Part shown: positions 1-64,000 of the stretch, piece by piece
Position numbering within the stretch: position 1 is the stretch's first letter
How the letters are laid out: every line of letters begins with the position of its first letter
Source: Monocercomonoides exilis PA203
Taxonomy: Eukaryota; Protista; Preaxostyla
Length of the DNA: 64,000 bases
NCBI GenBank assembly: GCA_001643675.2
Contig: LSRY02000006.1
Span: forward strand, 186,001-250,000
Direction of reading: 5' to 3'
Notes under the pieces: generated by a model
Seen by the model: the letters and a program-made list of their open reading frames with translations, nothing else
What the model was told of the DNA's origin: nothing
Databases searched by the model: none
Made by a program: the position numbers and the translations under genes

Positions 1-1
1 A

Positions 2-1354
2 ACATCAAATAGACAGTTCGAAGCAACAACAAAGAACAAAAAGGGGAAAGTGAATGAAGGGAAGCATATGGAAGACATGAAAAATGAGAGTGTTGAAAGA
101 GAAGGAGAAGAAGGATATGAGAATGAGAAGAGAAAGAAGCAAAAGAGAGAGAAAGAAAGAGAGCAGGTGAAGAATAAATCAGAGGAAGAGATAAAGATGA
201 GGATCCACAATCAAGTTTGGAATGATGCGTTTGAGCGGATCAAAAGCAGAATAAAAGAAGACGACAAAGAAGAAGACAGAATTTTGTCTATTAACATAGC
301 AGCGATGCAGAAAGAAGAGAGCAGACAGAAAATAGCACTGAATGAGGAAGAGGAGAGGAGGAAGAGGAGGATGATGGCAAAGAAAAGGCAGGTGACAGCA
401 ACACAATTGAGAAGGATTGAATCAGAAGAAAGGAAGGAGGCGAGAGAGAAAGAACAGATGAGAAAGAAGAAGATGATGTTGAATGAAGAAAATGAGAGAA
501 GAAAGAAGAAGAAGAAGAAGAAGAAGAAAGTTAAGCCAACAAATAGAATAGTTGGAGGGAGTATAAAATTTGGTGAAGAAGAAGAAAAAAATGAAGACAA
601 AGAAGAGGAATATGAAAGGAAAGAAAATGTGATTGAAAACAATATTGAATTCGAAGAAGATCATGATGATGATAACGGGATGGGTTCATTGCTTATTCAT
701 TCGCATCAGTTGGCATCTGTTTCAGAAAGCGAGAATGAAACAGAAGGAGAAGCAGAAAAAGAAGAAGTTGAACGGTTTATGAGGAACGAGATGATATTTG
801 AAGAAAACGAAGAGAATGAAGATGAAGAGAATAAGATGGGTTTATTCAAAGAAGAAAGACAGGAATTCAAAGAAAACAGAGAAGGATTAATGAATGAAAG
901 AGAATATGAAAGCAGACAAGAAAGAAGAGAAGAATGTTTCGATACAAAAGAAGAGGAGTGGAATGAAGAACAAGAAAGAGAATTGGATTCAATGAAACGA
1001 GTAGAACATTTGGAACAACCCGAGCAGAACTTTCAGTTAATCACATTTGGAGAATTTGGAGCAGACAATTTGGAGGCTTTTTCGAATGAGGAGGTACAAC
1101 AGCAGATTGAGATTCAGGAAAATAAAACTCAATTGAAAGAAGATGAAGAGGGAGCAATTGATCCAAATGACTTGTTTCCTGACCCTCACATTATCACTTC
1201 ACAAGAAAGCGAAACATTTCAAAACGATCAAACAAATACAATCAATGAGTATCCTCACTATTCTCTTCAAGAAGACGAAGAAGGAGCAGCAACATCTGAA
1301 GATACTCTTCAATTATCGGTTTTACAAATGATTGGGGTGAATGAACCATGTTAA
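2..1354 (+). CDS. 3' part of a Glu/Lys/Arg-rich low-complexity protein of unknown function (5' end lies outside the window)
   Basis: The frame is open from position 2 through the GTG-started ORF 50..1354 and ends in TAA. Purine-rich codons, a poly-Lys run (KKKKKKKKK) and a repeated L(K/Q)EDEEGA motif. No recognisable domain. Confidence 0.7.
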   Translation, partial: TSNRQFEATTKNKKGKVNEGKHMEDMKNESVEREGEEGYENEKRKKQKREKEREQVKNKSEEEIKMRIHNQVWNDAFERIKSRIKEDDKEEDRILSINIAAMQKEESRQKIALNEEEERRKRRMMAKKRQVTATQLRRIESEERKEAREKEQMRKKKMMLNEENERRKKKKKKKKKVKPTNRIVGGSIKFGEEEEKNEDKEEEYERKENVIENNIEFEEDHDDDNGMGSLLIHSHQLASVSESENETEGEAEKEEVERFMRNEMIFEENEENEDEENKMGLFKEERQEFKENREGLMNEREYESRQERREECFDTKEEEWNEEQERELDSMKRVEHLEQPEQNFQLITFGEFGADNLEAFSNEEVQQQIEIQENKTQLKEDEEGAIDPNDLFPDPHIITSQESETFQNDQTNTINEYPHYSLQEDEEGAATSEDTLQLSVLQMIGVNEPC

Positions 1355-1465
1355 CATCTTACAATTTTTTTTATAGTTAGTATATATGTTTTGTATATGT
1401 GTTTATATTATAATTATCTTTGAATATGTAATTATCTTTCACCATTATATATTTTTTCCAATTAA

Positions 1466-4400
1466 ATGGATCAAAGAATAAATGTATTTGTCAGAGTTCG
1501 TCCACGTGTTGGGAAAGAAATTCTTGATAGAGTTGGAGAATGTGTAACAATTTATAACGACAAGCAAATAGGATTGGATGAAAGACACTTTACATTTGAT
1601 AAGGTGTTTGATCAAAATATTTCACAGGTTTAGCAGTTTCTAAAGAGTTTATAATAAAATGCAATGAAAAAATCAATATTAACATTTTTTAAATTTTTGA
1701 TGTAGGAGGATGTATTTTCAACATGCGTCAAACCTCTTTTGGATTCGTTTTTTTCTGGTGTAAATGCGACGTGTCTTGCATATGGGCAAACCGGAAGTGG
1801 AAAAACGTATACCATGGGGACTGGAATAACTTTTATGATTAATCAAGACCAATCAGAGCAATTTGGTATTGTCCCTCGAGCATTGAACGAGATATATAAA
1901 ACGATTTCTGAAAGAAAGGATACTTATCAATCAACTGTGACAGTATCATTTCTTGAAATATACAATGAAGAAATTTATGATCTTCTTTCACCAAAAAGTT
2001 CTGCTCAAAGAAGAAATATTCTTCAATCTTCTGGACGCAGCAGCGCCGGAAGTCGTTCAGATGTTCAAATAAGGGAAACGGCTTCTGGAGATATTACAAT
2101 TATTGGCGCAGAAGAATTGGAAGCACAAAGCGAAGAAGAAGCAATTGCAGCACTGAACAGAGGAGCAGTGCTGCGAACAGTGAGTGCGACAGGGATGAAC
2201 ACTCAATCATCTCGTTCGCATGCCATATTCACGCTAAATCTGGAACAAGTTGAGATAGGGCTGAATGGAGGAGACAATGGAAACAACACAGAACGAGGAC
2301 AGCGTATGACAGGGAGACGGGTCATCAACAGTAAGTTCCATTTGGTAGACTTGGCAGGTTCCGAACGGCAGAAGAGGACTGGAAACATTGGAATGAAGCT
2401 CAAAGAAAGTGCTGCCATTAACTCTGGGCTGTTAGCATTGGGAAAAGTCATCAATGCGCTCAGCAGCGATGAGAAGAGGCGGAACTCTGCAGCTGCCTCA
2501 AATGCCTCTCCATCGCCTGCACCTGTACCACTTCCCCCTGCATCTCCTTTTCCATCTGCATCTGCTCCTTCTCCTTCTCCTTTCCCTCCCCGCCCTTCTT
2601 CCTCTTCTTCCATTTCTTCATCCTCCTCTTCCGCTTCCACTTCATCCCACCGCACCCTCCACGTGCCGTATCGCGAGAGCAAGCTCACCCGGATGCTCAA
2701 AGACAGCATCGGTGGCAACTCACTAACATCTTTCATTGCTTGCATATCGCCAGCTGATTCTTCCTTCGAAGAGACGCTCTCCACACTGCAATATGCTGCC
2801 CGCGCCAGGCTCATCAAAAACACGCCCATTCAGAACATCCGCGAAGAGCAGAGCATCAACGAGGCAGTGAAGCTGAAAGAGGAAGTGGCTCTGCTTCAGC
2901 AGGCGTTGCAAGAGGCGCAGGGAAAGTTGTCACTGGAAGAGCAGCTGCGGAACCAGAAGACGCAGAACCTGCATCAGGAAGAGGAGTATGTGGCGCTGAT
3001 TGAGAAGTACCATGCGCTTGTGCTGGAGATGCAGGACATGCAGAGCGACTGGCTGGAGACGAAGGAGAAGTCAGCGGCTGTGGCGAGGGAGTGCCTTCGA
3101 TTGAGAGAGCAGAACGACAAACTGGCAGGCGCACTGAACGAGGCGATGGATGCGATGAAAGAGGAAGGCGGTTTTGAGGCGCTGTCGAAGGGGCTGAAGG
3201 AGAGGATTGTGGAGGCGCTGAGGCCGGTGGCGACGTCGATGGACTTCAGAGCAGTGGTGAAGGAGGCAGAAGAGATAAAAGGGAAGGTGAGGGAAGACAA
3301 GATGAATGAGGAAGAGAGATATGAAGAGGGAATAAGAGGAGGAGTAGGAGGAGGAGGAGGGAAAAGAGAAGATGAAGAAGAGGAAGAAGAAAATTTTGGA
3401 AATAGAGGCGATGGCAAAGTGAGCAGAAGAAAAGAAGAAGGAGGTGCTTATGAAGAAGAAATGATTCGAAATGAGGCAGCAAACAAACAAGGTGAAGGAG
3501 AAGATGAAAACAAAAGCAGCAGCAGAAGTCAGAGCAAAAACAAAGAAAGATCATCTTCGCCTTCTGCTGTCACTCCAAAACATCAAACAAACATGTCACG
3601 CTCTTCCTCTTCTTCCTCTTCTTCTTCTTCTATTGCTTCTTCCCCTCCTCCTCTTCTTTCTGCTCCTTCTCCTCTTGCCCCTTCTCCTTATCTTTCCACC
3701 CCTGTCTTATCACATCATCCTTACTCTTCTCCAAACCAGTTCCGCATTTCGCCTTCTTCTCCCATTTCAATCTCTTCCTCTTCTTCTTCTTCTTCTTCTT
3801 CTTCCATCTCCTCTTCCCTCTCTTCTGTCCAGTCAGGTGTCTTCTCAGCTGCATTAAGCGCAGCACAACGCCCATCCACTGCTCTTCCTTCGATGGGCAT
3901 CATCGAGTCTAACAAACCAGCCCCACTTCCTCCAATGCACCCTCGCCCTTCCACTGCTTCTTCTGTTCTTCCTTCTGCTTCTTCCTCTTCCTCTTCCTCC
4001 TCTTCTTCTTCTTCAGAAGTCCAACGCAAGTTCAAGTTCCGCCTAAGAGAAGGCAGGCTCATTCGTCATTTGGAGTCAGAACTTCACACAGCACTGCAAC
4101 AGTGTGGTGTGTTAAGAGACGAATTGTCACAGGCGAAGATGCTGTTGGAGCACGACAAAGTGATTTTTGCGAAAAAAAGCAAAGAATGCTACACGTTGCA
4201 GACAGAAAACAGGAAGCTAAAGGGAGAAGTGGAAGAGATGGCGATGGAGAAGATGGAGATGATGAAGAACGGAGGAGGAGGCGGAGGAGGCGGAGGAATA
4301 GGAGAGGAAGAGCCGAGGCTGATGTCATTGAGAAGCCAATCGCAGATTCTGAAGGAGATGATCAGAAGAGAAGAAGACGGGGATGCAGTGCTGATGGAAG

Positions 4401-5320
4401 GAGAAAAGCAAGATGGAGATAGAAATGGAGAAGGAAGTAATTCTTCTTCTTCTTCTTCTTCTTCTTCTTCATATTCTCCATCAACCGCAGCATCAGACAT
4501 TGCACTTCTACAAGAAGGCATAGCTCAGCTGGAAGAAGAGCGGAAGCATCTGCTTGAGGTGAATGCATCTATCGAAGAGCAGCGGGCGAAGATGGAAATG
4601 GAGATTGAACAAGAGCGAAGGCAGTTTGAGCAGCAGCAGCAGCTGTCAGAGAACGAGGTGGCTGAGCTGGCAGCGAAGATTCGGATGAAGGAGATGCTCA
4701 TCAAGAGGCTGGTGGCTGACAACAAAGAGGCGATTGAGCGGAGCCGGCAGAAGGAGAATGCGCTGAATGAGCTGGAGAAGGAGACGGCTGAGGCAAAAAG
4801 AGAGCTGGAAGAGGCGCTGAAGAGGCTGGAGACGGTGGAGATGGACAGCGCGAAGAGGACGCAGGAGACGAAGAGGCTGAGAGAGGAGTTTGCAGTGCGG
4901 ATGAAGCAGGCAGAGGCAAAGTACAACGAGCTGAAGGCGAAGATGAGCGAGGTGGAGAGGCAGAAGAGCAGAGAAGATGGGAGTGGGAGGAGGTTGGAGG
5001 CGCTGGAGAAAGAAGTAGAGCGGATGCGGATGCAGCAGTCGGTGCTGAAGGAGAAGATGAAGGAGAAGGACAGCAAAAGAGCAGAAGATGAAAGAGCATG
5101 GAGTGCTGAAATGAATGCGCTGCGGAAGAAATCGGAGCTGAGTGAGAAGAGGGCGAAGGAGCTGGAGGCAGAAAACGAGAAGCAGCGGCAGCTTTTGCAG
5201 CGGCAGGCGAGTGGAAAGAGACCGCAGCCAGCAGCAAAGCCACCAACACGGCCAAAAAGCGGGAAATTGACAAGAGGAGCGTCATTTGCGTCATCTTCAA
5301 GAAGTTCTTTGAGATCTTCC

Positions 5321-5351
<31 letters not shown>

Positions 5352-8228
5352 TTCCTCTTTCTTCTGCTGATGAGCAGTCAAAAGAAAGTAATGTTAATAT
5401 TTCTGTTGCTGGGAAGTCGATTGAAGTGGCCGAAAGAAAGAAGAAAGAGAAGCTGCGAAGCAATTCTTCTCCTCGTCTGCTGAGAAGATCAGGCATTTCA
5501 ATACAAAACTCATTGAACACATCATCTTCTTCTTCCTCCTCCTCATCATCATCATCTTCTTCTTCTTCTTCTCCTTCATCTCATATATCTCATTCATCAT
5601 CATCGTCTTCATTGTCTCCACTTCAGACACCTCGTAGCACTTCAACTTCATCTCGATTCACTTCTGTTCTGCAATTGCTCAGCAGACTCACTTCATCCGA
5701 TGCAAATGGCATTCCACGCACATCTCAAAATACAAATGATGTTTCTTCTTCTTCTTCTTCTTCTTCTTCTTCTTCTTCTTCCAATTCATCTTCATCTTCA
5801 CGTTTGCCTTCTTCTGTTTCTTCAAATCCTCCAGCATCTTCTTCCTCCTCCTCTTCTTCTCTTCTATCCACCTTCGCCACCACCCAGCAGCTGTCCTCTC
5901 TTTCTGTTCCTCAGCTGCAGTCAGCCATAAACGAAGCCCAGAAGCAACTAAAAGCAGCAGAAAGCGACAGAATTCAGCTGGCTGAACAACAAGGCGAAAA
6001 CGAGCTCAAAACAGCAAGGCGAATCGAGTCAATCAGAAAAGAGAAGGCAAAAAATGAGGCGACGCTGGGGCAGGCAGAAGATCGCATCATCAAACTGGAG
6101 GAGAAGAAGAAGAAAGGGAAGGCAGGAGTGGAGAGCCAGGAGTTTGAGCAGCTGCTGGCGAAGCTGCGGGTGTTGAGGACGAAGCTGCTGGAGGAAGTGG
6201 CGATGCTGTCGAACCAGCTGGAGGAGGCAGTGGCTGAGCAAGAGTTTGAGACGAAGCATGTGGCAGACCAGCTGGAGGCGGTGGAGGCGACGATTGCGCA
6301 CAAGAAGAAGACGCTGGGAAGGCTGGAGCAGAGGCTGGCTGAGGCGATGAAGACGAAGAAGGAAGGAATTGCATCACAATTGAAAAGCCCATCAATCAGA
6401 AACACAACAAGACAGATGCAAATGCAAATGCAGAGCCAGAGCCAGAATTCGTTTCAGATTCCATTTCATTCTTCTTCTCAGCCGCAGCTGCTGTCATCAG
6501 CCGAACAAGAAGAGGGGGCATTCAAAGAGGAAGAGGCAGATGTGTTCCGTCTGATGAGCCAGCTGTCGCAGAGGGAGATGGAAGAAGTCTCAAAACAGGC
6601 AATTCACAGAGCATCACAACTGGCTGTGCAGCTGAGCGAGGCGGAGCAGAAGAGGAAGGAGGTGTGAAGAAAGAAGGGGGAGGAGGTGGGGAAATGAAAT
6701 TATTGTGAACTTTATTTTTTTTAGCATTAAATGAAGATTGTGAATTGATTGAGAAGGGATCAGAATATCTTTGCTTTCTTGTTTATTTATTTATTTTTCC
6801 TCTTTTATTTCATTTATAACCATTTCTTCATTTTCCTTTTTATTTTTCCTCTTTCCTCTTTTTTTTTCATCCATTCAGGCGGAAGCATCGTTACAAGAGC
6901 TGAAAGAGAGCGCAGATCGTCTTGCAGCTGATTTGCAGCGTCTTCAAAGCGAAAACGACAGGAAAACAGTTGAACTGAATAAAGTTGAAGAATCTTTGAA
7001 AAAGGAGAAAGAGAAGGAAAAAGAGAAAGAGAAAGAGAAAGAAGAAGGAAATGTCAATCTCAAAATTCCTTCCTCTTTTTCTTCCTCTTCTTCTTCCTCC
7101 TCTTCCTCTTCAGCAGCAGCAGCAGCAGAGGAGCAGCTCCGTAAGCAATCGCAAGACATCTCACAGCTTCTGTCTCTTCTGAAGCACAAGGACGATGAAA
7201 GAGGGCGGATGGAAGAGAGAGAAGTGGAAATGAAGCGGACGATGAAGCAGATGAAGACGAAGATGACAGAGCTGCTTGGTTTAATAGACGATGGGCGCAA
7301 AGCGAAGGAGGCGATTAGCAGAGAGAACGAAGAGCTCAAAAGGGAAATGGCAAATCTGAAGCAGTTTTTGGGGCAGCAGCATCGGGTGGAGACGGTGAGG
7401 ATGTCGAGGAAGAGCTTAAAACCGCTAAAAGGAGAAGGAGAAGAAAGAGAAGAAAGAAAAGAAAGAGAAGAAAGAGAAGAAAGAGAAGAAAGAGAAGAAA
7501 GAGGAAGAGAACGAAAAGGAGAAAGAGAAAGAGAAAGAGAAAGAGAAGAAGAAGAGCATTTTGCGGTGACAGAGTCGCAGCCGTTTATTCCTTCGCATTT
7601 GGTGAAGTTGGCACACCAACAATTGGGAAGAGCCTCAAAAGAAGAGAACAGCAGAACAAAAACAACTTTTTCAACAAACTCATCATTCATCCCAACTCAA
7701 CAGCATTTGGCATCTGCTTCTTCTTCTTCTTCTTCTTCTTCTTCTTCTCCACAGGCAGCTCTTCCTTCTTCTTCTTCCTCTGGTTCGGTTTCTTCTGTTG
7801 AATCATCCTTCTGCTATGCAAATCCTTCATCTTCTTCTTCCTCCTCCTCTTCCTCTTCTTCTTCTTCACTTCCTTCTCTTCTTCAGAATGAAGATACAAC
7901 CAACGATATTGAGCCTCAACGCCAGTTCGCTCGCACTTCGATGCCTGCATTCACATTCACTCCTGTTCATTCATCTCCTCCTCCTCCTCCTCCTCCTCTT
8001 TCTGTGCCTTCTTCTTCTTCCTCTTCCTCTTCCTCTTCCTCTTCCTCTTCCTCTCCTTCTTCTTCTTCCATTTCTCCGATTGCCCATTCTCCACAGCCAG
8101 TTTCGCCTTCGATGCAGTTTGTCTTCCCTCTTTTGCCTTCTCTTCGAAGTTCTCAGTCGCATTTTGGGCAGAACGACACAATTGCAAATGAGCAAAGCAT
8201 CCGATACGAAGGAATGGGAGAAGAAGAA

Positions 8229-8262
<34 letters not shown>

Positions 8263-8435
8263 ACAATGAAGCCAATGAAGGAGCAAGAAGAAGAGAAAGG
8301 TTTTATGATGATGAGGAGGAGGAAGAAGAAGAAGAGGACAATCATGTGCTCGATGAAGGAAATGGCGCAAGAGTGATCCATTTGAAGAGAAGCGACAGCG
8401 ACGAGGAGTTTGATGAGTCGATGAGCGAAAGATGA
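1466..8435 (+). CDS. Kinesin-4-family-like (KIF4/KIF7/KIF21/KIF27 type) N-terminal motor protein. Three exons: 1466-1627, 1706-6661, 6879-8435
   Basis: Exon 1 reads MDQRINVFVRVRP...FTFDKVF. Motor motifs AYGQTGSGKTYTMG (P-loop), SSRSHAIF (switch I), KFHLVDLAGSER (switch II) and HVPYRESKLTR are present. GT-AG introns 1628-1705 and 6662-6878 are both phase 0 and join the frames. The stalk is a long coiled coil with poly-Ser insertions. Confidence 0.93.
7440..7555 (+). repeat. Coding tandem repeat (GAAAGAGAA)n/(GAAAGA)n encoding the EREERE... tract of the kinesin tail
   Basis: Directly visible 9-bp and 6-bp periodic purine repeat. Confidence 0.8.
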
Positions 8436-9213
8436 ATGTTTGCAGATGAAAAAAGAAAAAATTAAGATGGAATTTGAAATGATATTAATCTTTTTCTTGT
8501 TGAAGTCTTGTTCTGATTGATGAAGATTTGGAATGATACTTTCATTAAAAACGTATTGAAATCTGAAGAAATGAAAGAAGATATTACTGCTTGGCACAGG
8601 AAAGCAGAATCAGAAGGAGAACAAGGCCATGATAGTTTGTGTCACATTATGATTTCAAAGCAAGCTCTTGAATCAATAACACGTTTTTCACATTGAGAAT
8701 TCTCAATTGACAGATTTCAAAACATATTCAAAAAAAAATTGAAATTGTTTAAAATTTTTGCTTTATCAAATTCAACGCTTTGAATTCTCAATAATCTTAT
8801 ATCTATATTGAAGAATTGTCTTCAAAAAAAATATCATATTCTCACAGTTATTTTCAGAAAAATTGATTCAGAAAGTAAACAATTTCTCCAAATTTTTTAA
8901 AATCAGTTTTTTCTTTTGACTTTGGAAAAACACATATTGGCTCATTACTTACAATCACCACAAATTACACTTGAAGATATTTCATAAATCCACACGAAAT
9001 TCGCATTGGTGCATCCATCAGTCAATGAAAGATTCGATCTGAACAATTATTGCATAATTTTTAACATTCAATTTGAATATTTTTATTAAATAAGGATTTT
9101 ATCGTGTGCAATCTTTTTGAATCTTGTTTAATATTTAGCTTATATTTTTGAAATTGTGCTTTTTGTATTTTCAGAGCATTTATTTTGACTTTTCAAGCAT
9201 CTTTAAATTAAAA

Positions 9214-12200
9214 ATGGCATATCTTTCTCAAGAGGAGCAAATGGATCAACTTAAGTTGGACATGCAAAAATTAATTACTCAACATGAAATAGAAATTGGA
9301 AATTCAAAAGCAAGGATTGATGAACTTCGTTCAAAACTTAAACAAGAGCAAAATGCTCACAACGAAACACGAGCATTATATCTTGATCAATGTCGTTTGA
9401 TTGAATCATTGCAGGAACAGCTTCGTCAAGCACAGCAGGATGTACGCAAAGTTGAGCAAAAAATGCAAAAAGAAGAACAAGAAAGTACAAATGCTGTTGC
9501 AAAATTTTCTGCTCTTCAGGGGAAACTTACAGACATGGAAAACGAAATTTCTCAACTTAAAGATCAACTTGAAGTAGCTCAAACTAATGAAAGAGCGTAT
9601 ATGAAGGAAAAGATGGAAATTAATGAGAAGTGCAGAGAGATAATAATGTCATTGGAAAAAGAGAAGGAGACACGCTCTCAGATTGAGTTGAATATGGAAA
9701 TAATTGGAAGAGAAAGAGAACGGGATCAAGAAAAACTAAACTCTCTCTTGAATGAGAAAACAAATCTCAATCGGGAAGTATCTGATCTCAAAAAAGCAAA
9801 TCAAGAGTTGGTTATGAAAGAAAGAGATAGGATTCTTCAAATCTCACAAGAAAATGAAAAAGAAGCCGACTACATGAACCGCATTCAGGAATTGGAGAGA
9901 GCACTGCGTGATGAAAAGGACCAACGCTCACTTGAAACGACACAATATCTTTCTTCAATGGGAGAAGTTCATGAAAGAGCAGAAAAAGAAGCAGTTGATC
10001 ATGCAGCAGCGATTGCACGAATAAAAGAAGAAAATGCAGAAGCCATTCGCGCCATGGAGGAGCAAGCAAAGCGCAAAGAGGCCGAGTTAGCAGCGCAAAT
10101 AGAACAAAAAGTAGCAGATGAGCGGCGGAGGCACGAAAAGCAGCTTGAGGAGGAACGGGCAGCTGCGAAGGAAAGAGAAGAAGCTGCACAAAGAGAGCTG
10201 CAGAGTCGCGTGCTTGCTGTGCAGACAGAGGCAAGTCGTGTGCTGTACGCAAAGGAGGACGAAGTGAAGCTGAAAGAGGAAGAGACAATGAAGCAGCTGA
10301 ATGAAATAGAAGGGAAATATCGCTCTGAACTGGAACAAGCAACGAATGATTTCCAAAGGAAATTGAATGAAAACAATGAAGCTGTAAAGAAAGAAAGAAA
10401 AGAATTTGAAGAGAAATTAAAGCAGACTGAAGAAGCTGCGAAGCAAACGATTGAAAGTTTAACAGCTCAAAACAATGAAAGAATCAAAGAAATGGAAATA
10501 AATGCACAAAAATATCAATCTATGTTAAATGCATTGAAAGAAGAAAAGGACAAAGAAATAGAAAAAATGAATGAGGAATTGAGTGCATCCAAAAAGGAGA
10601 ATGAAGCTAATCTCAGAAAAATGAATGACGAATTGCAAAAAAGAGAAGAGGAAATATCAAAGAGGAAAGAAGAAGAAATATCACAACTGAAAAGCGAGCT
10701 TTCAGAAATGAAAGCGAAACGGGCCGAAGAAAGAGAGAAAGCTGGTGAAGAGCAGCGGAACATTTTGGAGGAGCAGAGAAAACTGTGGAAGGATCAATTT
10801 ATGGCACTTAACAGAGATCATGAAGAAGAAAAAGAGATGTTGCTGAAAGAGGAACGAGAGAAAGAGAAGAGGAGAAGAGAAAGAGAAGAGAAGATGACGA
10901 ACGAGCGAGAAGAAAAGATGAAAGCGAGGATAAATGCACTCGAAGATCAACTCAGAGAAAGTGAAGGTAGCCGGAATGAGTATGAAAGGAATGTGAAAAA
11001 CGAATTTGAGAGGAAGTTGAGAGAGCTCAACCAGCACTGGGAATCTGAACTGAGAGCGACAGAAGCCAAATGGAAGGATCATTCAGCGTCGATTGAGAAG
11101 CACTTCACTGCAGAAAAGGAAAAGCTGACAGAAGACATGGAGAGCGAAAGAGCGAACTCGCAGCTGATGAAAAAGTCAGCAGAAGAGGCAGCAAGAAGGG
11201 AGCAACAGATGAAAGAAGGGATGGAGAAGATAAACGAAGAGTGGAAGGCGGCTGTGAGAGAAAGAGAGGCAGAGATCGAAAGATTGAAGCAGAGATTCTC
11301 GAAGGAAAAGGAGACAACAGAAGTGATCGTCAGAGAGAAAATGGCGCAAATGGAGAATGCGCAAAAAGTGGCTGCAGAAGAGCTGAGAAGAGAACTGGAC
11401 ATGAAAAGGGAGGAGTTGGGGCAAAAAGATTTGTTCATCCAACAATTAAAACAGCAGGTTTGAGTAATGGAATTATTTTCCTTTTTTATTCTTTTTTTAT
11501 TCATTTATTAATTAAAATGAATATGCGAATGGATTTTCGTTCATGTAGAATGAGGCAGAGCGTGAGCAAAGCAAACAATACATTTCACAGATAAAGTCTC
11601 AAGCAGCTGTTGAGCAGCAGCTGAGGGACGAAACAATCAGAGAGATGAAGACTCAGATGGATGCTTTGATGAGAGGAGAGGATATTTCACATGGTGTGTG
11701 GTCTTGGGGGGAAATTTTTAAGTGAACAATAATTTTCATAATACGCACTTTTTATGAAATATTTGAGGCTATTGAAATTGTTTAACTATTTAAATAAAAG
11801 AAAAATGACACAGAAATTTTTGCATTGTTAATTTAGCATCGTTTATTTTAGAGAAAAATTGTATTGTAAGTTTTAGAAATTGAATAAAAAGAATATTTGT
11901 TATTTTATTTTTTAATAAATCATGTTTCATTATTTGATTCATTTCTTATGATGTTTCGTTTCTCTTTCATTCAACGGTTTTCTTTTTCAATCAGCTCCTT
12001 CTGTTTCATATCCCTCTGGATCTTCTGTATTTCCTTCACCGGGAAAAAGTACAATTTCATCCTATCAGCAAGGCCTTCCCCCTCCGCCATCATATGTTTG
12101 TATTGCTTTTCAAAGAAAATACGAATTTTATTTATTTTTTAACATTAACATTTGAAATCTGTTTATTTTTTCTTCATTCTCCAGAATGATGACGATATTC

Positions 12201-13093
12201 AGGCAAAATATAAAGAAAGACTGGAAGAGTTGGAAGAAGTGCTACAGACAATCAAGCAGCAAATGGATCGAGATGAAGAAGATGAAAGAGATGAAAGAGA
12301 AAGAGATCTTCAAATTTATGAAAGAATCGGAGATGGCAGAGCAATGAAAGAGATTAAAGAAGATAAAGAAGAAAACTACGATGACGAAAACGACTCTGAT
12401 GATGAAAGAAGAAGCAGAAGTGGAGTGAAAGCAAACATCAAAAATCCTAAACAGTCAAATGATGGTAGAGAAATGTATCAAACCAGGGCAACAAATGCGA
12501 TGCAGTTAACTCCTCCTTCAAATCCAACATCTTTTTCAACTCCTTCGTCTTCTTTTCCTCCACCTTCAAATTCTGGATTGTACACACCATATTTCACTAC
12601 ACTGCCACAGTCCATTTCATTATTCCCACAAAAACCACAAACAATTGAAGCAGAGCAGCAAGGAACGATGCAATACGCTCTTCTTCCTCCTCCGCCAAAT
12701 ATGATGGCTTCGAATTTGACAACTCCTAATTACATTACACAACAACCTGTCTATGCAATTGCGATGCCACATCTTTCATCAAATCCATCTGCTTCGTTTT
12801 CTTCTTTGCAGTCCACTCCACTTTCATCAACACCTTCTTCTGAAAAGCCAAAAACCACAGGAATTGAATACGAGCCTTTATTTCAATCATCAAAGCAGAA
12901 AAATGTAGAAAAAACACCCAATTTGCCTGCTTCATCGTCTTCACTTCAACACCCGCGCTCATCTTCATCGTCATTGTCAAATAAAAGGCAAAAGACACCT
13001 TCTTCAGCTCGCTCAGTTGGAAATTTATCTTCAAGGAAACAGCCTCAATTAAAGAAAAAAACATTGAAACAAACCCCAAGGATTTCTGGTTGA
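9214..13093 (+). CDS. Long coiled-coil (probably cytoskeletal) protein with Pro/Ser-rich tail. Four exons: 9214-11457, 11549-~11693, 11995-12095, 12185-13093
   Basis: ATG at 9214 (MAYLSQEEQ), then about 750 aa of E/K/Q/R-rich heptad-type sequence. Donors GTTTGA (11458), GTGTGT (~11694) and GTTTGT (12096) and acceptors ending at 11548, 11994 and 12184 join in frame through NEAEREQSK..., APSVSYPSG... and NDDDIQAK.... Confidence 0.8.
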
Positions 13094-13138
13094 CCAAAAA
13101 ATGAAATAGTATGTCAAGTTTTGATTGTCAAATTCAAT

Positions 13139-13241
13139 AATTTCCAAAATATCACCCATTCTGTAATTGTTGTATTATTTTCAATTTTTCATAAATTGAT
13201 TGCGAACAAAATGCAGATCAAAATAAAAATTTGCGTTTTTT
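13139..13241 (+). promoter_or_regulatory. Putative external promoter blocks of tRNA-like RNA copy 1
   Basis: 13195-13236 is 42/42 identical to the reverse complement of 19103-19144. 13139-13169 is 28/31 identical to the reverse complement of 19170-19200. The 25-nt spacer between the blocks has diverged but keeps its length. Confidence 0.55.
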
Positions 13242-13350
13242 GAGGATCACTTAGTCTAGTGGTATGATTGGGTAGAATTTGGTCTATCAAGCATTGATGA
13301 TTTATCGATGATCTTTCCAGGTCGAAGGTTCGATTCCTTCAGTGATTCTC
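13242..13350 (+). ncRNA. tRNA-like Pol III-type RNA, copy 1 (no canonical anticodon arm)
   Basis: A box TAGTCTAGTGG. B box GGTTCGATTCC lies inside a perfect T arm (GAAGG-TTCGATT-CCTTC). AGGTC variable loop, 10-bp terminal stem GAGGATCACT/AGTGATTCTC, and TTTTT at 13351-13355. A paralogue lies at 18989-19097. Confidence 0.85.
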
Positions 13351-13355
13351 TTTTT
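13351..13355 (+). terminator. Oligo-T RNA polymerase III terminator
   Basis: TTTTT immediately follows the terminal stem. The same run follows copy 2 (18984-18988, minus strand). Confidence 0.7.
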
Positions 13356-14023
13356 GAACTTTTATATGATCAATTTTTATTTCAATTTATTTTCCTTTTT
13401 TTTTTTCTAATTTGGAACAAAATAACTTCGCTTTGCTCATGCAATGAGTGAGTAATTCAAATTAAAAGGACAAAACATATGATTAGCTTTGGGGTAACTA
13501 TGTAATCGCATATTAAAATTTGATCTTTTCAGAAATTATCCATTGTTAGAAATAATTTCATTTATATGCAAACAAAAAATGTCTTGATTGCTATTTCGCG
13601 CATTTTTTGTGCATTTTTGACAAATAAACTTTTATTAGGTGTTTGAATATCCATTATTCACTATTCAGTTATTTTTCTTTTGTTTTTCTATTATTGATTG
13701 ATTATAATGTTGAAAACTATTGAAATATTACTAATAGCTCGTGTCTAAAATTGCTGCATACACATATACTATATTAGAAAATAAAAATATTGATTATTTC
13801 TTCTCTCGCTGTTTTTTTTTTTTTTTTTCCATTAATGACTTTCACGTATTTTTCATTTTAAAGAAAATGAATATTTTATTGTTAATATTTCTCTTTATTA
13901 TGACTTAAAAGATGAATGGTCGAAAAAACCAAAAAATTACATGTGTGAATTTTTTTGAAATCTTATTTTTTCTTTCAAAAATTTCGAACCGAAATTTTGA
14001 CATGAATATAAACGATTTCACAC

Positions 14024-15863
14024 ATGGGTGATTCTTTTTGAAAAGTCACAAATGTTTAATTTTCAAATACTTCAAAATTTTCATATTTTGCTAAATATAT
14101 TGTTAGCAAATATCAAATTTAACTTTAATAGAATCTATTCCTTGAAAATGTTATTTCAAACATTCTTGAGGAGATTTGTGAGCTGAAACAGAAATATGAG
14201 CAAAATATGAAATTTTTGATTTATTTGAAAATTAAACATTTGCGACTTTTCAAAAAGAATCACCCACATGAAAGAAAAATGGCTTATTTGAGGCATCTCC
14301 GTCTTAGAAAAAGCAAAAACATTTGTTTTTTTAAACAATTGTGATAGTTGTTGCATTTGATTTCAAAAGGTTTTCCCAATGACAAACAACATTTAATAAA
14401 AACAACACCTCGAAAAAAGTTATGATTTCAAAAATAATTGCCCACACGGAGTGAAAATATTTTGTTTCAGGCATTTTCATTGAAAAATTATGCACTTTTC
14501 ATTAACATTTTGAATTCAAAAAACACAATAAAAATGAGACCATTTTTTGACGTTCGTGAAATGCTCCAATTCCTTTTGTTTTTATTTCAATGAAGCCTGT
14601 TTTCGGATATGAAAATCAAAAAATTTTTTGAAATTTGTGAAAGTGATATTAAGTTACGAGTGAAACTATTTTTAGTGATTTAAGCAAAAAAAGCATGAAA
14701 GTCCGTATTTTCCCCCACACAGTGTATTATCATTATCTGTCTTAATCATATTTTTCGTTTTGCCAATTTTTTTCACCTCTTTTTCTTTCATTTTCCATCG
14801 TATGCAATCACAGGGCATAATATGTCTAAATTTTTTTGAAAAGTTCCTTTTGTTTAATTTTCAAATTAAATAAAAATTTCATATTTCAATCAAATTTTCG
14901 TTTCCACTCACCAACTTTCACCAGTTTGTAAAATTTCACATGGTCAAGATTTTGTTTTCATGACAACGAATTTTGGAAAGTGGGAACAAAAATTTGATAG
15001 AAATATGACATTTTTATTTTATTTGAAAATTAAACAAAAGGAACTTTTCAAAAAAATTTAGACATATTATGCCCTGTGATTGCATACGATGGAAAATGAA
15101 AGAAAAAGAGGTGAAAAAAATTGGCAAAACGAAAAATATGATTAAGACAGATAATGATAATACACTGTGTGGGGGAAAATACGGACTTTCATGCTTTTTT
15201 TGCTTAAATCACTAAAAATAGTTTCACTCGTAACTTAATATCACTTTCACAAATTTCAAAAAATTTTTTGATTTTCATATCCGAAAACAGGCTTCATTGA
15301 AATAAAAACAAAAGGAATTGGAGCATTTCACGAACGTCAAAAAATGGTCTCATTTTTATTGTGTTTTTTGAATTCAAAATGTTAATGAAAAGTGCATAAT
15401 TTTTCAATGAAAATGCCTGAAACAAAATATTTTCACTCCGTGTGGGCAATTATTTTTGAAATCATAACTTTTTTCGAGGTGTTGTTTTTATTAAATGTTG
15501 TTTGTCATTGGGAAAACCTTTTGAAATCAAATGCAACAACTATCACAATTGTTTAAAAAAACAAATGTTTTTGCTTTTTCTAAGACGGAGATGCCTCAAA
15601 TAAGCCATTTTTCTTTCATGTGGGTGATTCTTTTTGAAAAGTCGCAAATGTTTAATTTTCAAATAAATCAAAAATTTCATATTTTGCTCATATTTCTGTT
15701 TCAGCTCACAAATCTCCTCAAGAATGTTTGAAATAACTTTATCAAGAAATTGATACCTTTAAAGTGAAGTTGGATACTTGTTAACAAAATATTTTGCAAA
15801 ATATGAAAATTTTGAAGTATTTGAAAATTAAACATTTGTGACTTTTCAAAAATAATCACCCAT
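14024..15863. repeat. Nested AT-rich palindrome / foldback-like element, centre 14943.5
   Basis: Arms 14150-14866 and 15021-15737 appear to be exact reverse complements (the identical ORFs 14156..14356- and 15531..15731+ reflect this). Imperfect extensions run outwards to 14024/15863 and inwards to 14908/14979, leaving a spacer of about 70 nt. Confidence 0.95.
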
Positions 15864-16682
15864 ATATATGATCACATTTAGTTTTATAATGATTTTTTAT
15901 TAGTGAAAAGTCGATTTTTTGATCAAAAATTTCAATTTTTTAGCTTTTTCAAATATATGTTTAAATAAGTCCAAATAATGTGTATTTATGATCAAAATTG
16001 TTCAAGCAAGTGAAAAAAGTGAATTTGTGTAGAATTTCCAAAAATGAAAAAATCGACCCAAAATTAATTGATTAGTTAATTAATTTTTATTTTTTCCTGT
16101 GTAAAGCATCATCGCGTATTATCACAATCGGATATAGTCACAAAAAGTTGTGCAAAAACCGATGTGATTATATCCGATTTTGACTGTATTTTGACACATG
16201 AAAACAAAAGTGAAAAAAGCTCATTTTTTCAACTGAATGATAATCAACGTGTATTTTTTAAAAAATAATTTCTGCCTATGAACTACACAAATCTTAATAA
16301 TGAACAAAAACTTCGTGTTGAAAAATTATTGTGGCTTTTTGTTTATTGAAAAAATGTTAAAAATTGAAGGTTAAAAACATTCTCATCGGGTTGAATATCA
16401 ATTTGTCGAATTCAAATACAAAGCACATTTTCTTTTTCAAAAAAGTTTGAAAATTCGAAATTATTCTTTAAAAAAATAAAAAGCAAATGCCAATATTCTT
16501 TTTTAATGGTTAAATATTTTTACAAACGCATTCATATTACACCGAAATTGCAAAAATAAAAACCACAAATAAATAAAAAAACGTAAACAAAAAATTTGAT
16601 CTTTAACTATTATTTGACTAACAATTTCCAATATTTACATAAAAGTTCAACAACAAAAAGCCGTATCCAAGAAGGAACCAAT

Positions 16683-18601
16683 CTAAAACACGATTGCTTT
16701 TTCAACTTCAATTATCTCGTCTTTTACTCTATCCGATTCGCGTAAATTATTTCCTTTCCCACTAAACTGGCCATCTTTCCCTCCTCCTTTTCCTTCAACA
16801 ATTGCACAAACCCGTTTCCCCATAATAGCCACCCAGTCTTTTGCCTTTGGCGATGAGTCAGTTGTTGAAACGAAGAAATTCCCTGAATGTGGAAGTGCAG
16901 GATTTGATGGACAAAGCGGAGTATAAGTTATAATGTATCGCAAGTTTGTGGATTTTTCCTTTACAAAATGTTGAATCAAAGGGACAATTGTTGCTTAAAA
17001 ACAAAACACATCGCATCGCAGAAATAAAAAAAAACATGACAATTAAAAAATAATAAATGCATTGTGCAAACATGGAACACGATCCAAATGAAGATGTACA
17101 GGCATAAGGTGAACATCTTTCTCTTCAATGCTTTCCTTTGCGTTTTGCTCTTCATCGTGGTTCTGTTCTTTTTCAATACAATTGCTCAGATGAGATCTGT
17201 TAGAAGCTTCATTTATCATCCGCTCAGCAAGCACTTCAGCATACTCCTCCTCAATCCGTTTTTTTTCTTTTCTGGTATTCGATTCCTTCTCTTGCAACAA
17301 GGAAATTAGTTTTTCATGTTCTGGAGGAGGGCCAGATAAAAGTGATGTCAATGTGCGTTCTCGTTTAATCTAGAAAAAATAAAATGATAGAGAAAATAAG
17401 GTTAGAAAATAGCGAAAACAAAAAATAAAATGACAATAAAAAAAAAAAAACGCAAACCATAAATGTGACTTCTTGATTCAATCTCTCTCCGCTGAGAAAC
17501 CATAATCGTTGAACTCCACTCTTTACATGATCAATCTCTTTAGTGTTTTTAAAAGTAATTCAATGAAAGAAAAAGAAAAAACATAAAAAAATATTTAAAA
17601 ATAAAAAAGAAAACACAAACTTATAAATTTTATCATTCTGAGTTGCGACAAGCTTGAAACATGTGTTCCGCAGCAAGTTGATGCATCAATCTTATTTTAA
17701 TTGAATATGTTTAAAATAATAAAATTTTATGAAAATCATTCATAATTGTTCAGAAAAGCAATGCTTTCAAACATCTTTAATTTCTACAATTTGTACATCA
17801 GATACGCCATCTGGAATTCCCCGAGATCTAATTGTAAATTCAAGTGACGATGGATCATTATACTGAGCTCGCGTGATTTTGTGAATAATGACGGGATTAT
17901 TATTTAGAATTGCTTTGTTGCACAAATCGTCAAGCATCGAGATGGTTGAATCTAATTGCATCGATAAATCTGAAGAGGCTACTCGTGAGGAGGATGGACA
18001 ATCTGGACAAGTGGAGGAAGACGCAGATAATGATGATACCACCAACTTTTCTGAAGAATTATTGATTTCTTGAGATGAATTCTCAGAATTCTGCGAAGAT
18101 TTTTCATTTTCATGTAAAGTTTTTGGCTTTATTAATGATAAATCAACAGAACACGGACCGGCTTCTGTCATTTGCCAGGAAACTGTTTGGAGATTAAAAT
18201 GATCCATTGAAATAGCAGAAATAAGATGCTGTGCTGAATGCTGTTGACTATGATCAAATCTTATTTTTCCGTTCACTACGCCTATGACAACTTTCCCTTC
18301 CTCCCACTTCGATGGAAGTCGAAGAAGATGCTCAATATTTCCATCAACCCTTTTCTTTATTGCTTCAACTGCAATTCCATCAAGCTGTATTAAAATTTAA
18401 ATCATTAAGCTATTATTCTCAGTGAGCTCATACTGTTCCCTTATCTTCGAGTTGTCCACCATCTTCTGGGCGAAAAAGCGTTTTCAATAAAACAACACTA
18501 AAGACTTCTCCAAGTTCTGCGCTGGATCCTTTTGTCTTCTTTTTACCATTCTCAACTTTGATGCAACTAACAACAGTTGATGTGAAGCTCAAGTCTTCCA
18601 T
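16683..18601 (-). CDS. AlaX/AARSD1-like free-standing alanyl-tRNA editing protein with C-terminal DHHA1-like domain. Six exons, approximately 18601-18434, 18384-17773, 17690-17621, ~17537-17458, ~17369-17072, ~16994-16683
   Basis: Motifs TLFRPEDGGQLEDKGT, HSAQH (HxxxH zinc ligands), IDASTCCGTHV (CxxxH), GVQRLWFLSG and C-terminal GKGGGK...FSGKG. All introns are GT-AG with compatible phases. No aminoacylation domain. The start codon is uncertain. Confidence 0.88.
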
Positions 18602-18988
18602 TTTTCCTTGTTTTTGCAAAATTAAAAAAAAAATTCTGTATCAAAAATTTCTAAATTATTCATTCAATAATTTTTTAATGTGAACAACAATTCTTTTCAT
18701 GGTACTTATCTGAATGATTGATAAACAAATATTTCAATGCATGGATTCTTTATATTTTGAATATTTCTAATAATAAGATTTCGATAAGTCAAATGAAAAC
18801 AATCAGAAAAGATTTTTCCATTCAAAAATCAAATTTGTATGCAAAGCGTTTTGTTCACAAAAATTGCAGAAACAAATCAATTTAAAAATAATCGCTTTTG
18901 GAGCAAACAGAAATTAAATTATTGTTTTTCATGAAATGTTCATTGGTTGAAAAATTATTTTCTTTCAAAAAAAAAAAAAAATCAAAAA

Positions 18989-19097
18989 GAGGGTCGCTGA
19001 AGGAATCGAACCTTCGACCTGGAAAGATCATCGATAAATCATCAATGAAGAGTAGACCATCTTCCACCCAATCATACCACTAGACTAAGTGACCCTC
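18989..19097 (-). ncRNA. tRNA-like Pol III-type RNA, copy 2
   Basis: The reverse complement reads GAGGGTCACTTAGTCTAGTGGTATGATTGGGTGGAAGATGGTCTACTCTTCATTGATGATTTATCGATGATCTTTCCAGGTCGAAGGTTCGATTCCTTCAGCGACCCTC, then TTTTT. It is 97/109 identical to copy 1 with no gaps. Confidence 0.85.
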
Positions 19098-19200
19098 AAA
19101 ACACGCAAATTTTTATTTTGATCTGCATTTTGTTCGCAATCAATATGAAAGAGTATGAAAAATTTGATTCAATTACATCATGGGTAATATTTTGGAAATT
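19098..19200 (-). promoter_or_regulatory. Putative external promoter blocks of tRNA-like RNA copy 2
   Basis: Gapless counterpart of 13139-13241, with the same two conserved blocks. Confidence 0.55.
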
Positions 19201-19375
19201 CGTAAATTCTACTATAACCTCGCTGTCGACATTCAAAATTGAGCATAAACACATAATTTTGAGTGATTCTGAAAGCAGTCACAATCGGATATTTCAGAAC
19301 ATAAACGAGATAAGGAAAAAGCGAAAGTCTTCCGTAATTAACTTTTCTTCAATAATATAGTGAAAAATCCACTTT

Positions 19376-22300
19376 TCATTCTTCGAATATTTTTGAATTT
19401 GGATATTGTTCTCGAGCTCTTCGAAGTTGTTTTTGAAAAGCAGATGGAAGCGAATCATGCTCATATATGCATTTGATAACCAGTGCGACGTTCTGACAAA
19501 CTGCTTCGCTGTACCCGACTGACTGTGTTATCAGCCGAGTGAGTGAGTCCATAATGTTCAACCCTCTGCACCGCTCTTTCTGGGAGTCATTCATCGACGC
19601 CACTGACCCAACAAGCGTCGCTGTGAGGTGCACTCTGATCTCCTCCAAATCTTTGTCGCCTCTGAAGGCGTTTCCTCTGTGGTCGTCTGACGACCGAACA
19701 ACCGGCCACAACTCTTCGGTCGAGTCCAAGTAGAACATCAGCACCTCATCCAGAATCACCAGGCCGTCGCCTGCCAAGAAATGCGCATGGAACGGAGGCG
19801 TGGATACCAGCTGTGCCAGAGCTCCCGTTCCGTACCGCACAATCACAGGGTGCGTGCGATGGTGCGCATCAAGCGCCTTCAGAATAGAACTCACTGCATT
19901 CAGCCCGCCAATCACTTTTCTGTTCTTTGGAATGAAGCTGAGCCCAAACACGGCTCCCAGCAGCTGCTGCGTGAAGTCCGGGTTCGTCTCACAATAGGAA
20001 CTCAACAGAAATCCTAGCAGTGGAACAACATCGCTGGTCTCGAGATCGACTCTTGTCTGCTTGTGATGTAGGCACATGGATGCCAGCACACCCACTGCAG
20101 AGGTTAGTGTGTCCAATGGAAACTTCTTGTAGTCTGTGATGATGCCTGCGACCACAGCAAGCACATTCACCTTGTACAGCAGAGGCAGATAGTCCATCGT
20201 CTGGCTCGCGTAGAAGTGGAGGATGCTGCAGCTGCGTGTGACGACAGCCTCATCCACGTCGTGGTGGATGTCCACCAGCCGCACAAGTAGCGGAATCGCC
20301 GTGATGGCCTCCCGCCCAACCGCCAAGCGCCCGTCGAGCGTGTCCAGGCAGTTGCACAGGATGCTCAGTGCATTCCTCACAATCACATAGAACCCGTCTT
20401 TGTAGTCGCTGGCGATGCGAAAGAGATCAGGAACAGCACTCCGCACCACCAGCGTCTTGCATACCGTCGAATGATTAGTCAGATGGACCAGCGCACCAGT
20501 TGTGAGGCGGATGAGATCGTCGTCTTCAAAGGGGTACTTCCGCAGCTGGCTGATTAGCACTTTCTCTCCCCTCACCTTCAGAATGTGCTGCAGATCTGCC
20601 TCTGACGTCGACAGCTGGTAGAGAAATCCAGTCAGATACCTCACAGTGAAGATGTCAATATGCGCCATGGACTCCATCCGCTGCACCACAGAGTCCATAA
20701 TGTCCTGCTCCAGGATGATCGCCCGGCACTGCGGCGTCGACGAGAGAAAGCAGATCATCTCTGAGAAGCCCAGCACGATGCTCAGCCCTTTCAACTCCTT
20801 CGTGAAGTACGGTGCAAGTGCTGTGATCACCCCGTGCTTGATGAATGCCTCGTGGTTCTCCTTCATCCGCGACAGCATCGCCAATGTGTTCATCAGCTCC
20901 TGCAGTTTCCCTTCGCTTTTGTTCAGTAGCTGATTCAGCAGAAGATAAATGAGCTCTTCATCAGCCATGATCCGCACTTTGCACACAGCTGAGCGGTTGA
21001 AAAACAGCATCATCAGTCGCATATTCGCATTAATAATCGCCTTTTCTTCGCCTGCCTTCAGCGCATTCTTGAGCCGATCAACCACACTTCTGATGATATC
21101 ATCCACAGCTTTTAGTCCTTTCGTCTTCGACGCGTTTGTCAAATACCCAAGCGGATCCTTATGCCTCGCTGCGAGTATCTTTCGTGTTGTTGGCTCAGCT
21201 CCTTTCATCAGGTCGACCTCCACAAGATTCGCAGCCACAAGCATCGGCTTCTCCTTCAGCTCTTCTGCCTTCTCGTCCATCAGATCACGCAGCTCGTGGA
21301 AGAGGCCAGCCACCGCGTCTGTCTGCGCTCTGTTCTTCGCCGTCTCACTCAGATTAACCTGATTCGCATCTGTTATCAGCGCCTTCTCACCAGCTTCTTC
21401 AGCAGCGAAAAAGGGCTGCAAGTCAATCAGCGCTGCATCAAGTGCTTCGTAGTCGCCTTCTCCTTTCGTCTGCACATCAATATCAAGCACACCAAACTCA
21501 TCGTCTTCCTCGTGTTTGACTGGCATGTACCCTTCTTGTTCTTCTGCCTGCCCTTCCTTCGCCTGCGACTGCTGGATCGTCTTTTGAGTTTGCTGCGCAT
21601 CTTTGTCTTTGTTTTCGTTCTCTTGTGCGTCTTGCTGTTCTTTGGCTCCTCTTTCTTTTTCGGCTGTATCTCCTTCTTTGCCTTCTCCTTTTTGCTCGTC
21701 TTCTTTTCCTCCTTGTTTTTCATTTTCAGTCTGCCCTTTTGCTTCATCCCCTTCCAACTTCTCTTTAGTCTCTTCAACTTTTCCTCTCTTTTTCTCTTCC
21801 TCCTCTTTATGCTGCTCCATCCGTTCAAAATTTGTCGGAACAAAGTCTGCCTCCACTTCAATCTCCAACTCATTCGCTGTGATTGGATCTTCTCTTGCTC
21901 TCTTCGCTGCAGCTGCCGCTTCTTCCTCTGCCTTCTGCCTCCGCTTGTGCTCATCAACAACTGACAGGCCCTGGTTGCGGCCCTTTCCCATCTTCTCCAG
22001 CCAATCTCTCCTCTGTTTGTCGAGTGCCTCTATCACATCAATCAACACATCCTCCACAATGATGTACCCTTCCTCGTCTTCAACACCCCGAAGCCACTGC
22101 TCCAGAAGAAGCAGCTGTTTCCCAACTTCACTCAGAGGCTGGAACTCCTTCTTTTTCTTCGGCTTCTTTCGCTTTCGCAATCGAACTGGATTTCCTTCTG
22201 GATGCTGTGCGTACGGAAGAATCTCCCATTTTTTCACTTTTCTTTTCTCGCGAATTTTCTTTCTCCATTTCTTTGCTTCTTTATTTGGCTTTGGCAGTAT

Positions 22301-23145
22301 GGCAGCAACAGCAACTGCGCCTCTACCCGATGGATCTTCTTCTGCTCCTTTTTCGCCCGCTTCACATGGAACCCATTTCTCCACTTCTTCTTCCACAATC
22401 ACTTCCACAGCTGCCATCTGTTCGTCTCCTGCTTCATCAGCATTAATCCATTCCGACTTTGATGGATTTGAAGATAAAGGTCCAAACGATCCTGCTCCAA
22501 GCGCTTCATCTTCCAATTCTTCTAATGTCACCCATTTGTATTCCCAATCTTCTTCTCCGCTAACTTCACTTTGAAGTTTTATTCTGCTGAAATGATCATC
22601 AGTTCCGTCAAGTTCTCCCTTTTCAAGGTTAATTCTTTCACCTTCTTCAGCTAATTGCTCATTCACATCTGTGATTTGACATCTTAAATCCAAAAATATT
22701 CGTTGAACATATCCGATATCATACAGCCTATTTGGAGAAAATGTTATTGAAGGGGTGTCTTGCTTTTTTGATGATTGTTCACCAAGTTTCTTTGCTAATA
22801 ATTGTTGTCTCTGCGCTTCATTTTTCTGACTAATTTCATGTAATTGCATGTATCTATTTCTTAGTGCTTCAACAGTAAAAGCAGAAAAATCTTGCTGTCT
22901 CATAACATAGCGCCTCCAGTCATCAATATCAAATTTCTCTCCATTTTCATCCAACATTGCTATACTTATTTTTCTGAATATACGAGGATTACCGATGCGA
23001 ATTTCATCAAAATTGCGCGAATGAAATTCTATAAATTGCTGAGGAAACTGCTCTGATTCTTGTATTTGTTTCCCATCTATAAAATTAGCAGAAATAAAGC
23101 GTAATTTAAATTAAATTTCAAATTACAATAAATACCATCAATCAT
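19376..23145 (-). CDS. Armadillo/HEAT-repeat protein with charged, coiled-coil N-terminal half. Probable 10-nt first exon 23145-23136 and second exon 23076-19376
   Basis: The C-terminal ~550 aa are Leu-rich helical repeats (e.g. AIPLLVRLV, TGALVHLT, NALSILCN) typical of ARM folds. The frame stays open upstream of the 22957 ATG to an AG acceptor at 23077. A 59-nt GT-AG intron yields MIDDGKQIQE.... Confidence 0.8.
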
Positions 23146-23304
23146 GCGTCAAAATTCATAAAACAAAAATGATAGATCATGGGCTACATTATTAAATTTC
23201 AATTAACACAGCAACCATTAACAAATTATTTAAGCAAATAATTAAGCAAACGCTGATTGTTGTGCGACAACGGGAATACATATTTTAAAACATTTCTTAC
23301 CATC

Positions 23305-26235
23305 ATGGGATTGACTCAGAGTATTCAGGAAAAGAGAGATTACATTGTTTCTTATATCGAAGAGACGCATCTTGATTCTTTTCCTCTTTCGAGACTTTGT
23401 GATTTGAAAAGCAATTCAGAATATGTTCTTCAAGAAAAATCTTGCATGAAACTTACAAATTTAACGAAACTATTGCCATTTGACAGTGAAAGCCATTGTT
23501 TGATGAAAATGTTTGCACTTTTTGACGAAAAGAAAGCTGGGTATGAACACCAATATATAATGTTATTATTATTTATATTTTTATCTCAGATTTATAAATG
23601 AATCTCAGATCTTTTTCCCTTTGATAATGTTTAATAAGTTCGCCACACTTTCAGAAAAGCTTGAAGGTATTTTTATCTATATATTTTTGAAAATATCGTT
23701 AATTATTGTATGACTTTCTATTTTTTGGAATCAGCGATATTCATGGAACATTTTAATTCCTTAAATCATTTCATGACATTAAATTCCGTATTGTTCATTG
23801 GGAAATGTTCTTTATTTGCCTCTTCTTCAGTTCAGAATGATGAGCAAGTTTTGGAAATTCTGATGGAGGAATTGAAAAACATGAAAGAGGAAAGCATGGA
23901 TAAAATTGGTTATGAGACATTTAAAGCCATTGTTTTAAAGCATAAGGAATTTCTTGATCCAAGAATGGATAATAATGAAACAGATAGAAGTCAAATTTTG
24001 CCGATAATTAATGAAACGAAGGCGGACATTGAAACCAAAAAAGCACAAGATGCCACCGATGTTTGTTTGAAAAAGATCGATTCAAATTGTGAAGCACATC
24101 TTGAAAACGAAGCGCGATCTGAAGAAAGCCAAAAAAATGAGCAAAAAGGAACTAATGATGAAGAAAATTCAGATTCTAATTTTAAATCACAAACTCTTTC
24201 TTCTGATTCTCTTATGCATTCTGTAGCAGATTCCGTTCATTCTCAACTATCTTCTGATATTTCTTTTACGAATCTTGATTCACCTTCTTTCTCTAAAGAT
24301 CATAAAAGCAAATCTCAGGATGCGTCTTCATCTCCTTTGCCTCAAAGTAACTCAAATTCGAATTCTTCTCCCTCTCCAAAAACCAACCCACACAATAACA
24401 CCTCTTCCACCCAACCTCATCTTTTGAGTGTTTCTTCTTCTCTTTCTCTTTCTTCTTCTGAAAACACAAACCGCCCCAGCCCTTCTGCCAGCCCTGGCTC
24501 CACCGCCGGCTTCTGCGAGTGGCAGCACAACGAAGAAGATGCTGACTCCTACGTCGAATGGACAGCTCTTTCAGGCAACCAGCATGTCACAGCAAGCAAC
24601 ACAGATGTGTCAAGAGCAGATTCTCGTGAATTGCTCTGGCCATCTTCTGCTTCTTCTTCTTCGCCTCTGATGCATCCTTCGATATCTGGCGTCTCATCAG
24701 GTGCCTTCTTTGCACACGCAGAAGGCAGAGAATCGCTTTCTCAGTCGCCTTCTGCTTCTTCGTATGGAACACCGCCCATTTTGGAAATTGCCTCTTCTTC
24801 CTCTTTCATCCCTGTCTCTGCACTTTCATCTGCATTTATGCAAACACCTGCTGGCTTAGCACCTTCTTCAACACCTTTGACTCTTTCATTCCCATCATCA
24901 TCATCTTCTTCTTCATCGTCATCTTCTTCTTCCTCTTCCTCTTCTCATTCTACTTCTTCTCTGTCCCTTGTGCCACATGACCTTTCACTTCCCCAGTTTT
25001 CCCCTCCTCCCGCACCTCAGCAAACACCCGCGCACGTCACCTCTCATTTAGCAACCAATGCCTCCTCCTCCGCCCTTCCTCCTCCACCATCTCCACCTCA
25101 ATCATCAACCTTCTCTGAGAATGCTTCTACGCCAATTGCGCTTTCTTCTTCTTCTTCTTCCTCTTCCTCTTCTTCTTCTTCTTCCTCCTCTCACTCTTCT
25201 TCTTCCTCCTCTTTCACCTCCAATCCTCAGCCCCATCTGCCAAAGGCTCGCCGGCTGGCGATGAGAGTCGATTCGATCGATGCTTCTGATTCAACCGATG
25301 ATTTGTTGTTGCAATCACAAAATTTCAATCAAACACACAAGAAAATAAATGCAGAGGAAAAGAGCTTTTCTTTCAGTCAGTTTTCGTCTCATCGTCCTTC
25401 CCATTCGTTTTCGTCGTCTTCGCTGCATACTTCTTCGAATGATGACACAGGCAGAAATGGCATATCTGAACACGCAGGCATGCTATCAACTCATTCAAGG
25501 AGTGATTCTTCTTCAGATACAACTTCTCATTCCTCCTCTTCCTTTTCCTCTTCTTCCTCGCTACAATCAACATCTGACGACAACCAATCTGAGCAGAGCC
25601 AACAAACATCCACCGACCACCCCCACCATTCCCCTCAGAACTCCTCCTCGTTCTCCTTCCTTGTGCACCACAAGCATAACCCTTCGTCTGCCTCTGTCGA
25701 ATCTCTCTTCTCCAACCCGCGCTTCATCCCCACCCCTGCCCTCACATACGAAAGCACCCAGCTCGGCAAACCAGACCCGATCCCGTCTGCACGTATTGAC
25801 TGGAAGCATAAGAAGCAATCGTCCTCTGCGCTGATGTATTCAACGTCTTCTTTGTTGTCTTCAGATTCGCTTGGGACGTTTGACCAGCAAAATGACGAAG
25901 ATTGCTTTTCGCATTCGGAAGACGACAGCATGCTGGCAGATGTGACGCCGCCAGGACTGCCATCATCAGCATCTTATTCATATTCTTTTGATAATGGTGC
26001 TTCTTCATCATCATCTTTGTCAGCTTCTTCTTTTTCATTGGAATCTGACTCAGGTCACGCCAGTTCTGATTCTATTTCTCATTCTGAGACATTCCCTATC
26101 ACACCCACGTCGCAGACACCGCCCCCTCCACCTTCTCCTTCCTCTCCTTTTCTTTCTCTGTCAATGCACTCAGAATCTTCGTCTTCACCAGAGCATTCGA
26201 GCTGCTTTTCTGATGATGGAGTAACGCCACTTTGA
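23305..26235 (+). CDS. Protein with a degenerate calcineurin-B/NCS-like EF-hand N-terminus and a very long Ser/Pro-rich tail. Exons 23305-23540, 23590-~23666, ~23735-26235
   Basis: MGLTQS start fits the MGxxxS N-myristoylation pattern. The spliced sequence MFALFDEKKAGFINESQIF...ATLSEKLEAIF resembles an EF-hand loop plus the following helix of CNB/NCS proteins. Intron phases are compatible. Confidence 0.65.
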
Positions 26236-27751
26236 CAATAAAACAGAAGTTAGCGAAATGTTAGTTTAATTTTAGTTGGTTAAAAGATTTTTTGATATTT
26301 AGTTTTATTTTGCTGTGCTCAGTATTTATTAGCTTTCTTTTTTTTAGATTTCTGTTTGACTTAGTTTCATTTTTAATTTTAGAGAATTTTTTCAATTTAA
26401 ATTCAAACATTATTCATAATTGAACTCAAAATAATAGTTGATTTTGATTTGAGTGTGCAACACATGATTTTTATTTTATGAGCCAAGTTTCTAATTCTTT
26501 GGCTTGGCAATCAACTTTCATTTCAGTTTTGTTGTCTTTGTTTTCGTGAATATGTATTTGCAATTGCACAGATGAAACAATTGCGATTCAACATTTTGTA
26601 ACACAAGAAAATGAAGAATAAAGAATGCAATGGCTAAAACAATCACTTATTATCGAAGAACACTTTGCTTCTTGATGCATCATTGGGAAAAAGATTCAAA
26701 ACAAGTGTGAAAAAGATTCCATTTTCTTCTTTGCATATGAATACTGAATTTTTCTTTTCAAATAGCAGAATTTGGAATAACTTTTCAACTTCCAGCAATT
26801 TTCCTTATGAATTTGAATTAAAAAAGAAAGGAAAGAATCTGTTTGAATGTTTTAGTTTTCTTCTCAGTAAATATTAATTGTATGTTGAATTCCAAAAATT
26901 AATAATACCAATTCAAGAAAAACACTTGTAACAAAAAAAATAAAAAGGAAAGACATCAATTTCAAAGTATAGAAAACATTGTAAAAGATTAAAAAGAGAA
27001 AGGAGAGAAATTGTAACTATACTTTTAAAAATCTGAAAGACTTACAAAATTAAAGAATTTTAAGTCGCTGAAAAAATTAAATTGAATTAAAATAAAATAA
27101 AAAAGATTGATGTTAAAAGTCAGAATTGACAGATAATGAAAAACAGCACTGCAATTAAACCAAATAATACGCTCATAAATGAACTTTTGGTTCCCACATT
27201 AGAGAATACGTTCCAAATTGCCGGAATCAATGAAAAAAAACTTGTAACTTATTCGAATAAATAAAACAACCTTTTAAAAAATGAAACATTGTAAGATGAA
27301 AACTTTTTATTAAAAAAAGATTCATTCATTAAATAAGATACATACAAAACTATTTTGGTGATCATTCTCAAGAAAAGTCTTGGAATAATGAATAAAAAAT
27401 TGTAAGTTAGACTTTATAAAATCAAAATTTAATAATCCAAATCAAAATCAAAAATTGTCATAAAGATAACATTTTCGTATAAAAATCAGGAGGGTGATAT
27501 AATATCAAAGTAATGTTCATTAAACACTAATGAACTTATCGTGATTATTACAAAAGAAAGTTTACAATAATTTAATAACAAAAACATTATAATTTAAACA
27601 AATGTCAAACTTAAAAGCAGATAAATCATCGAGACTTTTATGTACAAAAATTATTAACGTAAACCAATTCAAAAAATAATTATTTTCTTGAACAACTCAT
27701 ATCAATTCATCTAACAGAATAGATGCTAAACAAAGAACGGCTATCTCATTC

Positions 27752-28471
27752 TCATTCACATTCAGGCATCGTTCGCGCCAAAAAGCATTGATACATAACA
27801 TCATATTCCTCAGATGAAACAAATAAATTAAAATTTATTTTCTTCATAAATACAACTTCAGAATGATTTAAAATTTCCAATGGTACAAGAAACATCTTGC
27901 TCCACCACGAATTTTTAAAAGGCGTATCTCGAAGTTGCTTCTGGGAGATAATAACTGAACACAATAAATGAGTTCCAAAAGTGCTTTCACTAATAATTGG
28001 TGTTCGACCTTCTTGAATTCTTTCACAGTCCGCAAGTCCCATTCTGTAAAGATAAATAAGAGCTACAATTAGTTCCGCAAGGGTCAAAGAAGCTGCATTT
28101 CTTGTAAAGGTGAAAAAATGAATAATTTTATGGTAAAGCTCAGCGTTCTTTTTAATCCTCGATTCATCAGTAAGCAATGCAGATATTTTATCAGATATCA
28201 AAAATCTTTGAAGAACAGCAACGACAGTCTTTGCGCACAACGAAAGACAAGAATCATTTGATAACTCTGTTGAAATGCGGAAGTAAATAATTTCTTGATC
28301 AACAGAATGCTCCTCAGGAAAGGAAGCTAAAAACAATGAAGTTTCGCGTTGAGGCGAATCACCTTTGGAATCTTTAAATGTGTGAACATAAGCGCAGGGT
28401 GTTATCGGAGCAATGCCATTTTCTGAAATACACTCCGAAGATATTGATGTACAATGCGATATTGCTGCCAT
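27752..28471 (-). CDS. Pho80/Pcl-type cyclin-fold protein
   Basis: Single 239-aa ORF with LIVALIYLYRM, LLCSVIISQK...D...N..WSK and LNHSEVVFMKKINFNLFVSSEEY, matching the Pho80/Pcl cyclin box pattern. Confidence 0.82.
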   Translation of the reverse strand: MAAISHCTSISSECISENGIAPITPCAYVHTFKDSKGDSPQRETSLFLASFPEEHSVDQEIIYFRISTELSNDSCLSLCAKTVVAVLQRFLISDKISALLTDESRIKKNAELYHKIIHFFTFTRNAASLTLAELIVALIYLYRMGLADCERIQEGRTPIISESTFGTHLLCSVIISQKQLRDTPFKNSWWSKMFLVPLEILNHSEVVFMKKINFNLFVSSEEYDVMYQCFLARTMPECE

Positions 28472-28811
28472 AATTAGGTAGTAATCGATATATAGGAAAA
28501 ATCAACGAACAATTGCGTACTTCAAAAGTACTTTTCACAAAAAGTGGTTAATATTTTATAGCTAAACTAAGGTTGGCTTTGATCTTGTTGTTAACGAACA
28601 TTAAGGGAATCAATAATGAAGGACGGTTCTACATTAATTTTTAGCTTTATTATAACATATGCTATTTCTAGTTACAGCTTTGAATTTCTAATATTTCATC
28701 ATCCTTTCTTAAAAAATTTTTTTCACAATGAAAATAGAAATAAAAAAATACAAAAAATACAACGTGACGTGCTGCGAAATGATAAAAATTGAAAAGTTTT
28801 GAAATGACATT

Positions 28812-29750
28812 TTAGCTAAAAGCGTTCCCTATTTTTTCCCACAAATCATTTTGCTGATCAAAAGAAAATTCTCCTTCATTTGAAGTAATCTGAACAGGGA
28901 TAGGATCCTTTCCATCAGAAGGAATTATAACTTTAATAGATTTCAAGATAAACATGCTTTGATCTTATTAATAATTACAAACCTCCACTCATTTCATTTT
29001 CAGTGCTCATAGTCACATTTCGAAGCCCTGTTAATTCTTCGTAAAGTTGAATTTGAGCACTTCAAAAGAAAATATATCGAAATGTTGAAATAAAAGACAA
29101 CAATTGCGTTGTGAAAAAATAGCATGATTGGTTGGAATAATAATAATAATTATCACAATCATAAAATTCACACTTTGATTTCTTTTTATTCTGTTCAAAC
29201 TGACGTTTTAATTCTTCCATTTCTTGATCATAAGCAGCGGACTGATCCTGTAGCTGACAAAATTTTCGGATCAACTCTCTTCAAATTTGAAAATTTAAAA
29301 TTTATCATTGCAAATTTATGTGGAAAGTTGATGATATTCAAAAAATCATCTCAATTGATAAAAAAAACAGTGAAATTAAACTTATTTCTTTCGCTTGATT
29401 CTTCTTTCAAAGTATTTGCATCATCAATTTCTTTTTGAATTTTATCCATTTTTAATTTATGTTCCTTCTCAGGATCTGATTCTGTTGCTCGTTTTTCGGC
29501 TTCTTCAACAGTTTGAGTCCATTCTAATTGAAAATATTATTATCTTGAACAATAATAAATGTTACAAAGCAGAACCAGATAATGTTGCTTCAAATGATGC
29601 TTGAGCTTCCTTGGCTGTTTCTTTTGCAAGTTTAACCTCTGCTGCTATTTGTTTAAGTTTTTCGGGTTCATCTGATTCTTCAAATGTCTTTATAAGTTGT
29701 TCCATTTCATTTAATGCTTGCTGGAGCTCGTCTGCTCCTTCTTGTTCCAT
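28812..29750 (-). CDS. SPC24: Spc24-like Ndc80-complex kinetochore subunit (about 205-210 aa, five exons)
   Basis: Manual splicing of four GT-AG introns gives an N-terminal coiled coil followed by NAQIQLYEELTGLRNVTMSTENEMSGVIIPSDGKDPIPVQITSNEGEFSFDQQNDLWGKIGNAFS*. This resembles the Spc24 C-terminal RWD domain (QLY..., G..., P.I/V, terminal LW). Size and architecture match. Confidence 0.7.
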
Positions 29751-30334
29751 GAAATAAAAAATTTGTATTTAATTTCCAATTATTGAATTATTTTTTTATG
29801 GGTTAACATTAGTAAAAATTCTTGATGAACTTAACATTTCAAATGTCATTTTTAATTTTTTTTCATCTTCAAAAAATGCTTTGATAAAAATCATGAACAT
29901 ATTCAACGAAATTTGCTTAAACTATAAAAAAAAGATGATTTGAATGATGCGATTTAGGCATTATCAAATCCTAAAAAAATTCACAAACAAAATAATTCAA
30001 AAATTGCAATTGATTTTGGTGGAAAATTTTCTCACTTATTTATTTTAATTTTCCATCTCTATAAAGATAATCACAAGTTAACATAGAAAACATCATTAAG
30101 CTAGAAACAAATCCAACAGAGAAGAAACTGAAATAATGAAAAAATGTGACATATAAAATGAAGATAAATATGGAAAAAATAACTAAATTTCAAGAGACTT
30201 ATTTGCTGCAAACCAATTTTCAAACGCAACACAAACAAACAAACAAACAAATAAACAAATAAACATTTTAAAAAAACAGTGGATGAACAAAGATAATCAA
30301 AAAACCAGCCAAATAATAATAATAATAAATCGAA

Positions 30335-33300
30335 TTAAAATGCACGACGTTCTGCTGAGCTGGACATAAAGCCAACAATATGCTTGGGCTTCGGGGCTGG
30401 TTTTGGAGAAGGCGAAGGGCGCGGGGCAGACGAGACAGCTGGCTGCATGTAACGCGGCAGAGGGCGAGAGCGCACAGCTCGCTTGGCAGCAGGGGTGGAT
30501 GGATGGGACGAAGACTTCGATTTGGCTTTTGAATCTTCCTGTGTGTTGTCTGGAGACTCGTCCCCGCTCTCTTCTTTCTTTGGCTCGCTGGCTTCACCCA
30601 GCTGCTTGTTCTTCTGCTCTTCCTGTTCTTTCTCCTCCTGCTCTTTTTGCTTCTCCTTCTCCTCCTTCGCATCCAGCGTCTCCTCCACTTTCTCTGCCAA
30701 ACTTACCTTTTTCCCTCTCTCCACTTCTTGTTTCGGCCTTCGATATGGCTCACACACAGGCTTCGTCGGGTCAATTCCCCTCTCCTTCCACATGCTCGTG
30801 TGCCACTCCCGCACAAAGCGGTGGCTGTTCGACGACCACCACGCTGCTGCATCGTGCTCTGTCCAGTACTGCCTGTCAAACAAGATGGCCACAACCACAT
30901 CCTTCCCTGAAATCTGCTGCGACTCTGCCATCACAAGCGAGATGCCAAACGTGCCTGTCTTCCGGCGGTATGTTAAGGAGTCGCACGTGGCTGGGTCGAG
31001 AAGCCGCCAGCGCCCAAAGTACGCGTCGGTGTTCGGATCGAAGTGGAAGGGGGACTCTGGGCGGGGCAGCAGAGAAGAAGAGGAGGAAGAGAAAGAAGAA
31101 GAAGAAGAGGAGGAGGAGAAGCCACGAGTCGAGACAGGGCGATGAAGTGAAAGGGAAGATGCATTAGATGAAGAGGAGGAAGAGGAAGAAGAAGGAACAA
31201 TAAGCGATGGCTGTGAAGGCGGAGGTGAGCCAGCTGGTGAGCCCAACAGCTCCGACGAATCAAAGCGGAAGGAGCGCGAGCGAATATGCGACGTCTTTCT
31301 CCCTCTTATTCCCTGGGGCATTGGCTGGAATTCAACATCTGCCTGGTTGAAAAGAAGAGAACTGGGCACATTTTCTGTGTCATTCATTTCAGGGAGAGAG
31401 GCGACAGAGAAGATGGACAGTTGCTTACTACCCATCGATGCGAGCTGTGCCTGTGACTGTGCTATTAGCATCGACTGCATCGATTGCTGTGATTGCAGCG
31501 ACTGTTGAGACAGTTGCGACTGAAGAGACTTCTGCTGCTGAGCAGCCAGCATCTTCCTCTGCTGCTGCTGCACCAGCGCGTCCCACACGTCAGTTACTCT
31601 GTCCCACACGTCCCTCACAAACACAATCAGCCTGTGCGGCGGGCGCGTTCCCTTTTGCGTGAACTCCCAAAAGGACAGCTTTCCATCGCTGTCCGCATCG
31701 CACTTCGCAAAGATGATCTCAGTCATTGCTGCGATGTCGTCGCCTTCCACATCGTTCTGCAGAGAGGACAGCACGTTGAAGAGGTCACTGCCATTGATGA
31801 AGCCGTCCTGGTCCCAGTCAAACAGGCGGAACAGAAAACGCGCTACGACAAGGTCGCCGAGAGGGGTCAAGTGTGTCTCGCGAAAGGGCGAGGGAAGAGA
31901 AGCAGTGGGCGACTGCAGCAAAGCAGTTGGGTTGATGGTGGGGGAGGAAGAGGGGGTGCTGTGAAGAGGTGAATTGTTGGCGGGGGGAGAATTGAATGGA
32001 GATTGCAGCGAGTTCGAAGAGGAATGCAGAAGCGAGCTCGACTTTCTCGAAAGCGCCTCTCTTTTTGCCAGCACTGCATTTGAGGGAGACGAAGCACTGG
32101 CATCAGAAGGGCTGTTCCCAGCTTCGTTCCCGTTTGACTGGAGTGAATTGGAAGAAGAAGCTGACTGCAAAGGAGTTGGTGGCGAGTTGAAAAGAAGCGA
32201 AGAACGACGAGGGATGCACAATGAATTTGTTCTCTGGTGTTTTGACGAGCCGTTCTGCTGCTGCATCAGCTGCTGTTGGATCAATCTCTGAGCATCGCCC
32301 ACTTCACGAGACAACACAAACAACGAACCCACCACAGCAAACAGAAGGCGCAGTGTGAGGAAGAAGCGTGTGGTGTCGATTGTCATTGAGAAGTCGCCAG
32401 TGATGGTGTCGGCCTCTTTCTTCATCTTCTCCTTCTCTCGCTGCAGTTGCTGCTTCATCTTCTGAATGGACGGGATGTGCGAGTTGTACGACGGCTTTGC
32501 AAACGCCACCTGTCCCTCTTTGCCAGTCTTGTTCAGCACCGCTGTTGTTGGCAGCACATTCGCCTGGAATGGAGTGGGGGTGGATGAAGGAGACACTTGG
32601 CTGTCGAGTTTGGAGTGGTAGCGCGAGAATCCTTGGTCCAGCAAGGGCGCCATGAAGTTCAGGTATGTTGTGATGCCGCCGATCGTGAAGCGCTCCACTT
32701 TCGTCCCATCGGCTGCTTTCTCCTTCATCAGAGGGTCGTTTTCAGGCGGGGGCAGGCGGGAAGCGGTGGAAGACGAAGAAACCAGCACGTTTTCAGCGTC
32801 TGCCAGCGCTGTCTGCATCTGAGCTGAGACGTCGGCGTAGTTCGCAGCGAGCGAGCGGCGGAGCGGCCGGAGTGACATCGCCTTCAGCTCTTTCTTCTCC
32901 ATCTCGTCCAGTTTCGCCAGCTGCTCGTCGATCTCCGCCACTCTGCTGATTCCGTTGTCCTTTGCATCGAGGAAGCTCATGATGGAGCACAAGGGGACAG
33001 GGCAGCAGTGATAGTCAATAGGAACTCCACATTCATAGGCAGTGACAGAAGTTGAGGCATCGTCAGGAGAAGAAGGGAACAAAGTGCTGGAGAAAGACGG
33101 GGCATTAACAGAGATTGGTGTGGAGAAAGGAGTGCTAGTTGCATAAAATCCATTGGGTGTGTCGTTCATCAGCTTCTCATACTCACTCGTTGCTATCAGC
33201 CTGTCTCTCTTCGCAGCCTCCACGCCTCCAATCACAATCGTCCAGTAGAGATAGTTCGCATACACCTCGTTGTCCACCCCCAAAAGCGCCATAAACCTGG

Positions 33301-36300
33301 CAAACGCTGCCGGTGCAATGAAGCCGTCGACATTCACACAGCCATACAAGACAGACGGCGGAGGGTCCCTCCCGTTCTCCACAAACACCCTCTGCACCAC
33401 TTTCGCAGGGAGCGGATACCCCACCCGCACCGCAGACAAGAAGCGGCTCCGCTCCGCCAGGTCGAAAAAGGCGCGCATGTGGTTGACTCCAAAATGCGCC
33501 TCGTTCTGAAAGCGCTCCACGACAGAATCAAACGCATCGACCATCTCCCTCAGCCGCTTCTGCTTTTCTGCATCTGCTTTCGCTTTCGCCTCGCGCCTTT
33601 GCCGCTCTTCTTCTTCCATCTCCTTCTGCTGCTCCAGACGAAGACGACGCTTCTCCGCACGTCGCTCTGCTTTCGATTTCTTGTGTGCTTTTGGCTTTTT
33701 CTCTGGTTTTGATTGGTTGCCATTGTTTTCTGTACCCATATTGTTTCCATTCTCTTTCTCCTTTCCATTCTCATCTTTCTCTTTCTCCTTCTCCTTCTCC
33801 TCTTCTTTCTTCTCTTCTGCTGCCATTTCGTCGATGATATCTGCCCCTTCGCTTATCCCCAGTGCCATCAGAATCTCCTTGTTCCTCTCCATCTGCTTCC
33901 TCCTCTTCCTCTGCCTCGCCTTCTCCTTCTCCACTCTTTTCTTCTTCTCTTCTTCTGTCTCTTTCTGCTTAGCTTCCACTTCCCTTGAGATGTCATCGCC
34001 ATCGCCAGCACCATTCGAACGAGTCGTTGGCCGCTCTGGCTGAGGAATCAGAATTTGGGGCTCACTAAATTTGGGTGTGATGGATGATGAAGACTTGGCC
34101 AATGGAACAGATGAAGTGGATGAGGTGGATGAATTAAATGAATTGGATGAGGTGGATGGAGAAGGAGAGGATGAGGTGGGCTTGGCAGATGAGGTGGAGG
34201 TGGATGTGGGAGACGGAGACGGAGAAGAATAAGATGGAGAAGGAACAGAAAAGGTGATTTTTGAGGTTTTTGCCTTTGATTGTTGCTGCTGCTGTTGTGG
34301 CATTGAAATATCCATTTTCGAATTATCAGGTGGAATTTGTGTATTATTAGCTGGCTGAACTGTTCCATTGTCATTCATTGACTTTGCTGTTTGTTCTGCT
34401 GCTATTTCCTCCTTCTGTGTATTTTTACGTCTTTTCGGTGTTTTTGAGCGAGAAGGCAGTTCTTCTTGTGGTTGTGGAGTTGACTTGTTATTCTCTTTCT
34501 CTCTTGTTTCTTGCGTGGAGTTATCAACAAATGGAACAGAAGATGGACGAGATTGAATGACAGGATTTGAAAACTGTCTTTCAACAACAGTTTCCCTTTC
34601 AAATTGTTCATTATTTTCTGTTTGCTCAAAATAATCCTCTTTTTCATTGCTCTGTTGAATGAGATATTTGGAGCTCCTGTTATGTCTTTCCTTTTCCACC
34701 TTCTCTTCATCTTTCTTCTCATCACTCCAATTTCTTTCATTTACATCGATTTCTGATTGTTGCAATGGACGTGGCTGCAGTTGCGTCTTTTCCTGCTGCT
34801 GAGATAGCTGGTTCTGTTCAAATTGTGCCTGTGATTGTGATTGCGATTTTGACAATGAATGTTCTTCAATCTGCATTTGTGTATGCATTTGTGCTTGTGA
34901 CTGTGAATGTGATCGTGAATGCAACCGCGGCTGTGACTGTGACTGTGACTGTGATATTGATTGCTTTTCCATCTCAATCTCTTTCTCTGCTTCTATTTCC
35001 ATCTGTGGTTTCTCTTGCTGAAAAGACGGTGAATCTTCGTGTGCTCCCTCAAAGAACTGCACTGTGTGCACACTTTCAGTCGAGTCAATTGTTCGAGTGG
35101 TAGATTGACTCGACGAAGAAGACGCTACGAAATTCGACTGCTCATTTGCAGCTTTGATGAGTTTGGAGAGTTTGAGATCACTTTTATTGGATGAGGAGGA
35201 AGAGGAAGAAGAGAAATTTTTATCATTTTTATTATATGAAGCATCGACAGGAAAAGGAGGAGCACCAGGCGAATGTGCGCGATTCAGAGAAGAAGCAGAC
35301 GCAGCATCGTATTCAATTGTGAATGTGGGCGATATCGTTGTTACAGACGTCGAAAAAGCAGGTGCTGTTGGCGAAGCCACGTGTTCCATTGAAGGAAGCA
35401 TCGATGCAGATGAAAGGGTGCTGTAGAATGAAGAATCCAATTTCGGGTGCTTCATCTTGTTCTTTCCCAATGTGCTGCTATTTTCATTACCATCTCTATC
35501 TTCATCATCGTCATCATCGTCTTTGACTGTCACAAGAATCGATTGGGCTCTGCTGAATTCTGTTGTCTTTCTGTCGAACGAGCGGTCAATGAACGGAAAC
35601 ACTTCAAAAGTGCTGTCTTTTGCCCGTTCTTCCGTTGGCGTTCGGCTTTCTCCTTGGCTTTCTCTTCCAAATGAGGTATTTGGAATTGCATTGTTCTCGT
35701 CTTTTACATCATTTCCATTGGAATTCATGCTGTTCTCCACTTTATCATCACCCTCATCATCACCCTCATCATCATCTTCATCATCATCTTCATTGTCATC
35801 ATCATCATCATCTGAGTCATCATCATCTGAGTCATTTTCTTCAGTGTCATAGTAATCACTGTCCTTGTCGTCTCCATCATCGTCGTTCAAATAGAGCTCA
35901 TCATAAAACCGCTCTCCTTTCTGATACAAAAGCTCTCCCCCGCTTCTTCTCTTCTCTTCTTCTATCAGCTCTTCCTGTGATGCATTCACAGCCACATCTG
36001 CATTTCCTTCATTTCGTTCACTTAGCTTGTTGTCAACTGCTGACTGCATTGTATTCTGATGTGCTTTGTCAAATGGACTCATTGCCTCGTTCTGGCTGTT
36101 GGAGTTGCCTTGTGATTGAGGTCGTGCTGCAGACGGAGCATTCAGCACAGAAGTCGAAGGTGCTTTTCGTGGAATTTCTTTTTATTAAAATTAAAATTAA
36201 AATTATGATTAAAAAAATATATCATTGGTAGTGATGACAAAAATAGAAAGTTATCAAGAGAAACAATAAAATTGATAAATAATAGCATAACAACAATTTG

Positions 36301-39072
36301 ATATCACACCATTTGCAGCATGCAACCTTACACTAAATCCAAGCACCCCTTCAGCTGGATCTTCATTCGCAAAGTTCTGATTGAACGGATCTTCATCTTC
36401 AGCTTCGTTCTTTGCTTCTTCGTTTCTGTTTGCTGAGCCTCCTTTCTTTGAGCCATTAGCATCATTTCTGTTGCTACTAAAAGTAACATGATTGTTATTC
36501 CCATTGTAATTATTGCCTGCTCTTGATATGCTTCTGCTATTGTTATTGGCAGGATCATGAGTACCTCCTCCATTGCTTCCTCTGTATTTATTGCCTCTTC
36601 CCTCGTCTCCATTCCCGTTTCCACCCAAAAGCGCCTTCTTCTTCTCCTCCTCCTCCGACGGAGAAAGAGGTAAATACGTCGACGTCTTCCTGCCGACCAC
36701 GCGGATGCTGCCTCTTTTGAACTGCGTCTGCAGATATTGCATCTCCCTCTCCTCAATCCCTTCCCTTTGCAGCGCTGCCACCGTCGACTCTTCCACCACT
36801 GGCGCCTCCATCCTCTCATCATCCATTCCAAATTCTTCTTCTCCCTTTTGCAGAGCTCTAATATCCATCTCATCCACTCCCGTGCTCCGTCGCCTCTCGT
36901 CTGCCAGCAGCTCTGCCTCAATGACGTCTTCCTCATCCATTCCATACGCCCCTCCGCTTCCTCTCCTGTCGACTGCATTCGACAAGTGCCGCGACAGCTG
37001 CTGGACTGAATAGAACGGCTGCGGCGGACGCGGGTCTGCCACATTCGACCAGTCGACCACGCGAAGCGGAGTCCAGCGCGGATTAAGTGCATCATTCAAC
37101 ATGCGGTCGCTTTGGTTGGGTGTGGAAACAGAGGAGGAGGAGGAGGAAGAGGAAGAAGAAAAGGAAGAGGAGAATGCAGAATAAGAAGAAGAGGAGGAGG
37201 AGGAAGATGATGATGAAGTGCTTGGACGAGATTCGTGGACAGGGGCGATGTAGTGGACAGAAGGAGGGATTGTTTGAATGGGAGTGAGGCGCCCCGAATA
37301 CGGCTGGGGAGTGTGAGGAGAGGACAGAATGGCTGAGATGGAAGAAGACGTCGCCTGCAGCGTCTCTTCGTCGGAGGCCGGGGGAAGTGCCGAAAGAGCA
37401 GCAGAGATTGAGTAGCGGTGCGGCTGCGAGGGAGGGTCGAAGAGGAAGTGTGAGGTTGGCGTGTGGAGAACAGAGGCAGAAGAAGAAGAAAAAAGAGAAG
37501 AGGACGGAGCGGATGATGTGGTGGAGGAGAAGCCAGCAGCAGACGATGGAAGATACGCGTTTGCCGGCAGCGTCGAAGACAGCGCAGAGGAAGGAGAAGA
37601 GAACATCGAAAAAGCAGACGCACCTGAGTTGTAAGTGGATGCCAGCTTCGGCTCGTACGATGGCACGAACGGGCGCGACGGGAGCATCGCTGACGAAAGA
37701 GAAGGCGAGTGGAAACGCGGCGGGGAGCTGCGGGAAGGCGAGTGGCGGCGAAGCGAAGCGGATGGCGAAGGCGTCCGATAGACAGGCACAAACTGGCCGA
37801 GCGCACTTTCGATCGCTGAGCGGCGGTCTCCAGCTGAGCTCTTCGCTCTTCGGCCGCCCACTCGTGCTCGTTCTCTCTCTCTCTCCCTTTCTCTCTCTCT
37901 TTCTCTTTCTCGTTCTCGTTCTCTGTATTCTTCTCTGAATTCGCTTTCGCTTTCAATTTCGCTTTCGTCTTCGTCTTTGCCTCTTCTCCACTCTCTGCTC
38001 TTGTCGTTTTCCAGCGACTTTCCTCTTCTCTCCCGCTGCCCTTTTGCTGTCTGCTGTCTCCCTCTTCTCTGCTTCTGCCGCTCAGCCATGCGCTCTTCAG
38101 CAATCGTCAAGATGTGCTCATCTGCTGACGAGCCTAAATTTGGCTTCTCAAAACTCACTCGTAGTTTCCTGCGTTCAGAATTTTTGTTTGCTTTATTCGT
38201 ATTCTTTGGTGACATCCTCTCTCCAACGCTTCCCCGACGACCTTTTCGCTCTCTCTCCAGCTCTTTCCTCGCTCCTCTTTTAATTTCTTCTTCTTCCAGT
38301 TGAAATTGCTCGGCTTTTATGTAAGTTGATGTCAGAGTTCCTTCTCTGTAAGCAGTGCCAATATTTGGAGATTGCCCTTGAAAGTCCAAGCAAGTTGTGT
38401 GAAAATAGGCTGATTCGGGTTCTTCTGGAAGATAAGGTGAAACCAATAGCGCATCTTGATGAGAATTTCGAGATCTGCGCCCGAGCGATGCTCTTTTTGG
38501 AACAGAAGGAGAAGTGAAATTTGAGAGAGGCTTCTCATCCATAACAAATCTTTTGTTGAAAGAGTCTGGAGAAAGTGCTCTTGAATGCTTTAGAGGCAAA
38601 GCGGTGCTGTTTCTCAAATCATTTGTTGCACTCGGTGAAGAATCCTTTATGGATGATGAAAAGGTCAATTTTCTGCGCGAAGAAAATGTTGAAGATGATG
38701 GACGAGCTGTAATAGTTTCCGCAGATGGGGATGAAGCTATTCCCCTCGAATTGTCCGCATCTTTTTGCTTTTCATTTGAGATCGAACGACTCCGAATAGT
38801 GTGAGTTTGGGTCATTAAAGAAGGTCTTAAAAGCAATGGTTTATATTGCGTTGAAAACGGAACTGAAAAAGGTTGAGATGTCTCGAATAAATTTTTATGT
38901 TTTAATTCATCCTTTGTAATATAATTATTTGAAAAAAAGATTCATCATTTTTCAGTATGATCAATAAAATGTAAAATTAATCAAAAGTTTCTTTTGTTGA
39001 AAAAAAGGATACCAAAGCTTCTGAAGGTGTCATAACAGCTCTTCTTGGAGCCTTTTGTTCAAGCGTTGCCAT
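30335..39072 (-). CDS. Very large (about 2,800 aa) low-complexity protein with a calcineurin-B-like EF-hand pair near the C-terminus. Exons 39072-39013, 38911-~36310, ~36162-30335
   Basis: ORFs 36254..38836 and 30335..36148 join through a phase-1 GTGTGA...AAAG intron. A 60-nt first exon (MATLEQKAPRR...) splices in frame. EF-hand loops DWDQDGFINGSD and DADSDGKLSFWE are present. Confidence 0.78.
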
Positions 39073-39813
39073 TTGTGCTTTGGAACGTTTGCTTTCAATT
39101 TTTCTATTCAAAGTTATGCAAGCAAAGAATAATTCGATTTCTTTATTTATGGTTTTTTTTTTCTTTGATAAGGACTTTTTCCAATAAAAAGGATGGTTGA
39201 AAAAATAAATACTTCATTTGAATTTAAGCCTTTTCTCTGATTATTTTTTGGTTTCATTTTCTAAAGAAAAAAATAGTGTACTCGAAATTGTCTTAACTTG
39301 AAGATTCAACGTTTGTCAAATGAACGCAAACTGTATGTTATTTGAAGAAGAAATTTTGCGCATTAATTTCATTTTAAATTTCATTAAATGAGAACGAATG
39401 CCTTTCCTCTTTTGATGTGAGGAACAAAAGATTAAGAATTATTCAAATCCACTTATTCCTAAATTAATATCTTTAATTTTAAATAACAATAATTTTTGTA
39501 TTATTGAGAACGATACACATTTTTAAACATAAATGATGACTGAGGAGATTGCAACTTTTTTTATGCTTTTAAGATCAATATTTGTTGTTGAGTATTTTCA
39601 TTATGAAAAGAGTTAAGGATTTAAAACATGTTTGATCCATTTAACAAAAAAATATTGACCTTTCTTAAAGGATAATTTTGGACACGCAAATTTTTTGTCG
39701 CTTTCAAATACAAACTTTTGATGAATAAATTGCTTTGATTTAAACAACTCAGACTTCATTGATAGAAACGTTCAAAGGCGTGCATCTACAATCAATAATT
39801 AAAGGTTAATGTT

Positions 39814-41291
39814 ATGCTTTTCCTTTTCTTAGAAACATTTTCAAAACTTTGTCAGTGCAACAATAATGAAGTTCGACCGAAAATTGAGCTATTGGATAAA
39901 GTTATGGAAAAAATGAACACAAAAGAACTAGAAACTTCTATTACAATGGATGTTTATGAAAATATTGATTATTTGATGGATTGCGAAAACATTGCAGAAG
40001 AAAATATAATTCTCCTTCTAAAACTTTTGGGATATAGAAAAGAACTGTACGAAATAAAAACTGATAGCTTTAAAGGAACGACATTATCTGCTACGCTTTG
40101 GAGTTTAATAAACGAAGCAAATAGTAAATACGAGATGAATTCAACGCAAGTTGATTTTTGTGAATGCTATTTAATTAACAGTAATTATGTCTTCGTTAAT
40201 AAGGAATCACATTTGATAAATTACGTACCATATATTCTGAAAGTTGCTTTGAAGAAAAGGAAAAATAAGAAAGAGCAAGCTGAAGCGGAAATCGCATTAA
40301 TGTCTTTGTGCAAAATTGAGCAGAATGCAGTATGTATATTTTTTGGATTAGCTTATTTCATTTGTTGAATGTTAATTACAATTTGAAATAGGAAATAGAG
40401 AAAGAACTTTTCCTGGATCATATCAAAGAGATTATACAATTTCACCAGAAGCATAACAATCTTTCACATCTAGCCTATCAGCGTGCTTGGGAATTTCTAA
40501 TAAAAAGACTCAATGAACACAAAGAATTGGAAAATGTGATTGTGAATGAATTGCATTTTTACAGGGAAGCATTTGGAGAATTGGAGATACTGAAGCAATG
40601 TGTGAATTGGACGAAAAACGAAACAGGAAGATATGAAATAGAAGAGATGCTTATGCTTCGATGGGTGAATGCGATAAAATTATCCTTATGGAATAGCACA
40701 TGGAGATTGGACATATTCAGCAAGCTGGTTGATTTCGCTGTGAGCTTTTACAGGCTTGCAAAGGATAATCAAAGAGAGATTACTGGCTATTGTGCAAATG
40801 CATTATCTCGTGTGATGTCCTATTCACATGTGAACTTCAACGATTTGCTGAAAAATGATTTAGTTGATTTTGCTTTGGAGGAAATAATGCGACCAACGTT
40901 GGACGAATACATCGCGCCTGCATGCTTTTTATTTTTTGATGATCTTGCAAGCAGGATTGATAACTACAAATCGGATATTGTTGAAGACTCAATAAGTGAG
41001 TTGACAGAAAACTTGGAAAATTCTATTTCAGGAATTGAAGATGAATACAAATATTTGAACCAAATTAATGAAAAGCTCGAGATCATGAAAAACGCTATTG
41101 TGTCGTGTTCAAACATGTTGATCAAAGAAAAAATTGAAATAGCATGGAGAAGAATGAAAATCGAGTCATTTGAGAAATTCGAAGAAGAGGGATACGAAGA
41201 TGTTATTATTTCGTATTATTGGATGATAAGACATAGAAGATATTGCTGGTACAATTGCATCAATATTGCAGATTTATTATTTTTCAAGTAG
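39814..41291 (+). CDS. Member of an expanded lineage-specific helical protein family of unknown function (Monocercomonoides-type). Intron 40330-40391; 5' end uncertain
   Basis: A phase-0 GTATGT...TAG intron joins ORF 39814..40368 to 40527..41291 via EIEKELFLDHIKEIIQFHQKHNNLSHLAYQRAWEFLIKRL. The motifs KVALKK...E.EIALMSL, NLS.LAYQ.AW.FL and EEEGYED are recalled from this family, not confirmed by a search. Confidence 0.72.
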
Positions 41292-42745
41292 ATTTTGTAT
41301 TTGCAATGCTTTAGACAATTAAATATTTTTTCATTCATTTTATTCACACTTCATAAGATTAATTGGAAAAATTGCTTTATCATTTCAAAATTTATTGGTA
41401 AATGTCATTTTTGGTAAAATAACATTTTTTTGGTGGAGAACAAGTGATGAAAGCCAAAAATTCTCTTCATAACGTCAACCAAGCTTTGTTTCTTTAACTA
41501 TTTCATCAGAGAACACAAAAATTTCATAGAATTAACTTCAGATATGAAAGTTATTTCTCCAAAGTCTCAAAAAATTCCTAATTTGATTCTTTCTCAAGAG
41601 AATGAAAAAATTATTTTTCAATCAAGAGGAAAAAATATCGTTCTTAATAACTATTTCGGCAAATGGAGAAGATCCTGATACTGCATGATCAACGCCCTTT
41701 ATTATTAAAATTTTGTTGTTTCTTCTTATTGTGCTTATGAGGTTTTAGGGTTTTGACGAAATAAACAAGTTCACATTGGATATTGTGATGGTTTATGGTT
41801 TTGCCGAGCAAAATTAGGGTTAGGGTTAACACAAGAAGAGATTTTTAAAATGAAAACGATATAAATAGTGGGTGGGATCACCTTGGGACAAGGACCTACT
41901 CCACTTGCCACTATTTCAATTCGAATGATGTTTTGAAGTTGTTTAATAATAATATATTTCAAAAAATAGTAATCCATTTTGAGATTTTTAGGAAATTTTT
42001 TCTTCAAATGGTATTATTTCTGTCAGATTTATCAGAAACATTAACTTTTTTGCAAAAAGTCTGAAAGATGCATAGGCAAATGACAAATATATCATTCCCA
42101 ACTTTTGAATGCTGAAAATGATAATTTTTTCAAAAAATTCATTTGCATAAGACGATACAATTGAAGTAATAAAAAAGCATGACATACTTAAAAATTTGAA
42201 AAAATCGAAAGGCCTTCTTCTTTTTTCATCGATCATTCTGTTGTAATTCGATCCTTTCATTGGAAAAAGTGGAATCAATCGACACCTGTTTTGATCACAC
42301 CTATAAAATTTATATTTTCGTTATTTTTTTTTCTAAAACAAGCTCTGAATTAAAGATTTTTTAGTGTTTTTTCATGAATTGTTTTTTCTTTTTATTTGCT
42401 AGGGTTTGGAAAATAGAAAAAAAGTTTGGGTTTTCCTGTATGATACAATGTTTTTTGCAAACAAATGATAAGAAAGAAGATGATTTTTAACATTTAAATA
42501 TTGATATTTTTTAAAATAAAATTAGGATGACTTAAATATTTATCATTAAATATATTGGAAAAATGATTATAAATGTCAATTTTATGGTGTCGGTTGAGTC
42601 CACTCTTACCCTTTCATTTTTCAAAAAAACGAAGATAACAAATTTCAAAAGCAATTGATCAAAAATACCCATAAGAACTTTAAAAAACAAACCAAAGTAT
42701 ATTTTAGCGATTCTTGTGTTCAAAAGGAGCAACGCGCTGTTAGGA

Positions 42746-45700
42746 ATGAGTTGCCTGGCTTTCATAATTTGTTTTCAATGCTTTTCAATGAATGCAGCAA
42801 ATAATGGAGCAGACAAGAAAGAAGGATCGAATGAATTAGAAAAAGAGATTTTTCAAAATATCATAACTTCTAATGAAATTCAAAGCAGAAATATATTTGA
42901 GAAAAATGCAATTGAAAGCAGATTCCATGCTTATAGTATCCAAAAGGAAGACTTTGATGTTGTAAATAGCAAAAACGAAATTAAGTTTGACGTGGAAAAC
43001 AAGAAAAGAAGAAAACCACTGAGATGCGTTGAAAGTGCACAAAAACATTGGAGTTCAAACAACGATGTTGAAGAAAGTTGGATTGAAGGTTGCCTGAAAA
43101 TGATGAATTCTTCAGTTCTGTGTGTTGATGTGACAATCATGGATAGAACAAACAACTGTGTTATTAAAGCAGAAAAGAAGAGTTGTGTTGAATTAAAAGG
43201 ATGCATTTTGTCCATTGGTGAAGAAAACTCACCTTTGAAATTGACGGGGAGTTGTGCTGTTTTGGTGAATGTAACACTTGCATCATCAATTCAACATCTT
43301 CATTCAATTCCTCCTCTTTTTGCTTCAGAACAGCCAGAAAACCAATTTGAGCATTTCGGAAGCATTTCAATGTGCTCTTCAAGATTTTCATCCTTTATGG
43401 TCTCAAGACCTCCATTTCTCTCATCCGCATTTATTGAGAGCATTTCACTTTCCAATTTGAATTTCTTCAATATCTCGACAATTCCAGCAAAAACAGAATC
43501 ACATTCAACTTGCCAATGTGGAAAAGCAACCTCGATGAATTCTTGTTCTTTTCATTCAGTCTGTGATGTGTATGATGGAGGGATTATTCCCTCAATCAAC
43601 AACCCTTTGACTTCCTTGACTTCTTTTAACACTACCTTTATTGGGTGTTGTCGGACAAGAAATGTTGAATTCATCGGGACGAAAGATGGAAAGCTGACTC
43701 CAGGAAGGCAGAACGAAACAGACGATGGACAGAACACATTCATATGGTGCGAATGGAATGGATCAAAGACGACCGGAACTTTGTCTTCGACAACAGATGG
43801 GATGTCTTGTGGAGGAGCAATTTGTATGTATAATTTGGAAAATGGAACACTTAGTGTTTCTAACTGTTCATTCAATAACTGTTATGCTCACTATGGTGGA
43901 GGAGGAATTTCATGTTTTTCAATAAATTCGATGAAGATCGATAATAACCGTTTCAATGAATGTACGGCTCAAAATCACCATGGTGGGGGAATGTATATTT
44001 ATTCCATTTCATTGTGCTCTCTTATAAACAAATGTGTGTTTTATTTCTGTGAAGCAAACTACAACGGAGGAGGGATATATCTTGAAAATTATCATCAAAT
44101 TGATACAGGATGTTTTGAAAAAAAATCAAAAAATGTGGAAAATATCTGCATTTTTGAATGTGACGTTATATCCTGCTCAGTGTCTAACATCAATGGAGGA
44201 GGAATGTGTTGTTTTCATCTCGATCCTCAGTTTAAAATGAGCAGTATTAGGTTTATTTCATGCTCTGCAGTTTCAGGAGGAGGAGCATTGCATTTCAGAC
44301 CAGAAAGAATGAGTGGACCAATTGATGGTATTTATTGTTGTTTTCTATTCTTCCACGAATGTAAATGTTTAGACGCAACTTCAACTGGGAACGATATCGA
44401 ATATATTGATTATAACAATATTTTCTCGAATTCAGGAAATCCGTTCCATGAATGTTACACAACCAATACAGATGATCAGAGAGTGTGTTATGCATTCAAT
44501 TACACTGGGAGCAGTTGGTCATATCATCACACTGAAAAGAAGGAATGGCTGAAGGACGGAGTGATGGATAAATTTGTTGGAGTGGCCGGAGACAACTCAA
44601 ATAAATGGTGTGGAATGAATGATGAAAATCCATGCAAAACAATTGGCTCTGCTGTGGATAATCATATTCCGGAATTGATCTCAAAGATAATATTAATGAA
44701 AGGGAATCACACAAGCGAAACAACAACAATTGAAATTGGAACAAAGAAGATTTCTGTGATTGGGAAAGGAAGAGAGTCGAGTTCGATTGGAACAGGAGAA
44801 CTTTCATCAGCTGGAGCGCTGTTCAGAGTGACAACAGGTCATTTGGGTTTAATGCACTTGGGTATCTATCACAATTCATCAGCGGGTTCTTCACCGAGTG
44901 TTGTTGTGGTGACTGGTAGGAGTGGCTCGCTCTCATTGGAGGATGTTGTGATCACGAAGAGTGTTTCTTCAGTGAACTCGATATCATCGTCTGTGTTTGT
45001 GGTTCCTCTCTCACAGTTGTCGATGATCGATGTGGAGATCAAAGATATGAATATTTCTCAATCTCTATTCTCTGAACCAGATCTCTCATCATCATTGTTT
45101 TCATCCTCTTCCTCTGCGTTGTTTTTGACAACCATTGCATCAAAAGAGAGCACATTGGCAAATATCACGGTGAAGAATGTGAAGCTGGAGAGCGGAGACG
45201 GGGTTGTAGTTACAAAATCAGTTGCTGAAGAGGAGACATTTATGGTGTGGAACACAATATTTGAAGATTGTGAGTGCGAGAGAGGCAGCGGTGGTGGTAT
45301 CAAAGTCAAACTGGAATCAGCAACAAGCAAGTTTCAAATGGGAACAACAGCATCATACAGTGGAGGAACAACTGCATTCTCTCAATGCTGTTGCAGTGGG
45401 AATGGAGGAGGAGCGATGATGTGGCTTGCAGAAAATTCATTCGACTTTGAGATATCATCAGTGAGCTTTGTTGGTTGCAGTGCTTCATTAGGAGGGAAAG
45501 ATGTGTTTGTGAATGGGAGCAAGCTTGTGAATGGGACAATCACAATCACAAAGCTGAATTTCTCGCGAAATGTTTCTATTTATGATGAGCTGATGGGATA
45601 TGACCGGAATGAGGAAGAGATGGGAATATTCCCATTGAATGTGTTTTTTGATTCATTTTCAGGAGCAGCACATGTTGGGATGAAGAAAAATGGATTTGGA

Positions 45701-48700
45701 GGATATGACTCGTGGTTTTGTGGGTTTGACTATTTTTCATGCAAAACGATCACAAAGGCAGCACAAAACAGAGTCTGCTCGTTAAAGAAGAAGATTGTGT
45801 TGGATTCGGGATTTGAGTTGGTAGAAGTTGTCTCGATGGCAGGGTCATATGAATGGGAAGTGTATTGCGGGATAAACAAGACGGAAGTGAATGTGAAGGT
45901 TCCGAGTGGAATGACGTCATCGTATTTGATAATTGTTGAGAGCAAAAGTTCAATCAAGAACATTGCATTCCAAATTCCATATCAACTGTCGAGTGCAACA
46001 TCACTCATTGCTTTGACCAGCTTATCACTCGCACTCACAGACTGTTCAGTTGCTCATTCATCAGAGAGCACATCGAGTGTTTCCTTTGGATATAGCATTG
46101 TGAATGCGCAGAGTGGGAATCTGAAAATGGAACGATTTGTGGTTGAAGAAGGTCTGACATTCAATGATCACTCAGCCATTGAATTTTGTGAAGGAATGAC
46201 GAGTGTGATTTGTTCAGGATGCAATATCAGTGGAGTTGTGAAGAATGAGGGAGATGGAGGATGGATGAAAGGAACAGTTGGAGGGAGTGGAACGTTGGCA
46301 GTTGATGGATGCAATGTGAATGGGTGCAGTTGTGGTGGTGGAAAGGGGGGAGGAATATATGTTGAATTGAAGGGAAATGGGAAAGTGGTTGTGAATGGAA
46401 CGAGTGTGATTGATGGGAATAAGGCAGAGAATAATGGAGGGAGAGGAGGGAGAGGAGGAGGGATGTTTGTGTTGATGGGGAGTGGAGGGTGTGGATTGAC
46501 AATTGGACAGAATGTTGAGTTTTCGAAAGTGAGGGAGAATGTGGCAGAATATGGGAAGGATGTGTTTGTTCATTGTGGGAGTGGTGTGTTTTTGGAGTCA
46601 AAAGTGAATGCACAATCATTTGCATTCTTTGACACAAGCGCCATTCCATCAGATGTGCTGAAGCTGAGTGGGAGTGAAAATGGGGATGAAAGCGGAGTGA
46701 TTCCGCTGTTTGTGTATTTGTGCAAAATGGGGACAAAGGTGATTGTTGATTGGAGTGGCAGAAATGGGATGGATCACAACCATTGTGGATTTGATGCATT
46801 CAGGTGTTTGACAGTTGATTATTGTGCGAATTCAAGGTTGAGTGAAAGTTCAAATGAAATTGAGGTTGTCTCATCTTCGTCAATAAGGGATGAAATTAAA
46901 ATTTCTTTATTTGGTGTGAGTATTTCAGGCAGAATAGCATCATCATCATCAGAGGAAGGGGAGAGGAAGCAGGTGAATGTGAGTGATGAAGGATCAGCCA
47001 CACAAGACTGGCTTGTGGGATGTTCGAGTTCACTGGCAATGAGCAGACTTTCATTTGTTGTGAAAGATCAGTTGAATTCAAGGAGAAGTGCATTCATTCA
47101 CTCAACATCAACAATCAACATGACGAACTGTTCAGTCTCGTTTGAGGGTGGGGCATTGACTGATGGAAAGATCGGATATAATGTGATAAACATTGAGGGT
47201 GGAGAACTGATTGTTGATGGATTTGTGATGGAAGGGGGAGTGACAATGAATGAGAAATCTCCAATATCAATGACAAGTGGAGTTGAATTGGAGATTTTGA
47301 ACAGCAGGGTGATTGGAGTGGAGGTGAATGTGGCAGGTGGAAGTGGAGGAGGGGGATGTTTGAATGTTGGGATGAAGGAAGGTGGATGTGTGAATATTGA
47401 AGAAAGCAATTTGTCCTCGATCTGCTCAGGTGGAAGTGAGATGAAAGGAGGAGGGATGATGATATCAGTTGGAAGTGGAGGAAGTTTGGAAATGAAAAAT
47501 GTGAATTTGTCTGAATGTGAAGTTCCATCAGAGGATAGTTCAGAGAAAAAAGGAGGATTAGGAGGAGCGGTATTCGCCGAACTGCCTGAACAAATGGGAT
47601 CATTTGTGCTCGAAGGAATGATATTCAGTCAATGCAATGCTTGGAAAGGGAAGAACATGTTTGTTTCAGGATGGGTTCTGAGCAAGATTGTGAACAAGGA
47701 GCACTTCAAATGGGAGATGAGTGAAGGGGAGTTGGGATCATTGGATGAGCTGTGCGGATGGGAGAGGAAGACAACAGGAGAGGAGGGATATGTGATTCCA
47801 TTGGTTGTGTATTTGTGGTCTAATTGGAGTGGGAATGGGTTTGTTTCGAAAGATGGAGGAGGAGACTTCAGTGGATGTGGCTTTTCTGAGGCACCATGTT
47901 CATCGATTGACCACTTGATATCACTGAGATATGAACCACTTGATGAAGGTGAATCCCACATCAGCATTGTGGATTCTGGATTATTGAAACATTCCATATC
48001 ATTTTCTTCATTTTCTTCATCACCACCGGCTTCACAAGATTCAGAGTCACAAAAAGTGGTGATTGAAGGAACAATGAAAGGCACAGCAGTGATAATCAGT
48101 GATGAAGATGAGAATGATTTGATTGGTGGTTCATTAATATCATCTTGTGTGAGTCTGACACTGGAAAATTTGTCATTCTCGAATCCAAATCCAAACATCC
48201 ATCATGAGATATTGATCGAATCATCAGGAGCAAACATCTGTTTATCAGTCGTGGATTGCTCATTTGGTTCATTGAATGGAATGGCAGATGCAGGATTTTG
48301 TGTGATGAAAGTGAATGGAGGCAGAGTTGTTGTTCAAGGATGTTCGTTGGATGCGGTTGACAAATTGAAAGGGTTCATCGCTTTCAGTGCAGCGGCAACA
48401 ATGGAGGTGATTGTGGAGGATGTGAACATCTCGAATGTTGGGGTGAAAGAGAGAAGTCTGATATCGATGTTTGACGATGAGCAGACGAATGGGATGAAAG
48501 CCAAAAGAGGGTTAAACAGGGGAGAAAACAGGCATTCAAACAACGAAAAAGTGGTGATAAAAGTGAATGGGTCTTCGTTCACAAACATCACAAATGGAGA
48601 AAACAGAGCAGGGGTGTTGAGTGTGGATTCATTTGCGAGGGCAATGGAGTGTGTGTTGGAGGGGTGTTCGGTTTCGAGCTGCAGGAGTGAAATGAGCGAG

Positions 48701-51700
48701 GAAGGAGGAGGGATGAAAGTGTGCCTGAAGAGAGGAGAATCAGAAGTGAGGGTTGTTGGATGCTCGTTGGGGATGTGCTCGTGCTCGGGGGTGAAGGGGA
48801 GAGGAGGAGGGGTGATGGTTGATGCACTTGACCCGAATGAGGGTGGAGCCAGTGGATTCGGGCCTGTTGGGATAAGGATGGAGAATGTGAGGTTTGGGGG
48901 CAACGAGGCATTTGTGGGGAAGGATGTGTTCATCAGATGCGAGTCGATTGCCGAACAGATCAACGAGACATTGTTTGTGCTGGATCTCAGCCAGGATGCC
49001 CTGAAATCCTCCAACTCCATCTGTGGGTCTGACAAGGAAAGGGATGATGTTGATCTGATCCCTCTGATCACATTCTATTATGGCCAGCAGGTGTTTGTCT
49101 CTGCAAGTGGAAGAGATGACAGACAATGTGGGGCACAGAACAATCCTTGCCTGAGCATTGACAGTGCTGTGAAGCACATTCAAAGAGGCATTGTAAATAT
49201 GCTTCTGATTGATGGAGAAGGGGCGATTGGGGGAGAGTGTGTGATTGGGGATATGAATGTGAAGAGTCTGAAGAAGACTCGATCGACAATCCATCTTGAT
49301 GGAAAGATGGAGGCTGTGGGGGATGAAGGGAGTGTGGTTGTGTCTGTGAATGAGAGTGCTGTGGAGAAATGTGAATTCTTGTTTGGGTTGAGCTTTGAAT
49401 CAGAGCATTCATCCATTGTGAAAGTGAAGAATGGAACATTGGGGGTGAGCGAGTGTTGGTGGAAGAGTGTTGGAATGATGGCACTTTTGAACAGCACAAT
49501 TGTGGAAGTGGAGAGTGGAGAGCTGGAGATGGAGAAATGTGTTGTCAGCTGTGTTTCCACTTCACGAGAGATATTGTCAGTCTGTGAAGGGAGCAAGGCT
49601 GTGATATATCAGCTGAGGATGAGCGATATCGAGAGCGAGGATGGAAGGATTGTTGATGCGAAGAAAGCAAAGATGGAGGCGAAGGAGATGTCGATGAGCA
49701 ATATCACCAGACAGAACAGAGGGAGCATTGTGAAGATCGTTGATTGTGCAGAAAGAGTGGATTTGATGAATTGCTCGATGAGGATGTGTTTGGGGAAAGA
49801 GGAGAGAGGATGGATGGTGAGTGTGTGCAAGTGTGAGTGTGTGAATGTTGATTGTTGTGAGTTTGATGGAGAAGAGGAAGAGAATGAAGAGAGATCAAGA
49901 AATGAGCAGAATGAAGGAGAAAGAAGAGAGGAGATATGCAAGTGGAATGGCTCAATGGTTGAATTTGAGAAGAGTGAAGTGGAGATGAAAGTGACTTCGA
50001 TGAGAAACAGCAAGAAAGGGGGATTGTCAGTGAGTGGAGGGAATGTGGTGTTTGAGAAAGGAGAGTTTGTGAGCAACAATCCATCGATTGGAAAATATCC
50101 CTCAGCTCGGAGAAACATATTGTGCTCGGATTCTGCTCAGCTGAATATCATGAGCTTGAAGGGAGGAGATGGGCAAGAGAAGAATTCCTCCCTTTGGATT
50201 CTGAATGATGGATGCAGTTTGATGGGGATTGTTGAGGAGCGAGCATCGCCATTGTTCATCCCCACACTCCGATCGGTGGAGACAGAGGAGAAGGAAGGGG
50301 TGCTGGATGTTGTGTTCAGGGGCACACTTCTTCTGCCATGCGACCTGTCGTTTCGGGTTGTTTCGTCGGTGGGGGATGTGGAGCAGATGGAGACACACGA
50401 GATAAGTGAGTCTGGGTTTGTGAGTGAAGAGGAAGTGCATGGCACAATTGGGTTGGAGATGGTGAGGGGAGCAGAGGCGAGTGCAGAAGTGAGGGTGTGC
50501 ATCTTGTTTGGAGATGGCCATTCTCCCTCGGCAACGGAGTCGTTCATCCTGAAGAACAGGAGCGAGACTGATCCAAAGGGAGATGAAAGGATTGTTGAAG
50601 GAGGAAAAGAAGGGAAATCGATTTGGCCAATCGTTGTGATTGTATGTGTTGTATTTGTTGCGCTTCTGCTTGTTGTTGTTATTGTTCTGGCTGTACGCTG
50701 GAGAAAGGTTAAGAATGAAGCAGAAGATCTGAGAGAGATTGTGAATGATAACATCAGAAAGGATCCGAAGGCATTTGAGATGGTGACAATGGAGATGTCG
50801 CCTGAGGAGCAGTGGAGAAGAGCTGAGAGAGACGCAGAGAAGAGGAATGATGAGAGGATAAAGAAGAGGGTGTATGGGAAGCAGATGCAGCATTCTGAGT
50901 CTTCAGAGCATCTTCTATCCGAGAGTGGATCGACTGAATACATTTTGGGCAGAGATTCAGACAAGATCCCTCAATGGGCACTGGAGAAGGTTGATGAGAA
51001 GGAAGAGGAAGAAGAGACGAGAAAGCGAACTCCTTCTCCATCGATTTCATCCACTTCAACAACTGATTCTGATTCGACTTTTGTTCAGAGAGAGGATCTT
51101 TGCCCAACCACCTCATCAATGTCGAACTTGGTGGATGCAATGGCCTGTTCATCTCCACATGAGAAATTGATTGTGGATCTGAGGGATTCGCTGTTCATGT
51201 TGCTCCATGGAAGGAATAAGACAAAAGAGATGGCGATTGGCACTCTGCAGGAAAGGGAGCAGACAGCTGCTCAGATCCTGTTCTGGGTGGCAAATGGAGC
51301 ACTTCACTCATTTGACGAGATGGAAAATCCTCTCCAATCATTATCCAGTTTGAGTCCTCACATTGTGTTGTTCTCTGAGCACATGGTCATCTGCATCGTG
51401 ATGCACTCCGATTTATTGTCTGATGATGACTCAGATTCATCATCCATCTCTTCGTCAACTGTTGTGACGTCCGCAAGTGAGAATGACGAAGATGATGACT
51501 CCCTGCCCTCGTCTGCCTTTGAGGATGAGGATGACTTCAAAAAAGAGTGTTTGAGGTGGAAGGCGCCTGAGTTGCTGATCAACAAGAAGATGGGTGCAAC
51601 CAAGGAGTCGGTGGCATTCTCGATCGGGATGATGGTGTGGGAGTGTCTGACGCTCCAGGTTCCGTTTGGTGATTATGAGGCAGAGGTGGCAGGGCAGAAG

Positions 51701-51967
51701 ATCGTGAATGGGGAGAGGCCAGTCCTGGGCAGCGCGGGGCAATCGTCGTTCTGCTCTGTGCTTGAAAACTGCCTCAACAGCCTTTCGCAGAAGCGCCCAT
51801 CCCTCGCAACCCTCAAAAGAGAGCTCTTCCAGCATTTTCCGCCGGGAGCGATGGTCCTCACAGCCTCAGATGCCATCGATCGCACAATGGATAGCCAGCA
51901 GTCTGGCAGAGGTGCATCGAGTGAACTTGCTTGCAGCGAAAGCGAAATACTTGAAAATCGCAACTAG
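42746..51967 (+). CDS. Giant single-exon type I membrane protein: N-terminal hydrophobic segment, Cys/Gly-rich parallel beta-helix-like ectodomain, one transmembrane helix, C-terminal degenerate kinase-like domain
   Basis: 3083-aa ORF; the first ATG is at 42746 (MSCLAFIICFQCF). Repeated GGG(I/M/A)x motifs and D...CG....PC.(T/S)I modules. TM segment IWPIVVIVCVVFVALLLVVVIVLAV followed by RWRK. Kinase C-lobe motifs LRWKAPEL, SIGMMVWECLT..VPF, RP and RPSL. Confidence 0.88.
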   Translation: MSCLAFIICFQCFSMNAANNGADKKEGSNELEKEIFQNIITSNEIQSRNIFEKNAIESRFHAYSIQKEDFDVVNSKNEIKFDVENKKRRKPLRCVESAQKHWSSNNDVEESWIEGCLKMMNSSVLCVDVTIMDRTNNCVIKAEKKSCVELKGCILSIGEENSPLKLTGSCAVLVNVTLASSIQHLHSIPPLFASEQPENQFEHFGSISMCSSRFSSFMVSRPPFLSSAFIESISLSNLNFFNISTIPAKTESHSTCQCGKATSMNSCSFHSVCDVYDGGIIPSINNPLTSLTSFNTTFIGCCRTRNVEFIGTKDGKLTPGRQNETDDGQNTFIWCEWNGSKTTGTLSSTTDGMSCGGAICMYNLENGTLSVSNCSFNNCYAHYGGGGISCFSINSMKIDNNRFNECTAQNHHGGGMYIYSISLCSLINKCVFYFCEANYNGGGIYLENYHQIDTGCFEKKSKNVENICIFECDVISCSVSNINGGGMCCFHLDPQFKMSSIRFISCSAVSGGGALHFRPERMSGPIDGIYCCFLFFHECKCLDATSTGNDIEYIDYNNIFSNSGNPFHECYTTNTDDQRVCYAFNYTGSSWSYHHTEKKEWLKDGVMDKFVGVAGDNSNKWCGMNDENPCKTIGSAVDNHIPELISKIILMKGNHTSETTTIEIGTKKISVIGKGRESSSIGTGELSSAGALFRVTTGHLGLMHLGIYHNSSAGSSPSVVVVTGRSGSLSLEDVVITKSVSSVNSISSSVFVVPLSQLSMIDVEIKDMNISQSLFSEPDLSSSLFSSSSSALFLTTIASKESTLANITVKNVKLESGDGVVVTKSVAEEETFMVWNTIFEDCECERGSGGGIKVKLESATSKFQMGTTASYSGGTTAFSQCCCSGNGGGAMMWLAENSFDFEISSVSFVGCSASLGGKDVFVNGSKLVNGTITITKLNFSRNVSIYDELMGYDRNEEEMGIFPLNVFFDSFSGAAHVGMKKNGFGGYDSWFCGFDYFSCKTITKAAQNRVCSLKKKIVLDSGFELVEVVSMAGSYEWEVYCGINKTEVNVKVPSGMTSSYLIIVESKSSIKNIAFQIPYQLSSATSLIALTSLSLALTDCSVAHSSESTSSVSFGYSIVNAQSGNLKMERFVVEEGLTFNDHSAIEFCEGMTSVICSGCNISGVVKNEGDGGWMKGTVGGSGTLAVDGCNVNGCSCGGGKGGGIYVELKGNGKVVVNGTSVIDGNKAENNGGRGGRGGGMFVLMGSGGCGLTIGQNVEFSKVRENVAEYGKDVFVHCGSGVFLESKVNAQSFAFFDTSAIPSDVLKLSGSENGDESGVIPLFVYLCKMGTKVIVDWSGRNGMDHNHCGFDAFRCLTVDYCANSRLSESSNEIEVVSSSSIRDEIKISLFGVSISGRIASSSSEEGERKQVNVSDEGSATQDWLVGCSSSLAMSRLSFVVKDQLNSRRSAFIHSTSTINMTNCSVSFEGGALTDGKIGYNVINIEGGELIVDGFVMEGGVTMNEKSPISMTSGVELEILNSRVIGVEVNVAGGSGGGGCLNVGMKEGGCVNIEESNLSSICSGGSEMKGGGMMISVGSGGSLEMKNVNLSECEVPSEDSSEKKGGLGGAVFAELPEQMGSFVLEGMIFSQCNAWKGKNMFVSGWVLSKIVNKEHFKWEMSEGELGSLDELCGWERKTTGEEGYVIPLVVYLWSNWSGNGFVSKDGGGDFSGCGFSEAPCSSIDHLISLRYEPLDEGESHISIVDSGLLKHSISFSSFSSSPPASQDSESQKVVIEGTMKGTAVIISDEDENDLIGGSLISSCVSLTLENLSFSNPNPNIHHEILIESSGANICLSVVDCSFGSLNGMADAGFCVMKVNGGRVVVQGCSLDAVDKLKGFIAFSAAATMEVIVEDVNISNVGVKERSLISMFDDEQTNGMKAKRGLNRGENRHSNNEKVVIKVNGSSFTNITNGENRAGVLSVDSFARAMECVLEGCSVSSCRSEMSEEGGGMKVCLKRGESEVRVVGCSLGMCSCSGVKGRGGGVMVDALDPNEGGASGFGPVGIRMENVRFGGNEAFVGKDVFIRCESIAEQINETLFVLDLSQDALKSSNSICGSDKERDDVDLIPLITFYYGQQVFVSASGRDDRQCGAQNNPCLSIDSAVKHIQRGIVNMLLIDGEGAIGGECVIGDMNVKSLKKTRSTIHLDGKMEAVGDEGSVVVSVNESAVEKCEFLFGLSFESEHSSIVKVKNGTLGVSECWWKSVGMMALLNSTIVEVESGELEMEKCVVSCVSTSREILSVCEGSKAVIYQLRMSDIESEDGRIVDAKKAKMEAKEMSMSNITRQNRGSIVKIVDCAERVDLMNCSMRMCLGKEERGWMVSVCKCECVNVDCCEFDGEEEENEERSRNEQNEGERREEICKWNGSMVEFEKSEVEMKVTSMRNSKKGGLSVSGGNVVFEKGEFVSNNPSIGKYPSARRNILCSDSAQLNIMSLKGGDGQEKNSSLWILNDGCSLMGIVEERASPLFIPTLRSVETEEKEGVLDVVFRGTLLLPCDLSFRVVSSVGDVEQMETHEISESGFVSEEEVHGTIGLEMVRGAEASAEVRVCILFGDGHSPSATESFILKNRSETDPKGDERIVEGGKEGKSIWPIVVIVCVVFVALLLVVVIVLAVRWRKVKNEAEDLREIVNDNIRKDPKAFEMVTMEMSPEEQWRRAERDAEKRNDERIKKRVYGKQMQHSESSEHLLSESGSTEYILGRDSDKIPQWALEKVDEKEEEEETRKRTPSPSISSTSTTDSDSTFVQREDLCPTTSSMSNLVDAMACSSPHEKLIVDLRDSLFMLLHGRNKTKEMAIGTLQEREQTAAQILFWVANGALHSFDEMENPLQSLSSLSPHIVLFSEHMVICIVMHSDLLSDDDSDSSSISSSTVVTSASENDEDDDSLPSSAFEDEDDFKKECLRWKAPELLINKKMGATKESVAFSIGMMVWECLTLQVPFGDYEAEVAGQKIVNGERPVLGSAGQSSFCSVLENCLNSLSQKRPSLATLKRELFQHFPPGAMVLTASDAIDRTMDSQQSGRGASSELACSESEILENRN

Positions 51968-54900
51968 AAGCAGGGCACGATCAAAGTGGGGCTGGCTCTT
52001 CAACTGCCCATTTTTCTCGTATTTCTGTCTGCTTCAAGCACATCGCAATGCAGCATTCCTTATATTTCTTTTCTTTTCTTTTTTTGATGTTTTGTGCCAA
52101 ATGGCTTTTGTTTTTGACTTTCCTTTTTTTATTTTTCCCTGTTCCATTTGAATGTCTTCACATCACCATCCATCCTTTTCCTGTTCATAGGCTTGGAGCA
52201 ACCCTTCATTTCCCAGTGCTGCTTCTTTCCTGCCATTCCATTCCTCATGTCCTTTTGCACTTCCACAGAAAAATCCATTTAAAAAATTAATCACGGAAAT
52301 ATTGAGTCAAAGACAATATCGAAGCTTTTTGTGCAAGAGTGAGAGAGAATCAGCCTTCAAAAAGAGTTGAAGCAAACGAACAAAAGCGATTCCAGATAAA
52401 TCTTGAATGGGCCATGTGCCGTTTCTGCCCATTTCTGAATTCTTCCATTGAATTGTAACACATGCACATATACAGAGAGAGAGAAATGCATTTCTTTTCT
52501 CTCCAAAACAAAGATCGGGCAAGATTCGCATTGCCGCTCACACATCAAGCGATAGAATGAAACACTGATGAAAAACACAAAATCCTTCTGGCTTCCAAAA
52601 CCTCCAGCTTTGCTTTTCCCCTTCGTGTCATCGCAATTCTGCATCCTGCCACCAATAAATCAATAAAAATGACTCGCCTCAAGTCCGTTTTGCTGAGCGC
52701 TTCACGAAAACGCTTTTGATCCAATTTTCAGGAATGAAAATCGAAATGCCTCCTCAAATCATAAATAATAAAGATGTTTGGCAAATGTTTTTCTCTCTCT
52801 CTCTCTCTATTTCTGCTTCGCTGTTGCCTTTGCTTCTTCAGATAGAATGAAGCACTTTCAAGAGAAAATAAAAGGTTGTCTGATGTGTATTGAAATGAAT
52901 GATGCTCCATTTCATGGATTCCATCCATTTGAGCCTTTTGAGCCAAAACCCTCAGATGACCAATTGATTGGAAATGCACCAAAAAAAAAGAAAATCGAAT
53001 ATCCCTTCGACCTTGCTGCCTCGTGTCGGCTCGAGCATTCCCAGCTTCGCAAATGCCCCTTCCCATGAGCAACTCCCTTGCTTTGCTGCTTTTCACGCCT
53101 CTCCAAATCCGAAGGTCAAAAATAGATATACGACGGAATCCTCCCGTTCGTGTCCCAGACTCAAAGCATGTTCCTCCCGAGCCGTTAGCAAACAATTCGA
53201 GCAGTGCATTCAACAAGTCGGCCAAAAAAATAAAAAAATGATGATGTTTCAACTCGAATCGTGGCTTCTTCATCGCTTGTTTGGGTCGCAATTGCGGAGC
53301 ACAAAATCAATTATAGCATCTTTATTCTTGCCGTCCCTTTTTTTGCTCCAAAAATAACACCACAGCCGCTGGGCGCCTCCAGTAGTTTGCTTTTTCATCC
53401 ATTCCGTGAAACCCAGCGTTATTTGGCAATAAAGCGTCCACCACTCATTTCCTCTTTGAAACAAATAGCATGTGGCAGTTGCACGAAAAAAAACGATCAT
53501 GTCCGCGCAGCAACACTTGCATCGTCTTTTTCTTCAAATGATTTTTCTTTTTTTCTCAAGCAATCCAAAAAAAAAGATGGGTTCGACAACTGCATGTGTG
53601 GTACTGCTACCCACACTCAACAAATGCAAAATGGCCCCCCCATCCTCGACATTGGGTCACTTTCCGTTTCCTTCAGCAGGCCCAATAAAAGACATCTTCA
53701 GTTATTGTCAATTTATTCATCGTCGCATGAATGTTTCTCTGTTAATAATTCCATTCCTCTGAAAACAAAATCGCATGCACCACCGCCGCATCAAGCGCAT
53801 TTTGCATGTCTCGGCTGTGCTCGGTGAAATCTCAATTTCATTGCAAAGATTAACAGCAGCATAAATCAACCCCAGCGCAGCGTCTCTTCAGCATTTCGAC
53901 CCATTTCCAGAAGTGATGGCAACCATTGGGCAAATGTAATGAAAGACAGGCCTTAGCCTTTGCAGTTGCAAAAATACTTTTTCGATTGATCAATCTCATT
54001 AACTATTTTATTTCGGTCAAAAAAATAAAAAATATTTTCTGAGGGGACATATTTTTCTTTTTTGGAATCTAACTAATAGATTGAAGTGGTTCGGTCAATA
54101 GCGTGAAGCGTTTCCGTTGAAAACTGTTTCAAAAATTAAAAAAAAAATGAATTTTATTCATTTTTTATTGAAAAGTCATTATTTGGTGATTATTGTTGAA
54201 ATGATATTTTTGTATTTCCATTTAAAGAATTGATTGCTTCCTTCAGCTGATTATATTGATATTCCAATGTGTGGCAAATTGTTCTGTCCAAAGTTATTAA
54301 TTAAAGAGCAAACCAACGAATGCTGCAAACAATAATGGAAGTTTGCCATTGTTGTTTTCCCCATCTGGGACAAAACTTCTGGCGCAACATTCCAATTTTT
54401 ATTCAAAATTTTTGTTAAAAATATTTCGATATTCTATCAGAAAGAATCGCCCAATTGTTTCGATTTCGATGTTGAACTGAAAATGATTTATTTTATTCAG
54501 TTTTTTGGAACTGGCTCGTTATGTCTCACAACAACATGGAACAAATTGTAATGAATAAAAAAACAAAAATGACCCTGTTCACCTACGATAAACAGAGTTG
54601 TGATCTATGACTTGTTGGCACTTGAAATTTACAGAATATCCAATTTTTTTTTGCTTTCCCAGACATTTTATCAGAAATGACTTTTCGAAAATAATTTGAC
54701 ATTTATAGCAAGTGAAACACAAAAATCACCAAACGAATCTTTTTTGCTTTATGGAATGTGCTAGAAATGTTCCACATAACCATTTTTATTTCCTTCAAAA
54801 ATGTACACACACACCAATAATTATTATTCGATTGTTGAAAACACATTCCATCATTCAAAAACCAGGGAATTTTTCATATTTTTTTGAAAATTTTCTTGTG

Positions 54901-55372
54901 ATAGACTGTGATTTTGCTGAATGCCAGAAACTTCATCTGCGTGATCCTTTTTTGAGGTCAACCATTTTCTGATAAAAATAAAATAAAAACAACAGCAATT
55001 TTTTTTTGAATCCTGAAAGAAATACTTGGAGACAAACCCAAACAATGGTGAAAGCTTCAGATGTTTGTCCTTCTTAACAGTCAGGAGGGGGCTTTTTTCT
55101 CCAATTCGTTTTATTGTTGACAACTTTTCACCGAACATAACAGTATCAAAAGTGGCAGATGAAAACACAACAAGGATTTCATTCAAACACCGAAAATGTC
55201 AATGAATTCAAAATATAATTGAAATCACCAGTATAATTTTAATGTTTTGCAAATATTCGGACAATGGAAATGAAAGTGAACATCCATCTCTTGTTATTCA
55301 TCAGCAAACATGAAATCTTCACAATTTCCAAAAAAAAACATTCCTGAGTTGTTTTGTCAATGCAATTTTGGA

Positions 55373-55974
55373 CATGTGTGTTTTTCTTTTTGAAAAGTCG
55401 CAAATGTTGTATTTTCCATTCAAAATAATTTGTTCATATGTTTATCAACAAAGAAGAAAATCCTTTTAATTTTTATGAAATACAAATAGTTCCACACTTA
55501 TCATGGAAATAACAAAAAGTTATGAAATCGAAAAATATAGGGGAAAATTCTGATTTTCAAGCTATTTTAGCACAAAGCACAAAAATATTGATTAACTCAT
55601 AACTTTATTTCTCTTTCTCAGATTTAAAAATAAATTTGATGGTGATATCCGTAAACAGGCATAGTAGAAATCAAAAACATAGAGTTTTCCAACATTTCAC
55701 GAATGTCAAAAAAATAAAATTATTATTATTGCGTTTTTTGATCTCAAAAAGTCAATGAAATATGAATAATTTTTCTATAAAAAAGCTTGAAGTTGCATAT
55801 TTTCCCCAATATTTTTCGATTTCAAAACTTTTTGTTATTTCCATGATAAGTGTGGAACTATTTGTATTTCATAAAAATTAAAAGGATTTTCTTCTTTGTT
55901 GATAAACATATGAACAAATTATTTTGAATGGAAAATACAACATTTGCGACTTTTCAAAAAGAAAAACACACATG
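55373..55974. repeat. Diverged copy of the 14024-15863 repeat element forming the centre of the giant palindrome
   Basis: 55540-55835 is collinear with 15171-15475 (GGGGAAAAT..., ATATCCG.AAACAGGC, CATTTCACGAA(C/T)GTCAAAAAA, ATAATTTTTC.AT.AAAA). TCTTTTTGAAAAGTCGCAAATGTT occurs at ~55385 and inverted at ~55939-55962. Confidence 0.85.
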
Positions 55975-58900
55975 TCCAAAATTGCATTGACAAAACAACT
56001 CAGGAATGTTTTTTTTTGGAAATTGTGAAGATTTCATGTTTGCTGATGAATAACAAGAGATGGATGTTCACTTTCATTTCCATTGTCCGAATATTTGCAA
56101 AACATTAAAATTATACTGGTGATTTCAATTATATTTTGAATTCATTGACATTTTCGGTGTTTGAATGAAATCCTTGTTGTGTTTTCATCTGCCACTTTTG
56201 ATACTGTTATGTTCGGTGAAAAGTTGTCAACAATAAAACGAATTGGAGAAAAAAGCCCCCTCCTGACTGTTAAGAAGGACAAACATCTGAAGCTTTCACC
56301 ATTGTTTGGGTTTGTCTCCAAGTATTTCTTTCAGGATTCAAAAAAAAATTGCTGTTGTTTTTATTTTATTTTTATCAGAAAATGGTTGACCTCAAAAAAG
56401 GATCACGCAGATGAAGTTTCTGGCATTCAGCAAAATCACAGTCTATCACAAGAAAATTTTCAAAAAAATATGAAAAATTCCCTGGTTTTTGAATGATGGA
56501 ATGTGTTTTCAACAATCGAATAATAATTATTGGTGTGTGTGTACATTTTTGAAGGAAATAAAAATGGTTATGTGGAACATTTCTAGCACATTCCATAAAG
56601 CAAAAAAGATTCGTTTGGTGATTTTTGTGTTTCACTTGCTATAAATGTCAAATTATTTTCGAAAAGTCATTTCTGATAAAATGTCTGGGAAAGCAAAAAA
56701 AATTGGATATTCTGTAAATTTCAAGTGCCAACAAGTCATAGATCACAACTCTGTTTATCGTAGGTGAACAGGGTCATTTTTGTTTTTTATTCATTACAAT
56801 TTGTTCCATGTTGTTGTGAGACATAACGAGCCAGTTCCAAAAAACTGAATAAAATAAATCATTTTCAGTTCAACATCGAAATCGAAACAATTGGGCGATT
56901 CTTTCTGATAGAATATCGAAATATTTTTAACAAAAATTTTGAATAAAAATTGGAATGTTGCGCCAGAAGTTTTGTCCCAGATGGGGAAAACAACAATGGC
57001 AAACTTCCATTATTGTTTGCAGCATTCGTTGGTTTGCTCTTTAATTAATAACTTTGGACAGAACAATTTGCCACACATTGGAATATCAATATAATCAGCT
57101 GAAGGAAGCAATCAATTCTTTAAATGGAAATACAAAAATATCATTTCAACAATAATCACCAAATAATGACTTTTCAATAAAAAATGAATAAAATTCATTT
57201 TTTTTTTAATTTTTGAAACAGTTTTCAACGGAAACGCTTCACGCTATTGACCGAACCACTTCAATCTATTAGTTAGATTCCAAAAAGAAAAATATGTCCC
57301 CTCAGAAAATATTTTTTATTTTTTTGACCGAAATAAAATAGTTAATGAGATTGATCAATCGAAAAAGTATTTTTGCAACTGCAAAGGCTAAGGCCTGTCT
57401 TTCATTACATTTGCCCAATGGTTGCCATCACTTCTGGAAATGGGTCGAAATGCTGAAGAGACGCTGCGCTGGGGTTGATTTATGCTGCTGTTAATCTTTG
57501 CAATGAAATTGAGATTTCACCGAGCACAGCCGAGACATGCAAAATGCGCTTGATGCGGCGGTGGTGCATGCGATTTTGTTTTCAGAGGAATGGAATTATT
57601 AACAGAGAAACATTCATGCGACGATGAATAAATTGACAATAACTGAAGATGTCTTTTATTGGGCCTGCTGAAGGAAACGGAAAGTGACCCAATGTCGAGG
57701 ATGGGGGGGCCATTTTGCATTTGTTGAGTGTGGGTAGCAGTACCACACATGCAGTTGTCGAACCCATCTTTTTTGGATTGCTTGAGAAAAAAAGAAAAAA
57801 TCATTTGAAGAAAAAGACGATGCAAGTGTTGCTGCGCGGACATGATCGTTTTTTTCGTGCAACTGCCACATGCTATTTGTTTCAAAGAGGAAATGAGTGG
57901 TGGACGCTTTATTGCCAAATAACGCTGGGTTTCACGGAATGGATGAAAAAGCAAACTACTGGAGGCGCCCAGCGGCTGTGGTGTTATTTTTGGAGCAAAA
58001 AAGGGACGGCAAGAATAAAGATGCTATAATTGATTTTGTGCTCCGCAATTGCGACCCAAACAAGCGATGAAGAAGCCACGATTCGAGTTGAAACATCATC
58101 ATTTTTTATTTTTTTGGCCGACTTGTTGAATGCACTGCTCGAATTGTTTGCTAACGGCTCGGGAGGAACATGCTTTGAGTCTGGGACACGAACGGGAGGA
58201 TTCCGTCGTATATCTATTTTTGACCTTCGGATTTGGAGAGGCGTGAAAAGCAGCAAAGCAAGGGAGTTGCTCATGGAAGGGGCATTTGCGAAGCTGGGAA
58301 TGCTCGAGCCGACACGAGGCAGCAAGGTCGAAGGGATATTCGATTTTCTTTTTTTTTGGTGCATTTCCAATCAATTGGTCATCTGAGGGTTTTGGCTCAA
58401 AAGGCTCAAATGGATGGAATCCATGAAATGGAGCATCATTCATTTCAATACACATCAGACAACCTTTTATTTTCTCTTGAAAGTGCTTCATTCTATCTGA
58501 AGAAGCAAAGGCAACAGCGAAGCAGAAATAGAGAGAGAGAGAGAGAAAAACATTTGCCAAACATCTTTATTATTTATGATTTGAGGAGGCATTTCGATTT
58601 TCATTCCTGAAAATTGGATCAAAAGCGTTTTCGTGAAGCGCTCAGCAAAACGGACTTGAGGCGAGTCATTTTTATTGATTTATTGGTGGCAGGATGCAGA
58701 ATTGCGATGACACGAAGGGGAAAAGCAAAGCTGGAGGTTTTGGAAGCCAGAAGGATTTTGTGTTTTTCATCAGTGTTTCATTCTATCGCTTGATGTGTGA
58801 GCGGCAATGCGAATCTTGCCCGATCTTTGTTTTGGAGAGAAAAGAAATGCATTTCTCTCTCTCTGTATATGTGCATGTGTTACAATTCAATGGAAGAATT

Positions 58901-59372
58901 CAGAAATGGGCAGAAACGGCACATGGCCCATTCAAGATTTATCTGGAATCGCTTTTGTTCGTTTGCTTCAACTCTTTTGAAGGCTGATTCTCTCTCACTC
59001 TTGCACAAAAAGCTTCGATATTGTCTTTGACTCAATATTTCCGTGATTAATTTTTTAAATGGATTTTTCTGTGGAAGTGCAAAAGGACATGAGGAATGGA
59101 ATGGCAGGAAAGAAGCAGCACTGGGAAATGAAGGGTTGCTCCAAGCCTATGAACAGGAAAAGGATGGATGGTGATGTGAAGACATTCAAATGGAACAGGG
59201 AAAAATAAAAAAAGGAAAGTCAAAAACAAAAGCCATTTGGCACAAAAACATCAAAAAAAGAAAAAGAAAAAGAAATATAAGGAATGCTGCATTGCGATGT
59301 GCTTGAAGCAGACAGAAATACGAGAAAAATGGGCAGTTGAAGAGCCAGCCCCACTTTGATCGTGCCCTGCTT

Positions 59373-62300
59373 CTAGTTGCGATTTTCAAGTATTTCGCTT
59401 TCGCTGCAAGCAAGTTCACTCGATGCACCTCTGCCAGACTGCTGGCTATCCATTGTGCGATCGATGGCATCTGAGGCTGTGAGGACCATCGCTCCCGGCG
59501 GAAAATGCTGGAAGAGCTCTCTTTTGAGGGTTGCGAGGGATGGGCGCTTCTGCGAAAGGCTGTTGAGGCAGTTTTCAAGCACAGAGCAGAACGACGATTG
59601 CCCCGCGCTGCCCAGGACTGGCCTCTCCCCATTCACGATCTTCTGCCCTGCCACCTCTGCCTCATAATCACCAAACGGAACCTGGAGCGTCAGACACTCC
59701 CACACCATCATCCCGATCGAGAATGCCACCGACTCCTTGGTTGCACCCATCTTCTTGTTGATCAGCAACTCAGGCGCCTTCCACCTCAAACACTCTTTTT
59801 TGAAGTCATCCTCATCCTCAAAGGCAGACGAGGGCAGGGAGTCATCATCTTCGTCATTCTCACTTGCGGACGTCACAACAGTTGACGAAGAGATGGATGA
59901 TGAATCTGAGTCATCATCAGACAATAAATCGGAGTGCATCACGATGCAGATGACCATGTGCTCAGAGAACAACACAATGTGAGGACTCAAACTGGATAAT
60001 GATTGGAGAGGATTTTCCATCTCGTCAAATGAGTGAAGTGCTCCATTTGCCACCCAGAACAGGATCTGAGCAGCTGTCTGCTCCCTTTCCTGCAGAGTGC
60101 CAATCGCCATCTCTTTTGTCTTATTCCTTCCATGGAGCAACATGAACAGCGAATCCCTCAGATCCACAATCAATTTCTCATGTGGAGATGAACAGGCCAT
60201 TGCATCCACCAAGTTCGACATTGATGAGGTGGTTGGGCAAAGATCCTCTCTCTGAACAAAAGTCGAATCAGAATCAGTTGTTGAAGTGGATGAAATCGAT
60301 GGAGAAGGAGTTCGCTTTCTCGTCTCTTCTTCCTCTTCCTTCTCATCAACCTTCTCCAGTGCCCATTGAGGGATCTTGTCTGAATCTCTGCCCAAAATGT
60401 ATTCAGTCGATCCACTCTCGGATAGAAGATGCTCTGAAGACTCAGAATGCTGCATCTGCTTCCCATACACCCTCTTCTTTATCCTCTCATCATTCCTCTT
60501 CTCTGCGTCTCTCTCAGCTCTTCTCCACTGCTCCTCAGGCGACATCTCCATTGTCACCATCTCAAATGCCTTCGGATCCTTTCTGATGTTATCATTCACA
60601 ATCTCTCTCAGATCTTCTGCTTCATTCTTAACCTTTCTCCAGCGTACAGCCAGAACAATAACAACAACAAGCAGAAGCGCAACAAATACAACACATACAA
60701 TCACAACGATTGGCCAAATCGATTTCCCTTCTTTTCCTCCTTCAACAATCCTTTCATCTCCCTTTGGATCAGTCTCGCTCCTGTTCTTCAGGATGAACGA
60801 CTCCGTTGCCGAGGGAGAATGGCCATCTCCAAACAAGATGCACACCCTCACTTCTGCACTCGCCTCTGCTCCCCTCACCATCTCCAACCCAATTGTGCCA
60901 TGCACTTCCTCTTCACTCACAAACCCAGACTCACTTATCTCGTGTGTCTCCATCTGCTCCACATCCCCCACCGACGAAACAACCCGAAACGACAGGTCGC
61001 ATGGCAGAAGAAGTGTGCCCCTGAACACAACATCCAGCACCCCTTCCTTCTCCTCTGTCTCCACCGATCGGAGTGTGGGGATGAACAATGGCGATGCTCG
61101 CTCCTCAACAATCCCCATCAAACTGCATCCATCATTCAGAATCCAAAGGGAGGAATTCTTCTCTTGCCCATCTCCTCCCTTCAAGCTCATGATATTCAGC
61201 TGAGCAGAATCCGAGCACAATATGTTTCTCCGAGCTGAGGGATATTTTCCAATCGATGGATTGTTGCTCACAAACTCTCCTTTCTCAAACACCACATTCC
61301 CTCCACTCACTGACAATCCCCCTTTCTTGCTGTTTCTCATCGAAGTCACTTTCATCTCCACTTCACTCTTCTCAAATTCAACCATTGACCCATTCCACTT
61401 GCATATCTCCTCTCTTCTTTCTCCTTCATTCTGCTCATTTCTTGATCTCTCTTCATTCTCTTCCTCTTCTCCATCAAACTCACAACAATCAACATTCACA
61501 CACTCACACTTGCACACACTCACCATCCATCCTCTCTCCTCTTTCCCCAAACACATCCTCATCGAGCAATTCATCAAATCCACTCTTTCTGCACAATCAA
61601 CGATCTTCACAATGCTCCCTCTGTTCTGTCTGGTGATATTGCTCATCGACATCTCCTTCGCCTCCATCTTTGCTTTCTTCGCATCAACAATCCTTCCATC
61701 CTCGCTCTCGATATCGCTCATCCTCAGCTGATATATCACAGCCTTGCTCCCTTCACAGACTGACAATATCTCTCGTGAAGTGGAAACACAGCTGACAACA
61801 CATTTCTCCATCTCCAGCTCTCCACTCTCCACTTCCACAATTGTGCTGTTCAAAAGTGCCATCATTCCAACACTCTTCCACCAACACTCGCTCACCCCCA
61901 ATGTTCCATTCTTCACTTTCACAATGGATGAATGCTCTGATTCAAAGCTCAACCCAAACAAGAATTCACATTTCTCCACAGCACTCTCATTCACAGACAC
62001 AACCACACTCCCTTCATCCCCCACAGCCTCCATCTTTCCATCAAGATGGATTGTCGATCGAGTCTTCTTCAGACTCTTCACATTCATATCCCCAATCACA
62101 CACTCTCCCCCAATCGCCCCTTCTCCATCAATCAGAAGCATATTTACAATGCCTCTTTGAATGTGCTTCACAGCACTGTCAATGCTCAGGCAAGGATTGT
62201 TCTGTGCCCCACATTGTCTGTCATCTCTTCCACTTGCAGAGACAAACACCTGCTGGCCATAATAGAATGTGATCAGAGGGATCAGATCAACATCATCCCT

Positions 62301-64000
62301 TTCCTTGTCAGACCCACAGATGGAGTTGGAGGATTTCAGGGCATCCTGGCTGAGATCCAGCACAAACAATGTCTCGTTGATCTGTTCGGCAATCGACTCG
62401 CATCTGATGAACACATCCTTCCCCACAAATGCCTCGTTGCCCCCAAACCTCACATTCTCCATCCTTATCCCAACAGGCCCGAATCCACTGGCTCCACCCT
62501 CATTCGGGTCAAGTGCATCAACCATCACCCCTCCTCCTCTCCCCTTCACCCCCGAGCACGAGCACATCCCCAACGAGCATCCAACAACCCTCACTTCTGA
62601 TTCTCCTCTCTTCAGGCACACTTTCATCCCTCCTCCTTCCTCGCTCATTTCACTCCTGCAGCTCGAAACCGAACACCCCTCCAACACACACTCCATTGCC
62701 CTCGCAAATGAATCCACACTCAACACCCCTGCTCTGTTTTCTCCATTTGTGATGTTTGTGAACGAAGACCCATTCACTTTTATCACCACTTTTTCGTTGT
62801 TTGAATGCCTGTTTTCTCCCCTGTTTAACCCTCTTTTGGCTTTTCATCCCATTCGTCTGCTCATCGTCAAACATCGATATCAGACTTCTCTCTTTCACCC
62901 CAACATTCGAGATGTTCACATCCTCCACAATCACCTCCATTGTTGCCGCTGCACTGAAAGCGATGAACCCTTTCAATTTGTCAACCGCATCCAACGAACA
63001 TCCTTGAACAACAACTCTGCCTCCATTCACTTTCATCACACAAAATCCTGCATCTGCCATTCCATTCAATGAACCAAATGAGCAATCCACGACTGATAAA
63101 CAGATGTTTGCTCCTGATGATTCGATCAATATCTCATGATGGATGTTTGGATTTGGATTCGAGAATGACAAATTTTCCAGTGTCAGACTCACACAAGATG
63201 ATATTAATGAACCACCAATCAAATCATTCTCATCTTCATCACTGATTATCACTGCTGTGCCTTTCATTGTTCCTTCAATCACCACTTTTTGTGACTCTGA
63301 ATCTTGTGAAGCCGGTGGTGATGAAGAAAATGAAGAAAAATGATATGGAATGTTTCAATAATCCAGAATCCACAATGCTGATGTGGGATTCACCTTCATC
63401 AAGTGGTTCATATCTCAGTGATATCAAGTGGTCAATCGATGAACATGGTGCCTCAGAAAAGCCACATCCACTGAAGTCTCCTCCTCCATCTTTCGAAACA
63501 AACCCATTCCCACTCCAATTAGACCACAAATACACAACCAATGGAATCACATATCCCTCCTCTCCTGTTGTCTTCCTCTCCCATCCGCACAGCTCATCCA
63601 ATGATCCCAACTCCCCTTCACTCATCTCCCATTTGAAGTGCTCCTTGTTCACAATCTTGCTCAGAACCCATCCTGAAACAAACATGTTCTTCCCTTTCCA
63701 AGCATTGCATTGACTGAATATCATTCCTTCGAGCACAAATGATCCCATTTGTTCAGGCAGTTCGGCGAATACCGCTCCTCCTAATCCTCCTTTTTTCTCT
63801 GAACTATCCTCTGATGGAACTTCACATTCAGACAAATTCACATTTTTCATTTCCAAACTTCCTCCACTTCCAACTGATATCATCATCCCTCCTCCTTTCA
63901 TCTCACTTCCACCTGAGCAGATCGAGGACAAATTGCTTTCTTCAATATTCACACATCCACCTTCCTTCATCCCAACATTCAAACATCCCCCTCCTCCACT
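59373..64000 (-). CDS. Second (inverted) copy of the giant membrane/pseudokinase gene. The 5' part lies outside the window and there are two apparent +1 frameshifts in homopolymers (62841-62844, 63336-63340)
   Basis: ORFs 63275..63982, 62650..63285 and 59373..62789 reproduce consecutive parts of the 42716..51967 protein. Each frameshift is one extra base in a run, so they may be consensus errors or true lesions. Confidence 0.8.

Follow-up and report, generated by a model that had tools for sequence, protein, structure and literature searches.

The window analysed here is a stretch of 64,000 nt of contig LSRY02000006.1 from Monocercomonoides exilis PA203, and positions are numbered from its first letter unless another contig or locus is named. 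The window contains two copies of a tRNA-like gene (Table 1), and a third copy is found elsewhere in the genome. Copies 1 and 2 align without gaps and differ at 12 columns (5, 33, 37, 38, 46-50, 102, 105, and 106). The sequence and the alignment bear out the earlier note on this DNA, which had reported two gapless 109-nt copies with 12 differences at these coordinates.

The segment between copies 1 and 2 carries a putative alanyl-tRNA editing gene and a palindrome. The editing gene, referred to below as AlaX-like, encodes an HxxxH motif and a glycine-rich C-terminal motif, and an exon-by-exon search gave a weak match to PF01411 in one of its exons (E 3e-4). Copy 2 lies ~370 bp upstream of this gene on the same strand, and copy 3 has no such neighbour. 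Two pairs of the mirrored ORFs in the palindrome have identical translations: 14156-14356(-)/15531-15731(+) and 14672-14818(-)/15069-15215(+). Copy 3 is flanked by a 2538-aa ORF without Pfam matches on one side and by a RasGEF gene on the other, and no neighbour is common to all three copies. When synteny was sought through the neighbouring 1193-aa protein, a paralogue from the same species (MONOS_9966) was the only sequence found.

Table 1. Features of the tRNA-like genes, their upstream regions, and the segment between copies 1 and 2. Positions refer to the window except where a locus identifier is given.
Feature	Position	Strand	Remarks
Copy 1, tRNA-like gene	13242..13350	+	109 nt; starts at the G of leader GAG, ends at the C of trailer CTC
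Copy 2, tRNA-like gene	18989..19097	-	109 nt; convergent with copy 1, 5.6 kb apart
Terminal stem, copies 1 and 2			10 bp: 7-bp acceptor stem plus 3 pairs between leader GAG and trailer CTC
Hairpin 1, copy 1	13271..13288	+	6-bp stem, 6-nt loop ending in UGG; minimum-energy fold of the insert
Hairpin 2, copy 1	13292..13310	+	7-bp stem, 5-nt loop; identical in copy 2
Hairpin 1, copy 2	19050..19069	-	7-bp stem, 6-nt loop
Hairpin 2, copy 2	19029..19047	-	Same sequence as hairpin 2 of copy 1
T5 run, copy 1	13351..13355	+	Directly 3' of trailer CTC; likely Pol III terminator
T5 run, copy 2	18984..18988	-	Directly 3' of copy 2
Alternative stem, copy 3	L003 1544-1588	-	No counterpart in copies 1 and 2
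Proximal upstream block, copy 1	13195..13241	+	47 nt, one difference between copies 1 and 2
Proximal upstream block, copy 2	19098..19144	-	
Distal upstream block, copy 1	13139..13169	+	31 nt, three differences between copies 1 and 2
Distal upstream block, copy 2	19170..19200	-	
AlaX/AARSD1-type alanyl-tRNA editing gene (putative)	16683-18619	-	Multi-exon; between copies 1 and 2
Near-perfect palindrome	~14024-15863		Mirrored ORFs; between copies 1 and 2

Copy number in the genome

A covariance model of the family was built from all three copies and searched against the whole genome (82.3 Mb in 101 contigs). The model found the three copies alone, at 116-132 bits (129 bits for copy 1 and 132 bits for copy 2), and the next-best matches, at 38-40 bits, were the two canonical tRNA-Pro(CGG) genes. 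Copy 3 is located at G000:C60:57662-57766 (57651-57784 in the BLAST search of the genome) and is 76% identical over the aligned part; although diverged, it keeps the architecture of copies 1 and 2. This, along with the Rfam tRNA scores given below, argues against a chance resemblance. The covariance model and genome search proposed in the earlier note thus returned three copies in total and no decaying multi-copy element. The copies are best read as paralogues that make up one small family, not as a dispersed repeat.

Architecture and fold

The D arm, which includes the A box, the AGGTC remnant of the variable loop, and the T5 run are present in all three copies. The T arm of copies 1 and 2 has five perfect pairs and a canonical T loop. 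In place of the 17-nt anticodon arm of a tRNA, these two copies have 49 nt between the D arm and the AGGTC remnant. Every element previously described was found: the D arm, AGGTC, the perfect T arm, the oligo-T, the 10-bp terminal stem, and the 49-nt insert with two hairpins.

The insert of each copy folds by itself into two hairpins, and the two-hairpin module is 45-49 nt long across the three copies. Hairpin 1 has a stem of 5-7 bp and a 6-nt loop, and loop positions 1 and 4-6 (A..UGG) do not vary among the copies. At the place of hairpin 2, copy 3 has a hairpin of 6-8 bp that is unrelated in sequence to that of copies 1 and 2. A genome search allowing up to 3 mismatches (<=3) gave no further copy of hairpin 2 and no antisense match to it. 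The RNAalifold consensus, calculated from our own structure-guided alignment of the copies, is a five-armed cloverleaf with the topology of a class II tRNA. The z-scores for thermodynamic folding are modest, from -0.6 to -2.05, and the support for the hairpins therefore comes from the comparison of the copies, folding energy aside.

Descent from tRNA-Pro

The 16-nt sequence of the D arm occurs exactly 12 times in the genome, nine times in tRNA-Pro genes and three times in the family. The nine tRNA-Pro genes are canonical and lack introns (UGG, four genes; CGG, two; AGG, three), and since they cover all of the proline anticodons, proline decoding is independent of the family. It had been proposed that the D arm and discriminator resemble those of eukaryotic tRNA-Pro, and the likeness turned out to be an identity with the genome's own genes: the D arm and the AGGTC loop are the same in the family and in all nine canonical tRNA-Pro genes, with the discriminator C common to both. 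The canonical genes also match the family in the T loop and in having a T-run terminator. These features show that the family descends from a tRNA-Pro gene.

The family differs from canonical tRNA-Pro in the sequences of the acceptor stem and T stem and in the replacement of the anticodon arm by the two-hairpin module. The canonical genes, for their part, have neither the GAG/CTC pairing between leader and trailer nor the T5 run of the family, and its upstream blocks are missing from them as well.

Decoding capacity

The Rfam tRNA model (RF00005) gives copies 1, 2, and 3 scores of 36.4, 34.7, and 32.2 bits, respectively, against a gathering score of 29. The scores come from the acceptor, D, and T arms alone, and the anticodon arm is aligned as a deletion together with an insert of 47-49 nt. 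An Rfam scan of the whole window at gathering thresholds gave no match, as the locus was missed by the filters. A sensitive Rfam scan of the locus returned the generic tRNA model and sub-threshold chance matches to C/D snoRNA models; no other family was matched, as the earlier note had anticipated. A C/D-box reading of hairpin 2 was rejected because the D box is absent and the motif is missing in copy 3.

ARAGORN found no tRNA in the window in its default mode. When introns were allowed, each copy received a different identity, namely Ile(GAT), Ser(TGA), and Val(CAC), with implausible introns at differing positions, and no consistent tRNA identity emerges. The possibility of an intron was also examined by enumeration. 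Each single segment whose removal leaves 17 nt was excised, and the remainder was accepted as an anticodon arm if its stem had 4 or more pairs and enclosed a 7-nt loop with U33. No anticodon arm was obtained for copies 1 and 2, which agrees with the earlier claim that no U33-type 7-nt anticodon loop can be built, and one poor solution was obtained for copy 3. Schemes with two introns were rejected by reasoning, as they require a 3-nt intron. As a separate observation, copy 3 has the option of a different hairpin that overlaps hairpin 1, with a perfect 5-bp stem and a 7-nt loop (U33, triplet CAC, A37).

The family resembles the intron-bearing tRNA-Pro(UGG) genes of other eukaryotes, which agree with it in the D arm and variable loop and likewise have a long insert separating the two. 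In those genes, however, the intron lies at the canonical place after position 37 and its removal restores a perfect arm, whereas no excision does so in the family. Metagenome sequence was searched in a single pattern scan for tRNA-Pro-like genes with long inserts. The scan returned intron-bearing tRNA-Pro alone, in the form of 12 ordinary eukaryotic tRNA-Pro genes, and no relative of the family beyond this genome.

These results bear on the alternative that the family makes a decoding or aminoacylated tRNA by an unusual route, either through one or more non-canonical introns or by using hairpin 1 as the anticodon arm (6- or 8-nt loop, UGG) and hairpin 2 as a long variable arm. All three copies score above the Rfam tRNA threshold, the discriminator C and a UGG in the loop of hairpin 1 are retained, and the five-armed topology is that of a class II tRNA. 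In addition, tRNA-Pro(UGG) genes of other eukaryotes often contain introns of 18-45 nt at 37/38, and the alternative stem of copy 3 presents the triplet CAC in a 7-nt loop. That hairpin is confined to copy 3, however, and copies 1 and 2 yield no canonical arm after any single excision. At the place that corresponds to U33, the three copies have U, A, and U, and the loop of hairpin 1 has 6 nt. The linkers misfit the tRNA L shape: the one that follows the D arm has 2-3 nt, and the one that precedes the T arm has 13 nt in copies 1 and 2 and 8-9 nt in copy 3. The three ARAGORN calls conflict with one another, and four canonical tRNA-Pro(UGG) genes exist. An unusual decoding tRNA is thus very unlikely in our judgement. 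As far as sequence can show, the family is a structured, selected RNA gene derived from tRNA-Pro that is unable to decode.

Compensatory change and constraint

The differences between the copies were examined for their effect on pairing. The count took in the terminal stem, D arm, hairpin 1, and T arm of the three copies, and 93% of the cells are paired, compared to 36-50% when the partners are slid by 1-3 columns. Both partners have been substituted in five pairs, of which three belong to the terminal stem and two to hairpin 1, and one cell is broken in each of two pairs. The observed compensation was matched by 7 of 500 shuffles, a covariation statistic that is weak because there are only three sequences. 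Between copies 1 and 2, A5-T105 is replaced by G-C, G4-T106 is replaced by G-C, and A8-T102 becomes an A-C mismatch. The pair changes described in the earlier note, including this single mismatch, are correct on the alignment, and its claim that the fold was kept through compensatory change is upheld by the five double-sided pairs and the high proportion of paired cells.

The 12 columns at which copies 1 and 2 differ are confined to the terminal stem and to hairpin 1 with its linker; none is in the D arm and none is in columns 51-99. As inverted repeats 5.6 kb from each other, these two copies could undergo gene conversion. The invariance of the D and T arms could also reflect selection on the DNA, as sites for TFIIIC/TFIIIB, instead of selection on an RNA, and constraint at the level of the DNA applies to the A and B boxes regardless.

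This constraint is the starting point for a second alternative, in which the copies are tRNA-Pro pseudogenes that are kept as DNA elements. TFIIIC/TFIIIB bound to them would act as a chromatin boundary or a local regulator, and the AlaX-like gene and the palindrome, which copies 1 and 2 bracket, are one place where this could apply. Any RNA made from the copies would have no function. The most invariant parts of the family are exactly the A-box and B-box regions, copies 1 and 2 converge and bracket a 5.6-kb segment, and ordinary tRNA-Pro genes already serve every proline anticodon, all of which agree with such a role. However, it leaves unexplained the five pairs restored on both strands in the terminal stem and hairpin 1 as well as the upkeep in copy 3 of a hairpin 2 of unrelated sequence. 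The conserved GAG/CTC pairing sits outside the A and B boxes, and copy 3 is solitary, between a large ORF and a RasGEF gene. We regard maintenance as a DNA element as fairly unlikely.

Upstream blocks and the duplicated unit

Two blocks upstream of the gene are conserved between copies 1 and 2 (Table 1). The proximal block holds an A/T-rich, TATA-like stretch ~10-22 nt before the leader GAG and a T run that abuts the gene. Proximal upstream identity is 94% between copies 1 and 2, compared to 49% for shuffles, and 58-64% with copy 3. The spacer between the proximal and distal blocks is ~27 nt long and differs at about half of its positions. Copy 3 has the proximal part alone (T run, A/T-rich stretch, and leader GAG), and the distal block is absent. 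No other gene in the genome was found to have the motif of the proximal block upstream of it, and the remaining near-matches are in unrelated sequence.

Identity over +1..+8 is 75-88%, and it is at the shuffle level past +8 and past -110. If the duplicated unit comprised only ~220 bp, the flanks may never have been homologous, so they do not make a clean neutral standard. At a distance of 3 nt outside each outer end of the copy 1/2 pair there is a 6-bp direct repeat, AAATTC (13130-13138 and 19201-19212); it could be a target-site duplication or a chance occurrence in A/T-rich DNA.

In a third alternative, the family would be a mobile element of tRNA origin. The copies would belong to a SINE or form the terminal inverted repeats of a transposon with the AlaX-like gene as its cargo. 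Copies 1 and 2 do form inverted repeats of ~212 bp around the 5.6-kb segment, with the direct repeat, recognized by eye, outside both ends. On the other hand, the genome holds three copies in total and copy 3 is solitary. There is no LINE-like or poly-A tail, the terminator is directly 3' of the gene, the conserved upstream promoter block is one that SINE copies would not carry, and the differences between copies are compensatory and not random. A tRNA-derived SINE is ruled out by the copy number, the placement of the terminator, and the compensatory pattern; a mobile element of any of these kinds is extremely unlikely.

Comparison with known tRNA-like RNAs

M. exilis has selenocysteine machinery (PMC6759080), and the canonical tRNA-Sec gene that we found at G000:C30:184971-185057 (87 nt, 69.9 bits, UCA anticodon, TATA box at -33 to -23) fits it. 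The family is similar to class II tRNAs and tRNA-Sec in having a five-way junction with a second hairpin at the place of the long variable arm, and it shares with tRNA-Sec an A/T-rich element upstream of the gene. It differs from them in the 6-nt loop of hairpin 1, in the lack of a conserved U33, and in linkers that are too long. The acceptor/T stack of the family is 10/5 (7/5 if processed) with a 4-bp D stem, compared to 9/4 and a 6-bp D stem for tRNA-Sec. A tRNA-Sec identity (RF01852) was rejected, as the canonical gene is elsewhere and the family has no aligned UCA.

Vault RNAs are Pol III transcripts of ~100 nt with tRNA-type A and B boxes plus upstream elements, a terminal stem, and a variable centre. 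The boxes, the terminal stem, and the variable centre all recur in the family, which also has a putative terminator, but it differs from vault RNA (RF00006) in keeping complete D and T arms and hence the full tRNA elbow. In Y RNAs and adenovirus VA RNA the 5' and 3' ends are paired and followed by an oligo-U tail, and VA RNA also has internal A and B boxes. The family is similar to Y RNA (RF00019) and VA RNA in the build of its terminal stem and has no kinship with them in sequence or in Rfam. Neither a Vault nor a Y RNA model of Rfam matched the locus at E up to 10. When the genome was searched exon by exon, the TROVE domain of Ro60/TEP1 (PF05731) was not found, although it was matched in control genomes, and the Vault repeat (PF01505) and MVP shoulder (PF11978) were not found in searches run without a positive control. 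The comparison with vault and Y RNAs made in the earlier note therefore stands as a conceptual one: the general build agrees, and membership in either family is unsupported, with no Rfam match and no TROVE domain found.

In trypanosomatids, the tRNA-derived, non-decoding RNAs sRNA-76/sRNA-85 are RNP components that compensate for a truncated Alu domain of 7SL. The family is likewise a tRNA-derived, non-decoding candidate small RNA of a protist. M. exilis has two full-length SRP RNA genes (298 nt) that align to model positions 1-299, including the 5' Alu helices (2-4). The Alu domain is complete and a tRNA-like substitute is thus not needed; a partner of the trypanosomatid type was rejected for this reason.

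Taken together, these comparisons address the alternative that the family is a known tRNA-like Pol III RNA, namely a vault RNA, a Y RNA, or an SRP partner of the trypanosomatid type. A build similar to that of vault RNA, with A/B boxes, a terminal stem, a variable centre, a length of ~110 nt, and an oligo-U end, is consistent with this idea. Against it are the missing Rfam matches and TROVE domain, the Vault repeat and MVP shoulder domains that the searches without a positive control did not find, and an SRP RNA that retains its Alu helices. We consider that membership in any of these known classes is highly improbable.

Proposed RNA and its possible function

We place somewhat better than even confidence in the reading that the family is a selected, functional tRNA mimic that does not decode and is made by Pol III, and it is probably a new tRNA-shaped non-coding RNA. 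The A and B boxes, together with the T5 run, are the sole grounds for naming Pol III. A look for sequencing runs that contain the locus gave four DNA runs, all from a single study, and no RNA run. The transcription, RNA ends, processing resistance, and any binding partner that are described in this section are predictions from the DNA.

In the proposed mechanism, Pol III would use the inherited A box in the D arm and B box in the T loop, aided by the upstream block that is specific to the family, and would stop at the T5 run to give a transcript of ~110-115 nt. The transcript would fold as a five-armed cloverleaf consisting of the terminal stem, D arm, hairpins 1 and 2, and T arm, with hairpin 1 at the position of the anticodon arm and hairpin 2 at the position of the variable arm. 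The D-loop GG and the T loop are unchanged, and the tRNA elbow should thus form. Pairing of GAG with CTC would lengthen the acceptor/T stack to 15 bp, leaving a paired 5' end and a 3' oligo-U tail. Such a stack should hamper RNase P as well as RNase Z in processing the transcript, and it should favour a stable end of the La type. Since an anticodon arm cannot form, the RNA would act as a mimic of tRNA or a scaffold for tRNA-binding proteins, in which the conserved A..UGG loop would be displayed by hairpin 1 and the differences between paralogues would lie in hairpin 2.

A more specific version of this mimic can be imagined, although we hold it to be distinctly unlikely in its full form. The family would be an undescribed class of stable, five-armed tRNA mimics in an amitochondriate eukaryote that has kept the elbow and the prolyl marks (discriminator C and UGG loop) and lost decoding. 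ProRS or another tRNA-handling protein would bind or charge the RNA, which would serve as a regulator, a decoy, or an amino-acid donor outside the ribosome, and hairpin 2 would provide specificity to each paralogue.

Small RNAs that are derived from tRNA and have taken on other jobs are found in a few lineages and include vault RNA, BC1, mascRNA, and the trypanosomatid SRP partner. To our knowledge, almost nothing has been reported on such RNAs in metamonads. The family is an unusually clean case, as the parent tRNA is unchanged in the same genome and the three copies have diverged enough for compensation to be seen. If the family is expressed, it would be a new non-coding RNA family for a model organism of life without mitochondria and a tractable example of a tRNA gene that was repurposed while the Pol III promoter and the elbow were retained. 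If it is not expressed, the family would indicate that tRNA-like DNA can stay conserved for other reasons.

Other small RNA genes of the genome

The U6, SRP RNA, and tRNA-Sec genes of M. exilis have clear TATA boxes, yet they are without the upstream blocks of the family. A promoter common to the family and to U6/SRP RNA/tRNA-Sec was rejected on this ground. Upstream of both SRP RNA copies (L099 1484-1781 and L100) there is a common TATATATA box at ~-35, along with a conserved ATCCCCTAAT element at ~-65. Another tRNA-like sequence with similar D and T arms occurs at three places, L061-L063 (G000:C91, ~1075316, 1077321, and 1239832). It forms part of a repeated element with upstream flanks that match perfectly for 50 nt or more, and it is unrelated to the family.
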